Shown here: in pieces, positions 1 to 42,415 of the stretch | How positions within the stretch are numbered: the first letter of the stretch is position 1 | Layout of the letters: each line of letters opens with the position of its first letter | IMG/VR virus record: IMGVR_UViG_3300045988_044581 | Coordinates: 1-42,415 of that record | Direction: 5' to 3' (one strand) | Origin: a virus | Length of the DNA: 42,415 bases | Notes under the pieces: model-generated | What the model saw: only the letters and a program-made list of their open reading frames with translations | What the model was told of the DNA's origin: nothing | Database searches by the model: none | Program-made: the position numbers and the translations under genes

Positions 1-8868: not shown

Positions 8869-9233
8869 CCAAAGCTGCGGCACTAAAGAAATTCTTTTCG
8901 TCTTTCGGAATTTCCGCATATCCAAGTAATGCAGTCCCAGACGAAACCGTTTTTCCGTGGCTTACATACGAGGCGTCGTTTGGATACCTGGAGGACGGAG
9001 AAATCCCGATCGCGGTGCACCTTTACTACCACACGACTTCCGAGGCAGTCCCAAACGAGAAGGTCGAAGAGATCGGACAGGCAATCGGAAGAGGCGGCAC
9101 AGTCATTCATTGTGATGATGGTGCCATTTGGATCAAGCGCGGGAGCCCGTTCTGCACATCGCAGACGGATGCAGACAGACAAGAGATAAAGCACAGATAT
9201 ATGAACCTCACGCTTGAATATCTGACGGCGTGA
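8865..9233 (+). CDS. Putative tail completion / tail terminator protein
   Basis: ATGA coupling, 122 aa. Assigned by position before the major tail gene. Confidence 0.5.
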   Translation: MTKAAALKKFFSSFGISAYPSNAVPDETVFPWLTYEASFGYLEDGEIPIAVHLYYHTTSEAVPNEKVEEIGQAIGRGGTVIHCDDGAIWIKRGSPFCTSQTDADRQEIKHRYMNLTLEYLTA

Positions 9234-9250
9234 GCAAGGGAGAAGAGCAT

Positions 9251-9832
9251 ATGAAATTTACAAAAATCCCAGAGGAAACATTCAAGAATATCCAGCTTAA
9301 TGCGGGTGTTCTTGCAAAGAGCTTCACGCCTGCGGGTGGGGAGATCACCGACATTCTCGGCGCTACTTCTGGCGGCGTGGAGTTTGAGGCAACACCGTCT
9401 TTTACAGACTACGGAGAGGACATCGACAACTGCCCGAAGAACACAAAGGAGCTCAAGAAGCTCGATTCTTGGGAGGTAAAGATGTCCGGAACCTTTATTA
9501 CGGTGACGGCAGACCTTGGCAAGAAGCTGATCGCTGCAGCAGATGTAGACGCAGAGGACACAACACACATCGTGCCTCGCAACGATATCGCCCAGAGCGA
9601 TTTCGAGGATATTTGGTGGGTTGGCGACTACTCCGACGAAAACGGAGAAAAGAACGGCGGTTACTGCGCTATCCACATGCTGAACGGCCTGTCCACTGGC
9701 GGCTTTAAGCTGAAAACTGATGACAGAAATAAGGGAAAATTTGACTTTGAGTTCACCGGTCATTACTCGCTCAGCGAGCAGGATAAGGTGCCTTTCGATG
9801 TATACATCAAAGCCGGTACTGCTGAGGCATAA
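9251..9832 (+). CDS. Major tail (tube) protein
   Basis: 193 aa, immediately upstream of the G/GT chaperone pair and the tape measure gene. Start trimmed to ATG 9251 with an RBS. Confidence 0.75.
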   Translation: MKFTKIPEETFKNIQLNAGVLAKSFTPAGGEITDILGATSGGVEFEATPSFTDYGEDIDNCPKNTKELKKLDSWEVKMSGTFITVTADLGKKLIAAADVDAEDTTHIVPRNDIAQSDFEDIWWVGDYSDENGEKNGGYCAIHMLNGLSTGGFKLKTDDRNKGKFDFEFTGHYSLSEQDKVPFDVYIKAGTAEA

Positions 9833-9847
9833 AAAGGATGGTAACAC

Positions 9848-10216
9848 ATGGGAAGACTTGAGGAAGCTAGAGGGGCCGACGCAATCGATCTGATCGCTGA
9901 TCTTATCGATCCACTCACAGAGATATCACAGGATGAGGAAATCCTTAAACTGACGCGTAAAAAAGGAACACCCGTTTTTAAGATCGTGCAGGCGATCCTC
10001 CGCAGGCACAAGGATTCTGCAATTCAGATTCTCGCGATCATCGACGGGGTGGAACCGGAAGATTACAAGGGCAATGTGTTCACGATCATCGGCCGGCTTC
10101 TCGGCCTTCTGAACAACAAGGATATCCAGAGTTTTTTTGGAGTTTCTCCGGAGAGGAAGCAGAAGAAATCTTCTGGGCGTGCTACGGAGAATACCGAGGA
10201 AACCGAGGAAGCATAA
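9848..10216 (+). CDS. Tail assembly chaperone (gpG analogue)
   Basis: 122 aa, between the major tail and tape measure genes. Contains the slippery site at 10132-10138. Confidence 0.8.
   Translation: MGRLEEARGADAIDLIADLIDPLTEISQDEEILKLTRKKGTPVFKIVQAILRRHKDSAIQILAIIDGVEPEDYKGNVFTIIGRLLGLLNNKDIQSFFGVSPERKQKKSSGRATENTEETEEA
10132..10138 (+). promoter_or_regulatory. -1 programmed ribosomal frameshift slippery heptamer T TTT TTT
   Basis: Zero frame reads AGT TTT TTT GGA. The -1 frame is open from 10138 to TGA 10429-10431. Confidence 0.8.
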
Positions 10217-10431
10217 GGAATTTTATACGTTATTACGCCGCCAAGTACGCCGAGCATCAGCGCGAGGCGGCGTATCGCGTATATGTGACAGATGGAATCT
10301 ACTTGCAAGGGCAGGGCAAGACCTTCGGAGCCCGGTACTGTGACCTTATCAAGCCACACAAGGTTGACCGCAGAACCGGAGATGAAATTGCGGCAGACGT
10401 TATCAGAAAAACAGGAATTACGCTTGTATGA
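10138..10431 (+). CDS. Frameshift extension (gpT analogue) of the GT chaperone fusion 9848..10138/10138..10431
   Basis: The -1 frame translates without stops as WSFSGEEAEEIFWACYGEY...DEIAADVIRKTGITLV. It ends overlapping the tape measure ATG. Confidence 0.75.
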   Translation, partial: WSFSGEEAEEIFWACYGEYRGNRGSIRNFIRYYAAKYAEHQREAAYRVYVTDGIYLQGQGKTFGARYCDLIKPHKVDRRTGDEIAADVIRKTGITLV

Positions 10432-13097
10432 CACTTTTAGAGCTGTTGGTAAAAATATCCGCTGATACAAGCGGACTCGATAAGGGATTGGATTCCGGGC
10501 TCGGAAAAATCAAGTCCGGTCTGTCTACACTTGGCTCCTTTGCTACAAAGGCAGTAGCAGGCGCGACTACTGCAGTAGCTGGGTTTACTGCAGCATCAAT
10601 CAAAACCGGAATGGATTTTGACACTGCCATGTCTCAGGTCGCTGCAACAATGGGGATGACCGTAGACCAGATGAATAGCGACATGGAAACGGTCACAGTA
10701 AACGGCGAGACCTTTACGGGAAATTTGACCGAGTTCGCGGAGCACATGGGAGCAACGACTCAGTATACCGCCAAGCAGTCTGCTGATGCGCTTAACTACA
10801 TGGCTCTTGCAGGCTATGACACGAAGACAGCTATGCAGATGCTTCCGAACGTCATGAATCTGGCGGCTGCGGGCGCAATGGATCTTGCTACGGCCTCTGA
10901 CATGGTGACGGATGCACAGACGGCACTCGGTCTATCCATTGACGACACAAATGTCATGGTTGACCGCATGGCAAAAACTGCATCGAAGTCTAACACTTCC
11001 GTTCAGCAGCTCGGTGATGCTTTTTTGACAGTTGGTGCAAACGCGAAATCTATGGGGAGCGGCCTGTATGATACCACACAGGAAGCATCGCAGGTCCTCG
11101 GCATCCTTGCTGATAACGGCATCAAAGCATCCGAAGCAGGAACACACCTCCGGAACATTTTGCTCGCATGTAATCCCCCGACCGATGATGCAGCGGCAGC
11201 ATGGAAACAGCTTGGCGTATCGGCTTATGACGCGGACGGGAATCTCAGAGACTTACAATTTGTCTTTTCTGATCTGAGCGAAGCAATGAAGGGGATGACC
11301 GCACAGCAGCGGGACGATTTAATCACCAAAATGTTCAATAAAACGGACTTGGCAGCAGTCAATTCCCTTCTTGATACCTCTGTTGACCGCTGGAGCGAAC
11401 TCGCGGACGCAATTGCTGGGGCTTGGTATTCTTCGGACTCCCTTGAGTCTCAGTTAAAAGGAAAGCTAAACATTTCGCTTGACGAAATGAAGCAAAACCT
11501 AGAAAAGCTCGGAGTGACAAGTGAAGACTTCTCCCACGCACTGGATAACTGCAATGGAGATGTGGAGGAATTCGCTGCCGGTCTCTTTGAGGATACAGAT
11601 GCGGGAGTGGAAGTATCCGACGTAACAAAGGCACTTGGCGGCAATCTCGGAAAACTGCAGGCTGCTTTTGATGGCGCTACAGGGTCTGCGCAGGCAATGG
11701 CAGAGACGCAGCTTGACAACCTCAGTGGTGATATCACATACATGCAGTCCGCATTTGAAGGATTGCAAATATCTGTTTCCGACCTTACTACAGGGACGCT
11801 GCGGGAGTTTGTGCAGTTCGCTTCCAATGGCTTGAGCAACATCACTTTGGCGATGAAGGCGGGCGGCCCTACTGCGGCAATTAAAGAGATTGCGAACATC
11901 TTACCGCAGGGGATACAGATGGTTGTGTCAAAGCTCCCGACCTTTATCAATGCAGGAATCCAGATTCTCGGCGCTGTAGGGCAAGGACTGATGCAAGCCG
12001 TCCCGTCCCTTGTGTCTGGGGCAGCGCAGATAGCTGCTCAGCTCTTTACGGCATTTATCACATACGCACCGAAGCTCTTAGAGGCTGGCGCTGATATGAT
12101 CCGTAATCTGTCGCAAGGTCTTTCCGGAAACGTCACGGAACTGATCAATAAGGCGCTCCCTATGATCATGGAGTTTTCGGCAAACCTTCGTGCGAATGCC
12201 GGTGAGCTCATAAGTGCAGGATTGGAAATGATTGTGCAGCTTGCGCAGGGGATTATCAACGCGCTGCCTACGATTATCGAAACGGTTCCTACAATAATCG
12301 ACAATATTGTCAACATCATCAACGATAACGCTCCGAAGATGCTTGTAACCGGTTTGCAGCTTATCGTCATGCTTGTGGCGGGCCTCATACAAGCAATTCC
12401 GGTAATTATTCAGGAGCTTCCGAAAATCATTACTTGCATTTGGGATACGATTTCTGCTGTGCAGTGGATCAGTCTCGGAATGAAAATAATGACAGCGTTC
12501 AAGAACGGCATTGCGGCACTTTTGCCTTCGATAAAGAGCGCAGCGAATAATATCAAAAACGGAATCATCAACGCAATAAAGCAAATGCCTTCTAAGTTGC
12601 AAGCACTTGCAGATCAGGGCGTTCGGGGAATCATTAGTAAGTTCCAGAGCATTAATTGGGGCGAGATCGGAATGAACGTGGTTCGCGGAATTGCAAACGG
12701 AATCCGCTCTGCTATCTCTTGGGTGGTGGACGCAGCTAAGGATGCAGCAGTTGCAGCGCTTAATGCTGCAAAAGACTTCCTTGGGATTCACTCGCCCTCT
12801 ACTCTGATGCGCGACCAAGTAGGAAAGTACATTTCTCTTGGTATGGCAGCAGGCATTGATGACTACTCCGATTCTGCAGTGCACTCAATGGAGAGCATGG
12901 CGCAGAACGTCTCTGATGCGGCTACGGTGTCCATGCAGACAAGCACAGGGGGCTCTACCGGCTCCATGCTTGGCGGTTATGGCCCTATCAGCATAAATGT
13001 ATACGCAAGAGAAAACGACAGCTTGACAGACCTTGCGGAGCGCGTGAGCGATGTGCTCGGAAGCGCTGTGAATCGCAGGAGGGCGGTGTTTGCATGA
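10428..13097 (+). CDS. Tail tape measure protein
   Basis: 889 aa. TP901-type core ALNYMALAGYDTKTAMQMLPNVMNLAAAG. Long helical and hydrophobic repeats. Confidence 0.9.
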   Translation: MTLLELLVKISADTSGLDKGLDSGLGKIKSGLSTLGSFATKAVAGATTAVAGFTAASIKTGMDFDTAMSQVAATMGMTVDQMNSDMETVTVNGETFTGNLTEFAEHMGATTQYTAKQSADALNYMALAGYDTKTAMQMLPNVMNLAAAGAMDLATASDMVTDAQTALGLSIDDTNVMVDRMAKTASKSNTSVQQLGDAFLTVGANAKSMGSGLYDTTQEASQVLGILADNGIKASEAGTHLRNILLACNPPTDDAAAAWKQLGVSAYDADGNLRDLQFVFSDLSEAMKGMTAQQRDDLITKMFNKTDLAAVNSLLDTSVDRWSELADAIAGAWYSSDSLESQLKGKLNISLDEMKQNLEKLGVTSEDFSHALDNCNGDVEEFAAGLFEDTDAGVEVSDVTKALGGNLGKLQAAFDGATGSAQAMAETQLDNLSGDITYMQSAFEGLQISVSDLTTGTLREFVQFASNGLSNITLAMKAGGPTAAIKEIANILPQGIQMVVSKLPTFINAGIQILGAVGQGLMQAVPSLVSGAAQIAAQLFTAFITYAPKLLEAGADMIRNLSQGLSGNVTELINKALPMIMEFSANLRANAGELISAGLEMIVQLAQGIINALPTIIETVPTIIDNIVNIINDNAPKMLVTGLQLIVMLVAGLIQAIPVIIQELPKIITCIWDTISAVQWISLGMKIMTAFKNGIAALLPSIKSAANNIKNGIINAIKQMPSKLQALADQGVRGIISKFQSINWGEIGMNVVRGIANGIRSAISWVVDAAKDAAVAALNAAKDFLGIHSPSTLMRDQVGKYISLGMAAGIDDYSDSAVHSMESMAQNVSDAATVSMQTSTGGSTGSMLGGYGPISINVYARENDSLTDLAERVSDVLGSAVNRRRAVFA

Positions 13098-13789
13098 TCT
13101 ATAACGGCGTTAATTTGACTGATTATCATGTGGAATTTATGAACGAGGCGGCTTTCATAGCTGCCCCGTCCCGTTCTTACACATCGACATCAATACCAGG
13201 ACGAAACGGGGATCTGCATATTGCTTCGGATCGCTACGAAAATCTGCCCGTAAAGGTAACGGCGATTATCTTTGATGATATTCGCAGATACTACGGGCCG
13301 CTTGCTGCATTTCTGACGCAGGACGCAGAGTATCACAGACTGGAAGGATTCGAAGACCCGGATATTTACCGGATGGCGGCGGTGAAAGAAATCGGAGCGC
13401 CGAAGCTCCGCACGTTTGCTCGCGGCGGTTCCTTCGCAATCTCCTTTGATTGCAAGCCTATGCTGTACGTAAGAGACGGGGAAGAGCCTCAGACATATAT
13501 TTCTTCTGGGAGTATCTTAAATCCTTATTTTGCAGCAGCTAAGCCGATTCTAAGGGTGTACGGATGGGGAACATTTTCTGTTGGCTCCGGGACGATCAAA
13601 GTCCACTCGGATTCTGCCGATTATATCGACATAGATTGCGAGCTGAAGGATGCATACAACGGAAAGAACAACCGCAACTCTTTTATCGAGGTCACAGAGT
13701 GGCCCGAGCTTCTGCCGGGAGTAAATGAAATCACAATTCCTTCTACAGTGACCAAAATTGAGATTGTTCCGAGGTGGGTGACGCTATGA
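13094..13789 (+). CDS. Distal tail protein (Dit, Sipho_tail-like)
   Basis: 231 aa, directly after the tape measure gene. Contains the IPGRNGDL motif region. Confidence 0.7.
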   Translation: MIYNGVNLTDYHVEFMNEAAFIAAPSRSYTSTSIPGRNGDLHIASDRYENLPVKVTAIIFDDIRRYYGPLAAFLTQDAEYHRLEGFEDPDIYRMAAVKEIGAPKLRTFARGGSFAISFDCKPMLYVRDGEEPQTYISSGSILNPYFAAAKPILRVYGWGTFSVGSGTIKVHSDSADYIDIDCELKDAYNGKNNRNSFIEVTEWPELLPGVNEITIPSTVTKIEIVPRWVTL

Positions 13790-15612
13790 TTCCTGTTCTG
13801 TACAGCGAAAACGAAAAAGAATTTAAGACGCAGGGACTTGGGTGCCTTACGGACGCGATTTCCTGCAAGGTCACGGAAGAAAGAAACGGCTCTTTTGAAC
13901 TTGAAATGCAGTATCCAATCGACGGGATACACTACAGCGACATTGCATATAGCCGCATCATAACCGCCGTCCCGGCTGACGGGGAAGACCCGCAGCCGTT
14001 TGAGATATACCGCATCACAAGGCCGCTGAATGGCAAGGTGACGGTATACGCTCAGCATATCTCATACCGGCTTTCGTACACGGTAACGCTTCCCTCCACC
14101 AAATCAGATAATGCAGCAGATGCACTAAAGTCCATCAAAGACAACGCAGTCACGGACTGCCCTTTTACCTTTGAGACGGATGTAGTCAAATCTGGGTCTT
14201 TTTTCAATTCGAAGGTGCAGTCTATCCGCTCTCTTTTAGGGGGTCAGACCGGCAGCATACTCGACTGTTTCGGCGGCGAGTACAAGTGGGATAAGTGGAA
14301 CGTGAAGCTGTGTGACACAAGAGGCTCAACGCTTCCGATCTCTCTTGAGTATGGCAAGAATCTGACCGATCTGCAGCAGGAAGAGAATATCGAAAGCACT
14401 TATACAGCTGTGATTTGCACTTGGACAAGCAGCGATGCGGACAATCCCACACACGTAAACGGCGATATCGTCTATACGGACAACTGGAAATCTTTCCCGT
14501 ATGTCCGCACGCTTGTCGTGGATAAATCTTCTGACTACGAAAATCAGCCGACCAAAGAAGACCTTACAGGCGACGCAGAAAAGTACATTTCTGCGAATGG
14601 TGTAGGCATCCCAAAAGTATCCATCAAAGTATCCTTTATCAATCTGGCAGACACAGAAGAGTACAAGCACATCCTTCCACTGCAGCACATCAAACTTTGC
14701 GACACAATCCGGGTGCGCTTTTCTAAGCTTGGCGTGAATGCGTCCGCGAAAGTGATAAAAACAGTGTATGACGTGTTGAGAGAGAAATATACATCCTTAG
14801 ATGTCGGAGACGCGCGAACAAGCCTTGTATCTACAACTGCCGCTGTATCGCAGGAAATCGAGGATACCGGGAAAACTCTTGATGCAAAATTTCGGTCAGA
14901 GCTGAAAAAGCAGACAGACCTCATCACCGGAGGGAAAGGCGGTTATGTAGTAATCCGGAGAGATGAAGAAACGGGTTATCCTGATGAAATCTTGATCATG
15001 GATCAGCCAGACAAAATGACCGCCAAGAATGTGATCCGGATGAACAAAAACGGGATCGGCTTTTCTCAGAGCGGATATAACGGGCCTTTCAACTCCGCTT
15101 GGACGATCGACAGTAAATTTAATGCGGATTTTATCGGAGCAGGAACGATAACCGCAATCACGATCCAGACAGCCAAACCGGAAGAAGGCGTTGAGCGCGT
15201 GGCAATCGAAAAAGGAACCTCAGCAATCAAGGGCCTTACAGGCACCGGGAAACTCATAAACATCATTGACATGATGAACGGCGCAGATGCTAATGACGAA
15301 AGCGCGAACATGGTGCTTGACTGCAAAAATCTTCTTGCAATTAGATCTCCTAAAATTGGCGTTGTCGCGCAATCATACGGAGAGGCAGAGGCCAATGTAA
15401 AAGAGTGCATTACCGGTACAGCACAATATATCACAAGCGTTTCAAAAAATTTGAACTACGGCACGGGTGAGCAGGGAACACATGAAGGGTATGTTTTTGA
15501 CGGGGCTGTTTTCTGCACGTTGCCTGTATACCTTGATGTGAAAACGTCTGGGATCAACTATATCAATGGCATGGTAGTGACACAGAAAGAATCGCACACA
15601 TACACGATTTAA
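13786..15612 (+). CDS. Tail-associated protein (Tal / prophage-tail minor structural protein)
   Basis: The N-terminus MIPVLYSENEKEFKTQGLGCLTDAISCKVTEERNGSFELEMQYP is the classic N-region of phage minor structural proteins. Confidence 0.75.
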   Translation: MIPVLYSENEKEFKTQGLGCLTDAISCKVTEERNGSFELEMQYPIDGIHYSDIAYSRIITAVPADGEDPQPFEIYRITRPLNGKVTVYAQHISYRLSYTVTLPSTKSDNAADALKSIKDNAVTDCPFTFETDVVKSGSFFNSKVQSIRSLLGGQTGSILDCFGGEYKWDKWNVKLCDTRGSTLPISLEYGKNLTDLQQEENIESTYTAVICTWTSSDADNPTHVNGDIVYTDNWKSFPYVRTLVVDKSSDYENQPTKEDLTGDAEKYISANGVGIPKVSIKVSFINLADTEEYKHILPLQHIKLCDTIRVRFSKLGVNASAKVIKTVYDVLREKYTSLDVGDARTSLVSTTAAVSQEIEDTGKTLDAKFRSELKKQTDLITGGKGGYVVIRRDEETGYPDEILIMDQPDKMTAKNVIRMNKNGIGFSQSGYNGPFNSAWTIDSKFNADFIGAGTITAITIQTAKPEEGVERVAIEKGTSAIKGLTGTGKLINIIDMMNGADANDESANMVLDCKNLLAIRSPKIGVVAQSYGEAEANVKECITGTAQYITSVSKNLNYGTGEQGTHEGYVFDGAVFCTLPVYLDVKTSGINYINGMVVTQKESHTYTI

Positions 15613-15621
15613 GAGGCGAAA

Positions 15622-15969
15622 ATGATCATCGACAAAAACGGAAAAATCTACTCTGGCGTTTATATGGGATGCGGGACTGTTGTACAGGACGGTGATTTTT
15701 TCATTTTCCTCCCGTATGAGCGAGAAGAGGACTGCAAAAGAGCAGAAGAAATCTTGCAGTTAAAGCGTGACTTATCGGCAACGGACTACAAGCTGATGAA
15801 GTACATGGAGGGCTTTATCACAGACGAAGAGTATGCAGAAGTGAAACGCCAGAGGTCTGAATGGAGAGCAAAAATCAATCAGCTCGAAAGCGAAATTTTA
15901 ATGCCGACGATCACAAGAGAAGAAATGGACAGGGCTGAGGAAACAGCAAGAAAAGGAATGAAGAAATGA
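15622..15969 (+). CDS. Hypothetical tail-module protein
   Basis: 115 aa with an RBS. Lies between the Tal and fibre genes. Confidence 0.6.
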   Translation: MIIDKNGKIYSGVYMGCGTVVQDGDFFIFLPYEREEDCKRAEEILQLKRDLSATDYKLMKYMEGFITDEEYAEVKRQRSEWRAKINQLESEILMPTITREEMDRAEETARKGMKK

Positions 15970-17219
15970 CAGAAAATCATGTGTTACAGATGATCCCGGG
16001 AGGCGTTCCGCTTGTGCTGCATGTCTCTCAGTATGACGCAGATCGGTCTTATGTACTCACGCCTTACTACGGGTCAGCAAAGTATGAGAGACAGCCAGAC
16101 TCTACGGCAGTACTTGAGGCGACAAAGCCAGACAGTACGGTCGTAGCAATTGCCGTCACTTACGGTGAGGATGGGACGATATCCTTTAACCTTCCTGCAT
16201 CTATTACGCAGGCAGCAGGAGATGTCAGATCAAAGGTGTCAATCCTTGACGAAAGAGGAAAGCGCGTTTCTTCTGCAAAAATTGTATTTGCTGTTGACGT
16301 GGCAGGAATTGATACATACGCAAGGGTGTCCGAGTCCGATCTTGAGCTGCTGCGAAACGTAGAAGAGCAAACGGCAAATATCGCAGAAAATGCAAAGAAT
16401 GCTGCAGCATCCGCATCTGCGGCAAAAACTTCGGAAACGAATGCAGAAAAGTCAGCAACAGATGCAAAAAAGTCCGCTGATGCAGCAAAAATAAGCGAAA
16501 CAAACGCCAATAGCAGCAAAGAGGAAGCGGTTGCAGCAGCAGCGGCGGCAAAGGAATCGAAGGACAATGCGAAAAGTAGCGAGACGGCAGCAGGAAAATA
16601 CGCTGTAGCGGCAAAAAATTCGGAAACGAACGCAGGAAAGTCAGCAGCGGCAGCGAAGGAAAACGAAGACAATGCAGTAGCGGCTGCTGTAAGGGCAGAG
16701 AAGGCGGCAGAGAAGGCCGAGACGATGGGCACCGTCAGCATTGCGACTACTGCGAAGGCTGGAATCGTAAAACCAGATGGAAGCACAATTTCGGTAACAG
16801 AAGATGGAACGATAAAGGGTGCATCCGTCACTTTTGACGAGGCAACCGGAGATCTGCATGTAGAACTAAACGAGGAAAGCATACAGATCGGCAATGTTTT
16901 GGACTCTGTATTTAAAAATGTTCTCACCCTAGACCAGATCAAAAGCGCAGCAAGTCTTGTGAGAAAGATACCAAGCGCGGATGCATTAAAGAGTGTGGAC
17001 GCAAAAACGGAAAAGCGCCTTCCTGCGCAGTCTCTCACCGCGGCCGGAGGGACGCTGACTTTCAATGATGTAAGCATTACAGAAAACTCTTTGATAACGC
17101 CGTATGCAACGCTTTACGGAATTTCACCGACAAACGTAGTAGCAACAGCAGGAACTTGCACAGTGACATTTGATGCACAGGATTCAGCATTCGATGTGTG
17201 CATCACAGTAAGAAATTAA
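15966..17219 (+). CDS. BppU-N-like baseplate/tail fibre protein with an Ala/Lys/Ser/Glu-rich fibrous repeat
   Basis: N-terminal Ig-like segment LHVSQYDADRSYVL...GDVRSKVSILD. Central repeats are of the NAxKSAxxAK type. Confidence 0.7.
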   Translation: MTENHVLQMIPGGVPLVLHVSQYDADRSYVLTPYYGSAKYERQPDSTAVLEATKPDSTVVAIAVTYGEDGTISFNLPASITQAAGDVRSKVSILDERGKRVSSAKIVFAVDVAGIDTYARVSESDLELLRNVEEQTANIAENAKNAAASASAAKTSETNAEKSATDAKKSADAAKISETNANSSKEEAVAAAAAAKESKDNAKSSETAAGKYAVAAKNSETNAGKSAAAAKENEDNAVAAAVRAEKAAEKAETMGTVSIATTAKAGIVKPDGSTISVTEDGTIKGASVTFDEATGDLHVELNEESIQIGNVLDSVFKNVLTLDQIKSAASLVRKIPSADALKSVDAKTEKRLPAQSLTAAGGTLTFNDVSITENSLITPYATLYGISPTNVVATAGTCTVTFDAQDSAFDVCITVRN

Positions 17220-17232
17220 AAGGAGAAAAAGC

Positions 17233-17550
17233 ATGAAGACACTCAAGTTCAAGAACGGAAAGACATTCGATTTCAGAGACACAAGCACCATCAATACTCT
17301 GGTGTATGACTGCACAGCCTTCGCTGATCTGGATTTTATCAAGGCACAGTTTGAAGTAGCAGACAACCTCATCGGTGGTACTTTTGATGGTGAGCCTATC
17401 ACCGGAGTGGTATATACCGGAGCACAGGTAGAACTGGGCGCGGACGGTAAGATCGTGGCACGCTTTACAGTCAGAGACCTGACCGAAAAGGAAGTTCTGG
17501 AGCAGAGAGTAAGCGACCTTGAGGACGCTATGGCTGATCTGATCGCATAA
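17233..17550 (+). CDS. Hypothetical tail-module protein
   Basis: 105 aa, RBS AAAGGAG. Confidence 0.6.
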   Translation: MKTLKFKNGKTFDFRDTSTINTLVYDCTAFADLDFIKAQFEVADNLIGGTFDGEPITGVVYTGAQVELGADGKIVARFTVRDLTEKEVLEQRVSDLEDAMADLIA

Positions 17551-17562
17551 GGAGGGACGAGC

Positions 17563-17697
17563 ATGAGCAAAGCAAAGGCACGTATTTTGGCAAGATGCAT
17601 CTATCGTGGGTCTAAGACCATCGAGGACGTAGATGAGCAGTATCGTGATGCAGTAAGAGAGCAGTATCTTCTGCTGTTCGGAGAGGAGCTTGCATAA
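17563..17697 (+). CDS. XkdX-like small protein (44 aa)
   Basis: Product MSKAKARILARCIYRGSKTIEDVDEQYRDAVREQYLLLFGEELA. RBS GGAGGG. Below the track cutoff. Confidence 0.55.
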   Translation: MSKAKARILARCIYRGSKTIEDVDEQYRDAVREQYLLLFGEELA

Positions 17698-18047
17698 TGA
17701 GCTTCTATCCAGCCAAAGGCGGAGGTAAGAAAAAATACAAGCGCATAACAGTTAAAACAAGCAGTACAGGTTCTGGTGATGCGACCATAGACGTAACTGC
17801 TGATGGAAAAACAACGACGTATCATCATAGAGCTCTGCAAGATCATACTGTGCAAATTGCGGACGGATTTACGATGGTATACACTGGCGGTACTTGGAAT
17901 GTAATGCCTACAGATGGATTGAAATTTGCTTATAAAATCGGATCTAGTGTTTATGTTAATACTGGAATAACTTGGGGATATCAAACATATATGGATGCTA
18001 TTATCTGCATAAATAGTGGCGAATCAATTCAATTGATGTTTGAGTAG
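17697..18047 (+). CDS. Small tail-distal paralog 1 (N-terminus MSFYPAKGGG)
   Basis: 116 aa in an AT-richer block. Shares its N-terminal motif with the next two ORFs. Confidence 0.6.
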   Translation: MSFYPAKGGGKKKYKRITVKTSSTGSGDATIDVTADGKTTTYHHRALQDHTVQIADGFTMVYTGGTWNVMPTDGLKFAYKIGSSVYVNTGITWGYQTYMDAIICINSGESIQLMFE

Positions 18048-18063
18048 AAAGGATGGTACTGAT

Positions 18064-18423
18064 ATGCCATTTTATCCGTGTCGTGTGGGGGGGAGAGATT
18101 CAGACATAGAGCTGATCGGCGTGTTCCCGGCCAATAAATCATACTACGAAGTGGGCGCGGGATATAAACACTCTTACACTTTCACTAAAAAATACAGTGA
18201 AGTTATTGCGGTCGCAAATAAATCTACAGCATCACAGTCTATCACTGCAACTGGGGTAACATTGCAGGATTATAACGGATCTTTTGCAAATAACTTCGAC
18301 AAAGGCTGTACTGCAAAAATCATGCAGAATGTCACTCCTGAAACGACTCTTTCATGGTACACAACGTGGAATGGCACAGACATGGGGGCACAGCCCTTTA
18401 TGATACTTTTTGGAAAGGAGTAA
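18064..18423 (+). CDS. Small tail-distal paralog 2 (N-terminus MPFYPCRVGG), with a G7 tract at 18087-18093
   Basis: Start trimmed to ATG 18064. The in-frame homopolymer covers codons 8-10. Confidence 0.6.
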   Translation: MPFYPCRVGGRDSDIELIGVFPANKSYYEVGAGYKHSYTFTKKYSEVIAVANKSTASQSITATGVTLQDYNGSFANNFDKGCTAKIMQNVTPETTLSWYTTWNGTDMGAQPFMILFGKE

Positions 18424-18427
18424 AATC

Positions 18428-18687
18428 ATGAGCTTTTTCAGATGTGGAGCAACTGGGGGGGTAAATTGAGTTATAAAGACATCTCTGTCCCGACAGGAGT
18501 TGACAGCTATACGGTAAAAGCAACAGACATATCATCGTCCGCAAAAATCGTAGCAGCAGGTGCTATGTCTAGGCCACACGATGGGTGGGGGGAATTTAAT
18601 GTAACGTATAATGAGACATACGCTAAGATAACATTCAGCAACGCCAAGCCTGCGGTCAATTGGGTTCTAAGGGTTTGGTATCAATAA
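18428..18687 (+). pseudogene. Paralog 3 (MSFFRCGATGG...) interrupted at a G7 tract: phase-OFF, needs a -1 shift, or a homopolymer error
   Basis: RBS AAGGAG at 18415-18420 with ATG 18428 gives a 13-codon ORF ending at 18469. The -1 frame after G7 (18455-18461) continues as KLSYKDISVPTG... to 18687. The track start at 18442 has no RBS. Confidence 0.6.
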
Positions 18688-18744
18688 GGTAGGAGTAACA
18701 AAAAACATCATACTGCATACTGGAATGATACTGCTACTAACAAG

Positions 18745-18770
18745 ATCCCCGGCAATAGCCGGGGATTTAT
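18745..18770. terminator. Intrinsic terminator between convergent genes
   Basis: ATCCCCGGC-AATA-GCCGGGGAT hairpin followed by TTTATTAT. Confidence 0.7.
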
Positions 18771-18799
18771 TATGCCAAAATTTCACAAATAGATAAAAG

Positions 18800-19060
18800 C
18801 TATTTAATCTCCCAAGAATATCCACAATCCTGGCAAATGCAGGTCTTTTTGTTTTTTGTCACAAGCTTCTGCTTTTTCGGGAAGAAGAGTGCAAAAAACG
18901 AAGGCAACCAGAAAAGGAACCACTTAATGGGTTTCCACCACCAACCAATCAAAAGCCAATAAAGGCAGCTTCCGTGGTCGTTTTTAAGCTTTTGGTCCTG
19001 TACGAAAGTGACGTTGACATTTGTGCTCCCACACTTGGGGCATATGATTTTTGTAGCCAT
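18800..19060 (-). CDS. Zinc-ribbon membrane protein (moron, antisense to the late operon)
   Basis: CPKCG...CQDCG pairs flank a Trp-rich TM segment LLIGWWWKPIKWFLFWLPSFFALFF. RBS GAGGAGG. Has its own promoter. Confidence 0.7.
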   Translation of the reverse strand: MATKIICPKCGSTNVNVTFVQDQKLKNDHGSCLYWLLIGWWWKPIKWFLFWLPSFFALFFPKKQKLVTKNKKTCICQDCGYSWEIK

Positions 19061-19101
19061 TTCTTTTTCCTCCTCATGAAAAAAGTGAAATATACGTAAG
19101 C

Positions 19102-19110
19102 ATTATAGCA
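19102..19110 (-). promoter_or_regulatory. Extended -10 promoter (TGCTATAAT) for the moron gene
   Basis: The minus strand reads TTGCTATAATGC, 42 nt upstream of ATG 19060. Confidence 0.5.
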
Positions 19111-19174
19111 AGATTGGCGAGCGGTGGCGCAGAAAAGGCCGAAAATTACTTATATCAAATCCAAGGAGGGAGAA

Positions 19175-19498
19175 ATGGGAACAGACCAGACTGTAAGCAT
19201 CGCCTTTGTGATAGCGATGATTGGATGCGTTATATCGCTTGCCAACTTTTTTAATGGCCAGAAAAAGAACACACAGGGGGAGGATGCAAGAATGGAGGAA
19301 ATCCGCACATCCTGTCTGAAAGCAAACTTAAAGCTTGATAGCGTGTGCGGGACGCTCACAGACATAAAGACCGATGTAAAGGCGATGCAGAAGCAGGTCA
19401 ATGACGCGCAGCAGGAAATTGCGGTTGTGAAGAGGGACATTAAGACTGCATTTAATCGGATCGACGATATCAACAAGAGGCTCGGGAATGAAGAATAA
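19175..19498 (+). CDS. N-terminally membrane-anchored coiled-coil protein of the lysis cassette
   Basis: RBS AAGGAGG. TM segment VSIAFVIAMIGCVISLANFF followed by a coiled coil. Start trimmed to 19175. Confidence 0.6.
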   Translation: MGTDQTVSIAFVIAMIGCVISLANFFNGQKKNTQGEDARMEEIRTSCLKANLKLDSVCGTLTDIKTDVKAMQKQVNDAQQEIAVVKRDIKTAFNRIDDINKRLGNEE

Positions 19499-19736
19499 GG
19501 CACTCACAAAATACCTGGTATTTTCTTTTGCGGTCGTGCTCTTGTACACGGTCGCAGAGCTGATCTTATCAACAGTTACAGGCATCACACACGACACTGT
19601 TACCACATGCTTATACGCATTTTTCGGCACGGAAGTCGGCGCGTGTGCTTTTATAAAAATCACCGGACGGAAGACGGAAGACACTTTTGACACATTGGAT
19701 ATCAATAAGGAGGATGAAGGGAATGAGCAGGGATGA
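19488..19736 (+). CDS. Putative holin (2 TM)
   Basis: 82 aa with two hydrophobic helices and a charged C-terminus, upstream of the endolysin. Confidence 0.6.
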   Translation: MKNKALTKYLVFSFAVVLLYTVAELILSTVTGITHDTVTTCLYAFFGTEVGACAFIKITGRKTEDTFDTLDINKEDEGNEQG

Positions 19737-19938
19737 CATTATCAGAAAGCTTACAAGCAGGAAATTTTGGGTAGCTATTGCGGCTATGCTTGGATCAATC
19801 GGGGCCAGTATCGCAGGCATCCAGACCGGCAGCGACGTGGTGGCCACAATTGGCGTTGTAGCGACCGTGGTATCTGCTGCGATGTATGCAGCACTTGAGG
19901 CGTATGTGGACGCTACCAGGATCAAGGAGGATAAGTGA
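19723..19938 (+). CDS. Putative holin (2 TM)
   Basis: 71 aa: MSRDDIIRKLTSRKFWVAIAAMLGSIGASIAGI...VVATVVSAAMYAAL. RBS AAGGAGGA. Overlaps the endolysin start. Confidence 0.65.
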   Translation: MSRDDIIRKLTSRKFWVAIAAMLGSIGASIAGIQTGSDVVATIGVVATVVSAAMYAALEAYVDATRIKEDK

Positions 19939-20675
19939 TGGTTGTATCCTCTGAGGGCCTTAATCTCATCAAAGAATTTGAGGGCTGCCAGCTCAAGGTG
20001 TACAGAGATCCGGTAGGAATCAAAACGGTGGGGTACGGACACACCGGAGCAGACGTGAATGCCATGCGTGTAGGCGCGAAGATCACGCAGGCCGAAGCTG
20101 ATGAGTATCTGCGCAAAGACACAGAGAAGGCGCAGGCCAACGTCAACTCCTTTAATGATAAGTATCACTGGACACAGACGCAGTTTGATGCGCTTGTGTC
20201 TTTTGCCTTTAATCTCGGATCTATCAATCAGCTCACGGCGAACGGGGCACGCAGCATCGCGCAGATTTCCGCAAAGATCCCTGCATATAACAAGGCGGGC
20301 GGGAAAGTTCTGCCGGGCCTTACCAGAAGAAGAAACGCAGAAAAGGCTCTCTTTGATCGCACCGCGCAGGCTGTAGAAAAGCCAAAGGAAGAGAAGAAGG
20401 AGCCAAAGACAGAAGGAAGGTACCGTGCAGGATGCACTTATACGACAACCGTCAATCTCTTTGTGCGGGACGCTGCAGCAGGGAGCATCAAGAAGTACAG
20501 TCAGCTCACACCAAACGGGAAGAAAAACGGATACTCGACAAACGGCAAAGCTGTCCTGAGAGCAGGAACCCGCGTCACGATCAGCAAGACGCAGGAAGTC
20601 GGCGGCGATATCTGGGCGCAGATTCCGTCTGGATGGATTTGTGCACAGAACAACGGGAAAGAGTACGTGAGATGA
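19938..20675 (+). CDS. Endolysin: GH24 lysozyme domain plus C-terminal SH3-like binding domain
   Basis: GH24 signature EGLNLIKEFEGCQLKVYRDPVGIKTVGYGHTG. The C-terminal GTRVTISKTQEVGGDIWAQIPSGWI segment is SH3b-like. Confidence 0.9.
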   Translation: MVVSSEGLNLIKEFEGCQLKVYRDPVGIKTVGYGHTGADVNAMRVGAKITQAEADEYLRKDTEKAQANVNSFNDKYHWTQTQFDALVSFAFNLGSINQLTANGARSIAQISAKIPAYNKAGGKVLPGLTRRRNAEKALFDRTAQAVEKPKEEKKEPKTEGRYRAGCTYTTTVNLFVRDAAAGSIKKYSQLTPNGKKNGYSTNGKAVLRAGTRVTISKTQEVGGDIWAQIPSGWICAQNNGKEYVR

Positions 20676-20794
20676 TCAGAAAGATTATGCGGGCACTTTG
20701 CAGGCACGATTTTTGTGTGACGCTGTATGACGATGGAACACGCAGACGGAGGATGTATTTTTGCAGAAAATGCGGGAAGATGATAGAAAGATAA
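20672..20794 (+). CDS. Small Cys/His-rich (zinc-ribbon-like) protein, 40 aa
   Basis: ATGA overlap with the endolysin stop. Product MIRKIMRALCRHDFCVTLYDDGTRRRRMYFCRKCGKMIER. Confidence 0.5.
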   Translation: MIRKIMRALCRHDFCVTLYDDGTRRRRMYFCRKCGKMIER

Positions 20795-20976
20795 CCGCCC
20801 AAGACATGCTCCTTGCGGACGCTATCGGGACGGCAATCAATGCAGAGATGGAAGTAGAACGCCTGCAGAAAGAGAACGACAGGCTCAACAAATGGCACTA
20901 TAAAATGTGTTATCTGATCTGCATCGCAGGAATCATAACCAGCTTTATCGGGATTATAGGAGCACTGTATGGATAG
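20761..20976 (+). CDS. C-terminally membrane-anchored coiled-coil protein
   Basis: 71 aa. TM segment CYLICIAGIITSFIGIIGALYG. Confidence 0.55.
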   Translation: MQKMREDDRKITAQDMLLADAIGTAINAEMEVERLQKENDRLNKWHYKMCYLICIAGIITSFIGIIGALYG

Positions 20977-21241
20977 GTCACTGATCCGCGATTTCTGGCG
21001 CTGCGGTGACTGCCAGATCATAGACTTTGCGATTATTCGGGCGAGGCTGAACGCCAACGAAAAGGAAGTGGTTCGGCTTATGCTTGATGAGTGCCACACG
21101 CAGGAGAGTGCTGCGGAGAAAATGGATGTATCCACAAGGTGCCTGCAGTCGTGGTGGTACTCTGCTACGGATAAGCTCTTAAGCATCCCGTGGGTTACGG
21201 CATACGCGAAAGAAATCAGAAGTAAATCAGAGCGGGAGTAA
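20969..21241 (+). CDS. Sigma-70 region-4-like HTH protein
   Basis: ANEKEVVRLMLDECHTQESAAEKMDVSTRCLQSWWYSATDKL resembles a region-4 HTH. It is the last gene before the terminator. Confidence 0.5.
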   Translation: MDRSLIRDFWRCGDCQIIDFAIIRARLNANEKEVVRLMLDECHTQESAAEKMDVSTRCLQSWWYSATDKLLSIPWVTAYAKEIRSKSERE

Positions 21242-21309
21242 CCGGTATCTCGCGGGGCAGTGAGCGAGGGAAACCGCTGCACAACTGTATTGGTGGGGAT
21301 GCAGACAAG

Positions 21310-21335
21310 AGAGGCCTATAATGGGCCTCTTTTTT
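21310..21335 (+). terminator. Intrinsic terminator ending the late operon
   Basis: AGAGGCC-TATAATG-GGCCTCT hairpin followed by TTTTT. Confidence 0.75.
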
Positions 21336-21359
21336 GATGTAAATAATTGATATTAGTTA

Positions 21360-21388
21360 TTTACAAATAAATAAACGTATAGTATGAT
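21360..21388 (+). promoter_or_regulatory. Sigma-70-type promoter TTTACA-N17-TATGAT, with inverted repeat TTATTTACAAATAA over the -35
   Basis: Hexamers at 21360-21365 and 21383-21388 with an exact 17-nt spacer in an AT-rich context. Duplicated at 22324. Confidence 0.7.
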
Positions 21389-21434
21389 AAGAGCATCAAA
21401 AGAGATCGAAAAGATCACTTACAAGGAGGAAAAA

Positions 21435-21671
21435 ATGAAGGTAGCAAAAATCGGGAATCAGAATTTCGGATTAACGGGAAAGGTAAAAAACCTTTGCGAT
21501 ATTATGGAGGACGGACTCTTTGAAGTAGAAGGGTTCTTCCACCCTGTATCCGTTGAGCGCGTTACACAGTACGGAGAAGATGAGCTTTCCGGACAGGTCG
21601 GAGGGCTCTTCAATGGAGCGGACGGCGTTCGCCGTTATTATATGGAAACGGGGAAGTTTGAGGAGGTGTAA
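21435..21671 (+). CDS. Small acidic protein (78 aa), anti-CRISPR candidate by context
   Basis: RBS AAGGAGGA. Product MKVAKIGNQNFGLTGKVKNLCDIMEDGLFEVEGFF... First gene after the strong promoter. Start trimmed from the track. Confidence 0.6.
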   Translation: MKVAKIGNQNFGLTGKVKNLCDIMEDGLFEVEGFFHPVSVERVTQYGEDELSGQVGGLFNGADGVRRYYMETGKFEEV

Positions 21672-21672
21672 A

Positions 21673-22110
21673 ATGTATAAGGTAATTGACGGGAAGCGGT
21701 ACAATACGGACACGGCAGAGAGAATAGCCGTATACTCAGAGGGAGGCGGCCCGCGCGATTTCCGACACTGGTCGGAAGAGTTGTATAGAAAGAGAAACGG
21801 CGAATTCTTCATTTACGGGGAAGGAGGCCCGGCGAGCAAATACAGCGTTTCCTGCGGTCAGAATCAATGGAGCGGAGGAGAAAAAATCATTCCGATAGCG
21901 TACGAGCAGGCGCAAAAGTGGGCCGAGGATTATCTCTCCGGAGAAGAGTACGATGAGATCTTCGGAGAAATTGACGAGGACAACGAGCGACAGACGGTGA
22001 CATTTTCCCTTCCGTCAAGCGTCTGTGAAAAGCTCCTTCGGGAGGCGGCAAAGGCTGGCTTGTCGAAGTCAGAGCTTGTGTCAAAGCTCATCATGGGAAT
22101 TGACAACTGA
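21673..22110 (+). CDS. Protein with a C-terminal ribbon-helix-helix (CopG/Arc-like) domain, Aca-like candidate regulator
   Basis: RBS GAGGAGG. The C-terminus RQTVTFSLPSSVCEKLLREAAKAGLSKSELVSKLI fits a beta-alpha-alpha RHH. Start trimmed to ATG 21673. Confidence 0.6.
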   Translation: MYKVIDGKRYNTDTAERIAVYSEGGGPRDFRHWSEELYRKRNGEFFIYGEGGPASKYSVSCGQNQWSGGEKIIPIAYEQAQKWAEDYLSGEEYDEIFGEIDEDNERQTVTFSLPSSVCEKLLREAAKAGLSKSELVSKLIMGIDN

Positions 22111-22134
22111 TGAGTTTTGAAGCATTATATAGAC

Positions 22135-22262
22135 AACTTCCCCGCATCAGCGGGGGTGATCCTTATAGCCATAAGGGAAAACAAAATTTCCCTGCGTAAG
22201 CGGGGGTGATCCTTGTAGCCATGAAGGAAAACAAAACTTCCCTGCGTAAGCGGGGCATGAAA
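22135..22262 (+). CRISPR. Cas-less type I-E-like repeat triplet (28-nt repeats, 50-bp period, 22-nt near-identical pseudo-spacers); candidate RNA anti-CRISPR or mini-array
   Basis: Repeats are AACTTCCCCGCATCAGCGGGGGTGATCC (22135), AATTTCCCTGCGTAAGCGGGGGTGATCC (22185) and AACTTCCCTGCGTAAGCGGGGCATGAAA (22235). Each has a 6-bp GC hairpin. Confidence 0.7.
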
Positions 22263-22292
22263 GAGAGCCGGTTTTTCCGGTTCTCTTTTTTT
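22262..22292 (+). terminator. Intrinsic terminator
   Basis: AGAGAGCCGG-TTTTT-CCGGTTCTCT hairpin (one G:U pair) followed by TTTTTT. Confidence 0.8.
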
Positions 22293-22323
22293 ACATATTT
22301 TATTATTTATTTGATAATTGCTA

Positions 22324-22352
22324 TTTACAAATAAATAAATGTATAGTATGAT
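22324..22352 (+). promoter_or_regulatory. Second copy of the TTTACA-N17-TATGAT promoter
   Basis: Hexamers at 22324-22329 and 22347-22352. The surrounding ~90 bp are ~85% identical to 21345-21434. Confidence 0.7.
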
Positions 22353-22401
22353 AAGAACATCAAAAGAGAGCAGAAAGCTCACTTACAAGGAGGAAATCAA
22401 A

Positions 22402-23010
22402 ATGGAAGGAATCAGAGTTGAAAACGTAGGTGGCAAGGTTGAAATTTATACGCCTTATAACCGCGATTTCATCGACGCTTTGAAGGCGAAGGTCGGCGGC
22501 GAAAGATGGGACGCAGCTAAGAAGTGCTGGACAGCTCCAGAGGAAATGCTGGATGCAGTTCGCGCCATCCTAAAGGATGTATACGGCTATACAGACATCG
22601 AGGACGCCGGAAAGCTTTACACGGTGCGCCTGGAATCCCTTTACGCAAAGGCTGACCGTGCACCTGTATCAGCCTTCAACAAGGTCATTGCTAGAGCATG
22701 GGGACGCGATTCTGGGGCGGTTGTCGGCGATGACGTCATTTTTGTAGAAGGTTCTCCGAAGTCTGGCGGAAGCCGCAACAACTGGGAAACGATCATCCCA
22801 GAAGGATGTGTGATCGATGTACTCCACGTACCGGAGAAGGCACTGGAAAAATTTAAAGAAGAGCTTGCCGGAGAGACCTGCCCGGATTACAAGATTGTAT
22901 CCGAGACGGTAGAAGAAGAGAAGAAAGATGATCAGCGCGCGAAGCTCCTCGAAGAGCGTGAAAAACTCCTTGCAAGACTTGCAGAGATTAACAAGGAGTT
23001 GGGAGAATGA
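22402..23010 (+). CDS. Hypothetical protein upstream of the integrase, translationally coupled to it (possible recombination directionality factor or other accessory factor)
   Basis: RBS AAGGAGGA with ATG 22402, 202 aa. Stop overlaps the integrase ATG (ATGA). Confidence 0.6.
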   Translation: MEGIRVENVGGKVEIYTPYNRDFIDALKAKVGGERWDAAKKCWTAPEEMLDAVRAILKDVYGYTDIEDAGKLYTVRLESLYAKADRAPVSAFNKVIARAWGRDSGAVVGDDVIFVEGSPKSGGSRNNWETIIPEGCVIDVLHVPEKALEKFKEELAGETCPDYKIVSETVEEEKKDDQRAKLLEEREKLLARLAEINKELGE

Positions 23011-24326
23011 AGCGGGCAGCTTTATATGTCCGCGTAAGTACCGCTGAGCAGAGAGATCACGGGCTGTCAGTAGACAGCCAAATCTCTGCCCTGCAGAAAT
23101 ACTGCGAGGACAACGGATATAAGATAGCTGGCATCTATAATGACGCGGGAATCAGTGCCAGGAAGAGCTACAAGAACCGGCCGGCACTCCTGCAAATGCT
23201 GAAAGACTGCCAACAGAAACGCGTTGACATTTGTCTTTTCACGAAGCTAGACCGCTTCTTCCGGTCGGTCGCTGACTACTATGCTTGCGTGGAGCAGATG
23301 GCCGACGTTCCGTGGAGGGCAATCTGGGAGGACTACGAAACTGAAACTTCTGCAGGTGTTTTCAAAGTCAACATCATGCTTTCTGTTGCTCAGTCGGAAG
23401 CGGATCGGACTTCTGAGCGAATAAAATCCGTAATGGATTACAAGCGGGCACGCGGTGAGTACGTCGGTACGGTGCCGGTTGGATACAAAAGGCAAGGAAA
23501 GACCCTTGCGATTGACCCGGAGACAGAGGCAGGCGTTCGCGCTCTCTTAGAAGGATACCTGGATTATTTGCCGCTTGATGAGTGTGTGAAAAACGCAAAG
23601 GAAAAAGGCGTGACATTCCACCGGAGGACGGCGAATGACGTGCTGAAACGCCCCACCTACTACGGGGACGCATACGGCTGCAAAGTACCGGCGTACATCA
23701 CCAAAGAGCAGCACGATGCAATCATGCAGCGGATGAGCGAGAACATCCGCAAGCCAATCCGGACGGGCGTTACCTTTACGTTTCAGGGCATGTGCCGTTG
23801 CGGATACTGCGGGCGAAGAATGTCCAGCACATCCCGCCGCAGGCACTCAGGAAAGCGTGGTGACTACATACAGATTATCTATCAGTGTCCAAAGCACGTT
23901 AATGATTTCATACATCCCATCTGTAAAGGGTGCGGGATCAATGAGGAATTTTTGGAAGATGCGATTCTGAAAGAACTGGAATCTGCGGTATCTGAGTACA
24001 ATTACAGCTTGTCAAAATCCTCAATCACAACGGCCCTTGCCGACTATAATAGGGAAAAAAAGAAGATTGAAGACAAGAAGAAGCGCCTTGCTGAGCTTTA
24101 CGAAGATGACATGATTACCAAAGAAGAGTATCAGGAAAGACGGGATGCACTGCGCGACAAGGAAAGAGACCTGAAAGCTCCGGAAGCTGCAAGAAAGGTC
24201 ATCCTTCCTGCAGGGTGGAAGGAAACGTATTTTTTACTGGATAAAGAAAACCGCCGCCTCTTTTGGAGACGAACGGTCAAAGAAATTTTGGTCTATCAAG
24301 ATCACAAGGTTAAAATCGTTTTATAG
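23007..24326 (+). CDS. int: Large serine recombinase (integrase)
   Basis: N-terminal resolvase domain AALYVRVSTAEQRDHGLSVDSQ with the catalytic Ser. Cys-rich zinc ribbon CRCGYCG...CPKH. C-terminal coiled coil. Confidence 0.9.
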   Translation: MKRAALYVRVSTAEQRDHGLSVDSQISALQKYCEDNGYKIAGIYNDAGISARKSYKNRPALLQMLKDCQQKRVDICLFTKLDRFFRSVADYYACVEQMADVPWRAIWEDYETETSAGVFKVNIMLSVAQSEADRTSERIKSVMDYKRARGEYVGTVPVGYKRQGKTLAIDPETEAGVRALLEGYLDYLPLDECVKNAKEKGVTFHRRTANDVLKRPTYYGDAYGCKVPAYITKEQHDAIMQRMSENIRKPIRTGVTFTFQGMCRCGYCGRRMSSTSRRRHSGKRGDYIQIIYQCPKHVNDFIHPICKGCGINEEFLEDAILKELESAVSEYNYSLSKSSITTALADYNREKKKIEDKKKRLAELYEDDMITKEEYQERRDALRDKERDLKAPEAARKVILPAGWKETYFLLDKENRRLFWRRTVKEILVYQDHKVKIVL

Positions 24327-24397
24327 AGCGGCGCACGGGGGTTGAACCCGCATCCCGACCTTGGGAAGGTCATATTCTACCGCTGAACTAGCGCCGC
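24327..24397 (-). tRNA. tRNA-Gly (anticodon CCC)
   Basis: Manual fold: acceptor GCGGCGC/GCGCCGC, D-arm GTTC-AGCGGTA-GAAT, anticodon arm TGACC-TTCCCAA-GGTCG, 4-nt variable loop, T-arm GCGGG-TTCAACC-CCCGT. Confidence 0.85.
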
Positions 24398-24437
24398 ATG
24401 AAAGATATATTACCACGACCGGAGCCAAAATCAAGAG

Positions 24438-24505
24438 CTAATTTCTCGTACAACTTACGTGCCATTATCTTGTGTTAATGGCACGTAAGTTGTACGAGAA
24501 ATTAG
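24438..24505. repeat. Perfect 30-bp inverted repeat with an 8-nt spacer (bidirectional terminator and/or attP candidate)
   Basis: CTAATTTCTCGTACAACTTACGTGCCATTA - TCTTGTGT - TAATGGCACGTAAGTTGTACGAGAAATTAG. Lies between convergent transcription units. Confidence 0.85.
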
Positions 24506-24532
24506 GGCCGGGAATCACTCCCGACCCTTATA

Positions 24533-24835
24533 TTATGCCTTGCTTTTGATCTTTCGAATGACAGCGCTGTACTCTTTCGGGTGCAGCGCTTTTATCACGT
24601 CGAAATGCTCGTTCAGCACGTCCATAAGCTGATCCCAGTCAGCAGCAGAAGCAGCTTCCTCAAACTCCGTTTGTGGCTGCCTCTGAGGCTCTGGCGCATA
24701 AGAGTAGACCGAAGGCGCTGCACTCTCTGCGTGATCTCTGACCGAGTAGAGTATAGACAGCTTCTCGCAAGCACCGTATGTTGTATTGCCGCACTCAAGA
24801 CGCTCGATCTCGCGGTTGATCTCTCTCATGTCCAT
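24533..24835 (-). CDS. Hypothetical protein (cassette gene 7)
   Basis: 100 aa: MDMREINREIERLECGNTTYGACEKLSILYSVRDH... Last gene of the minus-strand cassette. Confidence 0.65.
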   Translation of the reverse strand: MDMREINREIERLECGNTTYGACEKLSILYSVRDHAESAAPSVYSYAPEPQRQPQTEFEEAASAADWDQLMDVLNEHFDVIKALHPKEYSAVIRKIKSKA

Positions 24836-24846
24836 GTGCTGCCGCC

Positions 24847-25209
24847 TTATCTGAGCGCGTCCATCGCTCTCTCAAGTGCGGAGCGCTCTGCAGTGGTCAG
24901 ATCATCGTCCTGCATCATCTCTTCGATGCGATCCGCAATCCTCGCCTTGCCTTCTGCCATGCTGTAGTGCCCTCTGGTATAGTGGCCTCGCACATAGTGA
25001 CGGGAGCCGCTGTATCTGCCGTAGGGCATCCGGTCGCCTCCGCTGTATCCTTCTCCTTCCAGAGCCTCGATTTTGTCGATGTTCTTTATGGTGTCGGTCA
25101 GCTTGTGGACGGTTTCCAGATCACCGGAAGACAGCTCGCCTCTCCCGGCGATTTCGTCCAGTTCGTCGCAAAGCATGGATTTCAGTCTGTACATAGATTC
25201 TTTCATCAT
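24847..25209 (-). CDS. Hypothetical protein with a Gly/Tyr/Arg/His-rich central segment (cassette gene 6)
   Basis: 120 aa: GELSSGDLETVHKLTDTIKNIDKIE...YSGGDRMPYGRYSGSRHYVRGHYTRGHYS. 4-nt overlap with the upstream gene. Confidence 0.65.
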   Translation of the reverse strand: MMKESMYRLKSMLCDELDEIAGRGELSSGDLETVHKLTDTIKNIDKIEALEGEGYSGGDRMPYGRYSGSRHYVRGHYTRGHYSMAEGKARIADRIEEMMQDDDLTTAERSALERAMDALR

Positions 25210-25610
25210 GCCTCCTTGTCAATAATCAAATTTGCGTTCTGCACTGTCGCCGCCTGCGCGCCTTCGTTCCGGATGCTGAGCTGATAGCAGCAGCATTTCG
25301 GCACACAAAGGATCACTTCGGAAGAAACGTTGCCAAGATCGCCGGCCGCTACAGAAGTAGTGATCATCTGCGTTCCTGGTATCGCCTCACCGTTCACGGC
25401 GATGGCAAGAGTGCTTGCTGTGGTCGCCGCCGCAGCCGACACATTCGCCCCGAACCGCACGCGGTACTTGTGGCCGCCTCTCAGGGTGAAGAGACCGGAG
25501 CCGCTTCTGTGCGGGATACCGCAGGAGCATCCGAAATTATTCGAATTGGCAAACAATACCGGAGCGCCTGCCGCAACGGTCTGCGGTGCGTTACTGATGT
25601 ATTCAGCCAT
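25206..25610 (-). CDS. BclA C-terminal-domain-like (C1q/TNF-like jelly roll) protein without a collagen region (cassette gene 5)
   Basis: LAIAVNGEAIPGT...VQNANLIIDKEA parallels, as recalled, the BclA C-terminal domain (LTIQVNGVPVPGT...ASIIIEKVA). Confidence 0.5.
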   Translation of the reverse strand: MAEYISNAPQTVAAGAPVLFANSNNFGCSCGIPHRSGSGLFTLRGGHKYRVRFGANVSAAAATTASTLAIAVNGEAIPGTQMITTSVAAGDLGNVSSEVILCVPKCCCYQLSIRNEGAQAATVQNANLIIDKEA

Positions 25611-25624
25611 TACAGCCTCCTTTC

Positions 25625-26455
25625 TCAGCAGTTACCATAGCAGCCGCCGCAGCCGTTATAAGGATTCGGCACGGTGAAGGACGGAACCGGGCGCGGGTTG
25701 TAGTATGCAAACTGCCCGTTCATGTAGCCTTTCAGCGTCTCGTTCTGCGCTGCCTGCGATGCTGCAAGCTGAGCCATGAAGAGCTGCTGATTCTTGTCTG
25801 CAATCTGTGCATCCTTCGCTGCAAGCTCCTGCGCAGTCATCTTCTGATCGAGGGCACGGAAACCATTGTTCATCGCGTCGATGATGTCGCGCGTGTTGGT
25901 CGCGTTCGCATAGTTCTGCTGGCAGAATCCGTTGCCGACTTCCTGCTGGATGGCGTTGTTCCCCATCGCCATAGCATACTTCACGTCAGCGATTGCGGCC
26001 TTGTTGTCGCAGCAGCACTGTGCAAGCTGAGCCTGCAGTGCATTGAAGCCCTGCATGTCAGTGACCTGGTTCTGCTGGATGGCGTTGCGCGTCTCATACC
26101 CGCCCTGCATGATTGCCTTGTCTGTGTTGCCGAAGCCGGTAAGAAGAGCAGAATTCTGTGCATAAAAGCCGTCGCAGATTCCGTTCTGGATCGCGTCGTC
26201 CTTGCGCTCAAGGGACGAAATACCACTGTCGATCTGTCTCTGCAGGGTTGCAAAGTCGGAAGCCAGGACATAATTCTCGGAAGCACCACCGGAGCCGTTG
26301 CCCCATCCTCCGAAGCCTCCAAAGCCTCCCCATCCGAACATGCCGAAGATGAGGAAAAGCACGATCATCCAAAGGCCAGAGCCTCCGAACGTGTCGTTGT
26401 TGCCACCAGTACAAGCCCGGATATCGGCGGGGCTCATATCGCTAGATAAGCTCAT
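25625..26455 (-). CDS. Membrane protein with a Gly-rich/YjcZ-like N-region, a Gln/Asn/Cys-rich repeat body and a CGGCYGNC tail (cassette gene 4)
   Basis: LWMIVLFLIFGMFGWGGFGGFGGWGNGSGG forms a TM-plus-Gly segment. Repeated AIQ..., N..Q and G(F/Y)C motifs. 276 aa. Confidence 0.65.
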   Translation of the reverse strand: MSLSSDMSPADIRACTGGNNDTFGGSGLWMIVLFLIFGMFGWGGFGGFGGWGNGSGGASENYVLASDFATLQRQIDSGISSLERKDDAIQNGICDGFYAQNSALLTGFGNTDKAIMQGGYETRNAIQQNQVTDMQGFNALQAQLAQCCCDNKAAIADVKYAMAMGNNAIQQEVGNGFCQQNYANATNTRDIIDAMNNGFRALDQKMTAQELAAKDAQIADKNQQLFMAQLAASQAAQNETLKGYMNGQFAYYNPRPVPSFTVPNPYNGCGGCYGNC

Positions 26456-26514
26456 AATTTTATCTCCTTTTCTTGAAATTGGTTTGTTGTATGATCACCG
26501 TGCGCACGGATGAT

Positions 26515-26697
26515 TCAAAGATTGAAAAGACCCTTGAAGGTCTGCGCAGCCGTCTGCAAGTCATTGAGCTGCTTCTGTGATATCTTCCCGGATGCAACAA
26601 GCTTTTTTACAGCTTCCTCCGGGTCTCCCTTGAATTCGCTTTTGAAGCGGTTAAATTCATTTAGCATCTGCATCGGGTTGTTTCTCATCTGATTCAT
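26515..26697 (-). CDS. Small helical hypothetical protein (cassette gene 3)
   Basis: 60 aa: MNQMRNNPMQMLNEFNRFKSEFKGDPEEAVKKLVASGKISQKQLNDLQ. Confidence 0.55.
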   Translation of the reverse strand: MNQMRNNPMQMLNEFNRFKSEFKGDPEEAVKKLVASGKISQKQLNDLQTAAQTFKGLFNL

Positions 26698-27049
26698 TGC
26701 GGCTCCTTTCCAGAGCAGATAAGCGCTCCTCTATGCTCTTGAGGCGGTCTGTGTAGTCTGTGGCGGGTGCTTTCTCCTGCGCCTGCATATCTTTGCGGCT
26801 GTACTCGTAAACCTCCATGTATGGACGACCGGAAGCATCAGAACGCTTCTCGTAAAAGACAGGGCGCGAGCTGTCCCACAATCTCACAAAGCTGTTGGGA
26901 GCCATCAGATAAGCATCTGCTGCAGCAGGAGACGACACCCAGATTCTTTCATCGGTGCTTTGCTGCTGTGGTGTCTGCTGATACTGTGAACGGAGAAAGT
27001 CAGGCATTTGCTGCTGTTGAAACGGTTGATAATATGGTTGGTACATCAT
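26657..27049 (-). CDS. Gln-rich N-terminus hypothetical protein (cassette gene 2)
   Basis: RBS GGAGGGA with ATGATG at 27049. Product MMYQPYYQPFQQQQMPDFLRSQYQQTPQQQ... 4-nt overlap with the upstream gene. Start trimmed from the track. Confidence 0.65.
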   Translation of the reverse strand: MMYQPYYQPFQQQQMPDFLRSQYQQTPQQQSTDERIWVSSPAAADAYLMAPNSFVRLWDSSRPVFYEKRSDASGRPYMEVYEYSRKDMQAQEKAPATDYTDRLKSIEERLSALERSRNESDEKQPDADAK

Positions 27050-27462
27050 CCCTCCTTCTGCCAATAATAAATTGGCACTTCTGCACCGCTGTCCCACGAG
27101 TCAAAATAGTGACCGTCCATGACAGCGACAACGTGACCATTTAGAGCAAGCAGATAATCTCCGCTGGGGTGATCCTCTGCGAAATCATTGACTGTGTAGC
27201 AGTCCGGGCAAGTGTCCGGGATCAGATACCTGTGGAATCCTTTGCTTCGGAGATAACTGCCCCACACAGAATTGGCTGCAGGAAGGTCACACATCATAAG
27301 GCCAAAGGCGCACAGATCAATGTATGTTTGCTCCCACGTCTGGCCTGTAAGCTTGGATATCGCCCGGACGGTACAATCGCCGGTTCGGGCCGCTATTGGG
27401 TTGGGGTTGTAATATGTCCATCTCATGCCGATAGCATAAAACTGCAGGAAGAAGAGGCCCAC
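27046..27462 (-). CDS. Papain-like (Cys/His) fold candidate protein (cassette gene 1)
   Basis: Motifs TGDCTVRAISK and GHVVAVMDGHYFDSWDSG. GTG 27462 has a GGAG RBS; the alternative start is ATG 27426. The track start at 27501 lies inside a terminator. Confidence 0.55.
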   Translation of the reverse strand: MGLFFLQFYAIGMRWTYYNPNPIAARTGDCTVRAISKLTGQTWEQTYIDLCAFGLMMCDLPAANSVWGSYLRSKGFHRYLIPDTCPDCYTVNDFAEDHPSGDYLLALNGHVVAVMDGHYFDSWDSGAEVPIYYWQKEG

Positions 27463-27488
27463 GATGGTGCTCCGTAAAATTTGCGCAC

Positions 27489-27511
27489 AAAAAAACCACA
27501 CCGAAGTGTGG
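27489..27511 (-). terminator. Intrinsic terminator after the XRE gene
   Basis: The minus strand reads CCACAC-TTCG-GTGTGG followed by TTTTTTT. Confidence 0.8.
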
Positions 27512-27603
27512 TATAATCAACGTGTTACGAAAGTGAATATTGATTGGTGCAAGGAAGAACCGCTCTGTTATGCAGGGCGGCTCTTTCTTTTGACTAAAAC
27601 GAG

Positions 27604-28185
27604 TTAAAGTGCGGTGTAGCTCTCACTTTTCTGCTTGACTGCTTCCCTTGCTCTTGTAATCGCTCTCTCCAGTAACGTCACATCTGGCATCGCTTGCTGC
27701 CCTCCGATCAGCCGCCCGATTGAGAGCGCAAGGACAAAATTGGATCGGATCAGAGCTGCAACGCCGATCCGCATCAGAAGTGGGGTGTGAAGGTGAGCGC
27801 AGACCATATTGAGAACGGCAGCAGGAGAAGATCCGTGGTCTCCGTATGACACATAGAGGAGCTTTTTCTTGTATGAAATTGGGAGGTCGCTCATCATGGT
27901 CAGGAGTGCCTTTGTAATTTCTTCTTCATCGTCCTGCGTGTCTACGGTCTCCATTTCCACCGGATACAGCACGCGCAGATAGTACGGAAGCGGCTGAATA
28001 CCAAGCTTGTAAAAATAGATAAATCCCGCCTTCTGCGATGGCGAGCTCGTGCCGTTCTCCCAGTTTTCAATCGTCGCTCGGCTTACTCCCATAGCCTTGG
28101 CTGCCTGCACTTGGCTAAATCCTGCAGCCGCTCGTGCATCTTTCCACATCTTCCCAAATCGTTCTGACAGTTCCACTGTGTTCAT
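27604..28185 (-). CDS. XRE-family HTH regulator with a ~120-aa C-terminal domain
   Basis: HTH FSQVQAAKAMGVSRATIENWENG. Start trimmed to ATG 28185 (MNTVELSERF) with RBS GAGGTG. Confidence 0.75.
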   Translation of the reverse strand: MNTVELSERFGKMWKDARAAAGFSQVQAAKAMGVSRATIENWENGTSSPSQKAGFIYFYKLGIQPLPYYLRVLYPVEMETVDTQDDEEEITKALLTMMSDLPISYKKKLLYVSYGDHGSSPAAVLNMVCAHLHTPLLMRIGVAALIRSNFVLALSIGRLIGGQQAMPDVTLLERAITRAREAVKQKSESYTAL

Positions 28186-28236
28186 TTTTACACCTCGTAA
28201 TTTTGGTCCAAATCCTCCTGCATGTGTCAAAGAATA

Positions 28237-28260
28237 TTTAAGTCAGAAAACGTTTAAGTC
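28237..28260. promoter_or_regulatory. Direct repeat TTTAAGTC x2 (16-bp period) in a divergent intergenic region; candidate operator
   Basis: TTTAAGTC at 28237-28244 and at 28253-28260. Confidence 0.4.
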
Positions 28261-28317
28261 CTGCAATACTCAAACGGGAAGCGGAGCGGTACCCTTATGG
28301 AAAGGGGGAGAAAAAAC

Positions 28318-28440
28318 ATGGATAAGAAGGAACTGATCGAAGAAATCACAAAACTGTTAAATATCCTTGATACGTCAATCGTGCGTGCTACATACATCAC
28401 GCTCAAAAAGTTCAAGGAGGCCATCCATGGAAGAGATTAA
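28318..28440 (+). CDS. Micro-ORF A (40 aa), divergent from the XRE gene
   Basis: RBS GGGGGAG. Product MDKKELIEEITKLLNILDTSIVRATYITLKKFKEAIHGRD. Below the track cutoff. Confidence 0.5.
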   Translation: MDKKELIEEITKLLNILDTSIVRATYITLKKFKEAIHGRD

Positions 28441-28528
28441 AAAGATGATTACGGAAAAGATACAGAACTGCGATAAGCCAGACCTGCTCTATCTGATATA
28501 CTGCATCATCGAAAATCTGCCATTCTAA
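28427..28528 (+). CDS. Micro-ORF B (33 aa)
   Basis: RBS AAGGAGG. Product MEEIKKMITEKIQNCDKPDLLYLIYCIIENLPF. Confidence 0.5.
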   Translation: MEEIKKMITEKIQNCDKPDLLYLIYCIIENLPF

Positions 28529-28536
28529 GCAAAAAG

Positions 28537-28576
28537 GGGAGCCACACCGTACTGGTGTAGCTCCCTTGCCATTTTT
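28537..28576. terminator. Bidirectional intrinsic terminator
   Basis: GGGAGC(CACACC)...(GGTGT)AGCTCCC hairpin, flanked by AAAAA and TTTTT. Confidence 0.65.
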
Positions 28577-28593
28577 CTCCAGAAAGAATTATC

Positions 28594-28980
28594 TCATTTC
28601 CCTTGCTCACGGACAAGGCTTTCAGCAAAATCTTTAACACATCTTAACTCGTCATCGGTCAGGCCTGCGATTGCCTTTATCAGCTTCGTCCGGAATCCGT
28701 CATCGTCGAGGTACATCTTCCCGACGATCTGAGCAATCTCATTTTCTCGCTCTGGGGATACTTGGGGCCGCCCGGCTACATGCATCTCGCCTTCGCCTGT
28801 CAGCAGCCATTTCTTATTAATGTGGAAACGGTCACAGATAAGATTGATAGTAGATCCTTTTGGGGTTCTGTATCCTCCTTCATAAAACTTGCAAGCCTGC
28901 TCTGATAATCCAAGCATTTTTGAAAACTCCGCTTGTGTAAGTCCTGCCTCCTTGCGGATTTCTTTGATCCTTTCCTTCAT
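28594..28980 (-). CDS. CI-like XRE-family repressor
   Basis: HTH LTQAEFSKMLGLSEQACKFYEGG. Divergent from the early operon, with operators in the shared intergenic region. Confidence 0.8.
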   Translation of the reverse strand: MKERIKEIRKEAGLTQAEFSKMLGLSEQACKFYEGGYRTPKGSTINLICDRFHINKKWLLTGEGEMHVAGRPQVSPERENEIAQIVGKMYLDDDGFRTKLIKAIAGLTDDELRCVKDFAESLVREQGK

Positions 28981-29013
28981 GCTCTCACCTCCATCTGCTT
29001 ATTTCTTACTGCA

Positions 29014-29099
29014 ACTATATACTACTACAAAATAGTAGCATAGTAAACCTTCTTGGAGAAATATTTAAATCAGGGGTTTACAAGATTACTATATAGTAG
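29014..29099. promoter_or_regulatory. Operator cluster: TAGTA/TACTA half-sites, inverted repeat CTACTA-N5-TAGTAG (29022-29038) and palindrome TACTATATAGTA (29087-29098)
   Basis: At least 6 half-sites in ~90 bp between the divergent repressor and early genes. Confidence 0.6.
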
Positions 29100-29105
29100 T
29101 ATGAT
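29077..29105 (+). promoter_or_regulatory. Early rightward promoter TTTACA-N17-TATGAT
   Basis: Hexamers at 29077-29082 and 29100-29105. The 12-bp palindrome lies in the spacer. Confidence 0.65.
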
Positions 29106-29166
29106 AGCAGTATCAAAGGTACAGAGACATAAACACAAAATGTAAACTTACAAGGGAGGAAACAAA

Positions 29167-29394
29167 ATGACACAGCTTGAAATTCTTAACCTCGCATACG
29201 ATGCAGCACTTGCAGAGTGGGGCTACTACCACGAGAAAATCGAAGACCTCAAGAAAGAGGGAAAAAGAGACGAGATTTTTGAGCTCAGAAAAGCGGAGTG
29301 GAGCAGAAAGCTCACAGAGATTTCCGGAATGATCCTCAGAGAGGGCCTCGAAGATGGCCTCAAGGAAGGAGAGAAAAATGTACGAAACAGTTAA
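29167..29394 (+). CDS. Hypothetical early protein
   Basis: RBS GGGAGGA, 75 aa, helical. Confidence 0.6.
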   Translation: MTQLEILNLAYDAALAEWGYYHEKIEDLKKEGKRDEIFELRKAEWSRKLTEISGMILREGLEDGLKEGEKNVRNS

Positions 29395-29524
29395 GGAAGT
29401 AAACGGATACGCCATTCAGAGAATGAAAGGAACGCGCGGACATTTCCGAATCTACATCGCGGAAGGCAAGTTCGTAACCTTCCGGACGATCAAAGCGGCG
29501 GCCGCATTTGCCGAAACACTTTAA
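29378..29524 (+). CDS. Small hypothetical protein (48 aa)
   Basis: RBS AAGGAAGGAG. Product MYETVKEVNGYAIQRMKGTRGHFRIYIAEGKFVTFRTIKAAAAFAETL. Confidence 0.5.
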   Translation: MYETVKEVNGYAIQRMKGTRGHFRIYIAEGKFVTFRTIKAAAAFAETL

Positions 29525-29620
29525 TAGAAAGCCTGCCGGGAGAACCACAACCGGCCCGACACCGGAGCAGGCATTCAGCGCTGAGGTAATGATAAGCGTT
29601 TACAGGAAAGGAGAACAGCA

Positions 29621-29791
29621 ATGAAGAAGCAGCAGACAGCAGAAAATAGCCTGAGCAATATCGGGGCGATTCTCGTAGGAAAGATCGCGGAGGCATCCTC
29701 CAAGTTGGATACCGGGACGCAGGCAGTCCTTTATGGGTACATCGATGGGCTGATTCTTGCGAGAGAAGCCGATGACAGAAAAGGAGCATGA
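29621..29791 (+). CDS. Small hypothetical protein (56 aa)
   Basis: RBS AAAGGAG. Product MKKQQTAENSLSNIGAILVGKIAEASSKLDTGTQAVLYGYIDGLILAREA... Confidence 0.5.
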   Translation: MKKQQTAENSLSNIGAILVGKIAEASSKLDTGTQAVLYGYIDGLILAREADDRKGA

Positions 29792-29918
29792 AGAACAGCG
29801 GCGGGAAATCGCCGCTCACTTCCCGGAAATGCTGAGAGTACTCGAAGAGCTCTATGAAAAGCAGACGGGAGTGAGGATCAAGATAGAAATGACCCGGAAG
29901 AAGGAGAGTGCAGGATGA
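29772..29918 (+). CDS. Small hypothetical protein (48 aa)
   Basis: Product MTEKEHEEQRREIAAHFPEMLRVLEELYEKQTGVRIKIEMTRKKESAG. Stop overlaps the next ATG. Confidence 0.45.
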   Translation: MTEKEHEEQRREIAAHFPEMLRVLEELYEKQTGVRIKIEMTRKKESAG

Positions 29919-30115
29919 AAAAAAGGATTATTGATGAAATCTGCTCGGCTGTATTTATGGCGAGCATGTTCACGGCACTCCTTCTTCACGGGTGCGGATT
30001 AAAAACGGCGGCTGCGGTCGATCTGGCAATCGGCTGCATCGCCGTCATTACACCTATAAGAAAAGAGCGCCGGGCGCTCATGAAAAAGCGGGACCGACGC
30101 ACTTACAAGGTGTAA
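29915..30115 (+). CDS. Small membrane protein
   Basis: 66 aa with two hydrophobic segments and a basic tail. Confidence 0.6.
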   Translation: MKKRIIDEICSAVFMASMFTALLLHGCGLKTAAAVDLAIGCIAVITPIRKERRALMKKRDRRTYKV

Positions 30116-30127
30116 TAAGACAATACC

Positions 30128-30448
30128 ATGACGGAGATAAAAATGCAAGCAATGGTGAAAAAAGTGAAGCTTCCAGAACCGAAGCTGCCGCCGACAAGAG
30201 AATATCACGAGGAGTTAAAGATTCCGGAAAGCTGGGAAGCACAGAGAGCCGCCAAAAAGAGAATAGAAGAGGAGAAGAGAAAAAAGCATACACGGAAAGG
30301 CTTTCACGCGTGGACGGATGCAGAGCGGAAGGAGCTGATCGAGGCAAGAGAAGCCGGGAAGAGCTGGACAGAGATCGCAGCGGAATACGGAGTGACGGTG
30401 ACCGCCGCACAGACACAGATGTGGCGCGGAAGGAAGGCAGGGCTATGA
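30128..30448 (+). CDS. HTH (Myb/GcrA-like) DNA-binding protein
   Basis: WTDAERKELIEAREAGKSWTEIAAEYGVTVTAAQTQMWR. Confidence 0.55.
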   Translation: MTEIKMQAMVKKVKLPEPKLPPTREYHEELKIPESWEAQRAAKKRIEEEKRKKHTRKGFHAWTDAERKELIEAREAGKSWTEIAAEYGVTVTAAQTQMWRGRKAGL

Positions 30449-30615
30449 CGGTCCGGTGCATTTACGGAGGAACGGTGCAGGAGTCGTCAGAAAAAGCAGG
30501 CATGAAAGGATGGTGTGACAAGCACTGCAAGACCCTGGGGATGGAAAGAGGGCACATCTGCTATACAGCACTGAAGAAAGCCGGCATAAATCCGGAAGAA
30601 GAACATAAAAAATGA
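30445..30615 (+). CDS. Small Cys/His-rich protein (56 aa)
   Basis: ATGA overlap. Product MTVRCIYGGTVQESSEKAGMKGWCDKHCKTLGMERGHICYTALKK... Only this 3' part of track ORF 29992..30615 is credible. Confidence 0.45.
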   Translation: MTVRCIYGGTVQESSEKAGMKGWCDKHCKTLGMERGHICYTALKKAGINPEEEHKK

Positions 30616-30688
30616 AGCAGTGACTCGGGAAAGTCACTGCTTCGGGAATGCTATAGACATTCAATTTCCATAATCAGTATAGCATTCC
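30615..30688. repeat. Structured intergenic region: 10-bp hairpin (30615-30642) plus 11-bp inverted repeat GGAATGCTATA/TATAGCATTCC (30645-30655 and 30678-30688)
   Basis: Arms read directly and are perfectly complementary. Lies upstream of the Rep gene. Confidence 0.8.
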
Positions 30689-30707
30689 TGCAGTATGGAG
30701 ACAAGAG

Positions 30708-30731
30708 AAAAGCCCGAAAAATCGGGCTTTT
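30708..30731. terminator. Bidirectional terminator-like hairpin
   Basis: AAAAGCCCGA-AAAA-TCGGGCTTTT. Confidence 0.65.
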
Positions 30732-30759
30732 CCGCTCGATAAGGACAGGAAAGTTAGAG

Positions 30760-31494
30760 ATGTACCACAAAAAGACATATGACTGCGGAAGAGCAGTCGT
30801 GGTTATAAAGTACTATCCGGTCCAGAGAGGACCGAAAGAGGAAAGAGGAAAAAGAGCAAGGTCACCGGATGAAATCCGGAGGTGGGACAGCCAGAAGAGA
30901 GCGAGGACGGTACAGAGACTGATCCTCGCGAATTTTGCAGAAGATGATTACCACCTGACGCTGACGTACAGACAGGATGAGAGACCGGAAGGCCTGGAAG
31001 AAGCAAAAAAGAGGCTCAGCACATTCATAGGGAAAATGCGGGCGGCGTACAAGAAGAAGGATTTGCCATTTAAGTGGGTCGCAGTGACAGAGCAGGGGCA
31101 AAAAGGGGCCTACCATCATCACCTGATTATCCAGAATATCCGATCAGGGATTGACACCGACAAGCTGGTCCGGAAGTGCTGGCCGTGGGGACGGCCGATG
31201 TTTGTATTGCTGGACGACGGAGACTATGAGCAGCTGGCCGATTATCTCGTGAAGAAAGAGACAAAAGAGAAAGAAGAGCCGGGGAAAAATCAGATGTACT
31301 ACAGCCGGAGCCGCAACCTGATTGTTCCGGAGCCGAAGATCGAAAAGATCTATCAAAAGAGATGGAAGCCGGAGCCCAAAGCACCGAAGGGCTTCGAAAT
31401 CGAAAAAGGATCCGTGGTATCCGGAGAGAATCCGGTGACGGGGCTTCCGTGGCAGAGATATATCCTGATCAGGACGACAAGGAGGAGACCGTAG
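30760..31494 (+). CDS. HUH rolling-circle replication initiator (pC194/Rep_1-like motifs)
   Basis: Motif I HLTLTY, motif II GAYHHHLIIQN, motif III LADYLVKKETKE. Confidence 0.65.
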   Translation: MYHKKTYDCGRAVVVIKYYPVQRGPKEERGKRARSPDEIRRWDSQKRARTVQRLILANFAEDDYHLTLTYRQDERPEGLEEAKKRLSTFIGKMRAAYKKKDLPFKWVAVTEQGQKGAYHHHLIIQNIRSGIDTDKLVRKCWPWGRPMFVLLDDGDYEQLADYLVKKETKEKEEPGKNQMYYSRSRNLIVPEPKIEKIYQKRWKPEPKAPKGFEIEKGSVVSGENPVTGLPWQRYILIRTTRRRP

Positions 31495-31928
31495 TGCAAA
31501 CGAATATTTATCTGGTTACAGACAACCGGACTCCGAAGAAACAGGGATGCTCCTGCGGGTACGTCATGGAGGCCGTCGACATGGGGAATTGCATAGGGAC
31601 AGCGCAAGGGTGGCATGACTGTCTTGAGGACAGATACGGAGCATTACTGCTCGCACTTGCAGAGGCAGCAGGGAGAATGAAGCCAAATTGCGCTGGCGCA
31701 AGTAGCGTATTGATTATCACGGACTGTCGGCCGCTCGCATCCGGAATTTTGAGCCTGAAGAGGTGGGAAAGAGACGGATGGGTCCGGTCAAAAGGGAGAC
31801 CGATAAAGAGAAAAGAAAAATGGGAGCGCGTGGCGAAAGCACTTCAGGGATATCAGATTGCCGCGCAGGTAAAGCGGGTGGATCTGTATGAAGATCTGCT
31901 CCGGAAAGGGGAATGCGATGAAAGATAA
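31494..31928 (+). CDS. RNase H-like protein
   Basis: GTG 31494 after RBS AAGGAGGAG. IYLVTDNRT, EDRYGALLLALAEAA and VLIITDCRP fit the D-E-D spacing of RNase HI. Confidence 0.55.
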   Translation: MQTNIYLVTDNRTPKKQGCSCGYVMEAVDMGNCIGTAQGWHDCLEDRYGALLLALAEAAGRMKPNCAGASSVLIITDCRPLASGILSLKRWERDGWVRSKGRPIKRKEKWERVAKALQGYQIAAQVKRVDLYEDLLRKGECDER

Positions 31929-32385
31929 ACAAAAAGAGAAGGAAAAACTGTTTGAGCGCTTCGGAGAGATGAACCTGGAAGAGCTGAACAAGGCAGCAGA
32001 AGGACTGAAGAAAGAGGGAGATCTGGACAGCCTGAGAGCTCTGGCGATGGAAAACGGGATGGATCCGGAGGATGTTGCAGACTATGTAGCCGGAGATACG
32101 AAGCAGCTTGCAACGCTGAGACAGGCAGCTCTTGGGAGAATCAAGGTACAGGAGGAGCAGACAGAGATACCGAGAACGGCAGCAGGGATCATATACGGGA
32201 TGGCGAGAGCCATGACGACGGATCCGGAGGCGTGCAGAGCCTTTATGAAAAAGGGCAGCAGGATCGATAAGGTATGGTCTGAGCTCGAGAAAAAAGCAAG
32301 AGATGATAAGCAGGGATCCGTGGGCGTGGCCTGCGGGACGGATCGAGACCTTAAAGAGATCATTTTGAAGGTGGTGACGGGATGA
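31918..32385 (+). CDS. Hypothetical protein (PcfK-like suggested only by its position next to the PcfJ-like gene)
   Basis: 155 aa, start trimmed to ATG 31918, coupled to the downstream gene (ATGA). Confidence 0.55.
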   Translation: MKDKQKEKEKLFERFGEMNLEELNKAAEGLKKEGDLDSLRALAMENGMDPEDVADYVAGDTKQLATLRQAALGRIKVQEEQTEIPRTAAGIIYGMARAMTTDPEACRAFMKKGSRIDKVWSELEKKARDDKQGSVGVACGTDRDLKEIILKVVTG

Positions 32386-34100
32386 AAAAGAAAGAGCTGC
32401 TGAAGCACATCCCGGAAAATGCCGAAGAGCCTTTTATAAAAAGGATCCGGACACCGGACGGAATGGCATTGATGACAGTGCTTCCGGACTCCGACAGAGT
32501 GCACTTCACGTGGAAAGACGGGTACCTGACCTATGACACAGAAACGTGTACATGGTCAAGGACAAGAATCACAAGTCCGTGTCAAATCGTGCACTGGCCA
32601 GATGATGAAAAGTCGCAGAAAGAAGCGGAGAGCTTCTGCAAAGGTTCAGGGAGTGCAATAAACCAGATAGATAGCTATGAGTACAGAATTAGCTGGAGAA
32701 AGAGCTGCGATGCGCAGAATCGGAAGTTCCAAAGAATCCAGGAGATGATGGAGGACGTTCCGGCACTGCCTCCGAGATTTGTGGACTGGATAAAGAAAAG
32801 ATACCAGACAGCGGAAGACAAGTATACGCGCGTACATTTCACATCGCTTTTCCAGAAGATGCCAGACGGAAGAGCTGTGGAGCGCATCTTCAGGGTTGCT
32901 TTTTTCAAGAATCCGGAAAAGATGTCTGTGACGGAAATCGTGCGCGGATACGCAAGTGAGATCGGAGCGAAGGAATGGAGCGACTGGTACTACGGCACAG
33001 TTCGAAATGCCTACGGAGCCAGGCAACGCTGGTGGGACCGTAAGAGCATAATGACCTACACACCGCTTCAAACGGACTTCTACACGAAGAACCTTGAAGA
33101 TCTTGGAATTGGGCTGCAGGGGAGAGAAATCATCAAAGGAATTCCGGGCCCGGTTTACCGGTGGAAGCTGATGGAAGTAGTGAAGTGGGAACCGGACCTC
33201 GCGGAGAGAGCTGTAAAAGAGAAATTGGGGAAATGTCTCATGGAGTTCGTCAATGCGGAAGGGGTAGTAGGAGTAGCAAGAATGGCCGACGCGTTGGAAA
33301 GAATCGGCAGGCAGAAGGCAAAACGCCTGATTGCCCTGAATGCAAACAGCATGATGCTGATCACGCTGGACATGTGCCCGAAGGCGACCGATGAGACGCT
33401 GAAAAAGATCGGAAAAATAAAAAGAGATACTACACTGGACCAGATTGCGGAAATTCTGGAGAAGGGGATCAATGCGAACCACTTCTGGAAGCTCATGGAG
33501 ACGACAGAAAAAGAAATGAGCTGTCAAGAAAAAATCACGATGTACCGGGACTATCTGGACATGGCCGAACGGAGAGGAAGTGACATCCACAGCGAGATTA
33601 TTTACCGAAACAAGAGATGGAAGTACTTCCACGACCTATACCTGGCAGAGCTGAACCGGAAGAAGGATGAAGAGCGGGCGGCGAAATTTCCAGGGATCCG
33701 AAAGGATCTGGAGAGGAACAGAAGGATCTTCAAATGGCAGCAGGACGATTATTTTGTCCGGCCGGCAGAATCCGCGGAAGACATTATCAACGAAGGACGG
33801 ATACAGCATCACTGCGTGGGAGCTTCGGATACCTACATGATCAAGATGGCCACGCGGAAGAGCTGGATATGTTTTCTGCGGAAGAAAGAAGCTCCGGAAG
33901 AGCCATGGTACACAATTGAGACCGACGGAGAAAAGATTCTGCAGGCATACGCCGCCTACGACCGGAAACCGGACTGGAAAGAAACGGACGAAGTACTGCA
34001 GGACTGGATAAGGCAGGTCAGAAAGAACATGGCTGTAATGGCGAAAGAAGAAAATCAGGAAGAAAAGTCAGAAAAGAAGTTGCTGATGGCAGCAGGATAA
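32382..34100 (+). CDS. PcfJ-like protein
   Basis: The C-terminal EGRIQHHCVGASDTYMIKMATRKSWICFLRKKEAPEEPWYTIE matches the PcfJ domain signature as recalled. Confidence 0.6.
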   Translation: MKKKELLKHIPENAEEPFIKRIRTPDGMALMTVLPDSDRVHFTWKDGYLTYDTETCTWSRTRITSPCQIVHWPDDEKSQKEAESFCKGSGSAINQIDSYEYRISWRKSCDAQNRKFQRIQEMMEDVPALPPRFVDWIKKRYQTAEDKYTRVHFTSLFQKMPDGRAVERIFRVAFFKNPEKMSVTEIVRGYASEIGAKEWSDWYYGTVRNAYGARQRWWDRKSIMTYTPLQTDFYTKNLEDLGIGLQGREIIKGIPGPVYRWKLMEVVKWEPDLAERAVKEKLGKCLMEFVNAEGVVGVARMADALERIGRQKAKRLIALNANSMMLITLDMCPKATDETLKKIGKIKRDTTLDQIAEILEKGINANHFWKLMETTEKEMSCQEKITMYRDYLDMAERRGSDIHSEIIYRNKRWKYFHDLYLAELNRKKDEERAAKFPGIRKDLERNRRIFKWQQDDYFVRPAESAEDIINEGRIQHHCVGASDTYMIKMATRKSWICFLRKKEAPEEPWYTIETDGEKILQAYAAYDRKPDWKETDEVLQDWIRQVRKNMAVMAKEENQEEKSEKKLLMAAG

Positions 34101-34110
34101 GGAGGAGCGC

Positions 34111-35388
34111 ATGGAAGAAGGATATATCGGAGAAGTAAAACTCGAGAAAAAAGATGAGACTCAGGAAGACTATACGAGGAAGATCACACTGACCGCAGAG
34201 GTGGCGAGCGATATGCAGCTGAAGTACGGTGGCTATAAAGGCTTCAAAGCAAAAATGGATTATGTCATCGGGAGGACGGCAAATGACTTTGCAGAAATCG
34301 GCCAGATGCTCAAGGAGGCGCGTGACACGGATATCCTGAAGGATTCCGGATATTCAGGCATGGGAGAATTTGCACTGAAGGAGTACGGCCTCCGGCCAGA
34401 TCAGACAAGCAGGTTTATCGGAGTTTTCGAAAAATTCGGAAATCCCAATGGAGGAATAAAGGAGGAGTATCAGAGCCACGGCCTCACGAAGCTCTCGGAG
34501 ATGCTGTCTCTTCCGGACAGCGTGGCAGAGGCGATCCCTGCAGATCTGTCGAAAGAAGAGATCCGCCAGATCAAAGAGGAAGTGAGACAGGAGCAGGCGA
34601 TAACGCCGCTTGAGGTGGCGATGGAGGGGCAGCAGGCGGACAATCCGCTGACGGCAATGCTGAAAGCATACTTTCACGGAAAGCCGGCAGAATTTCGGGG
34701 GATTTTTGAGAAGTGGGAGAAAACGAAAACGGAAGCAGATGAAAAGAGCCTGATCCTTGACGTTCTCGCATCGTCCGGAGTGGCCGTGCTGGAATCGAGG
34801 CCAGCAGGACTTGGAAAGATCCTCCTTACCTTTGACGGAGAAGAGAAGGAGCCAAAGCTGACACAGATCAGGGAAGACCAGACAAGCGATGTAAAGTGGC
34901 TGGAGCTGCAGAGCACGATAGATGAAATCCTGAAAGGACCGATGGGAGAGGACGCGACAGAAGGCTGGGAGACACCGGAAGAAGCGTGGAAAGGCCTTTA
35001 CGGAGAAGAAATGCCGGAAACGACGAATTCCCCATGTGAGAAGGCAAAACCGGAAGCAAAAGTGAAAATTGCGCCAGCGCAATTGGAAAATGCCGAAAAG
35101 CATGGGGATCCCCATGAAGAGAAGCACATGGAAGAGGAAAATCTTCCGATGCCAAAGCCGGAGAAGCCGCTCCGTGGGACGCAGGAAGCACGTGACTCTC
35201 TGAAAGTAATCATGGACAAGGTGGCCGTGATGAAGCTGCAGTTATCTGCGATAGGACATCTGAGGGCAGATGAAGAGCAGTATGTGATCCAGGATACGAT
35301 GGAAAAGTATGAGAGTGCATCAATGGAGCTGCAGGATGCACTGAATGACCTGAGTATGCTCAGACTGAAGGAGGAACGGGAAGAATGA
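34111..35388 (+). CDS. Hypothetical early protein (425 aa)
   Basis: RBS AAGGAGGAG. Helical N-domain and acidic C-half. Confidence 0.65.
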   Translation: MEEGYIGEVKLEKKDETQEDYTRKITLTAEVASDMQLKYGGYKGFKAKMDYVIGRTANDFAEIGQMLKEARDTDILKDSGYSGMGEFALKEYGLRPDQTSRFIGVFEKFGNPNGGIKEEYQSHGLTKLSEMLSLPDSVAEAIPADLSKEEIRQIKEEVRQEQAITPLEVAMEGQQADNPLTAMLKAYFHGKPAEFRGIFEKWEKTKTEADEKSLILDVLASSGVAVLESRPAGLGKILLTFDGEEKEPKLTQIREDQTSDVKWLELQSTIDEILKGPMGEDATEGWETPEEAWKGLYGEEMPETTNSPCEKAKPEAKVKIAPAQLENAEKHGDPHEEKHMEEENLPMPKPEKPLRGTQEARDSLKVIMDKVAVMKLQLSAIGHLRADEEQYVIQDTMEKYESASMELQDALNDLSMLRLKEEREE

Positions 35389-35747
35389 TGGAAGTACACG
35401 GGACATGTAGACATTGCGGACAGTATGTCCTTGTCAGGGTGAATGAAGACGCGACACAGGAAGAGATCAACGAAGCTGCAACTCTTGAGTGCGGATGCAG
35501 CGAATCGAAAAAAGACAAGGAGAAGCAGGAAGAAATCAGGAAGTGCAAGAGCACGATCAAGGAGATTTTCGGGGATACAAGAGTCGCAGAGCTGCTGACA
35601 GAAGCAGCTGATGATATCCGAGAAGGCACAATGATGCAGATGACGCTGAAGCTGACAAAAAACACGACTGCAAAGGTATGGGTAAATGCAGACGGAGAAA
35701 TCAGTGTAGAAAAGAAGACGGTGAAGAAAGAGAGTACAAAAGCATGA
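35385..35747 (+). CDS. Cys-containing hypothetical protein
   Basis: 120 aa with CRHCG...ECGC near the N-terminus. ATGA coupling. Confidence 0.6.
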   Translation: MMEVHGTCRHCGQYVLVRVNEDATQEEINEAATLECGCSESKKDKEKQEEIRKCKSTIKEIFGDTRVAELLTEAADDIREGTMMQMTLKLTKNTTAKVWVNADGEISVEKKTVKKESTKA

Positions 35748-35884
35748 GAACGATAAGAAAGGCAGCCAAAATTGTGGCGGATATTATCGCAGCAGTATCT
35801 ATCCTGGGGATGGTCCTGATCGGTATCGCGCTCGCGGACGGAGCAAGACGGGAAGACTTCCGGATTGGAGGGAGAGATGTCTAA
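35744..35884 (+). CDS. Small membrane protein (46 aa)
   Basis: ATGA overlap. Product MRTIRKAAKIVADIIAAVSILGMVLIGIALADG... Confidence 0.5.
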   Translation: MRTIRKAAKIVADIIAAVSILGMVLIGIALADGARREDFRIGGRDV

Positions 35885-36221
35885 GCGCAGCATCGTCACA
35901 GAGTATGTGGGGATTTCCGCAATTTCCGGAAGCCCTGCAGAGGAAACACATCACCTGATATGGGGCAGAAGCGGAGCCCTGCGGACGCTTGCAGACAAGG
36001 ACGGCCTTACAATCCCGCTGACGACAAGAGAGCATACAGGGGCAGCAGGAGGAAGCGTGACGGAAAGAGTGCACGACAATACGGCAGCAGAAGCCATGTC
36101 AAAGATCGCGGGGCAGTTGGCTTTCGAGAAGGAGTATTACAGGATCAAGATGGGGCTGAAAAAAGGTGAGGATCCGGCAAGAGAAGCCTTCCGGAAGAGA
36201 TACGGACAAAGCTACCTGTGA
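35877..36221 (+). CDS. HNH-like nuclease-fold candidate
   Basis: RBS GGAGGGAG. EETHHLIWGRSGALRTLADKDGLTIPLTTREHTG has H-H...D/N...H spacing. Confidence 0.45.
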   Translation: MSKRSIVTEYVGISAISGSPAEETHHLIWGRSGALRTLADKDGLTIPLTTREHTGAAGGSVTERVHDNTAAEAMSKIAGQLAFEKEYYRIKMGLKKGEDPAREAFRKRYGQSYL

Positions 36222-36233
36222 AAAGGAGCAGAA

Positions 36234-36404
36234 ATGGAACAGACAGGAAGAAACGGAGAAGGATATCCGGACCAGACAGCAGGGACGGCCATCAAAAACA
36301 TTGAGAAGGAAGAACATGAACAATGCATATTATACGGGCGATATCATCGAGGCAGAGGAAAAAACAGGGATAATCGGGACATATGCAATCGTGGCCACGC
36401 ATGA
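36234..36404 (+). CDS. Possible small ORF (56 aa) overlapping the next gene
   Basis: Good RBS AAGGAG 6 nt before the ATG. The N-half GYPDQTAGTAIKNIEKEE looks protein-like, but the C-half is Arg-rich and overlaps 36316..36876 by 89 nt. Confidence 0.35.
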   Translation: MEQTGRNGEGYPDQTAGTAIKNIEKEEHEQCILYGRYHRGRGKNRDNRDICNRGHA

Positions 36405-36876
36405 AAAGTACATGACGGCGCTCAGGCTCGCAGAGATGCGGACGGAGAGTGTGACATATGCAGTAATTGCAAAAGAGAAAATGTATACGGATCCGGGGCG
36501 GCTGGTGCTCGTGTATAACAGCAAAATTAGAGGACTTGTGCGGTCCATGTCCGACAAAGAGACCGACAATTTACGCAGGGAGGTAAAAGATGCGCTGTGC
36601 CTAAACGAGGATGATTTCGGAGAAACCGAGGCAGAAAATCTGAAAAGCAGAGCAGAGGATGCAGAAAAACGGGCGAGGGAAGCGGAAGAGAAAGCAGAAA
36701 GAATTCAGAAAAAGCTGAACGATCTGCAGAACAAGATGGAATGCATTCAGCGGGAGAATGCCGGGAAGAATGAAGAGGACAGCAAGAAAGAGATGCTGAT
36801 TGCGGTCCAGGCAGAAAGAAACTTGTATAAGAAATTGTATGAGGAGACACTGGAAAGAGCTTTTGATATGGCATAA
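36316..36876 (+). CDS. Hypothetical protein with a C-terminal coiled coil
   Basis: 186 aa, start trimmed to ATG 36316 (MNNAYYTGDII). Confidence 0.6.
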   Translation: MNNAYYTGDIIEAEEKTGIIGTYAIVATHEKYMTALRLAEMRTESVTYAVIAKEKMYTDPGRLVLVYNSKIRGLVRSMSDKETDNLRREVKDALCLNEDDFGETEAENLKSRAEDAEKRAREAEEKAERIQKKLNDLQNKMECIQRENAGKNEEDSKKEMLIAVQAERNLYKKLYEETLERAFDMA

Positions 36877-36940
36877 GCGGCAGGGGAAATACGAGGAAAA
36901 GACGGAATGAAGAGGGCGGGTCTTTTAAGGAGGGAGTGTT

Positions 36941-37693
36941 TTGAAGGCATTTTGTTTATTTGAGCAGTCTGGGACTTTCAAGAATGCCTTCCGCAAATAC
37001 GGAGTTGAAGCGGAAGATTATGACATTCTAAATGACTTCGGCCAGACAGACCATGTTGTGGACATCTTCTCAGAGATCGAGGAGGGATACGAAGGAAAGC
37101 CTAGCATATTTGACCAGATTGGGAAGGATGATATCTGCATGGCGTTTTTTCCTTGTACAAGGTTCGAAGCAAAAATTCCGTTGATGATGAGAGGTGAAGG
37201 ATTTCAACAGAAGAAATGGACGGATATACAGAAATTAGAGTGCAGTATCTCGCTACACAAAGAACTGAGCGAATTGTATATCTTGCTGAGTAAGATGACC
37301 ATTATCTGCCTGAGAAAAGGATTCCCGATGATCATCGAAAACCCATACACACAACCGCACTACTTGCGGACATATTGGTGCATGAAGCCGGCTTTGATCG
37401 ACACAGACAGAACTGAAAATGGAGATTACTACAAAAAGCCAACGCAATATTGGTTTTTGAATTGCAAGCCGGAGCAGAACCTTGTTTTTGAACCGATTGA
37501 GTACGTGAAAAAAAGGGTGATAGATAACGAAAACACAACCAGAAGAAAGGTTGAGAGGTCGCTGATGCATCCGCAGTACGCGGATAGATTTATACGTCAG
37601 TACATTTTGAAGGAGAAACAGTGGAAAAAGACAAAACTTGTGGAACCTGCTTGTACGGAAACTACTACAAAAGACACCACAACATGCAGATAA
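36941..37693 (+). CDS. Divergent, short DNA (cytosine-5) methyltransferase-like protein
   Basis: TTG start after AAGGAGGGAG. Candidate motifs: LFEQSGTF (I), FFPCTRFE (IV, PC) and IIENPY (VI, ENV-like). Confidence 0.5.
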   Translation: MKAFCLFEQSGTFKNAFRKYGVEAEDYDILNDFGQTDHVVDIFSEIEEGYEGKPSIFDQIGKDDICMAFFPCTRFEAKIPLMMRGEGFQQKKWTDIQKLECSISLHKELSELYILLSKMTIICLRKGFPMIIENPYTQPHYLRTYWCMKPALIDTDRTENGDYYKKPTQYWFLNCKPEQNLVFEPIEYVKKRVIDNENTTRRKVERSLMHPQYADRFIRQYILKEKQWKKTKLVEPACTETTTKDTTTCR

Positions 37694-37772
37694 CAGCCTT
37701 TGTGGATTGCGAGGTTTATAGCACAAAGAAGGCAAGCAAAGAGAAAGGATGTAGCAACTGGAAGGAGAGAAA

Positions 37773-38321
37773 ATGAAGCATTTTGAAGAGCATAGTTTAG
37801 AAGAGATATTAAATCTATCACCAGAGGGCTATACAAATCCTGCTGTAGTAGATGGAAAGCTAGTGAGATGTGAAGGGACGGAATGCACAGATTGTGATTT
37901 ATCCTGTAGGCATACAACGTCGGGTAGGCTGTGCGCTTTACATTTTATTGAGTGGCTCTATTCGGAAGTACAAGAAGATACAAGCGAAGGTGATCCGGTC
38001 AATCACCAAGAGAAAAGAGGTAGAAGGACGAGGTGGATTCCGGTTGCCGAGAAATTACCGAAGAACTTGGAAGAAGTAATTGTCACATGGGTAAATACAA
38101 ATCCAGAGTCGTACTACAGCGACATTAAAGGAATCCCATTCTCCGGAGCGGCTGTTTTTTATGACGGAGATTGGTATTGGTACTCGAACATTACGCAGGA
38201 CATCCTCGCGGAATATGGAAGATGTGAAGACATGCTTATAGATGATGCCATAGAAATCACCGCATGGATGCCATTCCCAGAGCCGTATAAGGAGGAAAAC
38301 TCAGATGGTCGTACTGACTGA
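37773..38321 (+). CDS. Cys-module N-domain plus DUF551-like C-domain protein
   Basis: N-terminal CEGTECTDCDLSCRH...IEWLYSE. C-terminal RWIPVAEKLP...ITAWMPFPEPY. Confidence 0.6.
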   Translation: MKHFEEHSLEEILNLSPEGYTNPAVVDGKLVRCEGTECTDCDLSCRHTTSGRLCALHFIEWLYSEVQEDTSEGDPVNHQEKRGRRTRWIPVAEKLPKNLEEVIVTWVNTNPESYYSDIKGIPFSGAAVFYDGDWYWYSNITQDILAEYGRCEDMLIDDAIEITAWMPFPEPYKEENSDGRTD

Positions 38322-38523
38322 TGAAAGGTATGAAGGACTCGTGAAGATGGCAGACTATCATCTTCCACATAAGCCTAACTGGGACAGTGACGGATGCGCA
38401 GACGGTAACAATGTGTGGGATGCTTACTGTCCAAAATGCGGAGCGGGAATAGATGAATGTGACAATTTTTGTCAGGTGTGTGGACAGAGTATAGATTGGA
38501 GTGAGGACAAGGAGGAGAAATGA
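38305..38523 (+). CDS. Zinc-ribbon protein
   Basis: RBS AAGGAGGA. Motif CPKCG...CQVCG. Confidence 0.6.
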   Translation: MVVLTDERYEGLVKMADYHLPHKPNWDSDGCADGNNVWDAYCPKCGAGIDECDNFCQVCGQSIDWSEDKEEK

Positions 38524-38744
38524 TAGCTTGGTATGAAAAGTTGCGCATGAAAAAGCAGGAAGAAGCAAAGGAAGACTATGTGACGATTTCCAGACTGGAT
38601 TTTTTAAATGCTATTTCCAGCGTAATAGCAAGCCTTGATGCAGATCGGGAAGAGGCAGATTCTCTTTCTGTTTTCGGAGCACTGATTGCGGGAAAAATCT
38701 TTGACAAGACTGACGAGAGAAAAAATGAAAAGGCAGACGATTGA
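38520..38744 (+). CDS. Hypothetical protein, related to the N-halves of 39355.. and 39770..
   Basis: ATGA coupling, 74 aa. Confidence 0.55.
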   Translation: MIAWYEKLRMKKQEEAKEDYVTISRLDFLNAISSVIASLDADREEADSLSVFGALIAGKIFDKTDERKNEKADD

Positions 38745-38784
38745 AGAGTATGTAAGGGAAATGCTCAACAGAAAGGGAAAGTAA
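38725..38784 (+). CDS. Conserved 19-codon micro-ORF, copy 1 (MKRQTIEEYVREMLNRKGK)
   Basis: About 51 nt nearly identical to 40257-40307. Stop overlaps the next ATG (TAATG). Confidence 0.4.
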   Translation: MKRQTIEEYVREMLNRKGK

Positions 38785-39248
38785 TGACAAACGAGGAGAA
38801 AAACAAAAAGAGATTTGATGAGCTTGAACTTGGAGAGCTATCGACTGACGGAATCGCTAGTTTCATTGCGGTAGGAAAAGACGGAGAGATAAATACGTGT
38901 ACAAAAATACCGTGTAAGGATTGCATCTTCGTAGGGAGATGCTACGGCGCAGCTTTAGAGTGGCTCAAGTCCGAAGCTGAGCCAGATAAAACAGAACCAG
39001 CGCAGGAAGAAAAGATGGAAAAAGTCGATCGTCTGATGCTTGAAGCAATGGAAATCGCTAACGAAAATAGCATTCCGTACATTGCAGCCACAGAAAGCCG
39101 TTCGATTCTTGCAGGAGGTACACCCAAGGAACTGCTTGCCCTTTCTGTATACCAGGAAGTTCAAATCGCCAAAGGAACAGGGATTCCGATGGAAGATCTG
39201 ATAAGGAATGTCACGCGTGGCATAGAAATTGCTTATCTGGCATTTTAA
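38784..39248 (+). CDS. Cys-module paralog (CTKIPCKDC...EWLKSEAEPDK)
   Basis: 154 aa. Shares its N-module and a 21-nt identical DNA stretch with 40313..41041. Confidence 0.6.
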   Translation: MTNEEKNKKRFDELELGELSTDGIASFIAVGKDGEINTCTKIPCKDCIFVGRCYGAALEWLKSEAEPDKTEPAQEEKMEKVDRLMLEAMEIANENSIPYIAATESRSILAGGTPKELLALSVYQEVQIAKGTGIPMEDLIRNVTRGIEIAYLAF

Positions 39249-39354
39249 GAGAAGGAGGGAAACGCAAATGATCACGCTGACTAAAGTGCCGCAAGAACCG
39301 GAAAAAAGTTTGTAGTGGCTATGCGGATGGTCACCCGGACAAGGAGGAGCAGAA

Positions 39355-39777
39355 ATGAAAATTAACATGAAAGGCTATGAGGAGTTGAAGGAGAAGGCCC
39401 ACAAGGAGAAGGCAGAGATTTCCAAAACGGACCTCATCAAGGTCTGCTGTAGAATCGCAAACGCTGCTGCGGAGCTGGAAGACGAGACTGCAGGAATACT
39501 TAATGCGTCAATGGAGATGCTAATGGTCCTTGATGAATTCTTCCCGGAAGAAGAGGAAAAGAAAGAGGAGGCGGATGCTGAGAAGCCTGCAGAAAAGACA
39601 GAGCTGAGTGCGATGGAGGAGCTGCTCTTTGAGCGGACACATCTGCGAGATGTGCAGTACCACACAACCATTTCTGCTGTATCGCTCAGTCGGTATAACA
39701 ATCTACACAGTCTGATTATAGATGCGGATCTGAAAGAAAAATACAACTTCTGGAAGGCGGTGAACGGATATGAATAA
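39355..39777 (+). CDS. Hypothetical protein (paralog family)
   Basis: RBS AAGGAGGAG, 140 aa. Confidence 0.6.
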   Translation: MKINMKGYEELKEKAHKEKAEISKTDLIKVCCRIANAAAELEDETAGILNASMEMLMVLDEFFPEEEEKKEEADAEKPAEKTELSAMEELLFERTHLRDVQYHTTISAVSLSRYNNLHSLIIDADLKEKYNFWKAVNGYE

Positions 39778-40216
39778 ACACAGTTTTGAAAAATTAGAGG
39801 AGAAGCTCGGAAATGAAAAGAAGATGATCTCCAAAGCGCAGCTTGCAAGCGCAATTTCCGACGTAGTTACTACGACGTTGGTTGCAACCGTACCCATCGG
39901 GACATCAATCCAAGCTTGCGCAATTGCAGCTGCGGAAACAAAGAGAGTTCTTGATGATTTCTTCCTCGCAGGGGAACCGGAGAAGAAAACGGAGGATGTT
40001 CCAGATACGGAGAAAGATTCGAAGTTCGAGGATCTGAAAAATCGGATTTTCTACTGCTCTGCTGAATGCGGAGTGCCTATTCCGGGAACAGACATAGAGA
40101 ATAACCGTACAGCGGAAATAAGAAGAGATGCGAAACACGCGGCACTTATTTCTCTGATTTTAAACGCAGGGCTGGGAGGGGAGTATCGAGAATGGCTGAG
40201 GAAGAGGTATGAATAA
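39770..40216 (+). CDS. Hypothetical protein (paralog family)
   Basis: 148 aa, with the same architecture as 39355..39777. Confidence 0.6.
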   Translation: MNKHSFEKLEEKLGNEKKMISKAQLASAISDVVTTTLVATVPIGTSIQACAIAAAETKRVLDDFFLAGEPEKKTEDVPDTEKDSKFEDLKNRIFYCSAECGVPIPGTDIENNRTAEIRRDAKHAALISLILNAGLGGEYREWLRKRYE

Positions 40217-40256
40217 GCACAGCATTTTCCAGAGCTGTACAAGGAGGAAAGCTAAG

Positions 40257-40316
40257 ATGAAAAGGCAGACGATTGAAGAGTATGTAAGGGAAATGCTCAG
40301 CAGAAAGGAGAAATGA
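40257..40316 (+). CDS. Conserved 19-codon micro-ORF, copy 2 (MKRQTIEEYVREMLSRKEK)
   Basis: Strong RBS AAGGAGGA. Stop overlaps the next ATG (ATGA). Confidence 0.5.
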   Translation: MKRQTIEEYVREMLSRKEK

Positions 40317-41041
40317 AGACAAACGAAGAACTGTATAAAGATGAAGCCGAAAAGATAGCGAAAAATGATAAAACGAATCATCCAGCTATATACAATGGCA
40401 AACCGGTGCCGTGCATTGGCTTCGACTGCTACAAATGCGATTTGCACAAGCCGAACTCAGACGCCGGCTGTTCAGTCTACTATAGAGATTGGCTTAAATC
40501 CGAAGCTGAGCCAGATAAACAAGTGCCAAAGAAGACGGAAGAAAAGGTGAAGAAAGCAGAAATTAAAGTCGGGGATACCGTAAAGGTTACGATGAAAAAT
40601 CACATGAGAGAAGGCGCAACCGGAACTGTGAGAACAATAAATCGTGCAAAAAACGGAATAAAATTTTACTACGTGCGTTTTGACGGAGAAAGCTGCGGGT
40701 ATGCATTTTTGGAGTATGAAATTGAAAAGGTAAAACCAAAGAAAACACCTCCTAGTATCGTAGTCTATAGAGACGGGGATACCGTCACAGCAAGGGATCT
40801 GGAAACCGGAGAAACGGCAAGTGCGGTATGCAGCAAGAAAGATACTTTTGATATCCATACAGGAGCCTTTATTGCAATGGCGAGATTAACGCATTTCATG
40901 GATGACATAAGGATGATGCGGCTTGAAGCAGAACAGATCGAAGGCGATATAGCAGATATGAAAATGCGCTTCGGTGCGCTGATGGGAGAAGGATACAAGT
41001 ATCCAGAAGGTTTTTTCAGAGAGGAGGGAAAGGAAAAATGA
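40313..41041 (+). CDS. Cys-module paralog (CIGFDCYKCDL...DWLKSEAEPDK) with a distinct C-domain
   Basis: 242 aa. Confidence 0.6.
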   Translation: MKTNEELYKDEAEKIAKNDKTNHPAIYNGKPVPCIGFDCYKCDLHKPNSDAGCSVYYRDWLKSEAEPDKQVPKKTEEKVKKAEIKVGDTVKVTMKNHMREGATGTVRTINRAKNGIKFYYVRFDGESCGYAFLEYEIEKVKPKKTPPSIVVYRDGDTVTARDLETGETASAVCSKKDTFDIHTGAFIAMARLTHFMDDIRMMRLEAEQIEGDIADMKMRFGALMGEGYKYPEGFFREEGKEK

Positions 41042-41238
41042 AAATGCGCTTGAAAGAAGAAATCACACTAAGCGCCCGCGAGAGTGATCTAGGCCTTCAC
41101 GGAGATGTGCTGTTAAGAGCTGGAGATGTCTTCGAAGTTACAGAAATGTGCGGCGGCTGTAAGTTGGAACGGGACGGAATACGCATCTATGCAACTGAAG
41201 GGTTCGGTACGTTCCTTCTGGAGGAGGTGAAAGAGTGA
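41038..41238 (+). CDS. Hypothetical protein
   Basis: ATGA coupling, 66 aa. Confidence 0.55.
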   Translation: MKMRLKEEITLSARESDLGLHGDVLLRAGDVFEVTEMCGGCKLERDGIRIYATEGFGTFLLEEVKE

Positions 41239-41717
41239 ATAAAGTAGTGTTACTCGGCCGTCTGACGAAGGAACCGGATGTGCGGCAGACTCAGGTGGTA
41301 ACAATCGCAAGATATACGCTTGCGGTAACCAGAAGAGGAAAGAAGCAGGAAGGGCAGCAGGAAGCGGATTTCATTTCTTGTGTGGCATTCGGCAAGGCCG
41401 GAGAATTCGCGGGGAATTACCTGCACAAGGGGACCAAGATCTGTGTCTCCGGAAGGATCCAGACAGGAAGCTACACCAGGCAGGACGGAACCAAGGCATA
41501 CACAACGGATGTAATCATCGAGGAGCAGGAATTTGCAGAAAGCAAAGCGGACAGCGGAAGAGCTGCAATGGATGACCAGGTGGCTGCGATGTATGCAGGC
41601 CAGAGAAGCCAGGAAGGGCAGCAGGACAGATCAGGGCAGCAGGGTTCATGGGAGAGCGCAATGGACGGATTTATGAGTATTCCAAACGGCATTGATGAAG
41701 AGCTCCCGTTTAATTGA
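41235..41717 (+). CDS. ssb: Single-stranded DNA-binding protein
   Basis: OB-fold N-domain NKVVLLGRLTKEPDVR...ADFISCVAFGKAGEFAGNYLHKGTKICVSGRIQTGSY. Gly/Gln-rich linker. Acidic tail DEELPFN. Confidence 0.9.
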   Translation: MNKVVLLGRLTKEPDVRQTQVVTIARYTLAVTRRGKKQEGQQEADFISCVAFGKAGEFAGNYLHKGTKICVSGRIQTGSYTRQDGTKAYTTDVIIEEQEFAESKADSGRAAMDDQVAAMYAGQRSQEGQQDRSGQQGSWESAMDGFMSIPNGIDEELPFN

Positions 41718-41727
41718 GCGGTGAAAG

Positions 41728-42291
41728 ATGGGTTTAGATATTGATAAAGACGCAGTGGAAAAAGCGGATTGCAGAAGATTGGAGGACAAAATGAACGGAG
41801 TATTAGAAGGAATCGAGAGAGTTGTTGTTGAAAGAGAAGACGGAAAGATTATAGCAACGATTACAGAGGATCGGATTGACTGTGACCAGGAGTACCAAGT
41901 GAGAATGAAACCTGTTATTCCGGAACACAAGCTCTTCATTTCCTGCCCCATGAAGGGCCGAACGGAAGAGAACATCAAAAAGAGCTTTGAAGTCATGCAG
42001 AGAATCGCAGAAGCATATACCGGAGAGACTTTGGAAGTAGTCAATCCTCATGAACCGAAGACTTTTGAAAGTGATGCGGATCGCATTCGAAGCCTTAGCG
42101 ATTCTATCAAGCTGATGGCAGAAGCAGATTACTTCATTACTTTTGAAAATTATTTCGAGTACAGAGGATGCTCAGTAGAAAATCAGGTTGCGGCATTATA
42201 TGGCTTGGAAAGAATGTTAGTAATGACTAAGGTTGCCGCACCCGATGTACTGAATAAAAGGCAAGAACAGATTCCAGTCTATGAAGGATGA
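41728..42291 (+). CDS. Nucleoside 2-deoxyribosyltransferase-like (DUF4406-like) protein with an N-terminal extension
   Basis: LFISCPMKGRTEENIKKSF...NPHE...MAEADYFITF...GCSVENQVAALYG fits the fold signature as recalled. Confidence 0.5.
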   Translation: MGLDIDKDAVEKADCRRLEDKMNGVLEGIERVVVEREDGKIIATITEDRIDCDQEYQVRMKPVIPEHKLFISCPMKGRTEENIKKSFEVMQRIAEAYTGETLEVVNPHEPKTFESDADRIRSLSDSIKLMAEADYFITFENYFEYRGCSVENQVAALYGLERMLVMTKVAAPDVLNKRQEQIPVYEG

Positions 42292-42415
42292 GGTCGCCGT
42301 GTAGTAAAGACTGTGCGGAGCGGTCGGCATCGTGCCACTGCTCCTGTACAGCTTATCAAGAGTATTACAAAGCCAATGCAGCCAAGCGAGAAGAAGTATC
42401 ACGGCAGAAGGCACG
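42288..42415 (+). CDS. 5' part of the junction-spanning Cys-rich ORF (continues at 1..192)
   Basis: ATG 42288 overlaps TGA 42289-42291. Confidence 0.6.
   Translation, partial: MRSPCSKDCAERSASCHCSCTAYQEYYKANAAKREEVSRQKA
42297..42415. repeat. Right copy of the 119-bp terminal direct repeat
   Basis: Identical to 1-119. Confidence 0.95.

Follow-up and report, generated by a model that had tools for sequence, protein, structure and literature searches.

Organization of the locus

The window, i.e. the whole stretch of 42,415 nt analysed here, belongs to a phage whose host is probably a member of the Clostridia. Between its lysis genes and its integrase gene lies an island of two tightly packed genes, orfA and orfB, followed by three CRISPR-repeat-like units with a promoter of their own and by a second promoter copy that precedes a gene for a 202-aa acidic protein (Table 1). 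A sequence-only reading of this region had proposed an acr/aca-like operon upstream of a repeat mimic, and the elements it named, namely a promoter, orfA (a 78-aa acidic orphan), orfB (145 aa) and downstream type I-E-like repeats, are all present. Rfam searches of the locus (permissive threshold) and of the whole window (gathering threshold) returned chance matches and one tRNA, and the CRISPR-DR families were unmatched.

Table 1. Features in and around the cassette (positions in the window).
Feature	Position	Strand	Remarks
Preceding gene, 90-aa sigma-r4-like HTH protein	20969-21241		
Terminator hairpin of the preceding gene, start mark of the cassette	21307..21333	+	Inverted repeat I10 and T-run; same place in L006 and L222
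Candidate distal operator of P1	21339..21349	+	GTAAATAATTG; ~25 nt upstream of the proximal site; family-wide two-site pattern
Promoter P1	21360..21388	+	TTTACA-N17-TATGAT; 10/12 consensus positions; kept in L006, L012/13 and L222
Candidate proximal operator of P1	21364..21377	+	CAAATAAATAAACG; in the -35/-10 spacer; overlaps inverted repeat 21357-21370
5'UTR hairpin	21400..21420	+	AAG-A-GAUC-GAAAA-GAUC-A-CUU; directly before the invariant ACTTACAAGGAGG leader and RBS
orfA, 78-aa acidic orphan	21435..21671	+	Exchangeable cargo, candidate anti-defence protein; AAGGAGG 6 nt upstream
orfB, 145 aa, putative autorepressor	21673..22110	+	Starts 1 nt after the orfA stop
Promoter P_R for the repeat RNA	22100..22128	+	TTGACA-N17-CATTAT; within the orfB 3' end
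Three type I-E CRISPR-repeat-like units	22135..22255	+	50-nt period
Terminator for both P1 and P_R transcripts	22260..22295	+	Inverted repeat I12 and T-run; kept in relatives
P2, second promoter/operator copy	22303..22352	+	-35 at 22324-22329, -10 at 22347-22352
Second 5'UTR hairpin copy	22364..22384	+	GAGC/GCUC inner stem
202-aa acidic protein, phrog_18108, function unknown	22402..23010	+	Second cargo slot, behind P2; overlaps the integrase gene start
Large serine recombinase (integrase)	23007..24326	+	Pfam Resolvase 2.2e-29, Zn_ribbon_recom 2.9e-11

Promoters, operators and leaders

The near-consensus character ascribed to P1 was borne out, and the region 20900-23100 contains nine promoter-like sites against 2.5 expected. 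The inverted repeat TTATTT-AC-AAATAA, which had been put forward as an autorepression operator, is present at 21357-21370; however, a 6-bp A/T palindrome alone, inside an A/T-rich promoter, is weak evidence for an operator, the repeat is disrupted in P1 of the closest relative, L222 (CTATTTACATATAA), and a better-supported candidate operator overlaps it only partly. This candidate comprises a proximal and a distal site. In class, the proximal site agrees with the TTGACA-TTTAAATAAATG promoters that head other orfB operons, and the 18-mer TATTTACAAATAAATAAA is identical at P1 and P2 and found only there in the window (0.01 expected). The distal site of P1 is degenerate in the window (7/11 versus the P2 arm).

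The promoter/operator/leader module occurs in exactly two copies in the window, P2 lying in a 104-nt duplication (D1) with 84% identity to P1. An inverted repeat, TTATTTATTTG-N14-CAAATAAATAA, spans the -35 of P2 (arms 22303-22313 / 22328-22338), and the window and L006 share a compensatory inverted repeat TT(A/G)TTTATTTG-N14-CAAATAAA(T/C)AA with an A/T versus G/C change in the arms. Scanning of viral contigs with the promoter pattern recovered the same phage and chance A/T-rich matches, and nothing else. The leader hairpin has the inner stems GAUC/GAUC, GAGC/GCUC and GGGC/GCCC over four copies (z about -2), and is weak or absent in two further copies.

Behind P2, the 202-aa gene is exchanged for an unrelated 96-aa ORF in L222, and homologs of the 202-aa protein are located immediately upstream of orfB in L015 and L071. 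Translational coupling links the integrase gene to the 202-aa gene, and so places the integrase downstream of P2 in the window phage.

orfB and its family

The orfB protein is composed of a conserved beta-rich N-domain (residues 1-100) and a C-terminal ribbon-helix-helix (RHH; residues ~105-145, i.e. 21985-22107). The RHH, already suspected from the last residues of the protein, is sub-threshold in the window protein itself (Pfam RHH_1 E=0.011, isolated tail 0.0015; CopG in PDB E=0.039), and it is backed by the family, in which 21 of 44 members match RHH_1 (best 7.5e-7), 13 match DUF6364 and six match CopG_antitoxin, and by an AF2 model with two helices at residues 115-128 and 132-143. By these family profile matches and the model, the terminal gene of the operon encodes a protein of DNA-binding type. 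Overall identity across the family is 42-66%, with 23 invariant and 13 nearly invariant positions in the N-domain and a variable RHH. The fold and profile checks thus gave an RHH in the orfB family but no fold match to a characterised protein: Foldseek of the orfB model against the PDB gave nothing significant, and a BFVD search returned uncharacterised phage proteins only. The best Foldseek match, Borrelia Pur-alpha (E=0.29, TM 0.26/0.40), is a lead only.

Homologs of orfB form a large, previously undescribed family of probable DNA-binding self-repressors, which is phage-borne and comprises 226 protein clusters and occurs at no fewer than 402 IMG/VR loci. The genes are typically placed after lysis genes or near integrases, usually with a terminator directly 3' of orfB. 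Upstream neighbours were found in 81 of 87 loci and fall into 47 unrelated clusters, with a median length of 98 aa and a pI <5.5 in 63%; the family therefore combines a conserved regulator with rapidly exchanging upstream genes. This cargo is lost or exchanged even in relatives 89% and 66% identical: L222, whose orfB is 89% identical, is without orfA and has different cargo behind P2, and L006 has a 62-aa acidic ORF in place of orfA. In about 10 of 75 loci, and also in L222, orfB is the lone gene under its own promoter. Most orfB loci are without CRISPR-like repeats, and the family overall is therefore not tied to CRISPR.

The promoters of orfB operons consist of TTGAC(A/T) followed by TTTATATAAA, TTTAAATAAA, TTTGTACAAA, TTTGGCTAAA or TTGCTAGCAA; farther upstream they carry another copy. 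The candidate operator motif is an A/T palindrome of ~10 bp in two copies, the centres of which co-vary within a locus. By anchored alignment and a permutation test, the distal and proximal sites of the same locus match at a mean of 8.1/10 positions versus 7.59 +/- 0.10 when permuted, a value reached by 0 of 5000 permutations in statistics that ignore shared ancestry; the match is at least 9/10 in 27 of 60 loci. In addition, the beta-strand residues of the RHH, at ~108-113 in the window protein, follow the operator class. The strand KKTVTFSLP goes with TTTAAATAAA, and strands with a His are confined to TTTG-centred operators (3/3 versus 0/54, Fisher p=0.0006, uncorrected for phylogeny).

The claim that orfB is a simple Aca-like autoregulator did not hold, given its highly conserved 100-aa N-domain and its occurrence as a lone gene under a promoter. 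Since orfB has a conserved extra domain and is sometimes the sole gene of its operon, its role is probably wider than regulation. The N-domain probably has its own function, as effector or sensor, and orfB may possibly double in such a role besides that of a putative autorepressor.

orfA

The acidic, motif-free character of orfA was confirmed (pI 4.70, net charge -5; unmatched in Pfam, PHROGs, NCBIfam and PADLOC). A PDB search gave no credible relative and no Acr, the best match being a chemotaxis receptor (E=0.0067). The AF2 model, built from six sequences, had a pLDDT of 55; it was therefore unusable and left out of the fold search. An orfA profile searched against 1.84 billion representatives found only 27 matches, and a search of IMG/VR and the JGI metagenomes with the alignment of close orfA sequences gave no locus beyond the same phage. 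Large multi-repeat matches (LTD and cadherin proteins) were dismissed as compositional similarity.

Homologs of orfA also occur without orfB. In L002-L005, homologs with ~60% identity lie at most 400 bp from I-E repeat units; there, the orfA homolog is in the opposite orientation and adjoins a different small RHH gene, and the flanks are common to the window island only in the orfA and repeat/terminator segments. This independent association with I-E repeat decoys adds guilt by association. Among the remoter homologs, four were without repeat units within 3 kb; one remoter homolog is located in a small-small-HTH operon.

The repeat-like RNA

The repeat segment contains two full 28-nt repeats, each with a 22-nt pseudo-spacer, and a third unit that ends right after the stem. 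The units match genuine I-E repeats, i.e. those of L001 and of gut Clostridia arrays. A type I-E repeat of this kind, as in Faecalibacterium or Ruminococcus, reads CTTTTCCCCGCATACGCGGGGGTGATCC. A search of the phage-collection DNA returned only a CRISPR array, in MT835722. No Cas family was found at E<=1e-5 in a Pfam scan of the 44 larger ORFs of the window, and the window RNA fits the Racr/Cracr feature of cas-less repeat units behind a promoter that match I-E repeats. In the window lineage the I-E repeat units are always 3' of orfB, with or without orfA.

The locus had been described as physically joined to the repeat-like RNA. The two are adjacent; however, the RNA has its own conserved promoter, P_R, whose -10 terminates 11 nt upstream of the first repeat stem in the window, L006, L222 and L227, and an analogous promoter is present in L002 and L004. 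Because P_R is located inside the 3' end of orfB, adjacency need not mean one obligatory transcript.

Among 1459 sampled I-E spacers, none matched the phage window beyond 19 nt. The pseudo-spacers had no match of 15 nt or more in 120 sampled I-E loci (cas or creT promoter targets). Since complementarity to cas or creT promoters is lacking in the sampled loci, Racr-type and Cracr-type action are not distinguishable.

A proposed self-regulated cassette with exchangeable cargo

The best explanation, to which we give a probability of roughly 0.55, is that the cassette (21307-23010) forms an island of accessory genes under its own regulation in a temperate gut phage, with orfB as repressor, exchangeable cargo and a repeat decoy. 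We infer DNA binding and repression by orfB, as well as any anti-defence activity and the timing of expression. The orfB protein would dimerise via its C-terminal RHH, and the dimer would bind two A/T-rich palindromic sites at both P1 and P2, one in the -35/-10 spacer and one ~25 nt upstream. Once enough orfB is present, binding would limit the output of the two near-consensus, host-type promoters, in the manner of Aca repressors. Exchangeable cargo would occupy two places, one between the promoter and orfB (here orfA) and one behind P2 (here the 202-aa acidic protein). The cas-less repeat RNA made from P_R may act as a Racr/Cracr-type decoy against the same defence system as the cargo. The N-domain of orfB could contribute a separate effector or sensor function, for which AcrIE10, AcrIIA1 and AcrIF24 are precedents.

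On sequence grounds, the orfA-orfB locus is plausible as an acr/aca-like cassette with a candidate anti-CRISPR role. The layout is of the acr-aca type as claimed, with a strong sigma-70-type promoter and candidate operator, variable small acidic cargo, a terminal DNA-binding protein and a terminator, and this is also true across the orfB family. The anti-CRISPR interpretation is favoured by this layout and by the orfA homologs near I-E repeat decoys; however, orfA, orfB and 41 cargo representatives bear no resemblance, in sequence or fold, to known Acr or Aca proteins or to families annotated as anti-defence in Pfam, PHROGs, NCBIfam, PADLOC and PDB/fold searches.

A tentative alternative is that orfB itself acts as the chief effector, being a bifunctional protein for anti-defence or host sensing in which the RHH does no more than adjust the dose of orfB, and that orfA is an unrelated passenger that plays no part in CRISPR inhibition. 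Such a role would account for the conservation of the N-domain relative to the variable RHH and for the loci with orfB alone under a promoter, where a self-only regulator would be pointless; AcrIE10 is a precedent (PMC13530269), and the repeats of the window lineage trail orfB regardless of orfA. However, orfB lacks a fold match to characterised proteins, Acr proteins are rarely so conserved, and most of the family is without CRISPR-like elements. In addition, orfA accompanies repeat units separately in L002-L005, which speaks against a mere passenger role for it.

More speculatively, orfB might represent a bifunctional "effector-plus-RHH" hub class in gut/rumen Clostridia phages, whose N-domain binds a component of host defence or state and thereby de-represses the cargo; the slots would then index dozens of anti-defence families, with orfA as a new I-E inhibitor accompanied by a repeat decoy. 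If so, target sensing would be coupled, in an AcrIE10-like manner, to de-repression of whatever cargo is present, and the operator-flanked slots would index at least 47 cargo families in a sample of 87 loci.

It is unlikely that the island is a lysogeny/immunity-control module of the P22 immI type, with orfB, as an Arc/Mnt-like RHH protein, governing antirepressor-like or establishment genes and the integrase rather than counter-defence genes. RHH repressors of the Arc/Mnt kind are classic in phage immI regions. The island lies between the lysis and integration modules, and the 202-aa gene, which is coupled to that of the serine integrase, is placed under P2 and its copy of the operator; because P2 thus also feeds the integrase here, a lysogeny-control role would fit as well. 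In L222, however, a terminator closes the P2 cargo and the integrase gene no longer follows P2, and other orfB operons do not adjoin integrases. Moreover, 47 unrelated cargo families are unlike a fixed regulatory circuit, and the window has separate repressor-like HTH genes (27604-28230 and 28594-28980). A type II toxin-antitoxin pair with an RHH antitoxin, suggested by the tight two-gene operon, the autoregulatory RHH and weak matches to antitoxin families (BrnA, E=0.035; the CopG_antitoxin matches above), is very improbable and was rejected because there is no conserved partner gene: no conserved cognate toxin gene is adjacent, the neighbour being hypervariable or absent, orfA has neither a toxin signature nor a toxin-family match and has homologs that occur without orfB, and the RHH of orfB is C-terminal and joined to a large conserved domain.

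HTH-type Aca genes of Proteobacteria have been the main lever of anti-CRISPR discovery so far, and gut Firmicutes phages have had thin coverage. If orfB is an Aca-like autorepressor, its family would provide bait for guilt-by-association mining of anti-defence genes in Clostridia gut/rumen phages, its recognisable operator would flag co-regulated operons, and the cassette would offer a natural case in which a single CRISPR type may be countered jointly by protein and RNA. The conserved N-domain may represent a new fold, of effector or sensor type.

Comparison with known systems

RHH Acas, bifunctional RHH-Acr proteins and the clustering of acr genes with Racr/Cracr elements were each in print by 2026. 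The cassette resembles acr-aca operons of the Aca1/Aca2 type in its operator repeats within a near-consensus promoter, in a gene order that runs from variable small acidic genes to a conserved DNA-binding gene and a terminator, and in having a second neighbouring operon with the same operator and a structured element in the leader. In contrast to these operons, its regulator is an RHH rather than an HTH protein and carries a conserved 100-aa domain, its hosts are probably gut Clostridia rather than Proteobacteria, the window locus is known from sequence alone, and neither orfA nor any of 41 cargo representatives is a known Acr or a homolog of one (Pfam, PHROGs, PDB).

Aca14 (WP_005725436.1) is an RHH-type regulator with two operons under its repression, and RNA motifs occur in the leaders of acr-aca operons (bioRxiv 10.64898/2026.07.27.740549). 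Compared by description only, Aca14 and orfB share an RHH in the aca position, A/T-rich inverted repeats, and an own and a neighbouring operon as (for orfB, putative) targets of repression; however, Aca14 is a small RHH protein with a helical extension and a repeat over the -10, whereas the domain at the N-terminus of orfB is beta-rich and the candidate sites lie in the -35/-10 spacer and upstream. AcrIE10, a bifunctional RHH-Acr of Klebsiella plasmids (PMC13530269; PDB 8JI9, 9M7T, 9UER), likewise joins an RHH autorepressor to a second domain in a type I-E context, and binds an inverted repeat in a promoter as a dimer of dimers. The two proteins have opposite domain orders, since AcrIE10 has an N-terminal RHH followed by a helical, Cas7-binding Acr domain, while the N-domain of orfB is mostly beta. 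The searches run gave no homology between the two, AcrIE10 being neither among the seven PDB matches of the orfB A1 profile (E<=1) nor among the 50 best Foldseek matches listed.

In acr-racr loci, acr genes show enrichment at distances of up to 1 kb from racr genes (PMC10651486), and the pseudo-spacers of I-E Cracr arrays are 21-24 nt long, with Acrs encoded alongside (bioRxiv 10.1101/2024.10.29.618823). The neighbouring proteins of the window locus differ from those in being uncharacterised. In common with these loci, the window phage has a cas-less, promoter-proximal repeat mimic adjoining candidate anti-CRISPR genes, and, as in the I-E Cracr arrays, its pseudo-spacers are short (within 21-24 nt) and its last repeat is degenerate.

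Organization of the cassette

The window is a complete temperate phage genome of ~42.3 kb, a circular or circularly permuted assembly with a 119-bp terminal direct repeat (1-119 and 42297-42415). Portal, terminase, tail and SSB families were found, repressor-like HTH genes lie on the minus strand, and no Cas family was detected at E<=1e-5 among the 44 larger ORFs scanned. The orfA/orfB cassette occupies an accessory slot with lysis genes on one side and the integrase on the other. The tRNA-Gly(CCC) beside the recombinase may be linked to attP or be a tRNA that the phage carries. In addition, the 90-aa HTH protein just 5' of the cassette is an alternative candidate regulator.

What the sequence-only reading had observed here was confirmed: a near-consensus promoter (P1) precedes two tightly packed genes, the first encoding a small acidic protein (orfA) and the second a protein with a ribbon-helix-helix (RHH) end (orfB), followed by a CRISPR-repeat mimic. 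The leader between P1 and orfA closes with AAGGAGG.

Features of the cassette and its surroundings
Feature	Position	Details
Endolysin	19935-20675	
Sigma-70 region-4-like HTH protein	20969-21241	90 aa; position kept in L006 and L222
Terminator before P1	21307-21333	
Candidate distal operator of P1	21339-21349	GTAAATAATTG; degenerate
P1	21360-21388	TTTACA-N17-TATGAT; consensus match 10/12
Candidate proximal operator of P1	21364-21377	CAAATAAATAAACG
5'UTR hairpin copies	21400-21420 and 22364-22384	before invariant ACTTACAAGGAGG leader
orfA	21435-21671	78 aa, pI 4.70
orfB	21673-22110	145 aa; begins one base past orfA
P_R, predicted promoter of repeat RNA	22100-22128	TTGACA-N17-CATTAT; within orfB 3' end (last codons); ends 11 nt 5' of first stem
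Type I-E-like repeat units (3)	22135-22255	50-nt period; terminator after them
P2 cargo, phrog_18108	22402-23010	202-aa acidic protein; stop overlaps integrase start
Large serine recombinase	23007-24326	
tRNA-Gly(CCC)	24326-24397	minus strand; abuts recombinase stop codon, opposite strand

The orfB family and its candidate operators

The most interesting part of the finding is orfB itself. It belongs to a large, unannotated family widespread in phages (226 protein clusters; 402 loci in IMG/VR), in which a new conserved domain is fused to an RHH and which marks exchangeable cargo slots. Conservation is strong over residues 1-100, where 23 positions are invariant, and the tail varies far more than this N-domain. 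The tail is an RHH by family comparison, RHH_1 matching 21 of 44 members (best E-value 7.5e-7); the match of the window protein alone stays below threshold. The confident AF2 model (pLDDT 84.5) is a domain of eight strands and two helices, and the Foldseek check proposed with the sequence-only reading yielded no significant match in PDB and solely uncharacterised phage proteins in BFVD. An intrinsic terminator normally lies directly 3' of orfB, and the hosts of the phages carrying it appear to be gut and rumen Clostridia. Some orfB loci (L010 1658-3421 and 7323-11832; L223 1-1573) lie near a diversity-generating retroelement (bAvd and RVT_1) and near Amidoligase_2, GGACT, DUF4942 and LPD15 genes, of the kind that counter-defence or polyvalent-protein regions of phages typically contain.

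Alignment of 75 non-identical orfB-operon promoters, anchored at the -35 element, revealed a near-consensus TTGAC(A/T)-N16-18-TATAAT and a ~10-bp palindrome that begins on the final -35 base, with a second copy ~25 nt further upstream. The commonest palindrome is TTTATATAAA, others being TTTAAATAAA, TTTGTACAAA, TTTGGCTAAA, TTGCTAGCAA and TTTACATAAA. Where the centre differs, both copies at a locus change jointly; for example, L086 and L091 have TTTGTACAAA at both sites, and L064 has TTTAGCCAAA and TTTGGCTAAA. Among 60 non-identical promoters with at least 10/12 consensus positions, the best own-locus palindrome match averaged 8.1/10, against 7.59 +/- 0.10 for permuted pairings (0/5000 permutations reached the observed value), and the copies matched at >=9/10 in 27 loci. 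Meanwhile, the beta-strand KKTVTFSLP of the RHH pairs with the TTTAAATAAA operator, and His-containing strands occur with TTTG-centred sites only (3/3 vs 0/54, p=0.0006, without correction for ancestry), suggesting that the strand tracks operator class by a statistic that ignores ancestry. Because both palindrome copies covary and the RHH strand appears to track operator class, there is good comparative evidence that orfB would bind its own promoter. The inverted repeat at 21357-21370, which the sequence-only reading gave as a plausible operator, overlaps the candidate proximal operator only partially and is broken in P1 of L222, a relative of the window phage.

Cargo turnover and a second promoter

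Of 87 loci, 81 have a Shine-Dalgarno-preceded ORF that ends just 5' of orfB. These ORFs form 47 clusters unrelated to one another; their median length is 98 aa, and the pI is below 5.5 in 63%. The 41 cluster representatives scanned include few members of a Pfam or PHROG family, and these scans matched none of them to a known Acr. Cargo turns over even among relatives of the window phage: in L006, whose orfB is 66% identical, a 62-aa acidic ORF takes the place of orfA, and in L222 (89%) no cargo precedes orfB. A toxin-antitoxin reading of orfA-orfB was rejected, the partner gene not being conserved.

The operator, promoter and leader of P1 (104 nt) are repeated at 22308-22411 with 84% identity, forming P2, and their core 18-mer and leader are absent elsewhere in the genome. 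P2 contains a perfect 11-bp inverted repeat, TTATTTATTTG-N14-CAAATAAATAA, and L006 shows a compensating G/C change in both arms at both promoters. In L222 the P2 cargo is an unrelated 96-aa ORF (L222 3184-3474) followed by a terminator. Since the cargo is swapped in L222 and homologs of both uncharacterised cargo proteins lie directly 5' of orfB in other, unrelated phages (L015, L071, L019 cluster), P2 is a second cargo slot, presumably under the same control as P1. The conserved leader hairpin has an inner stem that differs in a compensatory way (GAUC/GAUC, GAGC/GCUC and GGGC/GCCC) between its copies in the window, L006 and L222, with modest support (4/6 copies, z about -2). In the window phage P2 feeds the integrase, and for this reason an immI-like lysogeny-control role of the cassette is kept as a minor rival to counter-defence.

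orfA and the repeat RNA

orfA has no match in Pfam, PHROGs, NCBIfam, PADLOC or PDB. It is rare (five clusters by word-indexed search, 27 representatives among 1.84 billion proteins, 33 clusters by profile search); its conserved C-terminal motif, SGQVxGFFxGADGVxRYxMxTGxF, argues that it is a real protein. In the Hadza gut phage contigs L002-L005, homologs ~60% identical lie 300-400 bp from I-E repeat units. The units there follow a different RHH gene, of 64-67 aa, and run on the opposite strand. Around orfA, these contigs have only the orfA and repeat/terminator segments in common with the window island; far from it, they and the window also have replication-region genes in common. No I-E repeat units were found within 3 kb of four more distant homologs. 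A 58% identical homolog heads a 79-aa, 102-aa, 113-aa-HTH operon adjoining a tyrosine integrase (L228 3001-3883), so that the acr-aca-like layout recurs there under a regulator of another type. Thus orfA behaves like mobile cargo carried in regulator-capped operons and is linked, partially but non-trivially, to I-E decoys; the leading guess at its role, a tentative one (roughly 0.3), is that it counteracts type I-E.

The window repeat units match genuine I-E repeats (CTTTTCCCCGCATACGCGGGGGTGATCC, 61-nt period in L001), and arrays with matching repeats occur in Faecalibacterium, Ruminococcus, Oscillospiraceae, Lachnospiraceae and others. L001 (MT835722.1, an unverified 'Bacteriophage sp.') holds a canonical I-E array of at least 27 repeats, either bacterial contamination or phage-borne. 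P_R, predicted to be dedicated to the repeat RNA, is conserved between the window and L006, L222 and L227; L002 and L004 carry an analogous promoter. The 22-nt pseudo-spacers are near-identical to one another, the last unit ends after its stem, and unit number varies from 2 to 4 among the closely related phages L222, L227, the window phage and L006. No target of the pseudo-spacers was found, nor any spacer against the window phage among 1459 sampled. Further promoter-proximal I-E mini-arrays (full repeat, spacer, truncated repeat) occur in bacterial genomes (L110, L126, L130, L144 and L159, a Synergistaceae MAG, at ~130-400). In L159 a 60-aa ORF of a third, unrelated RHH type ends 97 nt 5' of the array, hinting at a general RHH/mini-array association.

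Comparison with known systems

The acr/aca-like operon proposed from the sequence alone is supported in part: the architecture and, by comparative evidence, the putative autoregulation are well supported, and an anti-CRISPR function is a plausible hypothesis. Published counterparts include acr-aca operons, the RHH-type Aca14 (bioRxiv 10.64898/2026.07.27.740549), the bifunctional RHH-Acrs AcrIE10 (PMC13530269) and AcrIF25, and acr-racr and Cracr-Acr clusters (PMC10651486; bioRxiv 10.1101/2024.10.29.618823). The window locus would work in a similar way but is not assignable to these systems: its cargo contains no known Acr, the tested features give no homology to AcrIE10, and the comparison with Aca14 covers its published description. 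Its repeat array agrees with published Racr and I-E Cracr arrays (PMC10651486; bioRxiv 10.1101/2024.10.29.618823), the pairing of P2 with P1 is comparable to the control of several operons described for Aca proteins and Aca14, and the 5'UTR hairpin is reminiscent of RNA motifs that were recently reported from the leaders of acr-aca operons (both bioRxiv 10.64898/2026.07.27.740549).

Follow-up and report, generated by a model that had tools for sequence, protein, structure and literature searches.

A Cas-less type I-E crRNA-like array in a temperate phage of gut Lachnospiraceae, a candidate RNA anti-CRISPR

Described systems and the present locus

RNA anti-CRISPRs have been recognised only in 2023-2026, and few of them are tied to a host. 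Racrs, reportedly introduced by Camara-Wilpert et al. in 2023, are said to be solitary repeats that form aberrant subcomplexes with Cas6f and Cas7f. Viral mini-arrays and solitary repeats are likewise said to have been described in 2019, by Faure et al. and by Medvedeva et al.

Among the Racrs are RacrIF1 and, validated against type I-E, RacrIE1 and RacrIE2 (PMC10651486). A second group, the Cracrs, was described by Liu et al. (bioRxiv 10.1101/2024.10.29.618823), who list 20 multi-spacer I-E Cracr arrays. These arrays have pseudo-spacers of 21 and 24 nt, are processed in a Cas-dependent manner and repress casA; where several Cracrs form an array, they are directed against variants of a single system type. 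The criterion used by Liu et al. for a Cracr is that at least 9 PAM-proximal nucleotides match the host CreR or CreA together with the cas or creT promoter. The cellular CreR and CreA elements have a psiR-psiS-psiR design and use Cascade as a repressor through limited pairing.

Shortened Cascades have also been made in the laboratory. The S. thermophilus I-E crRNA consists of a 7-nt 5' handle, the spacer and a 21-nt 3' handle (PMC6859484). When the spacer is shortened by 12 nt, the S. thermophilus complex (StCascade) loses two Cas7 subunits and one Cse2 but is stable and assembles cleanly, while the -6 and -18 complexes assemble badly; it forms R-loops, yet none of the shortened complexes locks them, and the -12 Cascade therefore cannot license Cas3 (Songailiene et al. 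2019, PMC6859484). Interference in vivo is still seen in E. coli with spacers of more than 20 nt (PMC5159557; Kuznedelov et al. 2016), and the behaviour of shortened complexes may thus be system-dependent.

The locus described here lies in a 42,415-nt stretch of viral DNA (IMG/VR record IMGVR_UViG_3300045988_044581), referred to below as the window. In the best reading its nearest counterparts are the I-E Cracr arrays that Liu et al. describe. As in those arrays, several psiR-psiS units share one transcription unit on a Cas-less phage, the pseudo-spacers of one array are related variants, and their length (22 nt, as against 21 and 24 nt in the Cracr arrays) is below normal. The last repeat deviates in both cases, by a 1-nt deletion and poor processing in Salmonella and by a missing handle here. 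The repeat handle is ATAAACCG in the Cracrs, whereas it is GTGATCC, of the Firmicutes and Actinobacteria type, in the present element; the host clades differ as well, that of the element being gut Lachnospiraceae. Cracr pseudo-spacers match the casA promoter as well as a CreR of the host, with repression measured, whereas no such match was found for the element. The cellular CreR and CreA are found inside CRISPR-Cas loci, unlike the element, which is on a phage and far from any cas gene.

With the Racrs, the element shares the mimicry of CRISPR repeats on a mobile element that has no cognate cas genes, the frequent presence of small accessory genes next to it, and a subtype, I-E, that is among those validated. 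Inhibition by tying up Cas proteins would be a further common feature. A Racr is a solitary unit, whereas here there are three repeats within 121 bp; the Racr search pipeline, SRUFinder, discarded repeats within 100 bp of each other as arrays or mini-arrays, and would have classed the element in the same way. Racrs form aberrant subcomplexes, while the handle-bearing units of the element should build whole shortened Cascades. In this respect there is a parallel with the -12 StCascade constructs, which have the same crRNA layout of 7-nt and 21-nt handles and a shortening of about 12 nt; they are laboratory-made with a spacer of 21 nt, whereas the element is natural and has 22 nt (-11).

Viral mini-arrays resemble the element in being repeat-spacer-repeat units on viruses without cas genes, and some of those found here (L012, L013, L020 and L023) have the same repeat class, a handle-less last repeat and a terminator. 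They carry a single 33-nt spacer of full length that presumably targets related viruses, whereas the element carries 22-nt variants for which no protospacer was detected.

The first-pass annotation of this DNA had proposed a Racr-type element of an uncharacterised kind. The solitary-repeat form is excluded by the handle-flanked pseudo-spacers and the Cracr-array architecture, and the kind is already covered by the Cracr arrays of Liu et al. and by the validated RacrIE1 and RacrIE2.

The array, its transcription signals and its genome

The array consists of three type I-E-style repeats at an exact period of 50 bp. The features of the region are as follows.

21360..22110, + strand: upstream operon, comprising promoter P1, a 78-aa ORF and a 145-aa ORF
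21360-21388, + strand: promoter P1, TTTACA-17-TATGAT
21435-21671, + strand: 78-aa ORF, narrow family
21673-22110, + strand: 145-aa ORF, β-rich N-domain and weak CopG/RHH C-terminus
22100..22128, + strand: array-proximal sigma-70-like promoter, from a promoter scan
22135-22255, + strand: the array of three repeats
22135..22162, + strand: psiR1, AACTTCCCCGCATCAGCGGGGGTGATCC, a 21-nt hairpin part that would become the 3' handle, then GTGATCC as the 7-nt 5' handle
22163..22184, + strand: psiS1, 22-nt pseudo-spacer, TTATAGCCATAAGGGAAAACAA, GC 0.32
22185..22212, + strand: psiR2, AATTTCCCTGCGTAAGCGGGGGTGATCC, handle intact, with a C>T change that retains a G.U pair
22213..22234, + strand: psiS2, 22-nt pseudo-spacer, TTGTAGCCATGAAGGAAAACAA
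22235..22255, + strand: psiR3, terminal repeat, hairpin part only, AACTTCCCTGCGTAAGCGGGG
22156..22205, + strand: predicted mature crRNA-like RNA 1 (50 nt), GUGAUCC, psiS1 and the 21-nt hairpin handle
22206..22255, + strand: predicted mature crRNA-like RNA 2 (50 nt), GUGAUCC, psiS2 and the 21-nt hairpin handle
22259..22292, + strand: intrinsic terminator, 13-bp stem, 5-nt loop and U-run

The ends of the two predicted RNAs follow from the S. thermophilus I-E crRNA layout (PMC6859484).

Tandem Repeats Finder (TRF) reports a period-50 repeat of 2.4 copies with a score of 193, and psiS1 and psiS2 are identical at 19/22 positions, differing at positions 3, 11 and 13; both the sequence and TRF thus agree with the repeat layout as first annotated. 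An 18-nt core, TTCCCYGCRTMAGCGGGG, occurs three times against 0.10 expected in shuffles, and is found nowhere else in the window with 3 mismatches allowed. Folding predicts a 6-7-bp GC stem with a tetraloop in each repeat, and confirms the G:U pair that had been proposed for psiR2. In place of the handle GTGATCC of psiR1 and psiR2, psiR3 has CATGAAA.

The repeats belong to the type I-E class with a GTGATCC handle, which is the class used by bona fide I-E operons. Searching with TTCCCYGC-N4-GCGGGGGTGATCC returns genuine period-61 arrays and viral mini-arrays as well as copies of the element, and the 35 loci retrieved by a 25-nt core with a free loop are all I-E arrays, viral mini-arrays or solitary repeats. 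Compared with the repeats of true period-61 arrays, psiR1 and psiR2 differ only in the first 3-4 nt and in the loop. One such array (L018), from Stomatobaculum longum (Lachnospiraceae), has the repeat GTTTTCCCCGCATGCGCGGGGGTGATCC, with stem and handle identical to those of psiR1, and adjoins genes for Cas3, Cse1, Cse2, Cas7e, Cas5e, Cas6e, Cas1e and Cas2e (Cas2e-DnaQ), as identified with NCBIfam. The original assignment had leaned on a resemblance to known I-E repeats; a literature search with the S. thermophilus repeat string found no paper, and the class was tested instead on these real arrays and this operon, which bear it out. A match in the phage collection, MT835722, was set aside as an ordinary period-61 array unrelated to the element. 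Rfam, including its CRISPR-DR models, assigns no family to the element even at E = 10. The sole gathering-level Rfam match in the window is a tRNA.

The first 119 nt of the window are identical to the last 119 nt, giving a closed genome of 42,296 bp. In the window, tblastn with eight I-E Cas proteins gave nothing below E = 0.2. PADLOC and Pfam analysis of 11 of the larger ORFs identified no Cas or defence family, returning phage structural and replication families or nothing, and precomputed Pfam hits for genes called on near-identical contigs include no Cas. The early description of a closed 42.3-kb genome without cas is therefore upheld, as is the view that this is not a working CRISPR array: functional arrays have unique 32-33-nt spacers and a period of about 61, whereas the element has a period of 50, near-identical 22-nt spacers and a Cas-less genome.

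The array-proximal promoter has a -35 TTGACA (22100-22105) that overlaps the final codons of the 145-aa ORF, a 17-nt spacer and a -10 CATTAT (22123-22128). It ends 6 nt 5' of psiR1, so that the predicted start is at about the first base of psiR1. It had been thought that the array is co-transcribed from the promoter at 21360; the array has its own promoter at 22100-22128, and read-through from P1 (21360) is possible because there is no terminator before the array. The downstream terminator, also proposed at first pass, is missed by a simple consensus scan but found by folding, at -20.1 kcal/mol (z = -7.06).

The 78-aa ORF has no assigned family, is distributed over 5 clusters and is missing from some relatives. 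An AlphaFold2 model of the 145-aa protein (pLDDT 86) gave no fold match in the PDB, neither to a known Acr nor to any other fold, and BFVD gave uncharacterised phage proteins only. The family of the 145-aa protein is widespread in phages without the array. The suggestion of an acr-like operon is thus unproven, given the weak CopG/RHH C-terminus, an N-domain without known fold and a family that is common where there is no array. An obligate linkage of the array to the RHH gene was considered and rejected, as homologues at 58% identity or less have no array.

Relatives, host and viral counterparts

Relatives of the element (L036, L059, L061, L066, L073 and L179-181) carry 1 to 4 pseudo-spacers. 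Across them the stems and the GTGATCC handle are invariant while the loops are free, and the pseudo-spacers are only 44% identical between lineages but constant in length at 21-23 nt. The handle is missing from the last repeat alone, where no spacer comes after it. The third unit had been described as degenerate: the loss of its handle is real, but the stem is kept and the loss of the handle alone is systematic in relatives. The promoter geometry, in which TTGACA-17-CATTAT (or TATGAT as the -10) is followed after 6 nt by psiR1, is kept in L059, L061, L073 and the divergent L066, and the promoter stands at an equal distance in a relative whose flanking gene is just 66% identical. The terminator is present in all relatives.

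Among close copies, the array is unchanged in 10 of the 12 compared with the window, despite two different leader sequences; L007 and L017 each show a single base change next to psiR3, and L036 is shorter by one unit. In more distant relatives of the flanking gene the array is absent.

The host of the phage is an uncultured gut member of the Lachnospiraceae, the same family as that of the S. longum I-E system. One relative (L180) is an integrated copy, with 7 kb of flank in which the cellular proteins match MAGs of uncultured Lachnospiraceae. Contig ena:ERZ27318529:k141_196045 and MAGs that encode the NrdR proteins CCX64974.1 or MCI6235787.1 are leads to the host genome. This flank was reached via a cluster member of the 78-aa ORF; searches with the identical 145-aa protein and the integrase reached only contigs of 42 kb or less, with no prophage context. 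The phage is temperate and is recorded in dozens of gut metagenomes.

The design is not confined to this phage. A survey identified 54 viral loci with handle-bearing shortened units of the same design as the element. With periods of 46-54 permitted, a period of 49 was found 39 times and 50 was found 23 times, and all other values together 12 times. These periods of 49-50 equal 61 minus 11-12, a difference that corresponds to two Cas7 subunits, and a shortening of the spacer by 11-12 nt is the rule for viral I-E mimic arrays. With this degree of shortening, S. thermophilus Cascade assembles cleanly yet cannot license Cas3. The terminal repeat lacks the handle in 38 of the 54 arrays.

Pseudo-spacer identity in the survey is 0.51 within arrays versus 0.28 between arrays. 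The pseudo-spacers are also AT-rich relative to their own genomes, with a GC difference of -0.11, while ordinary spacers show -0.05 (p = 7e-4 per locus). In the window, the GC of psiS1 (0.32) and psiS2 (0.36) compares with 0.49 for the genome. The AT-richness and the relatedness within arrays fit promoter-derived sequence, but could also come from tandem duplication and drift.

Targets and cellular counterparts were sought in several collections. The pseudo-spacers match nothing else in the window, nor any target in the fetched loci, which include three I-E operons, and a position-weighted search of all fetched loci that ignored flipped positions found no promoter match. A pattern of hairpin, N7 and seed found no CreR-like cellular counterpart in 185,579 GTDB representative genomes, giving 7 chance matches, and a pattern of seed, N14-31 and hairpin found in a metagenome collection only chance spacers and two relatives of the element; these exact-pattern scans tolerated zero mismatches in the seed. 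There is no CreR-like element 5' of cas3 in the S. longum I-E locus, and no solitary psi-repeat in the I-E loci L071 and L072.

An alternative raised at first pass was a targeting mini-array with a protospacer and PAM. Scans of IMG/VR with three pseudo-spacers speak against it, giving matches at chance level only (about 1.7 and about 0.7 expected), with the wrong GC and no A-rich PAM. The divergent pseudo-spacer of the fourth unit of L061/L180 matches an unrelated phage (L020, L034) at 16/18 non-flipped positions with AA upstream; the L020 match has about 0.25 expected by chance, and the matched unit has a degenerate handle. In the reverse direction, the 93 + 331 (424) spacers of collected I-E arrays gave only chance matches of 14-17 nt to the window, the two best of which extend to 20/33 and 22/33.

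Two further features of the pseudo-spacers were considered. A hairpin within the pseudo-spacers (CC-UUAU/AUAA-GG) reaches significance in window-type variants alone (p about 0.03-0.06); as L066b and L066c lack it, it was not accepted as defining the element. A likeness of the pseudo-spacers to the -10 regions of the phage promoters P1 and P2 was rejected because it needs gaps, which are not tolerated in Cascade pairing.

Possible functions of the array

An RNA anti-CRISPR or Cascade-decoy role, as the first-pass annotation also suggested, is the best-supported reading. The fuller proposal, that the element is a Cas-less type I-E crRNA-like array of the phage that acts as an RNA anti-CRISPR and whose pseudo-spacers serve as guides, is one that we hold with about even confidence. 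The array would be transcribed from its own promoter, possibly with read-through, to the terminator, and host Cas6e would cut at the base of each hairpin to give the two 50-nt RNAs. Since a conserved 5' handle precedes every pseudo-spacer and a 3' hairpin follows it, complete crRNA-like RNAs should be made, and because both handles are authentic these should recruit a full but shortened Cascade. With a spacer 11-12 nt shorter, each complex would lack two Cas7 subunits and one Cse2, for a predicted composition of Cse1(1) Cse2(1) Cas7(4) Cas5(1) Cas6e(1).

Such complexes would draw Cas proteins away from immune crRNAs, and would bind DNA but without locking the R-loop or recruiting Cas3. That they cannot cut is taken from S. 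thermophilus only, given the interference seen with short spacers in E. coli. Most likely the pseudo-spacers guide the complexes to a host promoter, plausibly that of the I-E cas operon, where they would park them harmlessly in the Cracr mode; variants of the pseudo-spacer would then cover the promoter variants of different host strains.

The array might instead be purely a sink for Cas proteins, as in the Racrs. Here the pseudo-spacer would be a ruler whose length matters and whose sequence is irrelevant, and immunity would fall because Cas proteins are titrated from real crRNAs. We consider this rather unlikely. In its favour, no search found a target or a CreR counterpart, the pseudo-spacers diverge fast at fixed length, and the unit number of 1 to 4 is as expected if dosage matters. 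Moreover, Racrs, two of them against I-E, act by sequestration (PMC10651486), and multiplexing raises the sequestering effect (Liu et al., bioRxiv 10.1101/2024.10.29.618823). It accounts less well for the strict retention of the 5' handle wherever a pseudo-spacer follows, as solitary Racrs form aberrant complexes, and for the relatedness and AT-richness of the pseudo-spacers; according to Liu et al. (bioRxiv 10.1101/2024.10.29.618823), autoregulated I-E systems moreover buffer the effect of sequestration alone. That the units are complete, with handle, spacer and hairpin, would also suit a working mini-array, through which host Cas proteins attack phages, plasmids or the host itself by means of the 22-nt spacers. 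Interference by E. coli Cascade with spacers of more than 20 nt, the existence of viral mini-arrays of the same repeat class with 33-nt spacers, and the match of the fourth unit of L061/L180 point the same way. We nevertheless think it very unlikely, as there is no convincing protospacer, neither the 424 array spacers nor the pseudo-spacers have a match in the window, the pseudo-spacers are variants of one another and not independent acquisitions, shortened StCascade does not lock R-loops, and the L020 match has the chance expectation and the degenerate handle given above.

The same relatedness of the pseudo-spacers looks like duplication, and a decaying CRISPR or CreR remnant from host DNA, or a neutral tandem duplication, would also fit the apparent degeneracy of unit 3, the variable unit number among close relatives and the absence of the array from distant relatives of the flanking gene. 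It is hard to reconcile with the retention of stems, handle, spacer length, promoter and terminator across lineages whose neighbouring gene is 66% and whose pseudo-spacers are 44% identical, with an array invariant in most close copies under two leader types, with a last repeat that systematically loses the handle only, or with the recurrence of the architecture and the 49-50 period in 54 unrelated viral loci; we regard decay or neutral duplication as very improbable. It is hardly credible that the element is not of CRISPR origin at all, being instead REP-like, a set of tandem terminators, or iterons for the RHH protein. GC hairpins are generic, Rfam has no match, and an RHH-type DNA-binding protein is encoded directly upstream, but the 25-nt core retrieves nothing outside the I-E repeats, the hairpins have no U-runs, members of the RHH gene family are for the most part not accompanied by the array, and the 7-nt handle matches the repeats beside a real I-E operon.

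Two further readings, together rated unlikely, are that the array guides shortened, Cas3-proof Cascade to a target other than a cas or creT promoter, or that the -11/-12 length itself does the harm, by giving stable dead-end Cascades which a protein Acr spares while it blocks the full-length ones. Candidates for the target in the former case are a different defence of the host and a lysogeny gene of a phage, Cascade then being the phage's programmable repressor. In the latter case the Acr would perhaps be the 78-aa or the 145-aa product, by analogy with the logic of AcrIF24 in type I-F.

The element adds a prevalent temperate phage of human-gut Lachnospiraceae to the carriers of type I-E crRNA-like arrays. 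The relatives, with 1 to 4 units, form a natural allelic series: the spacer sequence changes while handles, stems and spacer length are fixed, and the series could serve to tell decoy from guide function. Should the -11/-12 rule hold, anti-CRISPR arrays could be recognised in viromes from the length of their spacers alone. If the reading as an RNA anti-CRISPR is true, such arrays could find use in therapeutic phages that resist CRISPR or in compact repressors built on Cascade.

Anatomy of the array and its transcription unit

The array lies at 22135-22255 and consists of three units with a period of exactly 50 bp (TRF score 193). Its core TTCCCYGCRTMAGCGGGG is observed in three copies against 0.10 expected, and no further copy is present in the window even with up to three mismatches. 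Every repeat (psiR) is predicted to fold into a GC stem of 6-7 bp with a tetraloop, and the last is followed by a 13-bp hairpin with a U-run (z = -7). Rfam gave no match to the element.

Features of the array region
21360-21388: promoter of the upstream operon
22100-22128: array promoter, TTGACA-17-CATTAT, six bases before psiR1 (promoter scan)
22135-22162: psiR1, repeat with GTGATCC
22163-22184: psiS1, pseudo-spacer
22185-22212: psiR2, repeat with GTGATCC
22213-22234: psiS2, pseudo-spacer
22235-22255: psiR3, hairpin retained, CATGAAA in place of GTGATCC

The window closes into a circle of 42,296 bp through a terminal overlap of 119 nt. Cas proteins were found neither in the window by tblastn with the full I-E Cas set, nor by PADLOC and Pfam on 11 of its larger ORFs, nor among the called genes of near-identical contigs. 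The first-pass annotation of an array in a Cas-less closed genome was therefore accurate, as the repeat finder, core count, folds and protein searches all confirm. It had also made the array dependent on the promoter at 21360, which does not hold, since the array has its own. The geometry of that promoter is kept in the related loci L059, L061 and L073, and in L066 as TTGACA-17-TATGAT, while the sequence between the hexamers differs. With its own promoter and terminator the array is thus a self-contained unit, and read-through from the operon of the 78-aa and 145-aa ORFs is possible.

An imperfect inverted repeat at 22074-22129 (AAAGCTCATCA ... TGATGAGTTTT) flanks the -35 of the array promoter on both sides and has a sub-threshold Rfam match to a miRNA family (E = 0.025). 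Because relatives show it less strongly, it is probably not significant. Two paralogous terminator-promoter-5'UTR cassettes, 83% identical, lie at 21300-21440 and 22275-22407, one driving the 78-aa/145-aa operon and the other a 202-aa ORF and the integrase. Both have TTTACA-17-TATGAT and an operator-like inverted repeat (TATTTA-CAAA-TAAATA) over the -35, and the small hairpin in their 5'UTRs shows a compensatory change (GATC-GAAAA-GATC versus GAGC-AGAAA-GCTC).

The family of the 78-aa ORF is very narrow, and some relatives lack the ORF. The family of the 145-aa protein (21673-22110; homologs P0001-P0120) comprises at least 226 clusters, with members of about 140 aa; it is widespread in gut phages and usually sited in the accessory region between lysis and integrase genes. 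The protein has a weak CopG/RHH C-terminus and a confidently modelled, β-rich N-domain of eight strands (AF2 pLDDT 86). This model matched no solved fold in the PDB, only uncharacterised phage proteins, and the array is absent beside distant family members. The description of the two genes as an acr-like operon is thus plausible but unproven. Two more distant phages with this family (L068, L069) carry parts of a diversity-generating retroelement (RVT_1 reverse transcriptase, bAvd).

Repeat class, host and integration site

A scan of IMG/VR with the repeat pattern, loop positions left free, returned 35 loci. Some are true arrays of 61-bp period; others are viral mini-arrays, in which a repeat, a 33-nt spacer and a repeat lacking the handle precede a terminator; the rest are solitary repeats and two copies of the window element. 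Outside the loop and the first 3-4 nt, psiR1 and psiR2 are the same as the repeats of the true arrays. One true array, on L018, adjoins Cas3, Cse1, Cse2, Cas7e, Cas5e, Cas6e, Cas1e and Cas2e-DnaQ (NCBIfam), and these proteins are those of Stomatobaculum longum (Lachnospiraceae) by exact-sequence look-up. The assignment of the repeats to type I-E was thus well founded. Solitary repeats of this GTGATCC class, with no second hairpin nearby, occur on viral contigs L008, L015, L027, L028, L010, L021, L001 and L026, and are candidate classical Racrs (solitary-repeat RNA anti-CRISPRs) against I-E systems.

The host was approached through L180, a 131-kb contig reached through a cluster member of the 78-aa ORF. 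It tracks the phage through the integrase and a tRNA gene, and then departs inside an inverted repeat.

Features of the integration region
24326-24397, - strand: complete tRNA-Gly(CCC), Rfam 56.9 bits, overlapping the integrase stop codon by 1 nt
24438-24467 / 24476-24505: perfect 30-bp inverted repeat with 8-nt centre, downstream of the serine integrase

The inverted repeat is attP, because the phage sequence of L180 stops at its centre and cellular DNA begins there. The tRNA is present in both free and integrated phage, and is therefore cargo and not the attachment site. The bacterial side of the junction begins with a T-arm-like GGTTCGATTCC, where ARAGORN called no tRNA. Genes for an ABC transporter, phosphoketolase, NrdR and shikimate enzymes lie in the cellular flank (GC 0.54), and their products match proteins of uncultured Lachnospiraceae MAGs exactly or almost exactly. 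The host family is thus the one in which the GTGATCC class is tied to an I-E operon, a match at family level.

Variation among relatives

Many human-gut metagenomes contain the phage as a circle of about 42 kb. The array is identical to that of the window in 10 of 12 close copies; L007 and L017 have one base different beside psiR3, and L036 has a single unit. The close copies have two distinct leader sequences. Among relatives the array changes by whole units: L036, L059 and L073 have a single pseudo-spacer, the window element, L179 and L181 have two, and L061 and L180 have four. In L066 and L067, whose 145-aa homolog is 66% identical, the same position holds four repeats and three quite different pseudo-spacers.

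The stems CCCYGC/GCGGGG and the handle GTGATCC are the same in every variant, while the loops vary. Pseudo-spacers are only 44% identical between two lineages but constant in length at 21-23 nt, and the terminal repeat lacks the handle in every variant compared. This pattern would be expected if every pseudo-spacer needs a Cas5e-type 5' handle and a Cas6e hairpin, and the predicted products are therefore complete crRNA-like RNAs. A hairpin between the handle CC and the pseudo-spacer was also considered and rejected, being significant in window-type variants only and not conserved.

The divergent pseudo-spacer TACTGCTATAGTGGATTAATT (fourth unit of L061/L180, whose own handle is degenerate) matches two related low-GC phage contigs, L020 at 4503(-) and L034 at 6482(-), at 16 of 18 non-flipped positions. 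AA lies upstream of the match, and exactly positions 6, 12 and 18 are among its mismatches; chance would give about 0.25 matches of this kind. In three otherwise near-identical genomes (L038, L039, L040) an IS110-family transposase (DEDD_Tnp_IS110) is inserted immediately upstream of the lysozyme gene, at a point some 2.3-3.5 kb ahead of the 145-aa gene.

Short pseudo-spacers: guide or decoy

A Racr mimics a solitary repeat and sequesters Cas proteins; two that act on I-E have been validated (PMC10651486). The window element instead appears to encode complete crRNA-like units. Its architecture is that of the arrays of viral crRNA-like 'Cracr' RNAs described by Liu et al. (bioRxiv 10.1101/2024.10.29.618823). 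In that work, a Salmonella prophage array with pseudo-spacers of 24 and 21 nt is Cas-processed and represses casA; the targets of arrayed Cracrs are variants of one system type; and the pseudo-spacers, shorter than cellular ones, lead to two fewer Cas7-family subunits and escape from AcrIF24. Hence, of the original proposal, an I-E repeat mimic with a putative RNA anti-CRISPR function stands, whereas the solitary-repeat mode does not; nor is the element uncharacterised in kind, such arrays having been described as a class.

This class was surveyed in IMG/VR by searching for I-E-type hairpin pairs 46-54 bp apart and keeping loci in which each non-terminal unit has an I-E-like handle. The 54 resulting viral loci are mostly high-GC phages (L083-L178, L022), the window element being among the few low-GC members. 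Periods of 49 (n = 39) and 50 (n = 23) dominate over all other permitted values (n = 12), and 62 of 74 pseudo-spacers are 21-22 nt long. Arrays hold 1 to 5 pseudo-spacers, more alike within an array (0.51) than between arrays (0.28), and in 38 of the 54 the terminal repeat has no handle. Four loci (L022, L113, L144, L154) combine units of 21 nt with full-length ones (about 33 nt) within one array.

The shortening by 11-12 nt corresponds to two Cas7 steps. In the S. thermophilus Cascade crRNA, handles of 7 nt (5') and 21 nt (3') flank a 33-nt spacer; -12 complexes assemble, with exactly two Cas7 and one Cse2 fewer, -6 and -18 complexes assemble poorly, and R-loop locking, the step that licenses Cas3, is absent in all shortened complexes (PMC6859484). 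In E. coli, in vivo interference persists with spacers of more than 20 nt (PMC5159557), so that the loss of Cas3 licensing may be system-dependent. The 49-50 spacing may mark anti-CRISPR arrays in general.

The defining feature of a Cracr is a pseudo-spacer seed matching the host CreR (a cellular crRNA-like regulator) or cas promoter (bioRxiv 10.1101/2024.10.29.618823). The pseudo-spacers had no match within the window, nor in any fetched locus with flipped positions ignored. No CreR-like counterpart was found in GTDB representatives (hairpin + N7 + seed) or in the metagenome collection (seed + variable gap + hairpin). The suggested search for a protospacer, as in a targeting mini-array, gave only chance-level matches in IMG/VR.

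A guide role is favoured by the strictly kept handle, by the related variants within arrays, and by AT-richness: the GC of pseudo-spacers lies 0.11 below that of their own genomes, and that of ordinary spacers 0.05 below (per-locus p = 7e-4), with psiS1 and psiS2 at 0.32 and 0.36 against 0.49 for the genome. The absence of a target in these searches, the fast turnover of pseudo-spacer sequence and the variable unit number favour a reading in which the same RNAs would act by sequestration only. Weighing these points, we give even chances to a crRNA-like anti-CRISPR array with a probable guide function, and consider sequestration only to be rather unlikely; a targeting mini-array, a neutral remnant and a non-CRISPR element share what probability remains.

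This class of array has become known only very recently, and the window element adds a member to it. Its value lies in an identified host family, a natural allelic series, and the 11-12-nt rule that emerges from the survey.

Follow-up and report, generated by a model that had tools for sequence, protein, structure and literature searches.

The window (the whole 42,415-nt stretch of viral DNA analysed here) contains seven genes, p1 to p7, which form a single insulated operon. They represent an accessory module of ancient origin, widespread among tailed gut phages and carried by thousands of them, and not a lysogeny-specific set of morons. We tentatively favour the explanation that this autonomous accessory operon encodes a complex that p4 anchors to the cytoplasmic membrane of infected cells, preferably with a late role around lysis or release.

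Operon layout and flanking elements

Reading of the window sequence gave seven co-directional minus-strand ORFs at 24533-27462 (Table 1). A previous sequence-only reading had described such a block with two 4-nt overlaps, and both the coordinates and the ATGA junctions (p1/p2 at 27046-27049, p5/p6 at 25206-25209) were read directly in the sequence. In addition, there is a 41-nt overlap between p3 and the end of p2. The overlapping start and stop codons suggest translational coupling. Each of p2 to p6 has GGAGG or AAGGAG 5-8 nt before its start. Gene p1 starts at GTG 27462, with an SD sequence (GGAG) 7 nt upstream, and ATG 27426 has no ribosome-binding site; the protein is 138 aa long from the GTG, with a core of 126 aa from the ATG.

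Table 1. Cassette genes and flanking elements in the window.
Feature	Position	Strand	Description
hairpin + T7 run	27495..27512	-	just upstream of p1; insulating terminator or leader hairpin
p1	27046..27462	-	plausible small papain-like Cys-His-Asp enzyme; phrog_3754
p2	26657..27049	-	Q/Y/P-rich N-terminus, beta-rich centre, coiled-coil C-terminus (predicted); phrog_21718
p3	26515..26697	-	predicted helical, 60 aa; phrog_22984
p4	25625..26455	-	single-pass membrane protein, module core; phrog_16490
p5	25206..25610	-	predicted TNF/C1q-type jelly roll; phrog_20016
p6	24847..25209	-	low-complexity Y/G/R/S core between predicted helical ends
p7	24533..24835	-	predicted helical, 100 aa; final operon gene
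intrinsic terminator	24504..24528	-	directly after p7; 11-bp stem, 7 GC pairs
perfect 30-nt inverted repeat	24438..24505		arms 24438-24467/24476-24505, 8-nt centre; probable attP
tRNA-Gly(CCC)	24326..24397	-	abuts integrase stop codon; ARAGORN
large serine recombinase	23007..24326	+	Pfam Resolvase 2.2e-29, Zn_ribbon_recom 2.9e-11
small sigma-70-region-4/GerE-type HTH gene	20969..21241	+	Pfam Sigma70_r4 E 8.8e-4, below cut-off

The terminator noted earlier upstream of the block corresponds to the T-run hairpin, and the SD and start of p1 lie within ~33 nt after it. The same terminator-then-start arrangement is present in relatives, where terminator-like sites before the first cassette gene are enriched (16/76 versus 3/74 in the control). 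An extended -10-like box precedes the first cassette gene in 21 of 76 relatives, against 8 of 74 in the control. The intrinsic terminator after p7 is an element that the previous reading had missed. The 30-bp downstream hairpin of that reading was recovered as a perfect inverted repeat, which by analogy is the probable attP of the serine integrase, because sequence identity between a phage form (L006) and an integrated form (L005) breaks off in the middle of a comparable palindrome that lies 86 nt beyond p7. The recombinase is convergent with the cassette and is its conserved partner in temperate members, and the 'cassette+ rec-' order is found in most close loci.

In 105 of 154 loci, a homologue of the small HTH gene ends no more than 600 nt before the first cassette gene. 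Among 29 homologues, 13 matched Sigma70_r4, 12 matched r4_2 and 7 matched GerE (best E 5.7e-10), and PDB profile matches include GerE (1fse) and region 4 of SigF, SigW and FliA. From its adjacency, this neighbour may regulate the cassette. The window copy stays behind the lysis genes, separated from the cassette by an inversion.

Conservation and genomic placement

The order p1 to p7 is kept in all 87 close viral loci. With a PHROG family or custom HMM match for 7/7 ORFs, and the same order in these loci and in the cultured Butyrivibrio virus Ceridwen, the block is more than a chance run of ORFs, and the seven genes hold up as one conserved unit. In distant genome loci, where p4 identity is 33-64%, the core p2-(p3)-p4-p5-p6 persists together with p1; in several of them the custom HMMs detect p2 and p4 only.

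The cassette usually comes directly behind the lysis genes and the small HTH gene, co-directional with the late genes. In temperate members its reading direction leads into attP and towards the convergent large serine integrase. In approximately 80 of the 87 close relatives it comes after the tail and lysis genes, has the orientation of the late strand and converges on the integrase. Ceridwen carries the full cassette directly downstream of its lysis genes, co-directional with the late genes; the cassette is flanked by annotated terminators and is kept despite an HNH insertion. All Ceridwen genes are on one strand and no integrase is annotated. Only lytic growth has been observed (PMC7372960), and the phage is apparently virulent.

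In the window, the cassette follows two XRE repressor-type genes on their strand, which had been taken as lysogeny-side placement. That interpretation does not hold for the family. An inverted segment comprising the cassette, attP, tRNA, integrase and upstream genes is found only in the window's own clade (L008-L010), and the position on the repressor strand is due to this inversion alone. The cassette stays intact through it. Of 44 phages with a shared adjacent tail/lysis-region gene, 11 lack the cassette, which indicates that neither virion production nor lysis as such requires it.

The cassette proteins

The core protein p4 matched its PHROG family with an E value of 1.2e-36. Its acidic N-terminal tail bears a double-glycine-leader-like motif (MSPADIRACTGG) and leads into a transmembrane segment of the Gly-zipper type. 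The helical domain beyond this segment is rich in N/Q and contains an invariant CCC; a Pro-rich stretch then precedes the Cys-rich tail. The single-pass architecture of a Gly-rich, Cys-rich membrane protein was confirmed across 52 members, which have one hydrophobic segment, ~11 Cys and ~20% N+Q. The flank charges (K/R 0.35 before versus 0.75 after the transmembrane segment) weakly suggest that the large domain is on the cytoplasmic side; the Cys-rich domain could equally be extracytoplasmic instead. The N-tail motif occurs in 23 of 49 non-redundant p4 sequences versus 1 of 3,780 background ORFs, and is missing in about half of the family, even in loci with p1.

The p4 family comprises >7,500 clusters at 90% identity, and 2,498 clusters at 50% identity (E≤1e-3). 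Homologues are present in Crassvirales, in Bacteroides phage C3_41T2LP and in Methanomassiliicoccales viruses, which are assigned to gut methanogens. In the Bacteroidota and archaeal versions, p4 is the only cassette gene detectably in common. In the crAss-like phage cr116_1, p4 adjoins holin and endolysin, and its cluster is situated between lysis and head genes. Some crAss-like homologues carry the putative depositor labels 'spike protein/glycoprotein' or 'outer capsid protein/viral fiber'.

Protein p5 is modelled as a BclA-C/ExsFA-like TNF/C1q jelly roll without collagen repeats, in agreement with its first description. It matched Pfam BclA_C with E 4.3e-7 and 30.3 bits, under the gathering cut-off of 38, and 14 of 37 family members match this model weakly. 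The AF2 model (pLDDT 88) has F-BclA CTD (9h38) as its best Foldseek match (E 2.5e-7, TM 0.74), followed by BclA (1wck), ExsFA (7r1m) and BxpB (8d02), the set spanning E 2.5e-7 to 1e-5 and TM 0.64-0.74. Phage proteins are also reached, namely the phi812 central spike and cyanophage fibre and tail entries. Domains of the TNF/C1q jelly-roll type are usually trimeric. Conserved Cys pairs are found in a strand (CC) and near the N-terminus (C-x-C); we know of no such feature in BclA.

Protein p1 (PHROG E 5e-28) is plausibly a small papain-like Cys-His-Asp enzyme, a candidacy that the homologue alignment, the AF2 model and the fold search all strengthened. The alignment of 45 diverse homologues shows no variation at N9, D17, C18, R21, H98, D109 or W122, and the model (pLDDT 94.5) places Cys18 at a helix N-terminus and His98 and Asp109 on adjacent strands. 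Fold matches were weak (Josephin-2, PDB E 0.058; a phage C39-domain protein, BFVD E 5e-3), and no Pfam or PDB peptidase was matched significantly by sequence or by profile. The gene also occurs independently of other cassette genes in Bacillus, Geobacillus and Lak phages. Geobacillus phage GBK2 and Bacillus Tsamsa-like phages have it by itself in an early region. Thus far from its partners, p1 may not act on cassette proteins. Between cassette variants its place shifts from first to last.

At the sequence level, p2 and p6 appear to be low-complexity and coiled-coil proteins, and p3 and p7 small helical proteins. The alignment of 71 p2 homologues (PHROG E 1.7e-17) points to a Q/Y/P-rich N-terminus, a ~55-aa beta-rich central domain and a C-terminal coiled coil, with no Pfam or PDB match. 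In 114 loci p3 (PHROG E 5.2e-17) sits between p2 and p4. The match of p6 to phrog_28802 was weak and no Pfam match was found; its 48-member alignment has helical ends around a Y/G/R/S core. No library family matched p7, and its own HMM has matches in 100 loci and in Ceridwen (E 6.5e-26). The composition reported earlier for p2 (Gln-rich), p4 (Gly-rich segment, Cys-rich tail) and p6 (low-complexity core) was verified throughout.

None of the six non-p4 proteins has a signal-peptide-like N-terminus, and a hydrophobic segment is found only in p4. No PADLOC model matched the cassette, as expected from the lack of known-defence domains noted before. No known defence, lysis or structural family was matched either, and the PHROG matches have no exclusion annotation.

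Possible functions

We infer that the cassette products most likely assemble inside the infected cell on a p4 anchor in its cytoplasmic membrane, because only p4 has a hydrophobic segment and the other six lack signal peptides. The jelly-roll protein p5 would serve as a cap or binding partner of p4. A partner may be processed by p1, with the p4 N-tail as candidate substrate. Transcription would start from the operon's own promoter, perhaps controlled by the upstream region-4-type regulator, which is the last gene of the lysis/late block; control by such a regulator would imply expression in productive infection and not only in lysogeny. The timing of expression is deduced from gene order only. 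Since the p4 family extends across monoderm, diderm and archaeal hosts, the target would be the membrane or phage components and no particular wall or spore layer. We favour a late accessory role at the membrane, in the context of lysis or release; it could, for example, control membrane integrity, or shield infected cells or their progeny against superinfection or re-adsorption.

A wholly new exclusion system was the alternative offered by the previous reading. An exclusion system expressed early or from the prophage, acting by superinfection exclusion or by abortive infection as in lambda rexAB or lactococcal Sie2009, is rather unlikely. Phage DNA arriving at the membrane would here be sensed or blocked by p4 together with its cytoplasmic partners, all made from a constitutive own promoter active also in lysogens. 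The insulated unit with promoter-like boxes right before its first gene, the terminal position beside attP/attR in temperate members, the window's placement behind the repressor-type genes and the accessory distribution all speak for it, and a membrane-level block is workable in any host type. Virulent phages can carry exclusion genes too, such as T4 imm/sp. Own terminators and -10-like boxes are also the architecture of prophage-expressed morons, and the prophage end beside att is the classical lysogenic-conversion slot of Firmicutes phages; both observations count against the late membrane complex. However, a known Sie system consists of one or two genes that evolve fast, unlike a seven-gene block conserved across phyla. 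PADLOC and PHROG gave no hint of exclusion, and in most lineages the cassette goes with the lysis genes and with a regulator on the late side rather than with the repressor. Still less probable are virion-associated proteins made in the cytoplasm, with p5 as a TNF-like knob or decoration, p4 as a membrane-active ejection or pilot protein whose Gly-rich hydrophobic segment would be fusion-peptide-like, and the remaining genes as assembly factors. Six signal-less soluble proteins, TNF-like knobs in phage spikes and fibres, the crAss-like depositor labels and the position of the cr116_1 cluster fit this proposal. Against it, the siphophage cassette is not part of the morphogenesis block: it comes after the lysis genes with a terminator in front of it, and inversion can take it along with the integrase. 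Phages sharing the neighbouring tail/lysis genes can be without it, and the depositor labels are putative.

It is very improbable that unrelated small phage genes merely travel together through linkage. The independent occurrence and shifting place of p1, and the distant loci with only p2 and p4, are what such co-travel would give, but the order is kept across different phage backbones with p4 identity down to ~33%, start and stop codons overlap, and the cassette survives both the inversion and the HNH insertion. Least probable of all is the lysogenic-conversion module suggested previously, remodelling the spore coat/exosporium or the vegetative surface of a spore-forming host. Its appeal comes from the exosporium proteins among the closest structural matches of p5, the resemblance of Cys-, Gln- and Tyr/Gly/Arg-rich signal-less proteins to mother-cell coat proteins, SpoIIE in some hosts and the GerE-like usual regulator. 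Yet the full cassette is present in a lytically growing phage of Butyrivibrio fibrisolvens, and p4 in phages of Bacteroides and Methanomassiliicoccales; to our knowledge, Butyrivibrio, Bacteroides and Methanomassiliicoccales do not sporulate. A spore-surface role is therefore not general. The orientation argument is valid for the window clade only, p5 is below the BclA_C threshold, and the TNF/C1q fold is a generic one that phage fibres have too. As a general function, the spore role is largely refuted, and a lineage-specific use is the most that it could be.

Comparison with known systems

The putative jelly roll of p5 has the fold of BclA-C and ExsFA/BxpB, the Bacillus exosporium trimers (PF18573). 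As in ExsFA/BxpB, the domain stands alone, measures ~135-165 aa and has neither collagen stalk nor signal peptide, but identity is 17-20% and p5 is phage-encoded, including in phages of non-sporulating hosts. The candidate enzyme p1 resembles papain-like peptidases (C39 bacteriocin-leader peptidases, for example ComA PEP, and Josephin deubiquitinases) in its invariant Cys at a helix N-terminus and its His/Asp on adjacent strands, and has a conserved Asn 9 residues before the Cys. As differences, p1 has no ABC transporter partner and also occurs without p4, and its PDB fold matches are not significant. C39 enzymes cut a double-glycine leader with the consensus LSxxELxxIxGG; the p4 N-tail is similar, except that position -1 is usually Asn and not Gly. 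Among stand-alone HTH regulators, the neighbour matches Sigma70_r4, Sigma70_r4_2 and GerE models and the structures of GerE and of sigma region 4, although the window copy is below the Pfam cut-off.

With i-spanin Rz, Sie2009 and HK97 gp15, p4 shares an N-terminal transmembrane segment, a long helical domain and conserved Cys, and a location near lysis genes or, in the window, near repressor genes, but no sequence relationship appeared in any library searched. No spanin-like lipoprotein partner gene was seen, and p4 hosts are mostly monoderm, where spanins play no role. The p4 family is also far more conserved than known Sie proteins. In placement there is a parallel with the attR-end morons of Firmicutes phages, such as streptococcal and staphylococcal toxin genes downstream of the lysin, which occupy the same slot between lysis genes and att and likewise have terminators on both sides and promoter-like boxes. 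These morons are variable cargo, whereas the cassette is a conserved seven-gene block that is also present in an apparently virulent phage.

Organization of the cassette

The seven co-directional minus-strand genes that the sequence-only reading had placed between the recombinase and the XRE regulators are present in the window as open reading frames, here called p1 to p7 in transcription order. Both of the ATGA stop/start overlaps it had described are there, and the 3' end of p2 is overlapped by p3. A GGAGG-type ribosome-binding site precedes each of p2 to p6. The GTG start of p1 at 27462, chosen in that reading, has GGAG upstream; none precedes the ATG at 27426 that is typical of the family. 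The GC content of the cassette is 0.535, versus 0.482 in the remaining window. The upstream terminator was recovered as a hairpin with a T7 run, and the supposed 30-bp hairpin is a perfect 30-nt inverted repeat with arms at 24438-24467 and 24476-24505. As for the promoter and terminator of its own that a moron carries, terminators flank the cassette on both sides, and promoter-like boxes are frequent in relatives and weak in the window copy. The cassette is a discrete operon with insulating terminators, kept over great evolutionary distance.

Between a phage form (locus L006) and an integrated form (locus L005), identity stops in the center of a palindrome 86 nt after p7 (about 9310-9370 in L006), and the cassette is therefore a terminal module reading into attP. 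By analogy, the perfect palindrome at 24438-24505 in the window is the probable attP.

Coordinates of cassette genes and associated features (window positions unless a locus is named)
Feature	Position	Strand	Remark
p1	27046-27462	-	ORF
p2	26657-27049	-	ORF
p3	26515-26697	-	ORF
p4	25625-26455	-	ORF
p5	25206-25610	-	ORF
p6	24847-25209	-	ORF
p7	24533-24835	-	ORF
Serine recombinase gene	23007-24326	+	One flank of cassette
tRNA-Gly(CCC)	24326-24397	-	Abuts serine recombinase stop codon, between integrase and palindrome
Terminator	24504-24528		Directly after p7
Hairpin and T7 run	27495-27512		
Two XRE-type regulator genes	27604-28230, 28594-28980	-	Other flank of cassette
Region-4-type regulator homolog	20969-21241		Sigma70_r4 E 8.8e-4, below cut-off
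Small HExxH/PolyVal-type metallopeptidase genes	L173 4381-4728, 6961-7356; L174 7770-8234		Companions of p4 in Bacteroidota phages cr116_1 and C3_41T2LP

Conservation and genomic context

The order p1 to p7 is invariant in 87 close viral and metagenomic loci, and the seven genes are conserved as a unit. At about 80 of the 87, the cassette shares the strand of the lysis, tail, and tape-measure genes and comes immediately after holin and endolysin; beyond it is either a convergent serine recombinase or, where the prophage ends, host DNA. Two repressors followed by the cassette and then a convergent recombinase were found only in the window's own clade (L008-L010, 84-95% DNA identity). The simplest reading is that a segment comprising the cassette, attP, tRNA, integrase, and preceding genes was inverted in this clade.

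A search for inverted repeats as an inversion scar returned only one weak pair, 24 nt long and 75% alike, joining 21311-21334 (the terminator after the region-4-type gene) and 27449-27472 (the 5' end of p1). This pair could be the scar, and may also account for the unusual hydrophobic extension at the N-terminus of p1 in the window clade. Two further observations concern single members of the clade. Locus L008 has tandem units of ~11 nt (AGTCAAAGTTG-like) between repA and p1 (~8770-8860), of which the window has a single copy, and the record IMGVR_UViG_3300045988_059305 (L010/L176/L182) is 87 kb long, about twice this 42-kb genome, with which it shares its gene order across attP (collinear), and probably represents a concatemer or an artifact of assembly.

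A core of p2-(small ORF)-p4-p5-p6 is retained in 80 more distant genome loci, where p4 identity is 33-64% and p1 comes first or last. These loci come from Lachnospiraceae, Oscillospiraceae, Ruminococcus, Christensenellales, and Bacilli, and some Bacteroidales-labeled bins among them are probably mis-binned. The cassette is absent from 11 of 44 usable loci sharing a neighbor gene of L005; these 11 are rather different phages with one modular gene in common, and dispensability therefore applies at group level. Queries with the window's 417-aa tail-region protein and 90-aa regulator for cassette-less relatives recovered the same clade only, and a DNA search against phage records gave short uncultured matches only.

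Association with the lysis block and a region-4-type regulator

Usually, the cassette is linked with a small regulator of the sigma-70-region-4/GerE type and with the lysis block, at whose end it lies. Among loci with enough upstream sequence, 105 of 154 have an ORF of 65-95 aa on the same strand, ending at most 600 nt upstream of the first cassette gene, and several other loci have it between p1 and p2. The family profile matches GerE and sigma region-4 structures, and of 29 non-redundant members 13 match the Pfam model Sigma70_r4, 12 match Sigma70_r4_2, and 7 match GerE, with a best E of 5.7e-10. Downstream of the regulator gene there is usually a hairpin with a T-run, which is separated from the first cassette gene by no more than a few tens of bases; an extended -10-like box is often present in between. 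In the window the homolog follows the endolysin and a small tail-anchored membrane protein; its having been left behind after the lysis genes fits the inversion model.

Two proteins on the plus strand probably belong to the lysis module, namely a 71-aa tail-anchored coiled-coil protein after the endolysin (20761-20976) and, before it, one of 124 aa (19124-19498) whose XhlA-like match is weak. Nearby, AT-rich, internally palindromic boxes at 21337-21374 and 22303-22340 precede two genes with similar N-termini (21384 MIRASKEIEKITYKEE... and 22339 MYSMIRTSKESRKLTYKEE...), and look like a duplicated operator or leader.

Carriers in Butyrivibrio, Bacteroidota, and archaeal viruses

The complete p1-p7 set is present in Butyrivibrio virus Ceridwen (MN882553; locus L168), with HMM E-values of 1e-19 to 1e-48. 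Only lytic growth was observed for this phage, which was concluded by its describers to be probably virulent (PMC7372960). All of its genes lie on one strand and no integrase is annotated; upstream of the cassette are the endolysin, two small genes, and a predicted terminator. An HNH/NUMOD-like ORF of 264 aa is inserted between p5 and p6 (10130-10924), leaving the cassette undisrupted. Butyrivibrio is not known to form spores, and the spore-surface role proposed from sequence cannot be the general function of a cassette that is found whole in a phage of this host.

p4 extends further. A clear homolog (HMM E 1.4e-36) lies just after the holin and L,D-carboxypeptidase genes of the crAss-like phage cr116_1, and others occur in many Crassvirales, in the cultured Bacteroides phage C3_41T2LP, and in two viruses assigned to Methanomassiliicoccales, one of them annotated as phrog_16490. 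After p4 come, in both cr116_1 and C3_41T2LP, a few small ORFs and, instead of p1, a metallopeptidase of the HExxH/PolyVal type. Profile comparison of the cr116_1 genes next to p4 with p5 and p2 found no detectable homology, and therefore p4 alone can be claimed as shared. The archaeal-virus record Caudoviricetes sp. vir215 (L175), which carries a p4 homolog, has a DGR-like reverse transcriptase (3152-4186) beside a tail protein gene, just upstream of p4. A literature search on Methanomassiliicoccales viruses found nothing relevant.

Predicted properties of the encoded proteins

Searches of Pfam, NCBIfam, and PADLOC gave no above-threshold match for any of the seven proteins, the sole Pfam signal being a sub-threshold BclA_C. 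Five have clean PHROG assignments, all to families without a known function, and p6 has a weak match. Sequence and profile searches of the PDB with p1 and p5, and with the family alignments of p1, p5, and p2, found nothing meaningful, and member-wise Pfam scans of the p2 and p6 families gave noise only. By tblastn, p2, p6, and p7 are confined to cassette-bearing phages. p2 combines a Q/Y/P-rich N-terminus with a small beta-rich domain and a coiled coil, and p6 has a Y/G/R/S low-complexity core between helical ends. No signal-peptide-like N-terminus was found among the cassette proteins other than p4.

The suggestion of a Cys/His papain-like protein is plausible for p1. Residues N9, D17, C18, R21, H98, D109, and W122 show no variation across 45 diverse homologs; of these, C18, H98, and D109 would supply the catalytic Cys and His and the third polar residue. 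In the AlphaFold2 model (pLDDT 94.5; DSSP helix 18-27, strands 98-103 and 106-109), Cys18 is at the N-terminus of a helix, and His98 and Asp109 lie on adjacent strands; the predicted arrangement is papain-like, with the Cys helix packed against the sheet bearing the His. The best PDB match by Foldseek, Josephin-2, is not significant (E 0.058, TM 0.46). Matches in the viral structure library BFVD are many uncharacterized phage proteins, a 'Peptidase C39 domain' protein (E 5e-3), and a Josephin-domain protein (E 0.012). Pfam and PDB searches gave no sequence match to a characterized peptidase. Geobacillus phage GBK2 and Tsamsa-like phages of Bacillus carry p1 homologs without the rest of the cassette, in their early regions, and Lak megaphages have such solitary homologs as well. 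A Tgl-like p1 acting on the Gln-rich p2, by analogy with transglutaminase and GerQ, was rejected, having no sequence support and no Spore_GerQ or Tgl match.

p4 has a single hydrophobic Gly-rich segment near residues 27-50 and no second one. It is rich in Asn and Gln (~20% together) and has ~11 Cys, among them those of an invariant CCC and of a Cys-rich tail. Flanking charges weakly favor a cytoplasmic orientation of the large domain. The family comprises 2,498 clusters at 50% identity (E<=1e-3, exhaustive search), nearly all of 230-300 aa; at 90% identity, the scored candidates alone form more than 7,500 clusters. It is among the larger uncharacterized protein families of gut viruses.

Double-glycine leaders cut by C39 peptidases have the consensus LSxxELxxIxGG. 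A similar N-tail motif, [LMY][ST]xx[DE][LIV]xx[LIVAC]xG[GN], is found in 23 of 49 non-redundant p4 proteins and in 1 of 3,780 background ORFs, with a pattern that was partly defined and refined after inspecting the data. It ends ~10 residues N-terminal to the transmembrane segment (window copy MSPADIRACTGG), in GN rather than GG in most members. An alternative tail, TMPVxPAG, is found in half of the family, even at loci with p1. By this resemblance the p4 N-tail is a candidate substrate of p1.

The description of p5 as BclA-C/C1q-like without collagen repeats proved correct at fold level. p5 matches Pfam BclA_C (PF18573) over its whole length at 30.3 bits (E 4.3e-7), below the gathering cut-off of 38; at E<=0.01 the model also matches 14 of 37 diverse relatives, and the window copy is not outscored by any of them. 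In Foldseek searches with the AlphaFold2 model (pLDDT 88), the best matches are exosporium jelly rolls (E 2.5e-7 to 1e-5, TM 0.64-0.74 overall), including the F-BclA C-terminal domain 9h38 (E 2.5e-7, TM 0.74), BclA-CTD 1wck (E 6.6e-6), and ExsFA 7r1m and BxpB 8d02 (TM 0.70-0.72). The predicted p5 fold is superposable on the BclA-CTD/ExsFA jelly roll. A spore-surface location is indirectly disfavored by the occurrence of the cassette in a phage of Butyrivibrio fibrisolvens, and a literature search on BclA with prophages found nothing relevant.

Possible functions

Only p4 is membrane-embedded and the other products lack export signals; p4 therefore probably anchors a complex of the cassette products to the cytoplasmic membrane. 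With hosts this diverse, the likely target is the membrane itself or phage components. We favor a late, membrane-level accessory role around lysis or release. The main rival is a constitutively expressed exclusion system. The linkage and shared orientation with repressor genes, taken from the window as a sign of lysogeny, hold for the window clade only; in most close relatives (about 80 of 87) and in Ceridwen the cassette is on the late strand, after the lysis genes. Inferring a lysogeny gene from the strand of the repressor can thus be an artifact of a lineage-specific inversion around attP. The observation that no known defense-system domain is visible was borne out by PADLOC-DB models, which gave noise only (DpdC, E 0.007 over 21 residues; ZorA, E 0.015). 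A virion-associated role is the next rival; phage spike and fiber knobs do appear in the fold ranking of p5, together with TNF/C1q domains, behind the exosporium proteins.

In a more novel reading, which we rate as improbable, the cassette would be an unrecognized phage machine shared by bacterial and archaeal gut viruses. The double-glycine-type leader of p4 would be cut by the papain-like p1, and processed p4 would nucleate an exosporium-like assembly on the membrane of the infected cell. This assembly would consist of an ExsFA/BclA-C-type p5 trimer and the low-complexity, Cys/Tyr/Gln-rich p2 and p6, possibly cross-linked or condensate-forming, and would be turned on by the dedicated region-4-only regulator as infection ends.

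p4 crosses the divide between monoderm, diderm, and archaeal hosts, the last by database host assignment. That p4 sits in a seven-gene operon of constant makeup, with a small regulator dedicated to it, points to a common, unnamed step of gut phages that current annotation misses. Ceridwen, growing on B. fibrisolvens DSM 3071, has the whole cassette and C3_41T2LP has p4; both are cultured, which opens the function to direct tests. The anatomy of this very common gut-phage module is now defined, and Ceridwen offers a cultured model of it.

Comparison with known systems

The p4 N-tail has a sequence resemblance to the leaders of C39/PCAT double-glycine systems, and p1, from the same operon, is a C39/Josephin-like candidate. 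Those systems have a cognate peptidase-containing ABC exporter, and no ORF of such size or type was found near the cassette in the window or its relatives. The i-spanin of two-component spanins (Rz/Rz1) resembles p4 in having a transmembrane segment and a helical domain, but it needs an outer-membrane lipoprotein partner and a diderm host; the hosts here are mainly Clostridia, and none of p1-p7 was seen to be a lipobox-bearing partner. The spanin reading of p4 was dropped because of the monoderm hosts and the missing lipoprotein. BclA proper has an N-terminal exosporium-targeting motif and collagen-like GXX repeats, whereas p5, at 134 aa, is the jelly roll alone, without GXX repeats. No characterized system matches the gene set, and we rate the cassette as lying outside the known kinds. 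The TNF/C1q jelly roll, the papain-like fold, and the region-4 HTH fold are each known singly, but the libraries and literature searched contain no description of this gene combination, of its regulator, or of the cross-domain p4 family.
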